Assembly (NCBI GenBank): GCA_964016885.1
Contig: OZ024746.1
Coordinates: 74,090,001 to 74,154,000, forward strand
From: Eledone cirrhosa
Lineage: Eukaryota
Length of the DNA stretch: 64,000 nucleotides
Direction of reading: 5' to 3'
Below, piece after piece: positions 1-64,000 of the stretch. The stretch's first letter is position 1; each line of letters opens with the position of its first letter. A program made the translations under genes and the position numbers. The notes beneath the pieces are model-generated. The model worked only from the letters and a program-made list of their open reading frames with translations. It was not told the DNA's origin and made no database searches.

Positions 1-99
1 CAAAATGAATAAATATAGAAAAGTTCACTGTGAAGATTGTACATGAGTACTTTAGACGATAGACAATACAGGGTTAAACCATATTAAAACCTAACATGA

Positions 100-500
100 A
101 TCTTGCAGCAAGTTAATAACATCCTTTGTTGAAGGATACCTCCGTGCAATCTAGGGACGAGAAAATCCTAACATGTAACTACAGCACAAAAGTGGAAAGC
201 TCTCAGCTAACAATGATTGTCGACTCTGCCGAATAAAGACAGAAGATTTTGTCCAAATTATTTCCAACAGGAAAAAAATGACTTCTCGTTACTATCTTCG
301 CATAAGACGTGATGTACTAGCCAGGCACAATACATTACAGATGACGAATATAAGAACAAATAGGAATGAACATATTGAGACTGGTGATTAAAAGGAATAT
401 TTATTGGTTTAGCGTAATATAAAATATAAATTACCAACAAATTAAAATACAACCGACCTGATATTGTTGCTTGGGGCCAGACTTTGAAGGACAAAACCTA
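100..500 (+). pseudogene. Decayed C-terminal fragment of an RLE-type (R4/Dong-like) non-LTR retrotransposon ORF
   Basis: Manual translation across stops and frameshifts gives FVEGYLRAI*, then CRLCRIKTEDFVQIISNRKKMTSRYYLRIRRDVLARH (decayed zinc knuckle plus RHD-like motif), then KYNRPDIVAW (restriction-like endonuclease RPD motif), in the expected order. Confidence 0.55.
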
Positions 501-1304
501 CAGACCAATCCACCTGGGCCAAAGTATAACAGAACTTGGATTCTTGGAGAAATTGTGCAGCTCCATTATCCACATAGTTTGGAAAGTGAGATATATATAA
601 AATATTGTTTAGATTCTAAGGATGAAGGATTGCACAGAACTTTTTCTTTTTTTCTTTTATAACTTTGCCGCCAAGAAGATGGCCGGTCAAAAATTAACTC
701 GAAATTGTAAGAGAAAAATAACCAAACAAAAAATACCTACATACCTACATACACACAAGTGCAGGCATATATGATAAACAAAACAGCAACAGCAGTGACA
801 ACTACGGTAACTTCAACAATAAACCTTCTACGAACAACCAAAATACAACAGCAACAACAACAGCCTAAACGCCTGTAAATCGTTTGCCAGTAATGGTTTT
901 ATGACTTTGTAACTGTCTATTTTAGTAAAGAACCTCATAAAATAGTAACATTCTACCCATATTAAACCCTCATTCCTCTCCTCTCTTTCCCCTCGCCTCA
1001 TCTGTTCTTTCTTTCCTTACATTTTCTTCTTCGTTCTATTTCCTCTTCTTCCCAACTTTACTTTCACCCGTTCTATATACCATTTCATAGTCATTTACCC
1101 GTTATATTTTATTTATTTATCATTATTTTTGTTGTTCGTTTATGTTGTTGTACCCTTTTATTTATTATTATTATTATTGATATTATTATTATTTTGTTTT
1201 TCTTCTTCATAATCATCCTTTCCAGCATCATCATTATCAATGCCATCATCATTATTATTAACAATACTGCTACTGGTGCTGATCTTGTTATTTATTTATT
1301 ATAT

Positions 1305-1659
<355 letters not shown>

Positions 1660-2196
1660 TTTGGGCTATTTACTTAGTTTTAACGATAGCGAAACAGTAG
1701 AGGGTTTTATGGTTATCTTGGAAGGCATCAGCCCAAGCCATTTATCAGATGAAAAGATATTATCCAAGAGATATTCCATTATTGCTGAGAAGTTGTCAGC
1801 ATGTCTGGCAGAATGGATGCGTTCAAAATATATAATAGCCGGGCAATTAGGTAAAGAACTTCAAGATACTGCAGGATAGGAGCGGTGAGGGAAGCAGGAG
1901 GGGCGCGGCACGGGAGGAGAACATGTACTATTATCAAGGTGTAGTTAGAGAGACATAGTAGGGGTGAGATGGCTATGGCTTGAACATTGATAGTGGAGTA
2001 GAAAAGTACTGGTATCACTGTTTAGTGGTGGGTTGGTGACTGGGATACAAATATGCACTTTGAAGCAACATTTAACACCATGCGTATATCAGAAATGTGG
2101 GATCAGATGCATATATACATATCGACGCATCCACATACACACACACACACGCAGACCCACAGACGCACACACACACACAGACCCACAGACCCACAG

Positions 2197-2256
<60 letters not shown>

Positions 2257-2334
2257 CCATACATACAGGCATACGGACAAGCACATACACACACACATAG
2301 GCGCGCACTGCCGAATACATTGAACAGCCTCTAC

Positions 2335-2366
<32 letters not shown>

Positions 2367-2371
<5 letters not shown>

Positions 2372-2530
2372 TACATACATGGTGGCTGCCAACTCGTTTT
2401 CGAGTACGGCCACTACTTTACATCCATGTAGGAGAACCCCTACCGATGCGCTGAACGAGTGTGACTTTTTAGTTCCGCCAGCGACTTGAAAACTCTGGTA
2501 CAAACACTACACTTGTGACAATTATTGACA
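2367..2530 (-). mobile_element. 3' end of an RTE (BovB-like) LINE
   Basis: Minus strand encodes the terminal C2H2-like motif CSVCTRVFKSLAELKSHTRSAH*. It is followed by a short UTR with a CTCGAAAACGAG hairpin and an (ATGT)n tail. Confidence 0.6.
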
Positions 2531-2704
2531 CAGTGCTGGGCGCATGGTACCATGTGACGACAAGTGCAGAGATCTCCAGATATAAAGCAATGCCTGTGCC
2601 GTGAAGCTTTTATAGTGAGTAAAGGCACTGCACAAAGCCAGTCCCACTCTCTTAACCAAGATGATATTTACCAAAAAGAAGAACAAGTCAACATCATTGA
2701 ATAC

Positions 2705-2935
2705 CATTAGGGTTGCAGGTGTTATATCAGAGTTTTCCTTCTCCTAGAATTCTGCCTTGACAAAGGCTAAGGGGTCATCTCTCCCGGTGATTTTGGATGG
2801 CCATTGACTCTTAAGAGCTCCTTTGCCCTTTGACAGGTTTTGTTTTTAGTCCTGCAGGATGTCCAAAGTCACCCTCCTCACCAAGAAACCTTGGTGGGGT
2901 TGCCAGTTTAGTCGCCAACGACCCGACCATGAGAC
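2705..2935 (+). mobile_element. RTE-type 5' UTR fragment (dispersed repeat; related copy at ~52085-52295)
   Basis: CAGGTGTTATATCAGAG..CCTTCTCCTAGA...GGATGGCC...GATGTCCAAAGTCAC...CCAGTTTAGTCGCCAACGACCCGACCATG aligns by eye with 52085-52295. CCTTCTCCTAGA..CAAAGGCTA resembles RTE 5' UTRs. Confidence 0.45.
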
Positions 2936-3075
2936 AGGTTGTACTGGGATACATGTTACCAGTAGCACAAGCTGGTGACCTGACATACTATATATATATC
3001 CATACATACAGGCATACGGACACGCACACACATACACATAGGCGCGCACTGCCGAATACATTGAACAGCCTCTAC

Positions 3076-3125
<50 letters not shown>

Positions 3126-3222
3126 GTATATATATATCCATACATACAGGCATACGAACAAGCACAGACACACACACACACACATAGGCGCGCACTGCCG
3201 AATACACTGAACAGCCTCTACT

Positions 3223-3253
<31 letters not shown>

Positions 3254-3338
3254 CCATACATACAGGCATACGAACAAGCACACACACACACACACATAGG
3301 CGCGCACTGCCGAATACACTGAACAGCCTCTACACACG

Positions 3339-3437
<99 letters not shown>

Positions 3438-3720
3438 CCATACATACAGGCATACGAACAAGCACAGACACACACACACACACATAGGCGCGCACTGCCG
3501 AATACACTGAACAGCCTCTACTCACACACACACACACACACACTCACACTCACACACACTCACACACACACACACAGACATATATATATATTCGGTATAG
3601 AAAGATGCAATTTACTTCTAGTACTCAACGTCATATCACTTCCTAAAAATAAGGACGACGGAGTATATTAATAAAGAGAAAAATGCGAAGTTGAAGGTGT
3701 TAGGGTCCTTTATTAATTGA

Positions 3721-3771
3721 GCCGTTATACATATTTCAATGATGATAGATATCGTGATTTCTTCAGACAGC
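3721..3771 (-). ncRNA. Type I hammerhead ribozyme (minimal, PLE-type)
   Basis: Minus strand reads GCTGT-CTGAAGA-AAT...ATT-GAAA-TATGTA-TA-ACGGC. Stem I GCTGT/ACGGC, intact core, AATAAA just downstream. Confidence 0.75.
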
Positions 3772-4700
3772 AAAGATTGATTAAAAGGTAACATTTCCGA
3801 GGCAATTTTAGGTGGAAGGGAGCGGACTAAAAAAATGTGTGTCCTTGCTCTCAGTGTCCGCTCCCTTCTAATTTTTAGATCATACCGACAGCACTGCTTA
3901 GTCGCAGGGGGTGTGGGTGGCTGAATGCTAAACTACAACCGAGAACACCACCAATCTTATTTGTTCTCCCCTTGGTATTGAGTACCACTTTTACTCAGCC
4001 ATCAACCACATACGGATATATGTATATACACACTCACACACACACATATAAATAAATTGGAGTTTGTCACAAGAACAATACCAACTGCCGTTGACTATTG
4101 AATACATGAATTGCTACTGTCAATATTAACTAACCTCGATGCTTAATCATGCGATGACCTTCAACCTATCAAATTATACCATAAACTTGAATCATTTTTC
4201 TGCAAAAAAACTGAAAAAAACCCATGGAAATCCCGATTTTTGATGCGAAATTAAAGGAAGTTGATACCTAATCATTTGATCTTCTTCAACTTATCAAATT
4301 TTACTTCTGTATAAAACTGGAAGAAATTCCCTGCGAGTTAGAAGTCGGCATATTCACACATTTCTCCATCTCTCTTAACTTTTGAAATCATGAAAGTGGT
4401 GAAACCGGTAAAGCTATAGATTATTGTAAATAAACCTTAAAGACTCCAATTGAATTTTCAACTTCTTTTTTCTATAATTTTACCGTGTGGGATATATTAA
4501 AAACCTTATGTTCGAATATATATATAATTGAATATAAAAGAGAGATAAACACAGATATATACATATATGTGTTCAAATCGTAAGGGACCAGATTCGCCAT
4601 GGTGAAAAAAATACTAACTATGGACAATAGGGTCTGCCAGATTCAATTTAAGAATAAATCAAGAAAATAAATACAAACCGGAATTGTGGTTACTACCAAT

Positions 4701-4778
4701 CACCCAGACAGCGTTTGGCTATGCTGTTTCGCAAATTAATTGTGAAGAGGATTACCAATTCTTGCTCATCAGTGGTTA
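4701..4778 (-). ncRNA. Type I hammerhead ribozyme
   Basis: CCA-CTGATGA-GCAAGAATT...AATTTGC-GAAA-CAGC-atagccaaac-GCTG-TC-TGG. GUC cleavage triplet. Confidence 0.75.
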
Positions 4779-5038
4779 AGAATTAGTAAGTTCCTCACTT
4801 CTAAGTATATCAGAAAACTGAATAGTGTTAATAGTGTACGTATATATAATAACGCATATGGTATCAGAACTTAGCGTGTCTCACAAACTCACACCACTAC
4901 AAAAAAGCAGCCAAGTTTACTCGACATTTAAATTAGCTCAACAAATTAACGGAGCCGAATATATCAAAGGTATATATTGAGGTAGAAACTCAATTCAATT
5001 TTCTGATATACTTAGAAGTGAGGAACTTACTAATTCTT

Positions 5039-5116
5039 CACTCACCGATGAGCAAGAATTGGTAATCCTCTTCATAATTAATTTGCGAAACAGCATAGCC
5101 AAACGCTGTCTGGGTG
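5039..5116 (+). ncRNA. Type I hammerhead ribozyme with core mutated to CCGATGA
   Basis: CACTCA-CCGATGA-GCAAG...TTTGC-GAAA-CAGC...GCTG-TC-TGGGTG. Six-bp stem I. Confidence 0.6.
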
Positions 5117-5334
5117 ATTGTTAGTTACCACAATTCCGGGTTGTATTTATTTTCTTGATTTATTCTTAAATTGAGTCTGGCAAACCCTATTGTCCATAGT
5201 TATTATTTTTTTCACCTTAGCGAATCTGGTCCCTTACGATTTGAACACATATATGTATATATCTGTGTTTATCTCTCTTTTATATTCTTTCCTAGAGCTA
5301 TTTTACTGTAAGAGACTATTTGGAGTTTCTAACT

Positions 5335-5435
<101 letters not shown>

Positions 5436-5469
5436 TTGGAGCTCTGAAATAGCAATATATATATGGATG

Positions 5470-5754
5470 TATATATAATGTATTTTGCAATACACTTTAT
5501 GCTTAATTAAAAGCATTTTGAAGACCGTATGCTATTGTTTTAGAGTAGTGACAAATTCACTTACTTTAATCTCAGCAAACAGGGGAGATAAGCCGACAAG
5601 GGCCTTGTTTCGCTTTTGTTGAAGCTGAGATTTTGTTGAAGCTGAGATTTTGTTTGCTGAGATTAAAGTAAGTGAATTTGTCACTACTCTAAAACAATAG
5701 CATACGGTCTTCAAAATGCTTTTAATTAAGCATAAAGTGTATTGCAAAATACAT

Positions 5755-5762
<8 letters not shown>
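5470..5762. repeat. Fold-back insertion in (TA)n: ~110 bp inverted arms; spacer holds the 3' half of an HHR
   Basis: Arms 5470-5580 and 5652-5762. Minus strand 5592-5613 reads GC-GAAA-CAAGGCCCTTG-TC-GGC. Confidence 0.85.
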
Positions 5763-5830
<68 letters not shown>

Positions 5831-5911
5831 TAGAAGAGGTATTTAATTTTGTTGGAAGTCCGACAAACATAACTGATTTAGAGCACTCAACAAGTTACTG
5901 GAGTAAATATT

Positions 5912-6245
5912 CAATGATATTAAATAAATGGAAACTATATTTATAAAACCATATTTATTTTATTATATATATTTCAAGGGCAACCAAGACAACATTGGTA
6001 CGCTTTCATCAGATAAAATACAAAGTTTGTTTTATAAATAGAGACATACCCATGAAAATCATACCTTATCGGTTGGAAATTCACTGGATAAGGTATGATT
6101 TTCATGGGTATGTCTCTATTTATAAAACAAACTTTGTATTTTATCTGATGAAAGCGTACCAATGTTGTATTGGTTGCCCTTGAAATATATATAATAAAAT
6201 AAATATGGTTTTATAAATATAGTTTCCATTTATTTAATATCATTG
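5912..6245. mobile_element. Fold-back insertion: ~159 bp arms, 16 nt loop, HHRs at 5956-6020 (-) and 6137-6201 (+)
   Basis: Near-perfect palindrome. The plus arm reads TATTTTAT-CTGATGA-AAG..ACCAAT..ATTGGT..CTT-GAAA-TATATA-TA-ATAAAATA (8 bp stem I, palindromic mini stem III). Confidence 0.85.
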
Positions 6246-7178
6246 TATATAAATATATATATATATATAAATTAATATGTAAGTGATGAAACACAGATAC
6301 CAACATATCTGTATATATATTGCAAAAGAAAAATTTAGCCAGATTGAAGTATACTAATTATTATACTACAGTTTGTCCATATCGATTTAAAATAATAAAT
6401 CAACGGAGACGAACTGTATTGGCAAAAGGCCGTGATGTTTAGACACATTTAAATTTCAAAATCAAACCTGTTCCGTAGATAAGTTTAGACTTTAAGATCC
6501 AAATATGTTTCGAGTTAAATAAGTGTAGGAATATCATGTCCCGCTCTCCTCAGTAAACATCCAGAGACAAATTGATATGCTTCACTTCTAAATGATTTAA
6601 AAGACTGCGTGACGCACATGGCTTTACAGTATCTAACTAGTCTCATAACCGTACTGCTAGAAATGACAGTCGTATATATGAGACAGTTTTCAATAAACAA
6701 ACCAGGATTTTTTCATTCTGAGGGATTGAAAGCAAAGCCTTTTGCTTTTAAGAAACCACTGGTAAATGGAATAATTGCCTTATGTTGTTTATTACATAAT
6801 AATAATAATTATATATATATATATATATGCGAGTGTGCATTTGTGTGTCTGTCTGTATAAGTATACATACACAAGAATATATATCTATGTCTATAAATAT
6901 TTGAGACTGTGTACGCATATATGCACAGTTCTATATGTCTTATAATCAGCATGTTAGAATATAATGAACAGTTTTGCTGTAAAAAAGACTTGGTACATTA
7001 TTAATTATGCAAAGATAAAGATAGAAACTTATGAACAATGAGACATTTCGCTGCAAAAAGTCACACTATTAGTTCCATGCATACATATAATGAGACAACA
7101 AAGCAAGTATAGAAGATGACGAGATAAACCAAGATAAAAACTCTAAAGTATCAACGGTGCATATATATAAATAAATAA

Positions 7179-7265
<87 letters not shown>

Positions 7266-9211
7266 TACATATATATTATATATATACATGTTCGTGTGTG
7301 TACATTTTACATAGAAGACTCCCGTAGATACGTCGTATGTTCCAGAAGAAGCGTCTGGATATTAAATATGAAACTAGATGTTCCTTCTAATGTATAAACT
7401 GAATCTAATGAAATCGATAAAAAAAAGGAGATAGAAGAATGTAAGAAAAGACAACATCAGAATAAAAACTACAAAACAATTTAAGACTGAGCGATGAACC
7501 AACTGGTATAGTTACCTTCATATTTTCACAAGCGAATCAGATAGCTATTGTAGACGTAACGTCTCGCAAATGATTTAAACGGGAAAAATGCTGATAATAA
7601 TAGAATATTAACAGTAATGTAAGAAAAATTCATAATCTAAAATTGTAGAAAATGGAGAGAAAAGGATTAAAATGTGGTGGTAAAAGAAACAATAGTAAAA
7701 ACCATAAATTAATGATTAATGATAATACTAACTATAAACACCACCACGATCACGATAATAACAAGTTCTATTATTTTAATAGTCATAGGCCCAAATAAGT
7801 CATTGTGGGAAGTTCGAATGCAAATTAGAATGCATCAATAGGAAGGAAAATCTTGGGAGATTATCATCGAGTAAAATGGCGAAATTGTATCTATACAGAA
7901 CATTTAAAAAAAATGTCCATATATATTAATAAAATAACAAAGATACCAACAAGAAATATCTATAAAAGAAAAGAACATTCACATAAGTTAGTTCAATACC
8001 CAACACAAAACTTTGGAATACACAATACAGCAAATGCCTTCTCCACATCTTTGCTGTCAATCTGCAGATTTATATTTAATTCGTTTCATTACGCCAACTT
8101 CGCCACACTAATTCAATCATTTGTAAAATGTATTGGAGTGAAGCATTTCTCTCTTCACCATAACCCTCCAGATTATGTGGTACTTAAACAAGTGTTTGAA
8201 GGCTTAGCTGAAATCAAACATCTCTGTTCGGAAACATTTCAAACGTGCCCACTACAGGTTCATTCGATATAGACACCTTTATTTCTTTGTCAAATGAATG
8301 TGGTAGATCGGTCTACACAACTCATTTGGCCACGCGGTATAGTTGCTGACCTCTCAAAACATAAGAATTAGTAATGGGCTGACATGAAACAAGTGGTTTC
8401 GTTGCACTAAATAAATTTTGAAAGCCACAGTTGTTGGCAGAAATGCTCAGATCATATTACGTTCACTGTTTCTGACAATCAAATTTTGTTTGAGGGAAGG
8501 TAGTAGAGGTATACATAATAAGGCACCAGCAATACTTCCGATGTAATTTTCATCGACCTAAATAGGAAGAAATACAAAGTTGTACTCAGCCTGATTCGAA
8601 CCCTAGTACTGATTGTTACGTATTTTATCAACTTCAAATAAGATAACCACACCAGTGCATGCAATATAACTAAGAAATTCTCTATAATTAAGCTAACGTT
8701 TTTTCTTTGTTAGTTAACCAACAAAATTTAGGAGTTCAGTCACCAAACCACATCGATATAGATTGCCGTAAGCTTCCTTGCTAATAGCGATGATGGTGAT
8801 TTATAATTTTTGAATTAATGTCTACTAAATAGTTTTGTTACATATTCAGTCGATCTCAATGAGATGTAGCAATAAAAAAGCTTCAATGTAATCATTCAAC
8901 CTACTATAAAATCTTACGAAAATGGGAGATATTGGATCATATATTCATATATAATGCATTTCTATAAAATACACGATGATATGAATTATAATAGCTATCA
9001 TAACAGCTATATTTAGTTGCAGATGCCCTGTTATAGCAGCAACAACAAGCATAAATCACACAAATAAAAAGATGAATCTGTGGTGCCAAGATTCGAGATC
9101 GGGTAAATACAGTATTTTGTTGGAAGGCTTTACCAATCACAGCATTGACATCAACAGCCATAATGTCGGCGTTGATTGCTTGATGACAACAACGAAGGGG
9201 AGGGGGAGCAG

Positions 9212-9263
<52 letters not shown>

Positions 9264-9580
9264 GATAATAGTAATAATAATGATATTAAGAAGAAGAAGA
9301 AGAAGAAGAAGAAGAAAATTCTATACAAACAAATATATCTGAGAATAACTAGATAAAGCAACAGGAACATCAACAAATTTTGCAACTAGACTGAGAAGAT
9401 GACAAAAGAGGATTGATAAGTCGGCTACACTCAGCAAGATCTCAGCAGGTAATCTAACAAACAAAAACAGTTGTTTAGAAGAGATAAATTGCACCAAGCA
9501 TCTGATATGGCTTCCACTCAAACCAACTTCACCGAATATACTTTAACATCAGTAACTATTTCTGTATCTATGTAGTTAAT

Positions 9581-9763
9581 AATTGTTTCTACTTTTGGTA
9601 CAAGGCCAGCAATTACCCAATACATTACTGGTACTTTATTTTATCGACCCCGAAAGGATGAAAGGCAAAGTTAACCTCGGCGAGATTTGAATTCAGTCCG
9701 TAAAGGGACGTAACTATGCTAGAAAGCATGGCGTCCGACTCTCTACCGATACTGCCAATCCAC
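9581..9763 (-). mobile_element. tRNA-derived SINE, near full length
   Basis: Minus-strand head has box A TGGCAGTATCGG and a box B-like GAATTCAAATCT. Body GCCTTTCATCCTT.CGGGGTCGATAAAATAAAGTACCAG and tail GGCCTTGT.CCAAAAGTAGAAACAATTATT are shared with ~10 other copies. Confidence 0.9.
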
Positions 9764-9879
9764 AATAATGTACGTATTTGGGGGTCCATCTAATATATGC
9801 ATATGTGTAGCACATATATGAATGTGTAGCACATATATAAATGTATGTATATTTGTCTGTAGATAGTTATACATCTCTC

Positions 9880-9942
<63 letters not shown>

Positions 9943-10115
9943 AATGAAGTAATTCCGTCGGAAAGGTCCAGGAAAAAATAGTGCTCTATATAGGTTACAG
10001 AGCTTAATAGTTATGTAATAAACAACATAAGATAATTATTTATAATAAATTTTATTTGCTTTCAAGAAAAACCACTGGTAAATGAAATAATTATCTTATG
10101 TTGTTTATTACATAA

Positions 10116-10213
<98 letters not shown>

Positions 10214-10238
10214 ATATATATATATATATATGTATATG

Positions 10239-10378
<140 letters not shown>

Positions 10379-10519
10379 ATCTGAGTTTATCGAATATTAA
10401 TAATAACATTATTCGATTCGTTTGCAATTATGCAAACAAGCCTCAATTTTATAGCCATGTAAGTAGAATGAACCCTTCATTCTTGCTCTTGTGTTGGCAT
10501 GTGAACATAACTACAGACA

Positions 10520-10715
10520 CTGCATATTAGCCGATCCACTGATCACCCAGATTTGCATATCATCAGACTGGTCAGTCTGTTTCCTGTTTACAAGCGATAA
10601 ATGGTCGGCTTTGCCAATATGCTGATGTGCAAATCTGGCTGATCAGTGGATCTGCTAATATGCAGATCTGACTGCTCAGCCAGTCTGCTAATATGCAAAT
10701 CAGGCCGATCAGTCA
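10520..10715. repeat. Inverted repeat plus ~33 bp tandem units containing octamer-like motifs
   Basis: 10520-10562 is the reverse complement of ~10623-10665. The unit (CTG..CTGATCAG...TCTGCTAATATGCA(G/A)AT) is repeated 2-3 times. Confidence 0.7.
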
Positions 10716-11119
10716 CTGTCATTTTCCTCTGACGTTCCTCAGCCGTACTAGCTTAAAGCAACCCCCATGTATGCAAATTTACTCTTTACTGATTGATGAT
10801 TTTATGTATTTAAGTATGTATATGTGGTGAGTAATAGGGATGTATAAGTTCAATTAGGATGGTGGTCTATGAATGTTTCTTTGTTAGAGAACGTCTATAA
10901 GTATTTATATAAGTTTTGGTTTTATATTCTCTCTGTCTCACATAATCATACAACATAGGCAAATATATACCTTGCCAATGTAGTTATATTAACGGTCAGT
11001 GTTGGCCTAGGGCCTAGGCCAGAACTATCTTAATAACACCACTTCTCATATTTCGAGCATCCTGACCCATTCTAGTAAAGAACATCAGTGTATATATCAG
11101 TGTTTATATGTCTATATAT

Positions 11120-11174
<55 letters not shown>

Positions 11175-11199
11175 GTGTACATATCAGTGTATATATGTC

Positions 11200-11383
<184 letters not shown>

Positions 11384-12224
11384 TATATATACATACGGCT
11401 TCTGAGTCTGGTTAGGTACCATTAACTGTTTGCTACAGAGTGGTCTCTGCTAATGGCACTCGAATAACCAAATGTGGGTGAAAACCGGGTGACGGTTTAG
11501 GTCTAAATTCAAAGTTGCCTGCAGCGTTATTGAAATTCAGAACGCCAAATTTTGGAAGATATACTACCAGGCTTCGCGCCCGACTCTGTAACGGCTCAGT
11601 CAATCGAAATCCAAAGGATGATAGGTAAACGTCATATGCAATTTGAAGGCAGAGTGCTGGAAATTTTGTTCTACACTCTAGCGACTAATATGTTGTCACA
11701 TATCTATGATATTTAAAAACGATGTTTATCACGTATGGGGTGGCAGTTCAAAAATCCGATAACTGGGAAAATTTCGGTAAAATTTATAAAAATAATTTGT
11801 TTTTATTTCTTGGATCCCTAATGAGAGAATACCTATGTATTTTTTATGTAAAAAAAAACATCTGGAATTGATAATGAACTGTGGAATTCAGGTAAGTAAA
11901 ACAAATATGTTCTATTCACTGAATGAAATGTTTCGGAGCAGACAACCTTGAAGCTGAAAGGAAATGAAGCCCTTTAATAAAACAATTAAAGGGCTGCTCT
12001 GAACATTTGGTGAAGAAAACAACCACCAATATACGGGCTATATAAAGAATTATAGACACTGAGTCAACTCGTACGGTTTTACTCTGAATTGCAACAGAGA
12101 AATGTACCATGGTTATGAAAGTGCAGAATATGGTAAAAACCATAAAAAGTTGATTATAACGTGATTTGAAATCAGAACATCACACAGAGACAACATTTTT
12201 CTGTAAGAAATAATTTTTTCCAGC

Positions 12225-12408
12225 ATTGGCACAAGGCGAAAAAATTATTTGATTATATTGACCCCAGTACTGAACTGGTATTTTTTTTCATCAACACCGT
12301 AAAGATGAAAGGTGATGTTGACTATCACAGGATTTGAATTCAAAATGTCTTGAGTTGTAACTAAACACCGTAAACCATGTTGTCTGACGCTCTAGTGATT
12401 CTCCCAGT
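12225..12408 (-). mobile_element. Old diverged copy of the tRNA-derived SINE
   Basis: TGGCACAAGG...ACTGGTATTTTTTTTCATCAACACCGTAAAGATGAAAGGTGATGTTGAC...GGATTTGAATTCA matches the family. Confidence 0.7.
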
Positions 12409-12653
12409 AATTGTAAGAAATGAAATTGAAACTAATAATCTTTATGATTCTCTAAAACTCTTTTTTTCATGAACAATGGTGTCTCAAAAGATTAGAGCGA
12501 CAGCCTTACGTGAAGTTGATTTTCTGATAAAGAGCAACACAGACAATTCCCAAAGAGAGGGAGAGAGAGAGCGAGAAAGCGTGAAAGAAAGAGGGAGAGA
12601 GAAAGAGAAGGATAGAGCGTATGAGTGAGGGAAACAGAGGGAAAGTGTGAGAG

Positions 12654-12718
<65 letters not shown>

Positions 12719-12899
12719 TGTCGTAGCAAAAAAAAAAACAAGAAGAATATATAAGCAACGGGGAAAGATAGATACATGACACACACGTATATAAAAAAGA
12801 AACGGAGGAGGATTAGAGTGATGGTGAGACAGACATAACAAGACAAATAAATAGAGAGAGTGAGAAAGAGAATGAAAAAGAGAGAGAGAAAGAGAGTGA

Positions 12900-12931
<32 letters not shown>

Positions 12932-13024
12932 ATTGTAGGGACTCGAAATGGATGACTGAAAGACAAATAGAAAGAAAGAAAAGAAGAGAAAGTAAAAGAA
13001 AAATTGTAATAGGAAGATAATAAT

Positions 13025-13209
13025 TGTTTCTACTATTGGCACAAGGTCAGCAATTACTCAGTACATTACTGGTACTTTATTTTTTTATCGACCTCGTAAG
13101 GATGAAAGGCAAAGTTGACCTCGGCCGGATTTGAACTCAGAATGGATAGGGCCGTAACTCTATGCGTCAAAGCATGACGTCCGACCCTCTACCGATACTG
13201 CCAATCCAC
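13025..13209 (-). mobile_element. tRNA-derived SINE with 14 bp TSD
   Basis: Family match. AGGAAGATAATAAT flanks it at 13011-13024 and 13210-13223. Confidence 0.92.
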
Positions 13210-13470
13210 AGGAAGATAATAATAAAGGTGAACATGAGAGAATGAGAAAGAGACGGAGTGTTAGGAAAGTACGGATAGTATAGACGAGATAGAGTGAGAA
13301 GAGACGAGAAGAGAGAATAAGAAAATAGGGAGATAAAATGATAGGAGAGAGGGAGATAATGACAGAGGGGGATAGAGACATTGTGTAAGGTAAATAGAAC
13401 GATCGATAATAGTCAGACAGATAGTTAAGCGTATAGAGATAAATAGAAAGATAGATCGACAGACAGATAA

Positions 13471-13548
<78 letters not shown>

Positions 13549-13681
13549 GAGAATTCAACATGGATGCCGTGTGGATAGCCATGAGGTGAAATATGCAAAC
13601 TTTTGGTACGAAACGAGGAACTGTTTATATGGATTGATGTATTTTGTAAGGAAAAGCTGATAATATTAACACACACACACA

Positions 13682-13818
<137 letters not shown>

Positions 13819-13912
13819 CTATCTTCCGCAGAGAAATACGTATTTGCTTGCCTATGTGTATATATATATATATATATATGTACGCGTATATATATGTGTG
13901 TTTTTGTTGGCG

Positions 13913-13992
<80 letters not shown>

Positions 13993-14039
13993 GATAGATA
14001 GATAGATAGATAGATATATGCATACAAGCGCGTGCACAA

Positions 14040-14072
<33 letters not shown>

Positions 14073-14445
14073 CGTGTGTCTGTATGTGGGTTTGTGTGCG
14101 TTTGTATGCATGCATTAATTTATGTGTCGTATAGTGTATGCAATAGTTGTGATAACGTTTGAAAAAAAAAACAAAAAAAAACTAGTTTCTGGGCCAAACA
14201 GAAAGATGCAAAGACGTTAAGCAGATTACTTGCTTAGAAAAATACTTGACAGAAATGAAGATATGAGCAAGATATCAGGCCTAGATATGGACAGAAAAAT
14301 GAGAAGTTCGGCTAAAAGATTAGTCGGCAAAAGACACTGGTGATAAGAGGTTCTATTAAAGATAAAATGTTAAACAATAGCGGTGAGTTGGTGTGTGGTT
14401 GGGCTAGGATGGACTACCTTACGAATTCACTAGCCACATCACATT

Positions 14446-14506
<61 letters not shown>

Positions 14507-14668
14507 ATCCATTGCCATATCTCCAACCCTACACTTTTCCTTTTTCCTCTGCACAAAACATATTCACCTAAGAATAATTTTTGTGGTTTTGCTCTTTCGC
14601 CTTTTTCATCATACGCATACATACATTTACAAAGCATAGAAACATATGCTATCACGCAAGCACCCTAC

Positions 14669-14760
<92 letters not shown>

Positions 14761-14788
14761 TATACCTACATATATATATATACATATA

Positions 14789-15041
14789 TATAAGCTTTCA
14801 CCGTATTTTAGACTAAAGAAATTTCTAGCCTGATAGTGGGGTTTATAACCCTCGGAGAAATGGAAAAAGATGAGTGTTGCTGTACATGAGAGTCGAACCC
14901 ACATCTTACTCACATCTTTGGAAAGATGTGGGTTCGACACCCATGTACGGCAACACTCATGTTTTTCCATTTCTCCGAGGGTTATAAACCCCACTATCAG
15001 ACTAGAAATTTCTTTAGTCTAAAATACGGTGAAAGCTTATA
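14789..15041. repeat. Fold-back insertion: ~119 bp inverted arms with a tRNA T-arm-like motif near the centre
   Basis: Arms 14789-14907 and 14923-15041. GTGGGTTCGACACCCAT at 14928-14944. Directly follows a (TA)n tract. Confidence 0.85.
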
Positions 15042-15116
15042 ATTTCTAATTTCTAATTTCAAACTCGCGCACCGTTTCAAAAACATACTTACATGTTTAC
15101 GTTTATAATTTGCTTG

Positions 15117-15156
<40 letters not shown>

Positions 15157-15412
15157 CCCACACAATGTCTTACTCTCTCTCTCTCTCTCTCTTCCTGTCA
15201 GTCAGTATATGTTATTAGCCAAGGTTTCACTTCCTCAGTGTTGAATCTCTTATCTTCTCTGACGCTTGTCAACTGAGAGATATAGTAAGGTGCATTATTG
15301 GTTGTGTAAAATGGTCCAATAACTTTATGTTAGCAATATTAAGTTCCCACGCTTTTGTATATCTCAAATTCCATTCAAGGGAACAGCTAGATGATGTAAG
15401 ACGGAGTATAAG

Positions 15413-15800
15413 TATCAAAATGAAAATCCGAAGGCAAGGTAAAATTCCAATCATTTAATCACGACACATGTTTCAATAAGAGATAGATCGATTGTGAAGC
15501 CATGATCGATTATCACTGATCTCATCAGGTGAACTCTGAAAACTTTTATGACCTCAACTGAAGTTAATAGCAGTCGCCGTGTCTCTGACTGATGTGTCTT
15601 CATATGAGGCAATGAATTCTGTGAGAGAACATCGTTATTTTTTTTCTCCCTCATATCAAGAATTTGAAGACAATTCATTTTCACCTGATGAGATCAGTGA
15701 TAATCGATCATGGCTTCACAATCTATCTATCTCTTATTGAAACATGTGTCGTGATTAAATGATTGGAATTTTACCTTGCCTTCGGATTTTCATTTTGATA
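15413..15800. mobile_element. Fold-back insertion: 121 bp arms, HHRs at 15459-15532 (-) and 15681-15754 (+)
   Basis: Arms 15413-15533 and 15680-15800. Plus arm reads TCAC-CTGATGA-GAT...ATT-GAAA-CATGTG-TC-GTGA and ends in (TA)n. Confidence 0.8.
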
Positions 15801-15813
15801 TATATATATATAT

Positions 15814-16824
15814 ATATAAACAAGGTTTAGTAAATAATGAAAAAGTTTCAAAATAAATTTTAAAAAATTGACTTTACCTACTATAGTTACCTTTACCGAT
15901 CGGTTTCGAATCCCAAAAATAAAACGGAGACCATACGGCCTTCGTTGCAAAGAGAGATTCTCGTCAGAAGGTTCTTTTCATTCAAAGAATATAAAATTCC
16001 TGAATTTAAATCACAAACTAGCGCTATCAAAAACTGTTCCTGGGATGAGAGTGGATGATGTAGAACAGGTTTATCAAGGGCCGTAGCAAAGATAGAGGCA
16101 AAAGGTCAAACTAGCCACCGCTGTTGCCAGCAGCAGTCGGAATGACCCGGTTTGTTCTCAAAGTTAGTGGAGGTAGTAGTAATATGAAATACGTCCCTTC
16201 ACGCACAAGTTTATTTTGAAACTTTTTCATTATTTACTAAACCTTGTTTATATTTGTTCTGGCTCGTTAATTTATTAACCCGCCATTGAACCACATTGAC
16301 ACTTGGTTGGACAATACATGCGTACCTTGGCGCCTTGTGCGTGAAGGGACGTATTTCATATTACTACTACCTCCACTAACGTTGAGAACAAACCGGGTCA
16401 TTCCGACTGCTGCTGGCAACAGCGGTGGCTAGTTTGACCTACCTCCTTTTGCCTCTATCTTTGCTACGACCCTTGATAAACCTGTTCTACATCATCCACT
16501 CTCATCCCAGGAACAGTTTTTGATAGCGCTAGTTTGTGATTTAAATTCAGGAATTTTATATTCTTTGAATGAAAAGAACCTTCTGACGAGAATCTCTCTT
16601 TGCAACGAAGGCCGTATGGTCTCCGTTTTATTTTTGGGATTCGAAACCGATCGGTAAAGGTAACTATAGTAGGTAAAGTCAATTTTTTAAAATTTATTTT
16701 GAAACTTTTTCATTATTTACTAAACCTTGTTTATATTTGTTCTGGCTCGTTAATTTATTAACCCGCCATTGAACCACATTGGCACTTGGTTGGACAATAC
16801 ATGCGTACCTTGGCGCCTTGGACG

Positions 16825-16834
<10 letters not shown>
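15814..16834. mobile_element. HHR-bearing element: ~395 bp inverted copy joined to a 483 bp-period partial tandem
   Basis: 15814-16209 is the reverse complement of 16334-16736. 16210-16337 is repeated directly at 16693-16820. Flanked by (TA)n on both sides. The near-identical ORFs 15868-16086(+) and 16464-16682(-) reflect the palindrome. Confidence 0.9.
16578..16661 (+). ncRNA. Type I hammerhead ribozyme (identical inverted copy at 15889-15972, minus strand)
   Basis: ACCTT-CTGACGA-GAATCTC...GGGATTC-GAAA-CCGATCGG-TA-AAGGT. All three stems pair, stem III is palindromic, GUA cleavage site. Confidence 0.88.
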
Positions 16835-16894
<60 letters not shown>

Positions 16895-17225
16895 CACCAA
16901 CCTCCGGCAATGAGTTGTGCCTGCAATTAGAAGTGCCAGCCTTGTCACATTCTGTCTCTGTAAATTGCGTTGTCGATACGCGTGTTTGTGGAATCCTTAA
17001 CCAATTTTACGTTAATTTCACGAGCAAGCTATTTCATTGATCCTATCAATTGGAATTCTCGTCGTCGTAACAGACGGAGTGCCGCTACTATAGCGAAAGC
17101 AGAAATTGAACTTTTAAATTAAACATTTAATCTCTACTAATAATAAATATTTGTTCTTCAGGTTTATATATACTTATATATATGAGACAAACCACAACAG
17201 AAACACAAGCCCTCCATCTCAATTT

Positions 17226-17265
17226 TACTTTTGAAAAGCATAAGAACTGTGAAACCGGTAAAGTA
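17226..17265 (+). ncRNA. Minimal hammerhead ribozyme with U3-A8 variant core
   Basis: TACTT-TTGAAAA-GCA-taagaac-TGT-GAAA-CCGG-TA-AAGTA. A related, more decayed copy lies at 4377-4415. Confidence 0.6.
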
Positions 17266-17285
17266 CATAAATGAATATTCTTAAA

Positions 17286-17395
<110 letters not shown>

Positions 17396-17452
17396 GTCAT
17401 AATAAATGTGAAGACTAAAATCCGAAGAGGGCTCGATAAGGATAATATATAT

Positions 17453-17503
17453 AGTTTCAGAAGATCCCGTTAAGGGTGAAAGCAGCGATTCTTTGCTTAA
17501 ACT
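17453..17503 (+). ncRNA. Decayed or variant hammerhead ribozyme (second copy at 29328-29378, minus strand)
   Basis: AGTTT-CAGAAGA-TCCC-gttaa-GGGT-GAAA-GCA...TGC-TT-AAACT. Position 4 of the core is A in both copies. Confidence 0.45.
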
Positions 17504-17518
17504 TTAATCTGTTATTTT

Positions 17519-17582
<64 letters not shown>

Positions 17583-17645
17583 ATATATATATGTGTATAA
17601 GCAAAAGAAATTGTAAATGCAACTGGAGTCTTTTAAGAATATTCA

Positions 17646-17708
<63 letters not shown>

Positions 17709-18186
17709 GACCCTTAACGCATTGTATTTATTATTATTATTACTACTATTTCATCCTTACGGGGTTGATAAAATTAAGTACCAATAATTTTTTCCATTTT
17801 TCAATCGACTTTAGAAAATCTCTTCAGAGTTCAATATTTTGCACATGAGAAGAAATTTACAAGAGTGAAATACTTATGAAAAGCATAATCCCCTGTCTTT
17901 TCAAGGTAGTCATAAAACGTTTCAGGCTAGTGTTACCTTTTATATTTCTCTGTTTATTAGTAAAATATACATTTTGGAGTACTTTATAACGCAATCAAGT
18001 ACATTTTTAAAATCCTGTGGTACGTTTTATAAAATCAAACCGAAAATTTGTCGTTGTCAGTGAAAGTTTCTAATTTTATATATTATTGGTACTCATCTAT
18101 AATGTACCGAATTCAAGTTGTTTATTGTAATATTGATAAATCCCCAAATCTGGACACTGTAGTTAGTAATCTCTCTCTCTCTATAA

Positions 18187-18252
<66 letters not shown>

Positions 18253-18285
18253 CGTGTGTGTATGCATATGTATATATATATATAT

Positions 18286-18316
<31 letters not shown>

Positions 18317-19132
18317 TGAAAAATGAGGAATCATGTTGAAATTGCGCATGCCCTCTACACAGGGCATCATGTTATGCTTCGTTACGCTGATATACTTCGT
18401 CTAAAAAGAAACGAACGACGCCTACAGACGCACATACACTTGCACTATTGTGCCGCCAGGATACTTTTCGATTGCGGCACATGAAAGTCTTTATTCGTTT
18501 TCTCGATATATGTAATATGACTGAACTATCAAACAACTCCTTTACTCAGCTCAAAATCTTTTAAACGACCACAGTTACACTTATCAAATATATTTGATAA
18601 CATTAAGCTCATTAGTAAAATAAATGTCTGTACATAGTAATTAATCTAATGCCTTTAAACGTAACTATAATGAATCATTTTATTTAAAATAATATTATGA
18701 TTAAAACAGTTTTTATGCGATAAATATATGTTTCTATAGCTCACTCCATTTATTACCTGAAGTGCTACAAATACTTATATATCACATTGAACGAAACTGA
18801 TTAAATTATTTAGTGAAAGTGATACTTAATTAATATCCGTATTTGAATGTGCGGATGAGAAATAATACACATTAACTTGAATCTTATTCCATTAAACTTT
18901 CTTAATTCTAATATCTATAATACTTTAAGTTTAAGAGATATTTATTTACAGAATATATTATCTCGTATCATATATGATAAAAGACGTAGGACTGCTGGGT
19001 CATATGCATATACATACACGCACTCGCAGCCACGCACAAATATCTAAATATCTCTATCTCTCTATCTATATCTATTTATCTATCCACCCATCCATTCATC
19101 AATATATATATTTATTTATTTATTTATTTATT

Positions 19133-19234
<102 letters not shown>

Positions 19235-19479
19235 AGTTTCACAACAGTTAATTCACCATACCACGAACAAATGTTTCACCTTATTCGCATCCTGAGCTCG
19301 GTCTAAATGAAGTTGTACGGAAAAGGAAAAACAACCGTACGAGAACGCATGTGCAGAAACAGTCACTTCTCCCGGGAAAATAAACCCACGATACGTCGAT
19401 GTAAGGGAGATGACTGTGGATGTCCGAAATAAATTATTCAAGTTATTCAGAATATTATAGATTGTTGATGTTAGTCAAT

Positions 19480-20650
19480 CTGGAGCTTTGAATTATGTAA
19501 TAATTGTTTCCAGACGTGTGGACAACGTGAAAAAGTTCATTCCTTGAATTTAGGCAATCATTACTATGTTACCTTCTCAGGATATTGATCCTTTCTTCAA
19601 TGCACAAACCACAAGACGGATTCCCCCTTGCTTAGACTTAGTAATAGCTTTCCATTGAATGGAGTAATTTACGCCTGAGTCCTTGAGAGACCATACGTGG
19701 CTCGCGAGTTTCATTGACGATCGTTTGTTTGGGTATCTAAAGGTCGACTTATGGTTCAGGAAGCGTTCCTTAAACCGACCCTCGGCCATACCTACATAGG
19801 GTTTAACTTCTTGTTGATTTGGTCGGTTAGAAGTGATCACAGCTTTGTAAATTACAGCAGGTGTGTTGCATTGTTGTTGAAGGGGACAAGCTTCAGGCTT
19901 TCGGCAAGAGCATCCTGGTGGGGTGCTGCTCTTAGGGATGTTGGCCTTCATATTCTTAGCGCGGGAGTATCTTAGTTTCACCCTGTGTCTATTAAAGATG
20001 GAGCGGTATTTGTGACCTATGGGGAAGTTTCTATCTAAGAGAGCAAAAAAATATTTTCCTACATTAGTTTTAACATTGAGTGAGAAGGGCGGGGAGAACC
20101 CAAATTGTTTTTCTATTAGCAAGATTTCTTTTCCTATTGCTGTTGGTGTTAGCAGGGGAAGAAGTAATTAGTTGCGAGAAGCCGGTGTTAGTTAACGCGG
20201 CGTTGTAGTAGGGTGCAGCTCTGTCAAATATTGCTTTATTAGAGGAGAGGTTAGAGATTCTAGTACCGATATTATTCACTAAATTTCTAAAAACTGTAGG
20301 AGGGTGGCATGAGACCTTGTGTATGTTATTAAGTTTCTCATTTAGTTTATGGGTGAGTCGAAAGGTGCGTGTGTGAAGATCTAAATTTATGTCTAAGTAA
20401 TCTATGCTAGTGAGGTTGGTACCTACCGTTATCCTAAGTGCTAACCCATTAGAAGTAGTAATTAAATCTTTTTAAAACGGTGCAGGTCATGATCACGTTA
20501 ATGGCTCGATGGGGTCAGACCATCGTCGCGGTATAATCCCGTGTGGAAGTCCGGGAATCTAGTACATAACATATCTAATATAAATAAACCAACCAAGCTG
20601 CATTCGTCAGCTCTATCGAATGATCCCATTGAGACGTCGTCGAATAGTTC
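19480..20650 (-). pseudogene. Penelope-like element (Naiad-like) RT plus GIY-YIG endonuclease, 5'-truncated and frameshifted
   Basis: Minus strand across frames gives MGSFD, GLYRDDGL (RT catalytic motif), IDYLDINLDL, SCHPP, FSPPFSLNVKTNVGK, CSCRKPEACPLQQQC, VIYKA...YVG (GIY-YIG), FKERFLNH and CGLCIEE. Includes ORFs 19577-20122 and 20070-20279. Confidence 0.88.
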
Positions 20651-20834
20651 TGAAGTAGTTGTATGTAGTTATATTATATATATTTCAATGACATGGTTAT
20701 GCAATGGTTATATCATTAAACATTTCCATGTGACATCATCAGATGCTTTACAATTATGTTGTGCCGTTATGAAAGTATGCAGTTATATATGCCGGTAACT
20801 TTTTACGATTTTGGTGTGATGCTAGCGTTACTGG

Positions 20835-20919
<85 letters not shown>

Positions 20920-21667
20920 CTATAGAGTATATGTCCAGAGAATTATTTGATAATATATATACATTTGATAATATATATACAAGGATATATTTTAGAGTTA
21001 TATATATATATATATAACTCTATAACTCTAAAATATATCCTTACTATGAAAAAAAAAAACAGAAACAAATACCCAAGCCTCTGTTACAAAACGCTGAAAA
21101 TCAAACTGTGGAACATGCTTACAACTAATTCAAGGACCAGAATTCAGAGTAAAAGAACATTTTACCCGCAGCACAGAAAACATGTGATTACATGCCGTGA
21201 ATGTTTGCGAAATTACATAAGACAAACAGAAAATCATTAAAACCATACACCAAACAAATGACCATACACCGCCAACAAATCTGTGATGACTTGTCTAGCT
21301 ACCATAAGTGTAGATAATCTGTCTGATGAAACATTTTTGTATAATGAAAGCTCTGTGCAACAGACATCTGAAAACAACAACAACAAACAATCTGAAATGA
21401 AAAACAGCAACATACATACACATAAAAATAAATAAATATACCGAAACAAAAGAACAGCAATATCATATACACATACCCACAATAACAACAGCAATAACAT
21501 TGACATGTGCAGGATAAGACTTACCCAACATCTTAGATTTTCCACTCTCCAAATGTGCAGACCCTTTCGTTCAACAGCTTGGAATAAAGAAATAAGAACA
21601 AATTAGTAAATTAACAAATATAAACCACAACTAAATATATATTTATACCCCTTAGGCAATAAATAAT

Positions 21668-21837
21668 AGTTTCTACTTTTGGCACAAGGCCAGCAATTAC
21701 ACCAGTGTATTACTGGTACTTTATTTTATCGAACCCCATAAGGATGAAAGGCAAAGTAAACCTTAGCGGGATTTGAACTCAGATCATAAAGAGCCGTAAC
21801 TCTATGCTGCAAAGCATGGCATCCGACCCTCTACTAA
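21668..21837 (-). mobile_element. tRNA-derived SINE, slightly 5'-truncated, 15 bp TSD
   Basis: Family match. TAGGCAATAAATAAT at 21653-21667 and 21838-21852. Confidence 0.92.
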
Positions 21838-22444
21838 TAGGCAATAAATAATGATCTACAGATGGAAATAACCCAGTTACACACATCTGTATGCAATGGT
21901 ATGTGCAACCACACAAACACCCAAACACATATATACCATGGAACAAAAGGAAAATCCCAAACTGCAAAGAAACTTCGACTAAAAACCTTTTCTTGATTTC
22001 TTTTCTCTCTTTTTCTATCTATCAATTCCTCTAAAAAACCCTTATTTGGCAAATGTAACCCGCCACTCCCCCCAATGGACTATTTCAACCGCTTATAGCC
22101 CTTCATTCTTTTATTCCATTTAATAAAGTAATTATAAAATTATCTATGTGATTAAAGTAATTATAAAATTATCTGTGGGATTAAAGAAAAATATAACCCC
22201 TGTACTTTTTCATTTTTACTTTCTATATATATATATACAAATATAAATTAGCGAGAATCGTATTTCGGCTTTGGAATTAGCGAAAAACAACTTCCGATTT
22301 ATGTGGCAAGCGCTCAATAATTCTGACGAACCAGAGCTACAACATACGTTAAAGGCCAAACACACTGAGACGATGGTTAAACCGTCATCCGCACAACCAT
22401 AGAAACGACCAAGTAATTCGGGTCAAACAAATAAAAAAATGTGT

Positions 22445-22547
<103 letters not shown>

Positions 22548-22587
22548 ATATGTGTATGTGTGTGTGTATGTGTGCGTGTGTGTGTGC

Positions 22588-22629
<42 letters not shown>

Positions 22630-22635
<6 letters not shown>

Positions 22636-22796
22636 TTCGTATATCTAATGATGTACGGTATGTTTACGAATAAACATCTAGCTAGCACCGTCTAGCGGAA
22701 TCCGGTAGCCGTCTGCTTTTCAATATTCATAACTAGAAGGCTTTCCACATGTTTATTCGTAAACATACCGTATATCACTGGATATACGAAATTCAC
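22630..22796. repeat. Imperfect ~48 bp inverted repeat between (TG)n and (TA)n tracts
   Basis: GTGAATTTCGTATATC..TGAT.TACGGTATGTTTACGAATAAACAT (22630-22677) versus its reverse complement at 22749-22796. Confidence 0.8.
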
Positions 22797-22839
22797 ATAT
22801 TTATATGTATACAGCTATGTCGGATCGAAACGTTAATTA

Positions 22840-22879
<40 letters not shown>

Positions 22880-22883
<4 letters not shown>

Positions 22884-23000
22884 AAGAGTACACTGGATCT
22901 CCCTGCAACAAGTCTTAACACCCCGGCGGGCAGGCGCTGCAAAATAACACCCAGAAAACAATCCTTGCATACCAGACCCAGCCTCAGACAAACGGATGCG

Positions 23001-23036
<36 letters not shown>

Positions 23037-23285
23037 ATCCGGGAAAGACTGCCCTAACACCGGCCAGAGTTACCTCCCTTGACCTGCTGCAAAATCAAAA
23101 CAAGATATTTTTGCGAGCAATGAATCTTGATGTAGATTTAACCCCCAAAACTCTTTCCGAACTATATATGGAACACTTGTGATTATTTATGCCCTTGAGA
23201 AGCCCAACTGGGCGAAACGTACGTAGGTGATATTTTAAATAAACATGTTTTAACGGTCTATTCTCCGATTTTTACTTTCCCACGT
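22880..23285 (+). mobile_element. 3' fragment of a Penelope-like element with a variant HHR at 23191-23229
   Basis: Starts with ERVHWISLQQVLTP (resembles the Neptune C-terminal E..WI..L.TL.P motif). Then CC-TTGAGAA-GCCC-aact-GGGC-GAAA-CGTACG-TA-GG and AATAAA. Bounded by (TA)n. Confidence 0.55.
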
Positions 23286-23311
23286 ATATATATATATATA
23301 TATATATATAT

Positions 23312-25012
23312 AATGGAAAAATGTGAACAGGAACAAAACAGAGAGGCAGTACAACGAATGTTTATTAATTTCACGCTCTGGAGAGTGGGGTGGTGGTGGG
23401 GAACGACGTTTCGGGCATACGCCCTTCCTCAGGTGAGAAGTTTGTGGGAACAGAGTTCAAAGGGTGTGTAGGGGAGTGGTGGAGAGACATATAGCGAAAG
23501 GAAACGGTGCGAATGAAATTAAAAATAAAAATAAAAATAAAGCATGATCAAAATAAAAGGAATGAAATAAAAATAAATATAAAAGCATGATCAAAATAAA
23601 CTGAAATTAAAAAGGGGTAAAACAGGTGGTGGAAGGGTGTGGGGTGTGTAGGGGTGGTGGCGGGTGGAGTGGGGAGAGGGAGACGGGGTGTCCGAGCGGG
23701 GAGGGCTGAAGGTGGTGTGTGTGTGTAGGTGTACGTGTGTGTGTGTGTGTGTGTATGTGAAAGTAAGGGTTGGGGGAAGAACGGGGTTGCATGTTCAGGA
23801 AGAGGTGTGTGTGTGTGGGGGGGGGGGGGGTTGTAGGTCGGAGTGTCTGTGCGTGTGTGGATAGAGGGGTGGGGGAGAGGAATCAGGAGGCTGAGGGTGT
23901 AAATATGTGGTGGAAAGCACGTGTGTGTGGGGTTTAAGCGTGTTGTGATGTAGGTGGCATGTGGGAGAAAAAAAATTTTTGGGGTGTGTGTGTGGGTGAG
24001 TTATATAGGTGATTCCGTAAGAGGATGGTTGAAATGTTGGTAAAATCCGAAGGTGTTTAGTGGATTCTGTGGTGGTCAATTTCTGCGTGCGAGTATTCCA
24101 TGAAGAGATGGTCGGAAGAGGAGAGATGTGGGGTGCGCGCGCAACAGGAAGTGGTCAAGCGGTGGGAGTGCTGTGTGTCTGTTTGTGCTGGGAGGTGGTC
24201 AGAGGGCATAGCAGCAGTCAGGTGGAATGGTAAAGGGGCGAGGATGGGTAGGTGTGAAAGTTGGAGTGAGGAGGGTGTGTGTGTGTATTAGTAGAGGTGT
24301 TAGTGGGATGAGTGAGTGTGGAGCGAGGGTGTGGGTGGAGCGGGGAGAGAAGGGTGTGTGTGGTTCTATGGAGGGAGTGTGGTGTACTGGTGTGTGTGTA
24401 GTTTGATGAAGGGGGTGTTAGTGGGTGTTAGTATACGGGAGGTGGGGAAAGGGTTGAATGCAGGTGTGAGTGGGGGTTAGTGGTGGTAGGGTGTGTAGAG
24501 TTGGTGGTGTACGAGGGTGTGTGGGTACGTGTGCGTGGGGTTGGGGGTGTTAGTGATGTTAGTTGCGTGTGGGGTAGGTGGTGTAAGTGGGTGCGTGTGT
24601 TCGTGTGCTTGGGGTCAGGGGGTGTTAGTGAGGTTAGTTGCGGGGTGGTGGGATGGAGGTGTGGGGGTGAGGGTTAGTGGTGGTAGTAGGGTGTGTGTTT
24701 AGTGTGAGCGCGTGTATATATGTGCCGGTGGGGGTGTGCGTGTGATAAGGAGGGGGGAGGAGGAGAAGAAGGGAGGGATGTTAGTATGTTAGTTGGGGAA
24801 GGGTGGTCGGATGAGGGGTGGAGTGGAGGTGTTAGTATTGTTAGTTGTGGGGTGGGCGGGGAAAAGGAGGGGTGTGTTAGTGGTGTTAGTGGGGGATAAG
24901 TGTGGGGGGAGGGGGGCGGTCGAAGGCTAAAGGAATAAGGGTGGGGAGTTCAGGCCGGAGGGAGTGTGGGTCTGTAAGATGAAGATAGTTCTTTGTTCAA
25001 CTCTAAGGCGAT
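23312..25012 (-). mobile_element. 5'-truncated Neptune-like PLE: ORF C-terminus, ~1.5 kb C/A-rich 3' region, minimal HHR
   Basis: Minus strand from 25010 reads RLRVEQRTIFILQTHTPSGLNSPPLFL* (L.T..P.GLN motif). HHR core CTGAGGA-A-GGGC-gtat-GCCC-GAAA-CG-TC at ~23403-23435. AATAAA near 23365. (TA)n on both sides. Confidence 0.7.
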
Positions 25013-25069
25013 TATATATATATATTAATTCAAAATATTAATAAATATAGACATTCATGTGATCAAATA

Positions 25070-25135
25070 TATTTTATTATATATATTTCAGAGGTACTGT
25101 GCTGTTTCCTCAGTACGTCCTCATCAGATAAAATA
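25070..25135 (-). ncRNA. Type I hammerhead ribozyme, same family as 6137-6201
   Basis: TATTTTAT-CTGATGA-GGACGTACTG...CAGTACCTCT-GAAA-TATATA-TA-ATAAAATA. Stems I and III are identical to the 6.1 kb copy; stem II differs in sequence but still pairs. Confidence 0.82.
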
Positions 25136-26128
25136 AATTGATGTCTGACATACCTCAATTGTGCTGATGGTTCAATTCCAGTCTTGGCAGTGATTAGTTA
25201 TGACAAAACTCAATATTTATATACCATGAGTAGTAACATGACAAACTACATATAATTGAGAGGGTACGTAGGAAAATGTGTAGAAAAAATAAAATAAATA
25301 CATATATAGATAAGTAAAATACATAAACACATTACATAACTGTTAAATATTTAAATAATTAAATATGTAAATATCTGTATTAGAAAAAAAAACAAATGAG
25401 AGAGAGAGAGCTAAATAGAGGAGAAAAGGAAAAGATAGAGAGATGAAGATAAAAACGAAGAAAGGGAGATATAGATGGTATAATATAATTACATAAGGAA
25501 AAGAAGAATAAAGGTATATGATGCGTGACCGTTTTTTTTTTCAAATATTAAGTTAGGTAGAAACGATCAATTAAATACCGTGGAATTTTTACTCTATAAT
25601 ATTTGAAAGAAATTATACTATTATATTATATCAAAATTAAAACATATTTTCAAAGATAATCTGGAGCAAATTTAAATTAGTAAATACATTCAATAATTTA
25701 GTTATAAAATTCAAAATTCAAAATACTATTAACTAACAATGGTGCTTACAAATATAGTAAATATGATATTATTAAACTTAACTTACTTAGATATTAGCAT
25801 CTGTATAAGCATTTTATATAAACAATACTATTTAAATCGATATTTGTCAATTACATATATGATTAATTATTAGTTATATTTACACTTGAGAGTATTAATA
25901 TTTCGATTCAACCATATTTTACTGTATTCAATACTATAAATCAAGTTAAATACAGATTATGAATCAATTTAGATAAAACGAAACTTATACACGATAAATG
26001 TAAACAATATCTTCGAACGACGTATCCAACCGTTTAAATTAAATTAAACAGTTTAAAAGTCTGAAAATATTACAGATCCCAAATTTATAAAATACAGGAT
26101 TTAAAAAGAGGATTCTAAATCGAAACTA

Positions 26129-26401
26129 AAGGTATTTAAACAATCAAGAGATTATCATACTCTTTTATTCTCAAATTGCCTCCATAAATCTGCAACAACA
26201 TTTCAAGCATCATATAAAATTAAGAAAAGACATTGACTGAGTGAGAAAAGATATTGACTATTATTAATAATTCTTGTAATGCTTCTATTATTGCTATTAT
26301 TGCTATTATTGTTATTGTGTATAATGTTTCTACCTCACCTTAGGAAATTCATACCTGTTCTTTAAAAGAGTATGATAATCTCTTGATTGTTTAAATACCT
26401 T
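26129..26401. repeat. Perfect 39 bp inverted repeat with ~195 bp spacer
   Basis: AAGGTATTTAAACAATCAAGAGATTATCATACTCTTTTA (26129-26167) and its reverse complement at 26363-26401. Confidence 0.85.
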
Positions 26402-27039
26402 CATAGTGTAGTCATGTTACATTAAAAAAACTATAGTTATTCGACTCTAAAGACTGTGTGTATGTGTTCCCTTATAGAACATCTCTCCCGCTCTCTATAT
26501 ATATGTATAGTTGCCGTCTACTCACTACGTTATTTATAAATTTAAGTCTACGGTAGCAGGTAATAACTCATAGTGCAGCGAAGTGAGCACAAGCCGAAAA
26601 CCACGTTGTTGAAAATCAAAATTCTAAATCTCAAACTCCTGCTTGGTTACGAAATAGAAACAATTTACAGAGACAGAATGAGACAAAGCGAAAGAGAGAC
26701 ATCCTGTGTTCACGTATGTAAATGAAAGAGAAAAAAGTCGACATGGAGAGGAAGAAAAAGTTAGATGAAGTAGAAATTAGAGGAGATAGCCGAACAGAAA
26801 AGAAAAATACAAAAATGAAAAGATATGCATCTGTAAGAAAGAAATTTCAATAGATAGATAGAGAGATAGATAGATAGACAGATACAAGAAGAGATGAATG
26901 GAGAGAAAGGCAGGTACGTTGCTAAATAGAGAGAAATGGGGACAGGAATTAAAACCTAGTTTGCAAATAGCTAATATAGAGAATGGTGGTGAAAATATAG
27001 AGGTGTTAGAATGAGAACAAACGATATGTGTGTGGGTGT

Positions 27040-27110
<71 letters not shown>

Positions 27111-27968
27111 TGGGAGACAGAGAGTTTGAGAGAGAGAGAGATAGAGCAAGAGAGAGAGCGAAAGAGAGGGTGAGGGAGTAAAAGTGAGAGCATGTGAGTG
27201 ACGTGTTGGTTTGACTTATGGGTACATGCATACAGATTAAAATCTAATTGTGGTTCTTGGCTGAAGCAGATTTAGAATAATGTTGCAACAAACGACAGAC
27301 AAAAGAAGACACCATATTGTGATGGATTGCAAATTTACATCAGCATTAGAGAGAAGTATCCAGAAAAAAAAACAGAAGATAAAAACTAGAACAAAAAATT
27401 GTAGTATCTAAATAACAATGGTAATGCTGGTGCAGCCTGATAGCAACAGTGTGTATCCAATTGGAATAACTCTATAACTGGATTTTGGCCTGGACAGGGT
27501 GGAGAACAAATCCTGTGAAAATACTACAATACAGACAGAAAGAGACGCAAGAGGCTTGAAAACAAGTGAAAAACGAGAGATAGAGATAACTGAGAGAGAG
27601 AAAGGGGAAAGAGAAAGATAAGAAAGACAAATATAGAGAGAGAAGGAGGAAGAGAGAGGGAAGGAGAGTGAGAAAGGAGCAGAGAATAAAAGAGATAGCA
27701 GGAAAAAAAGAATAAAATCAACTAATAAAAAATAATAACAAACAAACATGTGAATGCTTTGATAAGGTGTGCTAAAATTGTTATTTGGCTATAATGTAAT
27801 TGGTACTATAATAGATATTAGATCAATACCCTACGAGAAAATGTTGCAAACGTTGTCACTTTTTCTTTCTCACACACACTCTCTCTCTATCTCAGACAGA
27901 CTTACACACGCATACAGAGACAGACATACACACACACACACGCATATATATATACATACATACATACA

Positions 27969-28002
<34 letters not shown>

Positions 28003-28072
28003 CATATATATATATAAATATATATATATATACATATTTATATGTATATAAATATTTATACACATACACACA

Positions 28073-28121
<49 letters not shown>

Positions 28122-28580
28122 TTTCGTTTTAATGAACAGGAAAAAAAGTACTCAATATGTTAATGGAGAGTAGTAGTTTGTTACGGTTTATCCGGTAGCA
28201 CAAAAGTCTCTTTCCCCTCTTATCTCCCTAGTCCATCTAACAACAGCTGGCTGGTGTCTTGCTATTCTGTTACGGTGTGCATGCGTGTGTGCTTGTATGC
28301 GGAGGAGGAGACCACCTATCAACTCGTCCTGACTTGGGCCCCCTCTTGCATCGCTATTTTCTTTTTCTATTCTTTTCTGTATGTGTGTGTCTGAGAGCGC
28401 ATGTGTGTATGTGTGGGCAAGTGCAAGAGAATTATTTCCAAGCCATTCTTATTCTTCACCTCCTGTTCACCTCTTCTGACATTGGCAAAAAAACTAGCTG
28501 TGAATGAGTTCAACTATTCGTATGTCCACGTCCAACTGCACGCGCAGACACTCACACACGCACATCATATATATATATAT

Positions 28581-28691
<111 letters not shown>

Positions 28692-28914
28692 TTTTAAACT
28701 GCGTTAATATTGCTTTATGCTGAACTCCATATTTTTGTTGAGTTTTTTCGGAATGTTTTGACTGGTGTTTCTTGTAAACAGATTTTCGTTTCATCCCGGC
28801 ATCACTAGCCTGTGTCCACGTGTGTTTTATTATTTCAATTCAACACACTGTTCACTTGCCTGCTTTTAAATTCCCCTCTGGCATCTTAGCAGTGTGTTTT
28901 GGTTAACGTGCTGA

Positions 28915-28994
28915 GCACTACTGATGAACGATGCCAACCGTGACTAACCCCACTGAAAAGTTTCGTGAAATAGTCTTTTAAGACTATATAATGC
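28915..28994 (+). ncRNA. Type I hammerhead ribozyme with full stem III
   Basis: GCACTA-CTGATGA-ACGA...TCGT-GAAA-TAGTCTT-tt-AAGACTA-TA-TAATGC. Lies in a ~560 bp segment bounded by (TA)n tracts. Confidence 0.78.
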
Positions 28995-29239
28995 ATTTGT
29001 AGATTTCCCCAAATTGACGGTTAAGTTTTTCTTCTTGATTTTATTTTGAGTTAAGATTGTATTGGTTTTTTTCCCCAACTTACATAAAGTGTGAGGATAA
29101 AATTTTTCTTCTTGACTTGTTTTGAATTAAGATTGAATTATTTATCCCAAATCTTACGTTAAACATTTGTAATCTTGATGTTATAGTCACTTATATGTCT
29201 GAATTATTGTCGGCTTTCTGCTTACATTAATTTCTCTAT

Positions 29240-29316
<77 letters not shown>

Positions 29317-29449
29317 TAACAGATTACAGTTTAAGCAAAGAATCGCTACTTTCACCCTTAACGGGATCTTCTCAAACTAACAAAGTCAATCTGTAAACGC
29401 AGAACTGGATATTTCAAAAAACGTTGCAACCGGAGAAGACAGGAAGACG

Positions 29450-29505
<56 letters not shown>

Positions 29506-29749
29506 ATACTTTGGGAGAGTCATGTTGTCAATAAAAATACACGCACCTGTTAGATCTTACTTCAATTTATTATAAACACCCAGTCGGTTAGTTTCATTAC
29601 CGGATAGTCGTTTAGTTGTTGATTGTCATCAAAGCACTCCTTCTTCACACATTCTCAGACCTCCTCAGTGACTACTTTTGTTGTTATTTTGTGTCTCCCC
29701 GTTGTTCTGTCCTCAACCATCTTGTTCTTGTGAGCTGTGTATTTGGGAT

Positions 29750-29795
<46 letters not shown>

Positions 29796-29836
29796 GGAAA
29801 AAATGAAACGATATTATATATATATATATACATACT

Positions 29837-29935
<99 letters not shown>

Positions 29936-29944
29936 ATTTGGAAT

Positions 29945-29988
<44 letters not shown>

Positions 29989-30177
29989 ATATAAATATAT
30001 ATATAATAAACACAATTATGTATATAACTAATATATTTATATATAACTAATATATTTATATATAACTAATATATGTAGCGGAAGAACTCATAAGAGTCAA
30101 CGGCTATCCAAAAATGTGTAAATATGTATATACATATGTACATATGTACATATGTATGTGTATGCGTGTGTATATGC

Positions 30178-30916
30178 CTGGGGTGTCAGGGAGGGGCAAG
30201 TACCTCTGTAGGGGGGCTAGCCATGCCCTTTTCAGCACAGCTCGTCCTGCATTGGGTCCCACCTGACACTCAGCTCTCACCTATGGCCCCAAGAAGCTGT
30301 AGCATGCGACAGCAGCCACACCCCGATAAACCGCATTGGCTGGCGGGCCGAATCAGGTTGAGGGTAGCCAGATGGGTCTGACCCCCCCCCTCCATCCCTC
30401 CGGTGAGTTAGATAGGGGATGCCTGGCCCTGCATGCGAAGACTGGACCCGGCAGAGTGAGTGGAGGAGGACAACATCGTCCCAACGGTCACGAAGGCAGC
30501 GACAGCAAGCGGTGTGGAGCGCTAGGGCACGGTAAGGCACTACAGACGTCGTGGCCATCCAATGCAGCCAAGGAAGTCCCTGGTCGTGACGGTCCTCTGT
30601 GCCACCGGATTCTGGCTTCTGCGGCCGAGTGAGTGGGAACATCACTGTGCACCGGCCCTCCCACTATAAACCTTTCCCGCACAGGTTTCTTCTTTAGCGT
30701 GCACTCCCAAAGCCCTGCAGTGATAGGCAAGAGGCGGAGGTAACAGGTGGAGGTAACCTCTGGGATTTGCCAGTCTGACTCCGGTCTCTTCCCCTGCCTC
30801 CACTGTCCCCGGACCTGCAAGTCAAGGATTGGCCTCCACAGTCACCTTCGTGCCCACGGCAGACGGGAACGACAATAAAAAAGATATCATCATCGTTTAC
30901 GATGGACAACCAACAA
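30178..30916 (+). mobile_element. Internally deleted RTE (BovB-like) non-autonomous element
   Basis: GC-rich RTE-type 5' UTR (CAGCTCTCACCTATGGCCCCAAGAAGCTGTAGCATGCGACAGCAGCCACACCCCG) joined at ~30730 to the ORF terminus FPCLHCPRTCKSRIGLHSHLRAHGRRERQ*. Ends with a CATCGTTTACGATG hairpin and an ACAACCAACAA tail. Confidence 0.72.
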
Positions 30917-31275
30917 TATATGTATTTACACATACACATATAAAATCATATAAGACAGAGAATATCATCAACTTTGTCCAATAAGGTTTTCCGCTACATT
31001 ATATAAAGCCAACTTTCAGCTATCTCATGAACCTGGTCGCATAAATACTATCAGTCGGATAACGTTGAGGGGTGTCATGTAAATTATACTAAACTGTCTC
31101 AGAATTTTTGTACACTACGAAAACACAATCATATATATAAACATATAAGAAGACTTTGGTATATCACATTTTACATTTTCAAGCCGTTGCAGTGTATTAA
31201 TAATGCTTTAAACTGCCTACAACTAATTCAGTATCGAATATCAGCTCAATATCTTTTCATATATGAAACACACAC

Positions 31276-31424
<149 letters not shown>

Positions 31425-32057
31425 AACATACGTATATATATATATAAACATACGTATATATATAAAGGGAGATGAAGTGTATAAAGCATCTGATCTTGTT
31501 AGAATTAGATCATGTTGGCATCTTTTGTAATTTTCCCCTCTTAATATTCATTTGTTAAATCTGATGGTAGGAGGTTGTGTGTGAGACTTTCGTGGAACTT
31601 CATTAAATTTGTACGATGATAAAGAGGATTAAATTTATTTGTCAGAGTTCAAGTTTATTTAGCATTTTTGCAGTTTATTTAGCAGCTACGAAAAATATAT
31701 TATGAATAATATAGGAAAGACAGAAATTGATGTATGCAAAAGCATTCTCTGGTATCTTTTTCTATAAATGTGTATCTAAAACTAGATTTCCCAATATAAA
31801 CGTTTTGGGGAAATTCATCTCTATTTCTAGCCTGCATTGCCAACATACGTCTACTCTTTCATTGGCTCGCAAATATATTATAAGATATTATAAAATATTT
31901 GTTTCATTATGCCGTTGGAGAATTACACATGTAGTTCCGTTTATCAGTTAATGCAGCTGTTATATTAGGAATCAATATCAGATCTTTTGCGCTTATCACC
32001 TGAGATAAACATGAATCCAGTCCAGACAGATTAACCTCTAGTCCATCTAATGGGTCA

Positions 32058-32281
<224 letters not shown>

Positions 32282-33717
32282 TTGTGGATTTATACATTCG
32301 TGTCTAGCATTTGTTCGACATTGCCTTTTACAAAATAAAACATTTGCTCTCGTAAACAGAGTCTATGTATAAACGCAAATACTGTTTATATGTTTATTTT
32401 AATCTTATACTCCTATTCTTTGTTTAGAGATATGTTTCTGCCAGCAATTCTTATCATACATACATTTAAGCATGTACCCCACTTACATCTTCCACTTTAG
32501 ATAACTTTTATCACGTTCGTCACTGTCCTATCAGGATTGTCTCGGTAATACATGTATTATCCGTTAAAATAATTAGAAACGAGTAATTATATATAAGTGC
32601 TATGTGGTAGAGGCCGTGGCGTAACTAATCCTTATCTGTTAACCGAACCGACGACCAGGTTTCGATTTCTACTGAAATACCGCATTTACTAATATCAAGG
32701 AAACTTCTCGTAATACACAATTAACTGTAATACTGCTGTTTCCTTAATATATAATCCAGGAAGTGTGGCCGTTCTACATTCTACAAATATCATCTGTATT
32801 TCCTTCAAATCATTACCTACTCTATGGAATGGATAACTTTGATTATATAGTCTTACACAACCTAAAATATTCATAGGTCTAACGCCATACAAATATAATT
32901 TATCTTTATAAGGAGCATGATAAGAACTGAACATATGAGATATTGAATTAAACGGTGGAAGTCATGTTGGTCCTACATCGTTAGAACCAATACCCCTGAC
33001 GTAAATTTGATGATAATAAAAATCATGATATGATTTAAAAATAGAGATAAATACATAACCATTGTCTTCAAAATATCTCAGCATATTGAAAATTGTATTA
33101 TTAGACACTTGCACACATCATCATCAACCTGGCGAAATCCCAATGAGCAAAGGATATTTAGAGATTACATGTAATGAATCAAATTCAAGGCAGACACCAG
33201 TGATCACTTACAGCTATTGTAATCATAGCAAAGCAATTGGTAAAGAGAGATCAGTTCGCAGTAACCCTCTCTATCCCTTGAACCTAGAACAGACTAATAT
33301 GAGAGATAACCTGGCTTGTAGAGTTCGTAAAGTATCAGGACATTTAAGACTATTATTATAAAGCAGCTATATTAAATTTCTTCATTATTTCTCGAATCAT
33401 TCAAACAACAAATGGATTGAGAATCTGAAACTTGTTTGTGAGATTAGAAATAATTTTGAAATACTGATAGTCTCTGTCATGTGTCACAACAGGAACACTT
33501 GTACTATGAGCCGCAATTAAAGATTATTCAAGAATTTTATAAGTCGAATGTGAATAAAAAATGGGGTTGCACCAAAGACAACTGTAAAAAAAAAAAATGG
33601 GAAAACAAACAGCCCCTTCTTTTTAGTCTACCTGTAGAAATCATTATAGGTTCGGATCTTTCAAGTTGATACTATTCATTCCAGGGTACTTGGGAATGCT
33701 AAACACAGGGTAATGTG

Positions 33718-35342
33718 CCTAAACTTAACCTAAACCTAGCCTAGCCTAAACCTAGTGTAGCCTAGCCTAAACCTAGCCTAGCCTAGCCTAGCCTAGCCTA
33801 GCCTAGCCTAGCCTAGCCTAGCCTAGCCTAGCCTAGCCTAGCCTAGCCTAGCCTAAACCTAGCCTAACCTAGCCTAGCCTAGCCTAAACCTAGCCTAGCC
33901 TAGCCTAAACCTAGCCTAGCCTAGCCAAAACCTAGTCTAGCCTAGCTTAGCCTAAACCTTGCCTAACTTAGCCTAGCCTAGCCTACTGAAACAATTTTTT
34001 TTCATTTTTCTAGGCTGGAAAAATGAATAAAATGAAAAAAAATGAAAAAAATTTGAAAAACATTTTTCTTTTCATGGCTAGCCTAGCCTAGCCTAAACCT
34101 AGCCTAACCTACCCTAAACCTAGCCTAGCCTAGCCTAAACCTAGCCTAGCCTAGCATAAACCTAGCCTAGCCTAGCCTAGCCTAAACCTAGCCTAAACTT
34201 AGCCTAAACCTAGCCTAGCCTACCCTAAACCTAGTCTAGCCTACCCTAAACCTAGCCTAGCCTAGCCTAGCCTATCCTAGCCTATCCTAGCCTATCCTAG
34301 CCTAGCCTATACCTAGCCTAACCTAGCCTAGCCTAAACCTAGCCTAGCCTAGCCTAAACCTAGCCTAGCCTAAACCTAGCCTATCCTAGCCAAAACCTAG
34401 TGAAAACATTTAAAAAAATTTTTCTAGGCTGGAAAAATGAAAAAAATGAAAAAAATGAAAAAAAATGAAAAAAAATGAAAAAAAATGAAAAAAAATGAAA
34501 AAAAATGAAAAAAAATGAAAAAAAATGAAAAAAAAAAAATTTTTTCTCGAGGCTGGAAATATGAAAGAAAATATGAAAAAGTTTTTTCATTTTTCAAGGC
34601 AGGAAAATTGAAAAAAATGAAAAACGTTTTTTTTTTCATGGCTAGCCTAGCCTAGCCTAGCCTAAACCTAGCCTAACCTACCCTAAACCTAGCCTAGCCT
34701 AGCCTAAACCTAGCCTAGCCTAACCTAGCCTAGCTGGCCTAGCCAAGCCTAGCCTAAACCTAGCCTAAACTTAGCCTAAACCTAGCCTAGCCTAGCCTAA
34801 ACCTATTCTAGCCTACCTAAACCTAGCCTAGCCTAGCCTAGCCTATCCTAGCCTAGCCTAGCCTACCCTAGCCTAGCCTATACCTAGCCTAACCTAGCCT
34901 AGCCTAGCCTAGCCTAAACCTTGCCTTGCCTAGCCAAAACCTAGTCTTGCCTAGCCAAAACCTAGTCTAGCCTAGCTTAGCCTAAACCTTGCCTAGCCTA
35001 GCCTAGCCTAACCTAGCCTAGCCTAGCCTAGCCTACTGAAATTTTCTAGGCTGGAAAAATGAAAAAAAAATGAAAAAAATGAAAAAAAAAAAATTTTTCT
35101 CGAGGCTGGAAAAATGAAAAAAAATCTGAAAAAAGTTTTTTCATTTTTCAAGGCAGGAAAATTGAAAAAATTGAAAAAAAAAATGTTTTAATGGCTAGCC
35201 TAGCCTAGCCTAAACCTAGCCTAGCCTAACCTAGCCTAGCCTAAACCTAGCCTAATCTAGCCTACCCTAGCCTAAACCTAGCCTAGCCTAGCCTAAACCT
35301 AGTCTAGCCTAGCCTAAATCTTGCCTAGCCTAGCCTAGTCTA
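33718..35342 (+). repeat. (CCTAG/CCTAAA)n satellite with ~555-565 bp higher-order period and (GAAAAAAAT)n spacers
   Basis: Arrays at ~33718-33985, 34077-34400, 34641-35035 and 35194-35342. They alternate with AGGCTGGAAAAATGAAAAAAAT blocks, and each array restarts at ATGGCTAGCCTAG. Confidence 0.95.
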
Positions 35343-35816
35343 ATGAAAAAAAATTTTTTTCATTTTTTGAGGCTGTAAAAGTAAAAAAAATGAAAAAAAT
35401 ATTCTTCGTTTTTGGAGGCTGGAAAAATGAAAAAAATTAAATAAATTTTTTTTTTCGAGGCTGGAAAATTCAACTTTCTAATGGCCTAGGGCCCGCATTA
35501 GGTGAAAAACTTCATTTTTTCAGCTATTTAGGGCTTTTTGGAGGCGTTACATCTAGCCGATTTTCCCGAAATTTCAAGACATATTATGCACATAAAAAAA
35601 AAAATCAATTTCTTCATTCCTTAGAGCCCGCATTAGGTGAAAACCTGCATTTTTCCTGCTTTATCGAGGAAAATCTTAAAGATTATCCAGCCATCAGAGT
35701 ATTTGGTTTATTTTCTTTACATATTGTCCAGGCATGCAGTTTTTCCACGATTAGGTCTGTTGGCGGCCCGCGTTCCAAAATACCTTATCCCGTGCAACGC
35801 CGGGTACCACTGCTAG
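33718..35816 (+). mobile_element. Probable non-autonomous Helitron: 3' terminus clear, 5' end not identified
   Basis: GC hairpin CCCGTGCAACGCCGGG (35789-35804), then 8 nt, then CTAG (35813-35816) followed by T. This is the canonical Helitron 3' end. Confidence 0.65.
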
Positions 35817-36063
35817 TGTTGAATAAAATCATAATTAACTGAACCTCCTGTATTTTCTTTTACCCAAAGCCAGGAACTTTTCAGCACCCCTCGTTGCCGA
35901 AATTCATCTCCTTGTCCGTTGACCCTGGAGTTCTGTATTTTACGTTTGTATTTTTATTTTAAAACGAAATAATTTTTTAAGGTTTCCCTTTTAAAACATT
36001 GTTTTTCGTTTTGCCTTGTTTTCGTTCGTTGTCTTATCCTCTCTTTGTTATTTTCCATATACA

Positions 36064-36111
<48 letters not shown>

Positions 36112-36150
36112 TACGATATACATATATGTATATATGTATATATGTATATA

Positions 36151-36201
<51 letters not shown>

Positions 36202-36591
36202 GTATGTGTGTGTATGTGTGTGTTGGATGTGCGTGTGTTTTTATACATTGTATGTGTTTATATATCTGTACTTACTTACATATGGTGGAATAAAGACAAA
36301 CACTAGCAATAAATATAAGGACAAATGTTACAATAGTGATGTAAGTGATAAAGTTAACTTAAGTCTAGAAAATGGAAGAAAGGAGGACAAAGTGAAAGAA
36401 AGACACAAGAAGACTATGATAAAAAAAGTAAGTGAACCGATTTTAAGACACATTATGGGAGTGGAGTTGGGAACGAATGGCCAGTGTAAAGTAATGAGGG
36501 GAGATACAGAGTGAGATTGAATGAGAGAGAGGAAGAGAGTGAGATATATTAGATATATACATAAATATATATACATATGCACATATGTATG

Positions 36592-36791
36592 NNNNNNNNN
36601 NNNNNNNNNNNNNNNNNNNNNNNNNNNNNNNNNNNNNNNNNNNNNNNNNNNNNNNNNNNNNNNNNNNNNNNNNNNNNNNNNNNNNNNNNNNNNNNNNNNN
36701 NNNNNNNNNNNNNNNNNNNNNNNNNNNNNNNNNNNNNNNNNNNNNNNNNNNNNNNNNNNNNNNNNNNNNNNNNNNNNNNNNNNNNNNNNNN
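36592..36791. other. Assembly gap (200 N)
   Basis: Run of N. Contiguity across it is not guaranteed. Confidence 1.
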
Positions 36792-38606
36792 ACAATGAGC
36801 ACTTTTTTAAGTTAGGGATAAATACAGTTGCTCGCATCTTCCTCCTCTTTCTCCCAATTATCATCATCATCCACAGGTAAATATTGAATCGTGAGATTGA
36901 GAATGACTATATAATTTAATGAGAAAATTATTTACAGAATAAAACAATTAATATTTAACACTAAATTCAGGAAAAGTTAAATGAATAAGTGGAAGTTGAT
37001 AGATAAATGAAGAAATAAATGTGTTAATGAATAGTTCTAAGTTTAGGGATTATTTTTATCGGCAGCATCATTACAGTCAGCATCATCACTAATAACTAGT
37101 AAGAATTATTGGACCATTAGATCAGATTCAACTACGAGATTTAAACTAAATATGCCATAGGTTAAGGAATTGATAACAGTTAACAGATAAAGCCTAACTA
37201 CTAACATCGTTCTCATAATCTTGTGGATAATTGTTGGTACATTACATAGGAAAGAACTGCAAGGAAATTGAAAGTTCAAGACAAAAGAACAAATGTTTAA
37301 TCTTATTATCTAGTTAAACTAAATGATTTGAAATGTTAATTAAAAAAAAAGGAATTTGATATGAATTTAAAGTTTTAATGTTTGTTTTATGTACGCACCG
37401 ACATCTTGTATTAAATGTAAAAAAATGTAAACCAAAAAATTAGAATTTAACTTGTTTAGAATTTAGAAAATATTAAAAAATTATAACTCGTCTATTAATC
37501 AACAATGAAGAATTAAAAAAAAAGTAATGCTGAATAGAACAAGACATCTATGTAAAACGATGCCAACATAATGATGACAGGAATAAAAGCAACAGAAACA
37601 AAAATGATTGAACCATTACATCATTTCGTTATTAAATCAGGGTAACAGAAGCGGAATGAATTATAATTCATTTGAAAATTTTAGATTTTTAATGTATGTC
37701 ACTTAGTGCTATACAGGAACAAATATAAACAGTATATAAGATGTTAATGGTGATAAAACAACATTGCTGGCATTAATAATATATAAAAGTGGTAAGTTGC
37801 GTAGAAAGGTTACGAACAGGTTAATTGCTAAACACTAAAGCATGAACATATGCTTGAAGAATAAAAACTATTTCCACTGCAGACATCGATATTATTCTTT
37901 GTACAAGGGAAACACTGATCTTCTAAGACGTTCCTGTCATAGCTATCTTATCTTAAGTATATGTCTTACCTCTTCCTAACGATATTAAAAATTGGTTATA
38001 ATATTAACCTAGCCGCTGATTAAACAAGTTATTTATTTTGAAAAATTATTTAATTTTCGAAAGAATTAAATTAAAATGTATATAATTCGTTTATAATCGG
38101 TTGCATCATTTAACATTATGTGACGTACTTTTGTAACCCCACCCCACCCCCATAAATATGTTACATTTAAATCACATAATTATTCTATTTTAATGTTTCA
38201 CATTTGTAACATTTTAAATATTTTAATCGTTTCGTAATATTCACTAGAGATAACCAGTCTTGATTTGATTTGTATTACAATATATTAAAAAAAAAAAAAA
38301 AATTGGTGTTCTTTCCTATCTAATGCACATTCAATTATCTACTGAATTCTGATGAAGTTAGTTAATACTTAAATTTTATTTGTTAGCTGTTATCAATTTC
38401 GTACCCTATGACTTATTAATCTAAATCCTGTATTTATTTCTGATCTAATAGTATTCTGACTCACTGTAGGAAGAAAGAGTCGGTCATTACTAAACTGTGA
38501 AATAATCATTTATTTATTCATTTATTTATTAAAATCCTTCCACAATTATATTAAGTGTTCTTATTCTGATCCAAGCGTTTTATATTATTATTATTTTTTT
38601 TACTAG

Positions 38607-39031
38607 AACCCGCGGGGAGTTATATATTTATCATCATCATCAAATAGTAGGATATATTGAACCGAGTGAAAGGAATATATGTATAGGATAGTAATTAAAC
38701 GAAGTAAAACAAATAATTGTTTCTACTTTAGGCACAAGGCCAGCAATTACCCAGTGCATTACTGGTACTTTATTTTATCGACCCCGTAAGGATGAAAGGC
38801 AAAGTCAACCTCGGCGGGATCTGAGTTCAAATCCCGCCGAGGTTGATTTTGCCTTTCATCCTTACGGGATCGATAAAATAAAGTACCAGTACCACTGGGT
38901 AATTGCTGGCCTTGTGCCTAAAGTAGAAACAATTATTTGTTTTACTTCGTTTAATTACATATATTCCTTTCACTCGGTTCAATATATCCTACTATTTGAT
39001 GATGATGATAAATATATAACTCCCCGCGGGT
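38607..39031. repeat. ~210 bp-arm palindrome: 3' half of the SINE plus ~105 bp of its downstream flank
   Basis: 38607-38820 is the reverse complement of 38831-39031, apart from a ~10 bp indel and a few mismatches. The turn falls at the SINE box B (CTGAGTTCAAATCCC). Confidence 0.9.
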
Positions 39032-39975
39032 TATAGCAAGGCTAAGGTGCAGGAACAAGTGAGAACTTTTGCTAGGACCGGTCGACAAGAACCACTTTGG
39101 CAGCGACCGAACTCCGCCGAAGTCTTGATCACCCGAGTCAGAGTCAGTAGTTTGCAGATATTTCTTATTGTTTTGAATTTCATTCCGTTCGGCCACGAAT
39201 ACAATGGTTCTCACCGTCACCACAGTATCAAGATGTGAAAGGGAACAAACGAGTGGCGAACGTTTGCGTCTCAAATGAAGCTTCTAAACCAAGGGCAAAA
39301 TGTTAGACTATCTGACCTTTTCTCGTGAACTCTGGAGAATTTGAAGCTTCAGAATGGAAGGAATACTGACTCGAGTAAGGGTCGCTTGATTATTAGATCC
39401 AACTCGGTATGATGAGTGAAGCAGCCCGTATGTAGAGGACATGTCAATCCATATGGACACATGGATTCAAGAGGCTTGTCGCATCAGTATTTAAATCACC
39501 CACATCGGCTTCGTTTCTGGATGCGTTGGCGATTCGGAGCTGATAGAAACTGAGGAGACTACCGGTTTTTCATGGACAAAACATCAATCCAATTCCAGAG
39601 AATTTTACACTCGTAGAAACTAAGCGGCACCTTCTCATATCAACTTCCACGTATTTACTTTATTTATTTACATACATGCATTTTTGCTGTTAACCTTTAT
39701 CTCCCTCCTCCTTCTTCACCTATTCTTGATCTTGAAAATCTGTCCCGATTAAATGACATTCAAATATCTCTATCTTTATCATCCAGACAATACTGTCGCG
39801 TCACGTTCGTTCTCTGTCTCTACATAGACGCCAACAATATGTCACCCCCTCCCCTCATCCTCATGCCCCAATGTGTCAATTCCCATTTTTACTCCTTCCC
39901 CCGTAATTCAGCTGTTACCGACTAGCCAAATGAAAGCCCACTCCCACAATTGACCAGAGCCCAACCCTATCCATG

Positions 39976-40009
<34 letters not shown>

Positions 40010-40527
40010 AATTAATAAAAATAATGAATAAAAACAAAGAAACAGTTCCTTATATTAAAAAATTCATCATTTTACGATCGTTTCTAGGATATATATGTGT
40101 GTGTTGGTATGTATATCATATAGATCTATGTAACATTTTTACAAACTATCAGAGGGAATATACATACCTACACATATATATGCTGTCTTTGTTTCTATTC
40201 ATTATTTTGATTAATTTATCTTGACTCTGTTTTCCTGTGTTTTTCATCGAAACAATTTTGAATACATCTTCTCTTTTCATGATATTTGGATTACATTGAG
40301 TTCTTCATACGGATTGGACACTACCGTAGATTTATCTACATATATATATATATATATGTATGTATAGCATCCCGATGCAAATCGGGAGGTGACCACTGTC
40401 AGAATAGGTACTCAATACGTTAGTAGAGCATTGGTATATTCATTTTATTATAGAAATTACTTCTATAGGACTAGAATTGTTTCATTCGTGTGCATATGTG
40501 TGTGTGATAGAGAGAGAAAGAGTGAGT

Positions 40528-40626
<99 letters not shown>

Positions 40627-41019
40627 AAGAATTTCCTTTCCCTTAACCTAATACATTCAAACGCTTCCTAAATGGATAGAAACAGGACTAGTCACGTAAG
40701 CATTTTGTGGTACTTGTGCGTCGACGGGAAGCATGTATCCAGTGCCCTAAAGCATGAGCGGGCCAAGCTGGTCTGCAGAGTATGATGGATCATACCATGT
40801 TATTTTTCTAAGCCTTGTCCTATGTGAGTGGGTTGCGTACGCACCAGGCCTTCGAGGAGTTGTTGGGGTCCCACGGCCTGTAATCCGGTTTTCCAAAGGA
40901 CAAGCTACCCCCAAGGATACGTGCCTATTATTTCTATTTCCACCCCTCTAAAGGGTAAATATATGTCTGTGTATCTGTGTACGTATATACGTATGAGTAT
41001 ATATGTGCTTGTGTGTGTA

Positions 41020-41088
<69 letters not shown>

Positions 41089-41149
41089 ACAATAGATATG
41101 TTTATATATGAATGTATGTGTATGTAGAGATATATGTGTGTGTGTGTGC

Positions 41150-41213
<64 letters not shown>

Positions 41214-41799
41214 GTGTATGTGTGTAGGTACGTAGATGTGCTTGCGTTGGTGAACTAAATATTTACAATATGGATAATAATTTTTAACACCTACAGTTAT
41301 AATTTTAACATCTCTTACTACCAGGATTCTTAATATTGCTAAGCATTCACATTCCCAGATTAACCCATATCTGGTTACATACAGGAATTTTTCACTAGCA
41401 ACTACAATACTACCGCATAATGAATGGTATTAGTTGACCTGTTTACACTACTGCCTCTAAAGTCAATTAGGTTACCTAAACCAGAACACCCCTATTTTCT
41501 AGGTATATACAGTTATTGTAGCTGGTTATTAAAAACAACCCTAGCAGCTTGACCTGTTTCAAGGATAACTGAGCTAAGAAATTCAATAGACTTGGTACTG
41601 GAGTGTTAAGATAGAATCTGACCAATGAGAGGAAGTTATATCTTTCGGATGTTTGAATTCGTTAATTCTTATTCATATGTCACCAGTTCTTTGAAAAAAC
41701 AACACCACACTTAGGAACTGGGCATATCAAAGAACCGAAATAACGGAGATAAATTTTGTTCCACCATTATGTATTTCTGTTTTTTCTGTTCAAGTTCTA

Positions 41800-41858
41800 G
41801 CTGCCTGATGAGGTCATAGCTGTTAAATAAAGATTATCACCTAAATTTATATTGCAGC
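41800..41858 (+). ncRNA. Decayed hammerhead ribozyme, relative of 63290-63345
   Basis: GCTGC-CTGATGA-GGTCATAGC...ATCACC-TAAA (GAAA mutated)-TTTATA-TT-GCAGC. Confidence 0.5.
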
Positions 41859-42026
41859 GAATATGAATGAACGAAGTTAATTCTAACCTGTTGACTTACA
41901 CTTCATGTTTTTAAATTTCTCCGGAGTAAACAGACACACCTGCGCACTTCGTTGAGTGCTCTAACCTGCATACTGAAGTATCAGTAAACAAACAACACAT
42001 ACTCAAATATATATATATATATATAT

Positions 42027-42458
42027 AGTTTTAATATAGATGAGATTCTACAGGACTAGAACTGTTTCATTCATTAGAAATCATCAGGAATCTGGGTATC
42101 AAAAAATAAATATGGTATTTATAGGTCTCTACAAGTGGTAGGAGAGGGTGGGGAGTGGGATGGGTGCAGGTCATTGGTTGATAGAGAAGGGAATTCATTA
42201 AATTCTAGAATTAGCTTTTAATGAATTCCCTTCTCTATCAACCAATGACCTGCACCCATCCCACTCCCCACCCTCTCCTACCACTTGTAGAGACCTATAA
42301 ATACCATATTTATTTTTTGATACCCAGATTCCTGATGATTTCTAATGAATGAAACAGTTCTAGTCCTGTAGAATCTCATCTATATTAAAACTGTTATACT
42401 CTGCTATGTATTGAGTACCTTACTTACTGTGGTTACCTCCGATTCAACCCGGAATAAC

Positions 42459-42460
<2 letters not shown>
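42027..42460. mobile_element. Fold-back insertion in (TA)n: 176 bp arms, HHRs at 42043-42093 (-) and 42326-42376 (+), plus 3' tail
   Basis: Arms 42027-42202 and 42217-42392 look like perfect reverse complements. Plus HHR reads AGATTC-CTGATGA-TTTCTAATGAAT-GAAA-CAG-ttctagtc-CTG-TA-GAATCT. Tail contains GTATTGAGTACC. Confidence 0.88.
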
Positions 42461-42503
<43 letters not shown>

Positions 42504-42729
42504 TACGTATACACGTTTAGCTGACAAGTAGTGGCTACGCCCTATAGAGAACAATAACTAAACAGTTAATTTAAGAGTTTAACTTATACTCTGAATAACG
42601 TATATACATTTGTATGAATAAACGCTAAAACTCTACAACCATATAGCTGAAAGATAAATATTCACAAGAGACAGACATAAAAATATGCAACTCGCCAAAA
42701 TGATATATATATATATATATATATATATG

Positions 42730-42829
<100 letters not shown>

Positions 42830-42969
42830 GCGAGAGAGAGAAGAGAGCGATTTATATATATAAATATATACATACGTATGCATATACATAAAGCTATATT
42901 TATATATACACATATGTTTGTATATATATAAGTAAGTCTCTCTATGTATATATATATATATATATATAT

Positions 42970-43008
<39 letters not shown>

Positions 43009-43971
43009 GATATATATGTGTGTGTGTTTGTGCGTGTGTGTTAGTGTGTGTGTGGGAGATGGTGCTTGTATGTGTGTTTATGTTATTGCTCTCATTGTAG
43101 TAATGATTTAAGATTACGAGAGACAGTGGAAAATACTCAAATATTGTACAACAGGAAGTTCTTTCGAGAACTCTCCCCCTAAAAAAAAAAAACTTAACTA
43201 CAGAAAGAAAATATGGAAACAACAAAAACACGTTTGAAAAAAATTAGCTTAAAACCATTTCTTATCTTGGACGTTATTTTATCTTGGATTGCTCCTTCTT
43301 CATTTCGAATTATTTCCCAGAAAATGTCTTCCAAAAGACTGAGCTCAATTTGAAGTGAAATAAATACATATTTTTCTCTTTCTTATTTTTGCTTTTGTTA
43401 TTTTTCTTTTTCATTTATCTAAGACTTAGCAGAAGATAAGTTTTCATTGAATCCAAATGTCTGCATAAGGTTTTGGACGTTGAAGTTTAGCTTATGTTTT
43501 TGTTGTTGATGTTGTTCTTGTTGGCGTTGGTTGTGGTTATAAAGTTTGTGATGATAGTGATGGTGTTCTTCGTAAATCTGATTTGATGGCGAGATATGAG
43601 GAAGAGGAAAAGGAAGTAGGAGAGTTTGAGTGTTGTGTGTGTAGCAAACGTTATAGTGGATTAAAGTAATGATAGCCTCTATAGCAACAGCTTACAACAA
43701 ATGAATTGCAATGAATGAATTTTCACAGAAACACATGTTATGTGTTTGTACATAGAAACACAAGTACACACACACACACATATATATATATATACATTTA
43801 CACACACAGATATATACACATGTATGTATGTATGTATGTATGTATGTATGTATGTGTTTGTAAGTGCCGACGAATAATGAGCGTTTGCATATTAACTCAG
43901 ATATGCTAGAATATTTCTAGTTCACACATATGTATATAGATGTATATAAGTGACTGGAGCCAGTAAAAGAT

Positions 43972-44074
<103 letters not shown>

Positions 44075-44084
44075 TATATATAGG

Positions 44085-44350
<266 letters not shown>

Positions 44351-44463
44351 GTATTTATAAATATATGTATATATATAAATGAATATTTCGTTTCTGAATA
44401 TGTTTAGTGCGTGTGTTTCTTATTGGCAACATGACCCTCCCACAGTATAACAATATAAATATG

Positions 44464-44635
<172 letters not shown>

Positions 44636-45868
44636 GATATAGATATATTACTTTACTTATATTAATGAGCAGAATGCGCTCATAACGGATTAGGTATTTA
44701 CGATTATGTATAATCATATGTGGATATGTATATGTGTCTTTGTTTGTTTATAACAGTTCAATGATTACAGGAACATGATGTTAAATATTTCTTTCAAAAT
44801 ATGTTTCTCAGCTTTAGCCAGAAACCTTCATTGTTCTGATGCCAGGATATTGAGTGTAATTTAACCTACCTGAACGATATTAACTTAATATTACTTACTT
44901 ATCCGTGTACACCTGTGTTCTCAGCGTCTTTACTGAGTAGAGGCATAGCAAAATGAGCTGTAGCTAGAGAAGTGGGTGGTGTGAGATCTAATATATTGAA
45001 AGAGACTTTCATAAGAGCACAATCATTAGTTGCAAGTATGTTTGAGATAATAATTAAAAATGAAACCCATCTTCATGTTACTCACACAATTTAATATATA
45101 ACATATAAACGGTTCTGGGAACACTATATTGACCAAACATATGAAATACATACAGAATTATGGAGGACAAAGCTTGTAATGTTTTGATGTTTTTCCATTA
45201 TACAAATGCAGTGATTGAGCAATGAATGTGTAAAGAAATATATTTTATAACCACAAACCGATCAGATAGTATATACACTGAATACCGTACATAGTTGGGT
45301 CTCTTGTCATATAAAGGACAACCAAAGATGTGGTTCGTGTCCCATGAACATCAATACTCATATTTTTTTTCCATTCAGGTTTTTTAAAATCCCAACTAAC
45401 AGACTAATTCTATGTAATCAAATACGGCGTAAGCACATGTCACTACGTAATTTTCAAATTCACTAGCCGTTTGTAAGCAAAGCCTGCTTTGTGCCTCCCT
45501 ATTTATATACATAATTACAACACAGTGTTAAGAATAAAAAACATAACCAGATATAACATTGAAAATTATAATTTTAATGTGTTCGTAAGAGTGAAAAGAA
45601 ATGATACATGTCATATTCTGTACTCCACTTTATATAAAAACAGCAACATCTATAACTGATTTTACATGAAGTAATTTCTTTTCGTTTTGTACTATAAAGT
45701 TGCATGGATTATATGTAAACATTGTGTTTCATATTCAACGCTTTATTATGATTTATCCTACAACCTCATATACAAATATATGTATATATGTATGTTCATT
45801 ACACACGCCTAAACAAACATGCATATGAATGCAATTTTTGGTTTTATACATCCGCTCCCTTATGATTA

Positions 45869-47591
45869 CACCGTGTAACATATATTTTGTTCCCCGGTTG
45901 TAAGTGTCATTTCCTGGTTTGTTATATCACATTATTATAAAAAAAAACACTATTACTTAATCAGAAGTTTGGGTTTGTGGTCAGGAGTTTGATATTTCGA
46001 AATTTTCATATTTTTCAAGAAAAAACACATTTTTTAAAAATTTATCAGTTTATATAATTAAATCAACAGAGTATATATTTATTTTATTACACAAGCTTAT
46101 CAAAAGCAAACAAGTAAAAACAAATAACACTTATAAAGCAACTTAAACACATCAGAAATGACTGGATTTCCTGGATTTGGGGTTGTAGTCCAGGTCGCAT
46201 TCCCGCACTATCCCCCAGATATAGTCCCCCATCATTTTTTCATTGTAGTGGCCCTGGTACCTCCGCTCTATCTCTTTCACATCTTGGTGGAATCGTTCGC
46301 CTTGTTCTTCTGAGTAGGCACCCATATTGTCCTTGAATTTTTCCAGGTGAGCGTCCAGCATATGGAGTTTAAGCGACATCCTGCATCCCATGGCGCCAAA
46401 AGCCTTTATCAGATCCTGCACCAGTTGCTGGTAGTTTTCAGCTCAATAGTTGCCCAGGAAGCCCTTAACAACTGCCTTGAAACAGTTCCATGCTGTTATC
46501 TCAATCCTATTGAGCTTATTGGAGAACTCAGTAGACTCAAATACCTTCTTTATCTGAGGTCCAACAAAAATTCCACCTTTGATTTTGGCCTCAGATAACT
46601 TGGGGAAGAACTCAAGAAGGTACTTAAAAGCGGCTGATTCTTGGTTGAGAGCTTTCACAAACTGCTTCATCAACCCCAACTTAATGTGCAGTGGCGGCAT
46701 GAGCACAATCCTGGGATCAACCAGTGGCTCCCACATGACGTTCCGGGTCCCAACTACAAATTCTGTTCGATGCTCCCAGTTCTGTATTTTGTAGTGGTCA
46801 GAGGTGGCTCTGCTGTCCCAAAGGCAGAGGAAGCATTGGAATTTGATAAAGCCTCCTTGGAGTCCAAGCAGGAAAGCCACCATCTTGAAGTCTCCAATGA
46901 TTTCCCAATTGTACTGGTTGTATTGCAGAACTTCCAAGAGGACTTTCACACTGTAGTAATCTTCCTTCAGGCAGACTGAATGAGTTAGGGGCAGTGTCGG
47001 GAACTTGTTTCCATTGTGGAGGAGGACAGCCTTCAAACTTGTGGTTGAGCTGTCTATAAATAGCCGCCACTCCAATAACGTCAAACAGTCCAGGCACGTC
47101 ATGGCAGAAGCAGAGGCCATCCCTAAGAGTGTAAAAGCCTGAGAAAGGTTCGTGTCGACTTCTCTGACTTGTCACCTGCACTTCCTCCTTGACCAAGTTC
47201 CACTGCTTCATCCTGGAGACGAATGCTTAAAACACAACTTACCCTTTATTCAGGGTGCGAAAATCCAGTATCAATAAATCTCTTTAATCCACTTTTTAAC
47301 AATTTTATACTTTATTGTTCTTTTATAATTTTCTTTAGGTATTACTCTTTATTTTATAATTTTAATTTAACCTGAAACATATATAAAAAATCATTTAACA
47401 TAAGCAAATTAAACTTACATACAACGTAAAATCCAGCATACAAATAATTCTAGTGAATAGCTTAACATTTTTACAAACCCCAACTTTTAACTGTTTAATA
47501 GCACTTTTTTTTATTTATTTGGGACCTAAGCAACACAAAAAAGTGATTACAAGCCAGGAACAGAGAAAAACATTTTTTTTGTTACACGGTG
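45869..47591 (-). mobile_element. Chapaev3-type (CMC superfamily) DNA transposon, internally deleted, termini intact
   Basis: TIR CACCGTGTAACA...TGTTACACGGTG. TTA duplicated at 45866-45868 and 47592-47594. Subterminal TTCCTGG(T/C)TTGT...ATCAC at both ends. Transposase remnant inside. Confidence 0.88.
46152..47215 (-). pseudogene. Chapaev3-type transposase, C-terminal part, disrupted
   Basis: WRLFIDSS...SLKAVLLHNGNK, IGDFKMVAFLLGLQGGFIKFQCFLCLWDSRA, PPLHIKLGLMKQFVKAL, MSLKLHML..HL, SEEQGERFHQD. There is an in-frame TGA at 46443, a frameshift near 47070, and the N-terminus is missing. Confidence 0.88.
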
Positions 47592-48859
47592 TTATTCATA
47601 CTCACGAGTACAATTCAGTAGCTTGGTTTCCAAAGACAACACAATTTTGTCTTCAAATTCATTCTGGTAGCTACTTCGACAACACTTGTGTATGAGCAAC
47701 TAACGATCATCCATTTAACGTTGTCTAAACTTGAGTCATAGACAGGGTGCAATAACAACACCAACAACACCTCAGTGGCACAGCACTACGTAGAAAGTAA
47801 TTCTCTCAGGGTCCACTACAAACACAACAGGCGTTGTAGGTGAAATGTCATGGTGCAGAGAGATTAATTGATGGCTACAATATATACATACATATAGTAC
47901 ATATATTGGATTACTTTGAATAAATAATGAATGAATATTACATAATTTATCTACTAAATTTCGTTATTCTTGATTAAATATAAATAATTTTGTTGTTTAT
48001 TTTAAGATTCACTTCTTTAAAATTGTCAAATGTCAACACTTCCGGTTAGCGATCGCTTAAATGAACATTCTTATATTTCCGTCACCAATTTTCTCCTAAT
48101 GTAGTTTATATATAATATCGTCTTTTTTTAACGTATCATGGATTACGTTACTGATTACATAAGACAGTGTAACGCAGTCTTCGTTCAATTTCTGTGGATA
48201 TTGTCAATTACGATTTTATTTGATGTATCATATCTACATGCATATATACTTGCGTATAATATCAATATGCACACTACACATGCTAGCAGAAAACCACCCG
48301 AAGGAAGCTCCCAGATGATTTCTCTCGAATGAAACAGTTCTAGTCCTGTAGAAGCCTTTCTATATTAAATATTTATACTCTGCTTTGTATTGGCCTGAGG
48401 AGGTCACAGAATGTGTGACAAAAGAGCTTTGACAATATATAAACACTAACATATTTTACTATTAAATATTTCTGTTGTATCCCAAACATTTGGTTGCTAG
48501 GTCCTTCAAGATATACCAGTAATGTTTATGTAACTGACTCTAAATCTAAGGATTTTTACGTTGAATATATAATGCCCATACTTTTTTTTGAATAGTTTCA
48601 ACAAAAACATATAGGTGATTCAATACCACTGCTCCTGATAGTAAATAGTTTAAAGGATATGAATAATCAATAAAGCATTTGGTATTATTCAGTAACTACT
48701 AAGATATATATGATAATACACCTGGGTGAGATAATGGAAGTTTATAACTTGATAATTTGTCTAGCTGTTTTTCAAATAACTCGCCACGGTTGACTGAACA
48801 TATTACTGATAAATGATCTACTTTGGATAGATGGATTGGCTCTTCCAGCGCATCTCCCT

Positions 48860-49800
48860 TACCAACCTCCGGGGCCGCGGGGCGGCCAGCACGTGGGATC
48901 CCATTTGCTCATAACAGAAAAAAGATGGGGAGGACGAGAAAATGGAGGCAATGACAGTGGGAGTTCGGCTCTTCTGTGTTCCGAACTGGTGTGCAGTGTC
49001 AATTGTCCATAAGGAAGCAGTGATTCATCTACTATTATCTAGCGAACCTTGTTGGATAAACTGTGTATAGACTCGCAAAACAAACTCACACACACACATA
49101 TCATTGTATGATTTATATACATACATACATACATCCCCACCCCCACACATGCACACACACACACACACATACCATATATGTGTGTGTGTACGTACATTTA
49201 ATCCATCTGTATAACTAACTCAACTGTTAATATACTCTGATTTCATTATGCAGTATCGGTAGAAGGTCGGACGCTATGCTTTAACGCATAGAGTTACAGC
49301 CCTTGCCATTCTGAGTTCGAATCCCGCCGAGGTTAACTTTGCCTTTCATCCTTATGGGGTCGATAAAATAAAGTACTAGTAATGCATTGGGTAATTGCTG
49401 GCCTTGTGCCAAAAAGTAGAAACAATTATTTTTATATTCTTTCGATTTCTCTTCTGATTTGTCGGACATTTTAATTTCTTGTTTACTACTAACTATCAAG
49501 CGGCTCTATGATCAAAATAATTCCTATAGTTATCAATTACTTTTTTTTTTATTTCAGTTTTAAATGTTTAAAGGATAATTGAAGAAGTAGTAGTAGTAGT
49601 ATTAGTAGTTCATAAAATAATTGTGGATTTACCAGAATTGGATTAGTCGGGGAAACGTTTTCCCCATTCTGTCCGCCTGGGCCGGGGGCGGCCAGCACGT
49701 GGGACCCCATTTGCTCATAATACAGAGAGATGTGGAGAGCGATGAAGGCGATGTCAGTGGGAGTTCGGCTCTTCCATGTTCGGACCTGGTTTGCCGCGTA
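48860..49800. repeat. Two diverged GC-rich direct repeats (~48860-48995 and ~49670-49797)
   Basis: GGGGCGGCCAGCACGTGGGA.CCCATTTGCTCATAA...ATG.AGGC.ATG.CAGTGGGAGTTCGGCTCTTC..TGTTC.GA.CTGGT is shared by both copies. Confidence 0.8.
49250..49430 (+). mobile_element. tRNA-derived SINE
   Basis: GCAGTATCGGTAGA...GAGTTCGAATCCCGCCGAGG...GCCTTTCATCCTTATGGGGTCGATAAAATAAAG...AAAAGTAGAAACAATTATT. Confidence 0.9.
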
Positions 49801-49833
49801 AGTTACTCGTAGGGTGGTAGCAATTCTTACATA

Positions 49834-49929
<96 letters not shown>

Positions 49930-50019
49930 TATATATATAAATATTATATTACTTACATTTAGAGAGAAATTTTTGTTACGCGAAATAAATAGACGCCAGA
50001 GCGCTTTCCAGAATATACG

Positions 50020-50340
50020 ATACACCAGGAACGGCAGATAGTAAGATATTTCATCACAGATATATCAGAACAGAAGGAAAACTTCATAACAGAAGATCTT
50101 ATTAATCTTCGGCCACTTGCCAGTTTTAAAGAAGAATTTACTAAACTATGTTTTGATTTCTGAATGATACGCTCCGATTCAATCTCCTTTCTACTCACCG
50201 AGCCTTCATCATAACCCCTTCCAATATCATCACATATCTCTGTGAAACAGCAAACACTTGAAGTTGATGACTGCATGAAGGTAACGTTGTCATCAATAGC
50301 TTTTCGAATACAGAAATTGATTTAATCACAAGCATCCAAA
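50020..50340 (+). pseudogene. Highly decayed hAT (Buster/Charlie-like) transposase C-terminus
   Basis: Plus frame gives EDLINL...FKEEF..LCFDF* (FW with TGG>TGA) and LEVDDCMKVTLSSIAFRIQKLI*SQA. The latter resembles the Buster-type terminal LDVEDD.RVALSSI.PRI.KL..KQAH motif. Confidence 0.4.
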
Positions 50341-51715
50341 GTATTATCAGTTCCCAGAGATAATTTATTTTTGTTTGATTTTCTGAAGAGAAGAAACACA
50401 TTTAAGTCATGTTGTGTGACTTTCATGTATATTTTGTTATGTAAAGCATCGTTAATTTTCGTTTTCATATATTTCTTTCAATAATAAATTTAACTTTAAT
50501 TTTGTTTGATATATTTTTTCCTCTCTCCCTCTTCCTACTTTACGAACATTTATTTTGAGTAAAACTTTAATAAATAAAAAAAAGTTGCCCTATCTTCTCC
50601 TGTGTCTATATGACCCCTTTGTGCTTCCAAAACATGGAAATAGGGGGTTAAATGACGAAATACCGAATCGAGAAGGTAAAAGAAAATAGAGGTAAAGGTT
50701 CTGCCGTTCCTAGAGTTTTCTATGAAAATTGGGAATAAAATTAGCATCAGACAGCTGAGAACTATTTTACTAAGCATTTATTTAATTATTTCTGGTTTAA
50801 GATTAAGTGCTTTGGTATAAAATGATCTTTAATGTTTGCCAATAACAGATGGCCTTCACCAGACAATTTACAACACATCATCTCTGCAAACATAGTTTGT
50901 CTACTTCAAGGTTGATATTTCCTCCAATATTTTCATTTCAGGGTAATTCCCTCTCTTCCTTTGGTACAAGCCTATAACAGGCTTATGATAAAGCTAAAAT
51001 TCTGCAACATTCTGCATATTTTTAAATGTATGACAAACGTAGTTATAAAGACGTAGGCTGGAAAATTACCCACGTTCCCTTTACCTGGTGTGTTGTCAAA
51101 AATTGAGAGATTTCAGTTTTTACCTAGAGAATGATGTGCTTTAGAATGACCGGTTGATTCAATCATATTCCCTTAAGTCAGTTCTTAATGCAGTGTCTTT
51201 AATAAAAGCATGTACGCTTGGCTTCATACTTGGTTAGAAACATCGCTCGACATAGAGAGTGCCTTGTTGATAATAAGCAGGAATTTATCGGCTAGGAAAT
51301 AATGACTCTATAGCAAAATAGATCGGAAAGTATAATTGAACATATACTGTTCGACTTATGATAAGAAACCCTTGTCAGAAAGTAAGCATATCTCTTTAGC
51401 AGCTACGGATGCTAAAAGAAACCACACACTGAATTCAACGTAAGAAACAACTGGTGTTGACTAAACGATAACTGAATAAACAACAATTCAATAAACAAAC
51501 AAACAAAATCTGCAAACACTACACATGTATTAGAAGAAGAAACGTTCCATGATACGCATAATAGTAAGTCACAAAATACTTACGGACATAACTATGATAT
51601 ACACACGCATATATATATATACAAGGTTTCCCCAAAAATTGTATACAGACTTTCATTACCTGTACAGGCAACATTTATTAGAATGCTGTTGAAGTGTGTT
51701 CATATTGTTTGGGGA

Positions 51716-51897
<182 letters not shown>

Positions 51898-52477
51898 GTA
51901 ACGCAATTTCGAGTAATGCCATCGCTTGGTACTTAACCATGACCATCACGAACGTGGCTTTTTAGTCCTGCTAAGGGCATGCCTGTGGTCAACAATGACC
52001 TGAATCGCAAAAACTTCACATGTCAAGCGATGCCTGTGCATTTTAAGTAGAAGTGTTCTACATCATTGGATGCAAACGAAGTCACAGGTTTTATATCAGA
52101 GTGACCTTCTCATAGAGAGATGTCTTAATGAAGACAAGGAGTCTCTCGCTCCACAAAGAACAAAAAATACCTTATTGGATGGCCGTTGCATCTCCTGAGT
52201 AACTCCGTACTTTGGTGAGTCCCCCTCCCTCCCCTCCCCAGCAGAATGTCCAAAATCACACTCCCCAGTTTAGTCACCGACAACCCAACCATGCACCGTC
52301 TAAATAAATGACGTTATGATCACACTGGGAACGATTTTCATACGTTTTCACAATCAGGGCTCACCTGGGGCTAAACAACATCAATATGATCAAAACATTG
52401 TGCCATTTGAATCACACATATTAGTTATATTGTTTATATATATATATATAAATATATAGTCTAAGGAAAATAATAAT

Positions 52478-52611
52478 TATTTCTACTTTTGGCACAAGGT
52501 CAGCAATTATACCAATGCATTACTGGTACTTTATTTTATCGACCCCGTAAAGATGAAAGGCAAAGTTAACCTCGGCAGGATTTGAACTCAGATTGCCAAT
52601 CCACCGCCTTT
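52478..52611 (-). mobile_element. tRNA-derived SINE with internal head deletion and 16 bp TSD
   Basis: TAAGGAAAATAATAAT at 52462-52477 and 52612-52627. About 50 bp between box A and box B is missing. Confidence 0.9.
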
Positions 52612-53944
52612 TAAGGAAAATAATAATACTATTATGTATGCTTATACCGTTCATCGTTTTTCATGTAATTTTCTATTTCTACTGCCCAAGACCTACGTTA
52701 GCTAGTGAAATAGAGACAAGCACTGTTATCATCTTGAAGCACTTGTTAGCAAGATAAAGCAGAGGGCAAAATGGCTACCGTAGCATATTTTGTAAAAGGG
52801 ACAAATATATTAATTTCCACAACAGTTATTTTATTCTTAGTAATCATCAATTCATATATTTAAATACGGTATAAATTCAGAAAAATATTTTAAAACTTCA
52901 TTAACTGAATTAATCCATGTAATTATAAATGAGAAAATCCCTCTAGTCACGTTTAAAATCTAAAAGGAACAAGCACAGTAGATAGCTCCATTTAAATTAA
53001 ATGGAATTTTAGGGAAAACATAATACTATTGGTATCTATCTGGTCAATAAATTGATCTTATTAGAGTTCAGCCCTTTGCCTAGCTTAGTATGAAGAACCT
53101 TTCCTTGATCTATATTTTCTCAGCAACGTTATTAATATAAAGTTAAATTTATTATACACTGCATCAGACACGAAGAAGTATATGATAACTTGAATATAAA
53201 TTATCGTTCTAGACCACCACCAGCATCACTATCGTTACCATCAAAACTACAACTACAATCACTGTTATCGAAGTTTAGCGCCTTGTCAATCATAGCCTAA
53301 CAGAAGTATTCCTGTCGTATTATATTCAGACACAGTGTATTTTCAGCAATAATATCTCACATACTTGGTCATTTTTTTAGTGAGTAGCACACAAAATGAA
53401 GGTTGTTTACTACTTCTAGCAAGTCAATCAACTAGGTAAAGGATTCTCATTGAATCGTCGAAAATACTTTTTAGTGATATAGACTGACATCTGAAGAGAG
53501 TCATAGAGTTACACCATGCAGCTCGTTCTATAGTGTTATTTTTTCTTTACTGGTAGTCATTGACAACAAGGCAACAACTAACTAATGTTAGACCGGAAAC
53601 AATGGTTATGACATATATTTATTGAAAGGTTTAGGGAGCGGTACAAGGTTGGGCAAGAGGTAAATTTATTTAACACTAAATCAGTTCAGGTCACCAAAGA
53701 AACTTTCACTCATAACACCACCATTAGGACTTATTGTGAGCCAATGTTAAAAAAGACTCTTGTCCATACGTCAAGAATTATCCCGTACCGACTACCCTAC
53801 CAAGATTTCGAATTCCAGTTAGACTCTGCAAAGGTATTAATTCCAGGTACTGTTAACCATTGTCAGCTGAGCCTGAGACACGTGTGGTTGTAGGGTCATC
53901 CTTTCTCGGAAACATCTTTATGTGACATTATATTGAACTATAAA

Positions 53945-54331
53945 TGGATGGATTGGCAGTATCGGTAGAGGGTCGGACGCCATGCTTTGAAGCATAGAGT
54001 TACCTCCCTGTATGATCTGAGTTCAAGTCCTGCCGAGGTTAACTTTGCCTTTCATCCTTCCGGGGTTGATAAAATAAAGTACCAGTAATGCACTGGATTA
54101 ATTGCTGGCCTTGTGCCAAAAGTAGAAACAATTATATTGAACTATAAAGGCGGTGAATTGGCAGTATCGGTAGAGGGTTGGACGCCATGCTTTCTAGCAT
54201 AGTTACGTCCCTTTACGGTCTGAGTTCAAATCCCGTCGAGGTTAACTTTGCCTTTCATCCTTACGGGGTCGATAAAATAAGGTACCAGTAATTTACTGCA
54301 TAATGCTGGCCTTGTGCCAAAAGTAGAAACA
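53945..54331 (+). mobile_element. Two tandem full-length tRNA-derived SINEs (53945-54130 and 54149-54331)
   Basis: Both have box A, box B, body and tail. ATTATATTGAACTATAAA occurs at 53927, 54131 and 54332. Confidence 0.93.
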
Positions 54332-54796
54332 ATTATATTGAACTATAAATAAAAACAAACTGTATATTGAAAATACGTACAGTCAAGGAAGACGTTTTAG
54401 GAATAGTTTCACCGAAAATGTAGCAATAAAAACATACTTAACCTAAATATAAGCTTCACAGCCTCTGACTGCTCAGCATTCTAACATGACTATTTCTTTA
54501 CAGTTGGCTAATTTTTAGTATGTATATTATCAAAGCCAATGTTGAAACATATATTTTTCAAGATTACTCAATGCAAAGTCTATTACATCATGTAAACGTT
54601 TGTACTTAAAAATAAACCCATTCTATATATTTTAACTTTATTTTGTTATATTCAATAGATTTAAGTAAGATAAACATATTTGACGCCATTTTCGTCGGCA
54701 TTACACATACACATGTACATCTATGTGTCTGTGTGTATATGTTTGCCTATCTTAGTGTATATATAGACAAAAATATGTATTTATAAAAGTTGTGTG

Positions 54797-54832
<36 letters not shown>

Positions 54833-54930
54833 TCATACAGAGATAGAAATATATTGACTTATATACATACACTAGTTTGCATGTTATGTTTAGCTTGTAG
54901 AAGAGATATAGTGATATATTTCTATTTGCA

Positions 54931-55830
54931 CTTCTTGCTCTTGTTCGATGGGGCTGAAGTTATCCTATGTCATCGATCCTAGATGCTTCATCGTGCGTAG
55001 AGCCGACCAGGTCCACCAGTGCGTTCCATCACTGGCACTCCCATGCCAGCACCATTTCATCCTCCAATATTAGTCAAGCCTCTGGGGATTTTCCTTAATC
55101 TCATCAAGTTATCTGGCGGGAGGCCTGCCTCTTCCAGTCCACAGCTACTTTGTCAAACGAGAGTAAAGTCTTTGTATGATGATTTGGTGGGAGCTGGAGG
55201 ACGTCCATACCAGAGCATGGGGCAGATAGCTATGAGGTAGGAGGCTGTGGGCTGATGCGTCTGCGCACGCTATTTGCTTTGGTCTTCATGGTGGACCACG
55301 TTTCTAGTATATAGAGGACAACGGAGTGGATTGACAGATTGTAGATACGGAGCTTTGTCTTCCGGGAGATAACGAAAGATACTTCCATAGGACATGCATG
55401 ACACCAGCGGTCAGATCAAACCTGTAGTTGATAGTCGGGGTCAGGTCTCCATTGTTAGTGTCTGTGGAGCTCATGAAAATAAAGGAGCTGACAAACTTCA
55501 CGGTGTTAGGACCAATATGAAACAGAGGTAGATCGAGGTCATCGTCGACATACATCAACTTAGTCTTCGCCAAGCTGACCTGAAGGCCAAGCTTTGCAAA
55601 TTCCTCCCGGTATCTGACCAGTGCATCCCTGAGCTCACTGATCGAGTTACTGAGTACGGTAGTGTCGTCCACGTACTCCAGGTCGGTAAGGAAAATTCTC
55701 AACCTTATCGGCGCACCTCCCATGACCTTCACGCTGTTCAAATGGCTCTATAGCAGTGCAGAGAGCTGTGCCTGAGTGAACGGGAAGGGCTTCCACTCCA
55801 CTGGTTCCCCATCAACAGCGAGCGAGATCA
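54931..55830 (-). pseudogene. Decayed RTE-clade LINE: RT C-terminal half and 3' end
   Basis: ORF 55304-55741 has LTDLEYVDD (YADD), KLGLQVSLAKTKLM and VSSFIFMSS (F.YLGS). The minus strand ends in a CAAGAGCAAGAAG tail. Confidence 0.8.
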
Positions 55831-57452
55831 AACAGGGCTGCGTGGCTACCTCCGACCTCTTGAAATGAGCAAGCTTCGATGAATGTAAAATGCGTAAACG
55901 ACATTGCATGAGAGGAAAATTGGAAACAAGGTAAATCAGATTGGCAGGTTGTCTATAACTGAATACCTTTCTCATCGCCAACTACTTTACAATGTGCATT
56001 GATTGTATTTTATTATGGCATCAAAACTAGAGAGATTTTTATGCTCTTGTCACAACAAGAATCATTTCAACCCTCCCTATTACATCACTTTACAGAGTGT
56101 ACTAGGAGTATTTCTCTAGCACAAGCACTAGAAAATTTGTCGTGTCCAGGATATCACGGCACTAGTGGAAGCTTACTAAAATGTCTGATTCAGTATATTA
56201 GAAATAAATGCATTTCGATAACTTTTGTTCGCGTTCTGTAAGCTCTGTCGTTATCTATAAAGAAACACACACACACACACACACCTTTACAGGCTCGAAC
56301 GGACACAGACATTAACATACACACTCATATATATGTAGAATTCTTTTGGGCACGTATAGATTTAGTCGCTTAGGGTTGTCCTGGGGCTAAAAAAGCCCAA
56401 CAACAACTACAGTAGACACCATTAACCACCACTAACCACCAACCACTAGACAACTAATCGGCTCCATTCACGCACGCACACACATACACACTCACCCTCA
56501 ATGTTCAACCCTACTCATGCCACCACCCCCCCTCTCTCTCTCTCTCTCTCTCTCACCACCCACCTTATTTCAAACAGGAATTCATTATATACATGATGAA
56601 TGCTTTCTTGATAAGACCAGCAGCTTATCTCGTTTCCGAAACTTTGCAAACGTCTCTTATCTCATCAGACACATGGTAAGACAAACTCTCTCAAACCACC
56701 ACCACTTCTTCAATTCACGGACAGATTACCCTCTTTCTATCTCCCCCTCTCTCTCTCTCTCACTCTCTCTTTCTTTCTCTTTAATAATCCTTCCATTTCT
56801 TTCTCTCCCTTTCTCGCTGCTCCATTCTCTCTGTCTTTTTCTCCCTCTTTGTCTTTCGCCCTTACTCGTTGTCCCTCTCTTTGCTTGAGTATCGTCTCTT
56901 TTTCTCATCCACTTTCTATTCCCCTACCTTGTATTTCTCTCTCATTCATGCTGCCCTTCTCTTTCCTCTCCCTTTCCTCCCTCTTTCTGTATTTTACTCA
57001 ATCTCTCCCTCCTCTGTGTCTATCTCTGACTTTTATTTTCTTTCTCTTCCTAGCTTTACATATGGATAACGTTTCCATATATGAGAGCGTGGTCAATTAT
57101 TGTGTCTATGGAGGTATATGTATGCAATTATAATTGTATATGGCTATATGACGGTGTGTATATGGTTCTGCTTGCATATGATTATGGCTATGTGACTCTG
57201 TATGTATGTAATTGTGTGTTTATAAGGATACATGTCTTTGATTATGTGTAAGACTATCACACAACCAATTCCTCAGGCAACAGATTACTACCCGCCATTC
57301 ATCTCCTCTCTATCTATCTATCTTCTCTCCTTCTCTCATTTTCCTCCTACCCTTCCCAGCCTCTTACTCTCTCACTATCAAGTATCTGTGTGTACTTTAA
57401 TATCTTTCCATGCATTTCTCACTCTTTCTCTATCTTTCCACCTATGCATTTG

Positions 57453-57531
<79 letters not shown>

Positions 57532-57532
57532 G

Positions 57533-57697
<165 letters not shown>

Positions 57698-57704
57698 CAG
57701 AGCG

Positions 57705-57744
<40 letters not shown>

Positions 57745-57816
57745 CACCGTCATGTATATGAATTTGTTTGTATGTATGTGGGTATGTATGTGTGTGTGTG
57801 TGTATGTATGTGGGTA

Positions 57817-57854
<38 letters not shown>

Positions 57855-58340
57855 ATTCTGTATATGTCTGTATTTGTGTGAGCGTGTGTAAAACAGTCTC
57901 TCAAACGACCGCGTCAGTCTACAGATTACTGGCTGTTTTTCTCTCCCGTTCTGTACCTATCTCTCGTTGTGTGTGTGTGTGTGTGTGCCCCCTCTCACAT
58001 TTTCTTTCTTTCACTCTTTCTGTCAGTCTCTCTCTCTCTCTCCTTATATATGTAAGCGTGTTTCTGTGCATGTGATTGTGAGGGAAAGGGTGTATGTATA
58101 CGTGTGCAAGACAAACTCCCAAATAGCCATCTTTACAAGCTTACACACACACACCCCAAAACCTCCCTCGTACAAACACATACAAACACTCTCTTACTGT
58201 GACTAATTTCCCCATCTATTTTTCCACTCTCTCGAGCTCTCTTCGTCTCTCTAGCTTATATATGGACAACAGACATATGTATACGTGAGAGAATGTGTGA
58301 GTGAGAAGAGTTCGGGTGCGTGAGTTATATATATTTATAT

Positions 58341-58423
<83 letters not shown>

Positions 58424-58428
<5 letters not shown>

Positions 58429-58631
58429 GAACGAGTAGGACCCCGACGGCTGAGCTCAAGCCGTTTCGACGGCTAATTCTGGATTCAATTCGCGTCCAGA
58501 ATTAGCCGTCGAAACGGCTTGAGCTCAGCCGTCGGGGTCCTACTCGTTCCTATTACCCACTCTACTACTCTAAGTATTGAGTACTTTGGTGCGTTATGGT
58601 CCACCTGGTTCCTTACCACATTTCCTTCGTT
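58424..58631. mobile_element. Fold-back insertion in (TA)n: perfect 60 bp arms each holding the 3' half of an HHR, plus 3' tail
   Basis: Arms 58424-58483 and 58495-58554. GTC-GAAA-CGGC-ttgagctca-GCCG-TC-GGGG with no CTGA half. Tail contains GTATTGAGTAC. Confidence 0.8.
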
Positions 58632-58656
58632 ATATATATAAATATATATATATATA

Positions 58657-59003
58657 CCGGTGTACCCTCGGCATTCGAGTTCTCGACATTCGCGGTCCCG
58701 GTTATTCGCAGGATTTTCCTTAGAACCTTACTAATAATTGTTCGTGGAAACCACCGCGTATTCGCGGAATCGTAAAAATCTTACGCGATTTTTTATGTCT
58801 TTTTTCGTGGCAATATATATATTTTTTCACGCTTTTTAACACGGTATTATTAATAACAGTATACCGTATTTACCGGCGTATATTTTACGTTATGTTTAGA
58901 CGTTTATAGTCATTTTTATCGACTAGGTCCGATATTCGCAGTTTTTCACTCTTCACGGGTGCTTTAGGGTCGTAAGCCCCGCGAATACCGGGGGAAAAAT
59001 ATG
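58657..59003. mobile_element. Tc1/mariner (Tigger-like) MITE
   Basis: Degenerate TIRs TA|CCGGTGTACCCTCGGCATTCG and CGAATACCGGGGGAAAAATATG|TA. Repeated ATTCGC(G/A)G subterminal motifs and TA flanks. Confidence 0.55.
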
Positions 59004-59442
59004 TATATAAATACCCACACACACACACACATGCACGCAGACACACACGCAACTCATTATAAGATTATGTACATAAACATCAATTTCGTGTGTTTGTGTG
59101 TTTGTGTGTGTGTGTTTGGAAATCAGGCACGCAAACGACCACTTCTCTGCCTTGTCTTTATGTGTGCATACTAGTGTGAAAGCAGGAGAGAAAGAGAGTG
59201 AGAGAACGTGATAGAGGAAGGCTCTAATGTGTATATGCGTATATGCCTGCTGGTATTTGCTTGAGCTCAACTTATGTATGTGTATGTGTGTGTGTGTAAA
59301 AGAGATATTTCGTGTGTGGGGAGCAGAGATGTGTATGTGTATGTTTGAGTATGTACTATACTGTGTCAGTTTCACTGCGTGGCACCTTGGGCGAATAAAC
59401 TCCACTATATTTTCGGGCTTAGTAATGCTTTATAAATGAAGA

Positions 59443-59532
<90 letters not shown>

Positions 59533-59585
59533 TATCTACGTCTATAAACATGTATCAATGAAATAAATACAAAGTTTGAAAAAAA

Positions 59586-62500
59586 GATATATATTTCTAT
59601 TTATTTGCCACCAGGGCATCAAAGATTGCGACAAATACAAAGGGGGGAGTTTACATACATTTAAAAAGACGTGTAAAAAAACATATAACAAATTAAATTT
59701 AACAATCGATGTCCTCAATAGTGAGGGGCGTTGACATGGGTCGCACACACCCCCGAAAAAATGTGCACCCTCCACTTCAGGAGCACAAAGAGCGGGTGCT
59801 TCCTTCCTCTTCTCATTCTTCTCCTCTCTCACCTACAGGCTGATATAGAGAGAAGGCCCATTCACTCGGGCCATTCTCGCTACTTTCACCCACCTTTCAT
59901 AAAACTTGCTGGGGTAGAGCACCTCTCTCTCCATTCTGACCCTTCTTCTAAAGTGGTACTTGAAAAAAAAGACCAGTTGTTGGCCGGAGAGAAAGGTGTC
60001 TGACCTCAGCCCTTTCAACCTTGTCCACCATACAACTTCTTTCGCCATGGCTATCACACAGAGGAAAACCGCCTCTCCTTCGTTTTTGAAAGGGGGAGGC
60101 GGTTTGATTGTGACAATGTTCTCGGTGGTCAACCGGATTGGTCCCACCCGCGACAGTAGTCGTTCTACATAGCCCCACAGGTCAGCAACGCCCGGGCAGT
60201 GTACGAATGCGTGTGCGACGGTTTCCTCGTCACGCACGTATCTTGGACAGATCTTCTTCGAGGGTGTCTGTAGAGCTTGTCCCGAACGGGTAGAACTCCT
60301 CGGTAACATTGCCAAGCCAGGGACTGTTGGAAGTTGTCCATCGGTCCCGGCCAAACGTCCTACCGAACAGACTGGCCAGCTCGTCTTCCTCCATGCCCAG
60401 AGCCTCTCCGAGAGCGTTGTCGCACTTACTGCGCACCAACCCTCTATAGAATGTTGAGGTTGAGTCTCCACTGATTGCCGGATCCGCTTGCCAGAGGGCC
60501 GTGAGCGCTTGGGTACATTCAATGTGCCAGTCGCCCACTTTTCTCGGTCTTTGCTTGACCCAGGATTGCAGCTCGGTGAGTGAGACGAGTCTCGGAAAGG
60601 CTCGCCTCACAAACAGGGCCCACACCGGCTGACCGGTGAGGAATACCTGAAGGTGCCGTAGCCTTAATGCGTGTCTACGCATCGTCAGACACGGCATCCA
60701 CCGCCCTCCGTTCGAAGGGTGTTGACAGCAGATGGATCTTCTCACCAAAGGAGCCCGCTTCTTCCAAAGAAATCGCAAGAGCGCGCGCTCCATTTTGGCG
60801 ATTTTTTCTCTGGGCAAGGCACGACGGTCAAGCGGTAGTAGATGACGGACGCTATATAAGCGTTCGCCACCCCCGCTCGACCTTTCAGGGATAGTTTGCA
60901 CTCGGCCCACTTCTGGGCGAGTGCAAACACCTTGCCCGTTACCTCGTCCCAGTTTTTCTCCACCTGGAGGTCCGGTCCGAACCAGACCCCGAGCAGCTTC
61001 AATGGTCCCTCCGTCCAGCGTCCGACGATGCCGTCGGAGGGCATCGTTTTGCCCCTCCACGTCCCGAGTTGCAAACCGACGGACTTGTCCCGGTTCAGCT
61101 TGGCTCCTGTGAACCTTTCATATTCCTCCAGTAAGGTGCCGATCTGCCCGATTTCCGAGGCGCACGACACTATTACTGTCACGTCATCAGCGTAGGCCGA
61201 CACCGCTTTCCGCAATCACGGTTCCAAGGGGATAACCTGCAACAGCTCCAGCTTCCGCAGTAGTGGCTCGAGAGCCAGCACATACAGGAGGGAGGAGAGA
61301 GGGCATCCCTGTCGAATGGATCGCGTGATTTGGAACGGCTCCGAGATGTAGCCGTTCACCGTGACCCTCGAGCAGGTGTTGCTGCTGTGCATTGCAATAA
61401 TCCAGCCCCTGAAAACGGGTCCGAAGCCTGCCGCCGCGAGCACCGCATCCAGGTACCGATGGTCAACCCTATCGAACGCTTTAGATTGATCCAAATTGAT
61501 CAGGGCCCCACCAAAGCCGGGTTCGTTCCCTACCCTCTCTACGATGTATCGCATGAGGTGGAGGTTGTCGTGTATGGACCTGGACGGGATTGCACATGTC
61601 TGCGCTTCTCCCACCAGGTTCCCGACGACAAGCGCCAACCTCTTCGCTAACATCTTGGCCAAAATCTTTAACTCTGTGTTTAGCAGAGTTATAGGCCTGA
61701 AGTTATCTATGTCATCCCCCTTGTTCTCGTCCTTCCTCACCAGCGTGACTACGCCCTTGGTCACAGAACTGGGAATTCTCCCGTTCTGTTGCCAGTTGCA
61801 GTAGACCGCCTCGAGGAGACCGGAGAACAAGCCCGGCATCGCTACATAAAGTTCGTATGGTAGACCATCGAGACCCGGAGATTTGCGTTTGCCGCATTGG
61901 CTCAGCGCTTCCCCTATTTCAGCGGCTGAAATCGGCCTCTCGCAGGACTTCGCCTCCCCGTCCGAGAGCCGCGCCATCCCGTCGAGGTATGGACCGAAAT
62001 CCATGGCCCCACCCGGCCCGCCGCCCCTCCCGAACAGTCGTGCAAAGCGCCGTTGAAAGGCCGCGCTCATCCGCTCAGTTTCAAGGATCACGCGTCCATC
62101 CTGGTCCTTCAAAGACCGAATCGTGGACTTGTTTCCACTTTTTGCCTCTGTCACTCGGGCCCAGCTAACAGCTTTGGCTCCCTCGTTACCCAGAGCACGT
62201 ATTTTACTCCTGACAACGCAGCCCTCGTGCTTCGCATCAAAGAACTGGTCTAGGGCCGTTCTTGACGCCAGCACGCCGGCTACGTTGCCACTCCTAATCG
62301 CCTCTTCTACTCTATTTGTTAATTCCCTTTCAGTTCTATTCCTATCTGATGCTAATTCCCGACTAAAACCTACCGATTCTATTCTAATCTCTCTCTTGAG
62401 AGAGCCCCACCACCTGTTGTTGACAATTGCCCCCGTCAAACGCTGCTTAACTAGTGTGCTAATCCGCTTACTGTATGCTTTGTTTGTCGGTAAAGACAAG

Positions 62501-62595
62501 TTTAGCTTCCAGTAACCGGGTCCCTGTCTATGAGTTCTATCAAGGTTGACCACTCCGGTCACCAACTTGTGATCCGAATAGTCAACCATGAGTCT
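59586..62595 (-). mobile_element. L1/Tx1-clade LINE, 5'-truncated inside the endonuclease
   Basis: GC-rich ~3 kb block carrying an ORF2 remnant, a ~250 bp 3' UTR and a terminal AATAAA. Confidence 0.92.
59833..62589 (-). pseudogene. ORF2 (end of AP endonuclease, reverse transcriptase, CCHC knuckle), disrupted
   Basis: YSDHKLV and GPGYWKLN (endonuclease end); KSPGLDGLP, NFRPITLLN, DQSKAFDRVDH, RQGCPLS and YADDVT (RT); CPR...ETVAHAFVHCP. One in-frame stop at 61216 and frameshifts near 60810 and 60350. Confidence 0.93.
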
Positions 62596-62599
62596 TATA

Positions 62600-62930
62600 T
62601 TAGATATAGAGAGTGAGATAAGAGAGGCGGTGTCTTGGTAGATATAGAGAGGGGTAGAGTTTGGTTTTAGTAGATACAGAGAGAGGGAGTAAAAGATAGT
62701 TTTGTGTCATAGACGTACAGAGGAGGAGAGTTTGGTGGCACTCTCGGGTCCCAAATAATAGGAGGGATGGCAATAATGGGGGGAGGGGCGCTTGGGAAAT
62801 CAGTAAGTGTATTACGTTCGTAAATATGGGATTCTTGTAATATTCTTCTTTTGTCATATATAATGTTTTTTTTGTGTAAAATAAAATTATTATTAGATTC
62901 TCCAGCTGCTGTATCAATATGAATCACTTA
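62600..62930 (-). pseudogene. Possible 3' remnant of a Penelope-like element abutting the LINE
   Basis: ORF 62667-62927 IHID...FILHKKN...KRRILQESHIY resembles the GIY-YIG C-terminal R.ILES..I motif. It is followed by a C/T-rich tail. Confidence 0.35.
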
Positions 62931-63096
62931 CAATAAAATTTCTCCGAGATAGATCAGCAAAATTTAATAAATGTGTTGGGAGTGACAAAAATCTGACAAA
63001 TTAATAAGCGTGGGTTAGGGACGATTATTCAAAACCAGAGAGTACGTGAATTATTGATGTAAGAATGAAAACTCAATACCGAAGTAGAGTTTAAAT

Positions 63097-63230
63097 ATTT
63101 ATTTATTATGGCTAAGCCTTGTTACTCTGGGGTCTCACCTGCGTACTCACCAGACAAGACTGGTGATCCTGTGAGTGCGCAGATGAAACTTTAGAGTTAC
63201 AAAGCTCACCAATAGCCATAATAAATGAAT
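63097..63230. repeat. Decayed ~55 bp inverted repeat (older fold-back)
   Basis: ATTTATTATGGCTA...GT.ACTCT...CA.CTGCG.ACTCAC versus GTGAGTGCGCAGATG...AGAGTTAC...TAGCCATAATAAAT. Confidence 0.65.
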
Positions 63231-63289
63231 GTATGTATATAATAGTGACGAAACATAAGTCAATTGCATGAACTTATAATCCTTTATTT

Positions 63290-63345
63290 ACTGCTATATA
63301 TATTTCGATGATAGCCATTGAATGGCTATGACCTCATCAGGCAGT
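63290..63345 (-). ncRNA. Type I hammerhead ribozyme
   Basis: ACTGC-CTGATGA-GGTCATAGCCATT-c-AATGGCTATCATC-GAAA-TATATA-TA-GCAGT. AATAAA immediately downstream. Confidence 0.85.
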
Positions 63346-63829
63346 CAGTCAGTTCTTAGATATGCCAGCTCTGCGTGAATAGTGTTGATGGTATCAGAGC
63401 CTTGGGACATATGAGCTTGTTAGGAATACTTTGATGTTGTCAGCAGGAATAGTCTTGATTCTCATTGGTCAGATTGTAGATGGTAGTAGGTTGGTATTTG
63501 ACCTATATAGGAGATGAATAAACTGGGTATAATACCAGTTCCTTACCAAATGCGAAGAAGATCGATATATTAACTCCTTAGCAAAGGGCACAGAGCATAT
63601 TTTTAAAACATTATATATATACACAGTGGCGGTGGAACTTGGCATGACACCCTCCAATAATAATATTTTCTCTCAAAACTTTCAAAACACATATCTATTT
63701 GGAGATGCGCTACAATTTATGTACTTGTTATGTTTATCGCATATCGAAGTTTTCTGATCACTTTAGAGTGCAAAGAACTAAACTAATCACTACAACTTTA
63801 TTGTCCAAATGACATAGAAGAAGAATCAA

Positions 63830-64000
63830 CCTCAGTACTAGACTGGTACTTGTTTTATCGACCTCGAAGGGATGAAAGGCAAAGTTATCTCTGCCTGGAT
63901 TTGAACTCAGTGAGTATAGAGTCGAAATGAATATATATATATAATGAGGTCGATAAAATAAAGTACCAGTAATACACTGGGATAATTGCTGGCCTTGTGG
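63830..64000. mobile_element. Two SINE fragments in opposite orientation (63830-63910 -, 63946-64000 +)
   Basis: Both match the SINE body (TTTTATCGACC...GATGAAAGGCAAAG and GGTCGATAAAATAAAGTACCAG). The second runs off the window. Confidence 0.8.

What the first reader, a model, noticed from the sequence alone, without database searches (positions are those of the whole stretch)
15814..16834. 483 bp-period ribozyme unit that looks copied from a circular or tandem RNA (retrozyme-like)
Seen: the plus strand 16210-16830 holds about 1.3 copies of a 483 bp unit, with 16210-16337 recurring at 16693-16820. It has one well-formed HHR (16578-16661) and no credible ORF, and is preceded by an inverted ~395 bp copy. 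The two arms are almost identical, so the insertion is young. Established: non-LTR retrozymes are tandem units of a few hundred bp with a type I HHR that produce circular RNAs. Inference: the circular permutation fits reverse transcription around a ~483 nt circle. A partial-tandem PLE pseudo-LTR is the alternative.
Basis: partly seen in the sequence, partly recalled or inferred. Interest (0 to 1): 0.75.

Follow-up and report, generated by a model that had tools for sequence, protein, structure and literature searches.

The report
Penelope-pasted two-armed hammerhead retrozyme
This is one young copy of a 483-base non-coding repeat with a predicted self-cutting RNA motif, present at hundreds of TA-microsatellite sites, often as two back-to-back arms that end at two fixed points; it is likely pasted by a Penelope-type retrotransposon enzyme, probably from a small RNA circle that has not been shown to exist.

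Summary
In detail: 483-bp period, type I hammerhead (HHR), inverted 396-bp arm, no ORF, (TA)n on both sides. The unit is a young family with 590 exact end junctions genome-wide; no ORF was attached in two samples of 56 and 92 insertions. Its 3' ends fall at two fixed sites 108 nt apart, and head-to-head insertions pair one of each (33 of 35; 38 of 41). ORF-bearing Penelope-like elements (PLEs) of this genome follow the same rule (9 of 9). So 'retrozyme or PLE' is a false choice: it is an ORF-less PLE passenger. The two arms share a haplotype in 27 of 28 cases (11.9 expected), and very young insertions hold 9-10 near-identical units, which favours repeated copying of one monomer, probably circular. 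Some templates were linear or multimeric: 4 tail-arms stop at the HHR cut site (0.45 expected), and one insertion repeats unit-specific variants in both arms. Cleavage, circles and the helper element are not shown. The kind is published, and this scan noted it before in other families and genomes.

The parts
15798..15818 (.). Left (TA)n target tract; its ATAT overlaps the 3' end of the left arm
15814..16209 (-). Left arm, 0.82 unit, unit phase 124 to 43; ends at the short 3' site (S, phase 43); 7-nt deletion
15889..15972 (-). Second copy of the type I hammerhead, in the left arm
   Evidence: CTGACGA at 15967, minus strand, same sequence
16209..16211 (.). Head-to-head junction of the two 5'-truncated arms
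16211..16693 (+). One full 483-bp unit (phase 1-483), 39% GC, no ORF
16254..16361 (+). Internal copy of the 108-nt tail between the two fixed 3' sites S (16253) and T (16361)
16578..16661 (+). Type I hammerhead; predicted cut after GTA 16656; palindromic helix III suggests action as a dimer
16667..16722 (+). Predicted long hairpin between the cut site and the S site; similar hairpin predicted in sister families B and E
   Evidence: prediction only
16694..16834 (+). Partial second unit, ends at the tail 3' site (T, phase 151); 10-nt deletion
16831..16892 (.). Right (TA)n target tract

Best explanation
It is one insertion of a young, ORF-less 483-bp hammerhead repeat family (an animal non-LTR retrozyme) that is likely mobilised in trans by a Penelope-like RT/GIY-YIG protein and probably copied mostly from a monomer RNA circle. 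Shown: ORF-less tandem units, (TA)n targets, two fixed 3' ends, one of each per head-to-head insertion, shared haplotype of arms and units, the same end rule in ORF-bearing PLEs. Inferred: a PLE protein dimer cuts both strands of (TA)n; each DNA end primes reverse transcription inside the RNA, one at S (...UUAUAU) and one at T (...CAUAU); both run on past the HHR site for up to 10 units, stop at variable points and are joined head to head. Inferred: low-activity, dimer-dependent HHR cleavage of tandem transcripts yields monomers that circularise and reset each lineage to one haplotype, while a minority of insertions copy partly cut linear multimers.
For: Ends: 33 of 35 multi-arm insertions pair S with T in the similarity-picked set; 38 of 41 complete two-arm insertions in the set picked by exact end junction, 1 S/S, 2 T/other (the sets overlap in part). 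ORF-bearing PLEs: HHR (seen in three of four families), short end and tail end into (TA)n, tails about 40-94 nt; 9 of 9 head-to-head insertions with both ends visible pair the two ends (15 loci read). One haplotype: arms agree at lineage sites in 27 of 28 insertions, 11.9 expected from random pairing; tandem units agree in 78 of 80 variant sites. L178 (8.84 + 0.36 units, 2 private changes) and L179 (10.1 + 1.9 units) are single events with exact S and T ends. Median arm is 270 nt and 28 of 99 exceed one unit, so tandems must be regenerated. HHR core, stems and a palindromic helix III are kept across sister families at about 65-80% identity. In vitro, an anole PLE starts reverse transcription at two internal sites that define the tail and is predicted to be a dimer (PMC11167929).
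Against: No helper found: the unit has no sequence similarity to the 3' ends of N1, N2 and H (shuffle p 0.22-0.79), and a profile of the family hit only independent neighbouring insertions in 119 loci of the four PLE families. Against a monomer circle as sole template: L069 has unit-specific variants 404A then 340T in the same order in both arms; partial sharing occurs 8 times against at most 2.8 expected; 4 of 40 T arms stop at phase 445-446, the cut site (0.45 expected, p 0.001), two of them after one full pass. That pile-up is not the top 5-nt window overall and S arms show none at 445-449. L065 has arms of two different haplotypes. HHR mutants of the anole PLE still insert in vitro (PMC11167929), and 8 of 9 Xenopus retrozyme dimers did not cleave in vitro (10.64898/2026.07.22.740005).
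Confidence: 0.62

Rival explanations
1. Same non-autonomous PLE passenger, but the template is always a linear, mostly uncut tandem transcript of an earlier array; arrays are regenerated and homogenised by template jumps or unequal crossing-over, not by a circle.
For: L069 shared unit-specific variants, 8 partial sharings against at most 2.8 expected; stops at the cut site after one pass; 130 of 147 encounters with the site pass it, compatible with weak cleavage; uncut RNA is the main substrate of the anole PLE in vitro (PMC11167929).
Against: Many lineage haplotypes are each fixed in all units of arms shorter than two units, which unequal crossing-over cannot make; I saw no 5' junction shared between separate insertions; most arms are shorter than one unit.
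Confidence: 0.3
2. The unit is only the pseudo-LTR of an ORF-bearing PLE, and the copies are its 5'-truncated remains.
For: Anatomy equals that of ORF-bearing PLE ends in this genome.
Against: Going 5' from either end the sequence returns to itself after 483 nt, for up to 10 units; no ORF adjoins it in 56 and 92 insertions; four sister families are also ORF-less where read.
Confidence: 0.04
3. A satellite-like or fold-back DNA repeat amplified at DNA level, with a chance hammerhead.
For: Some adjacent units share variants (L028, L077, L138), as local duplication would give; Rfam has no match.
Against: Dispersed over many chromosomes, fixed 3' and variable 5' ends, strand-polar end rule, conserved HHR with compensatory stem changes.
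Confidence: 0.04

Closest known systems
Animal non-LTR retrozymes (Cervera and de la Pena 2020, PMC7229834, passages and Discussion read; Li, Clavereau and Pollet 2026, 10.64898/2026.07.22.740005, parts 1-3 of 5 read)
   Same: Non-coding tandem unit with one type I HHR, GC under 45%, dispersed multimers; PLEs proposed as helpers, and pLTR kinship shown in Xenopus.
   Different: Unit 483 bp (150-450 bp in the first paper, 51-972 bp in the second); HHR is closer to the PLE form (helix II 7 bp, helix I 5 bp); circles are not shown here. The parts I read do not describe insertion ends, head-to-head arms or (TA)n targets ('inverted', 'microsatellite', 'target site' occur 0 times in PMC7229834).
Penelope-like elements and non-autonomous derivatives such as Chlamys-dependent MRC1 (Craig et al. 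2021, PMC8557442, passages read)
   Same: 5' truncation, partial tandems, inverted 5' copy, tail often at one end only, (TA)n preference, multicopy head-to-tail non-autonomous forms.
   Different: No ORF; tail 108 nt against 30-40 nt in the paper; no 3' similarity to an autonomous family found; the one-S-one-T rule is counted here, not just 'often'.
PAc Poseidon element in vitro (Frangieh et al. 2024, PMC11167929, parts 1-2 of 4 read)
   Same: Two internal start sites define the tail; both DNA strands are cut and extended; dimer predicted; AT-rich target.
   Different: There the start site is not homologous to the cut DNA; here both sites end in AUAU that overlaps the (TA)n target, and the two sites are assigned one per DNA end.
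PLE hammerheads (Cervera and de la Pena 2014, PMC4209133, parts 1-2 of 4 read)
   Same: Long helix II, short helix I, palindromic helix III, dimer-dependent low activity; circle-templated tandem formation proposed.
   Different: Sits in an ORF-less unit; 39-nt structured loop II.

Membership tests
Animal non-LTR retrozyme | Short tandem unit of a few hundred bp | tested here: met
   483 bp, arms up to 10.1 units
Animal non-LTR retrozyme | One type I HHR per unit | tested here: met
Animal non-LTR retrozyme | Non-coding, GC under 45% | tested here: met
   longest frame 81 codons, GC 39%
Animal non-LTR retrozyme | Canonical HHR with 6-bp helix I, 4-bp helix II and loop-loop contact | tested here: inconclusive
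   helix I 5 bp, helix II 7 bp, as in PLE HHRs; tertiary contact not assessable
Animal non-LTR retrozyme | Self-cleavage | not testable with these tools
   only indirect: 4 of 40 T arms stop at the site
Animal non-LTR retrozyme | Expression as monomeric circular RNA | not testable with these tools
   needs RNA from the organism
Autonomous PLE | RT plus GIY-YIG ORF | tested here: not met
   none in the unit or adjoining 56 and 92 insertions
PLE-type insertion | 5' truncation, partial tandem, inverted 5' copy | tested here: met
PLE-type insertion | Tail at one end only (two RT start sites) | tested here: met
   33 of 35 and 38 of 41; tail 108 nt
PLE-type insertion | AT-rich / (TA)n target | tested here: met
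Non-autonomous PLE derivative | 3' similarity to an autonomous family | tested here: not met
   four families checked, no match; other PLE families of the genome not checked

The most novel reading that the evidence does not exclude
A PLE protein dimer holds one small ribozyme-derived RNA circle and primes both ends of a double-strand break at two fixed, non-equivalent sites on it, copying round the circle from each end; this single asymmetric step explains PLE tails, tandems and inverted arms, and the HHR acts as a monomer bottleneck that resets each lineage.
Probability: 0.45. Interest if true: 0.7.

Novelty: new member of a known kind. Interest (0 to 1): 0.45.

Why it matters
How PLEs make tandem, inverted, tailed insertions, and whether retrozymes really move through RNA circles with PLE help, are stated as open in the papers read (PMC8557442, PMC7229834, 10.64898/2026.07.22.740005). 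This family is short, young (about 1% from its majority in the 56-insertion set), polymorphic and present in hundreds of copies, so it gives counted rules (one S and one T end, one haplotype per insertion, a minority of cut linear templates) and a 483-nt substrate for an in vitro test. As an object it is a further member of a published class.

Tried and rejected
Rfam scan of the window: 0 matches. Pfam scans of PLE fragments: 0 families, so PLE clade labels (Neptune-like etc.) are recalled from motif look, not from a call. No RNA holder listed for the stretch; the four listed runs are contigs of unrecorded kind from one study and only confirmed loose ends in ATAT at 16361 and 16736. Helper search: GIY-YIG or thumb-region queries for four PLE families, profile and pairwise comparison, a non-palindromic helix III pattern (11 matches, all look like sporadic mutants), tblastn of 5' flanks: no ORF-linked relative. 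The L032 match beside a PLE ORF proved to be a separate insertion of sister family B in its own (TA)n. Classical L1 twin priming with non-overlapping arms was rejected: arms often overlap by hundreds of bases. A first count of stops near the cut site (17 against 5.3) included misaligned arms and was replaced by the stricter count on arms at least 95% identical (12 against 3.7 for 445-458); phase 242-257 showed a similar stop rate. Target-site duplications cannot be read inside (TA)n. Sequence look-up in earlier scan notes: nothing. Paper searches listed no paper on a cephalopod retrozyme or on the one-short-one-tail rule as a count; subscription papers and supplements were not seen.

Full report
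Observation. The element spans 15814-16834 between two (TA)n tracts. The plus arm is 1.3 copies of a 483-bp unit, the minus arm 0.82 copy, joined head to head at 16209-16211. I number the unit from 16211 (phase 1). Each arm carries a type I hammerhead; the predicted cut is after phase 446. With the core held open it has helix I 5 bp, helix II 7 bp and a 3-bp helix III with a palindromic loop; two copies can pair through it in a 10-bp duplex. The free fold is not the active one and Rfam does not detect it. No frame exceeds 81 codons. The arms differ from their lineage by three substitutions and two deletions.

Family. A search of the 3.0-Gb genome gave 1,352 candidates, of which 40 were scored. 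Exact patterns gave 590 short-end junctions with (TA)n, 127 tail-end junctions (narrower pattern) and 1,154 HHR matches including sister families; reversed controls gave 0. I mapped 56 insertions picked by similarity (57 found, one segmental duplicate dropped) and 92 picked in genome order by an exact end junction (100 loci read, 3 dropped, duplicates merged). The sets overlap in part. None had an ORF adjoining the unit. Lineages at 97% and 89% identity include very young insertions, and sister families B to E at about 65-80% have the same ORF-less anatomy where read. Across them the HHR core is kept, helix I and II change in compensating pairs, and helix III stays palindromic or nearly so.

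Ends. 3' ends fall at phase 43 (S) or 151-156 (T), both ending in ATAT that overlaps the target; 5' ends are spread over the unit. Head-to-head insertions pair S with T in 33 of 35 multi-arm cases (the other two are disrupted or three-part) and in 38 of 41 complete two-arm cases in the second set, with one S/S and two T/other. Four ORF-bearing PLE families of this genome have two such ends into (TA)n, 40 to 94 nt apart, three with an HHR visible just upstream, and 9 of 9 head-to-head insertions with both ends visible pair the two ends. This is the published PLE footprint: truncation, partial tandem, inverted copy, tail often at one end (PMC8557442, passages), with the tail explained by two internal RT start sites (PMC11167929, parts 1-2 of 4). 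The window's element is such a case: S on the left, T on the right.

Template. The two arms agree at lineage-diagnostic sites in 27 of 28 informative insertions, against 11.9 if arms were paired at random; tandem units agree at 78 of 80 variant sites. L178 and L179 hold 8.8 and 10.1 near-identical units between exact S and T ends. Median arm length is 270 nt and 28 of 99 arms exceed one unit, so copying linear tandems alone would shrink the family below a unit; something regenerates tandems from one monomer haplotype. A circle is the simplest candidate, as proposed in PMC4209133 and PMC7229834. This step is inference.

Against a circle as the only template: in L069 two unit-specific variants stand in the same order in both arms, so the template was a mixed multimer; partial sharing occurs 8 times against at most 2.8 by chance. 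Four of 40 T arms stop at phase 445-446 (0.45 expected), two after a full pass, which points to HHR-cut linear monomers and dimers; S arms stop slightly further in (451-458), and the window is not the strongest stop site overall. Most encounters pass the site (130 of 147). L065 joins two haplotypes, so two RNAs can serve one event.

Helper. Not identified. The unit's HHR-to-tail region is no closer to N1, N2 or H than to shuffles, and the family profile found no ORF-linked relative in 119 loci. N2 is young (95-100% identity, frames to 785 aa) with a 94-nt tail and is the first candidate to test; this is a guess.

Verdict. It works like a PLE insertion and meets the testable retrozyme criteria; a 2026 preprint already argues that animal retrozymes are non-autonomous PLE derivatives (10.64898/2026.07.22.740005, parts 1-3 of 5). 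It is not an autonomous PLE. I read this scan's earlier notes only after the counts above; they report the same two-armed pattern for other unit sizes in this and other genomes, and call the host a cephalopod, which I did not test. New member of a known kind; interest 0.45 for the counted mechanism clues.

Noticed in passing
window 15407-15806: A different head-to-head pair (127-nt arms at 98%) with its own HHR-like motif (CTGATGA at 15685 plus and 15528 minus); its right end supplies the (TA)n into which this element inserted.
   Followed up: partly
window 14789-15041: Fold-back of 119-nt arms, 96% complementary, 15-nt spacer.
   Followed up: no
window 19577-20471, minus: Broken PLE ORF fragment with a GIY-YIG-like motif; its family (N1) has 59,102 candidates in the genome.
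   Followed up: partly
window 6012 minus and 6145 plus: Head-to-head HHR pair resembling the 3' end of the young N2 PLE family.
   Followed up: no
window 59833-62706, minus: Frameshifted non-LTR RT element, young-looking, GC 56%.
   Followed up: no
window 33735-35342: (CCTAG)n-like tandem arrays interleaved with A-rich units.
   Followed up: no
L079 and L080: A variant in units 1 and 3 but not 2, as a two-unit circle would give; could be chance.
   Followed up: partly
L178 (G000:C1:82.116-82.121 Mb), L179 (C1:149.205-149.211 Mb): Very young 9- and 12-unit single insertions; best loci for expression tests.
   Followed up: partly
L108, L168, L184, L194: Sister families B to E with different palindromic helix III (CCGCGG, CCGTACGG, CCGCGCGG, CCGAYCGG); B has 2,142 candidates.
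   Followed up: partly
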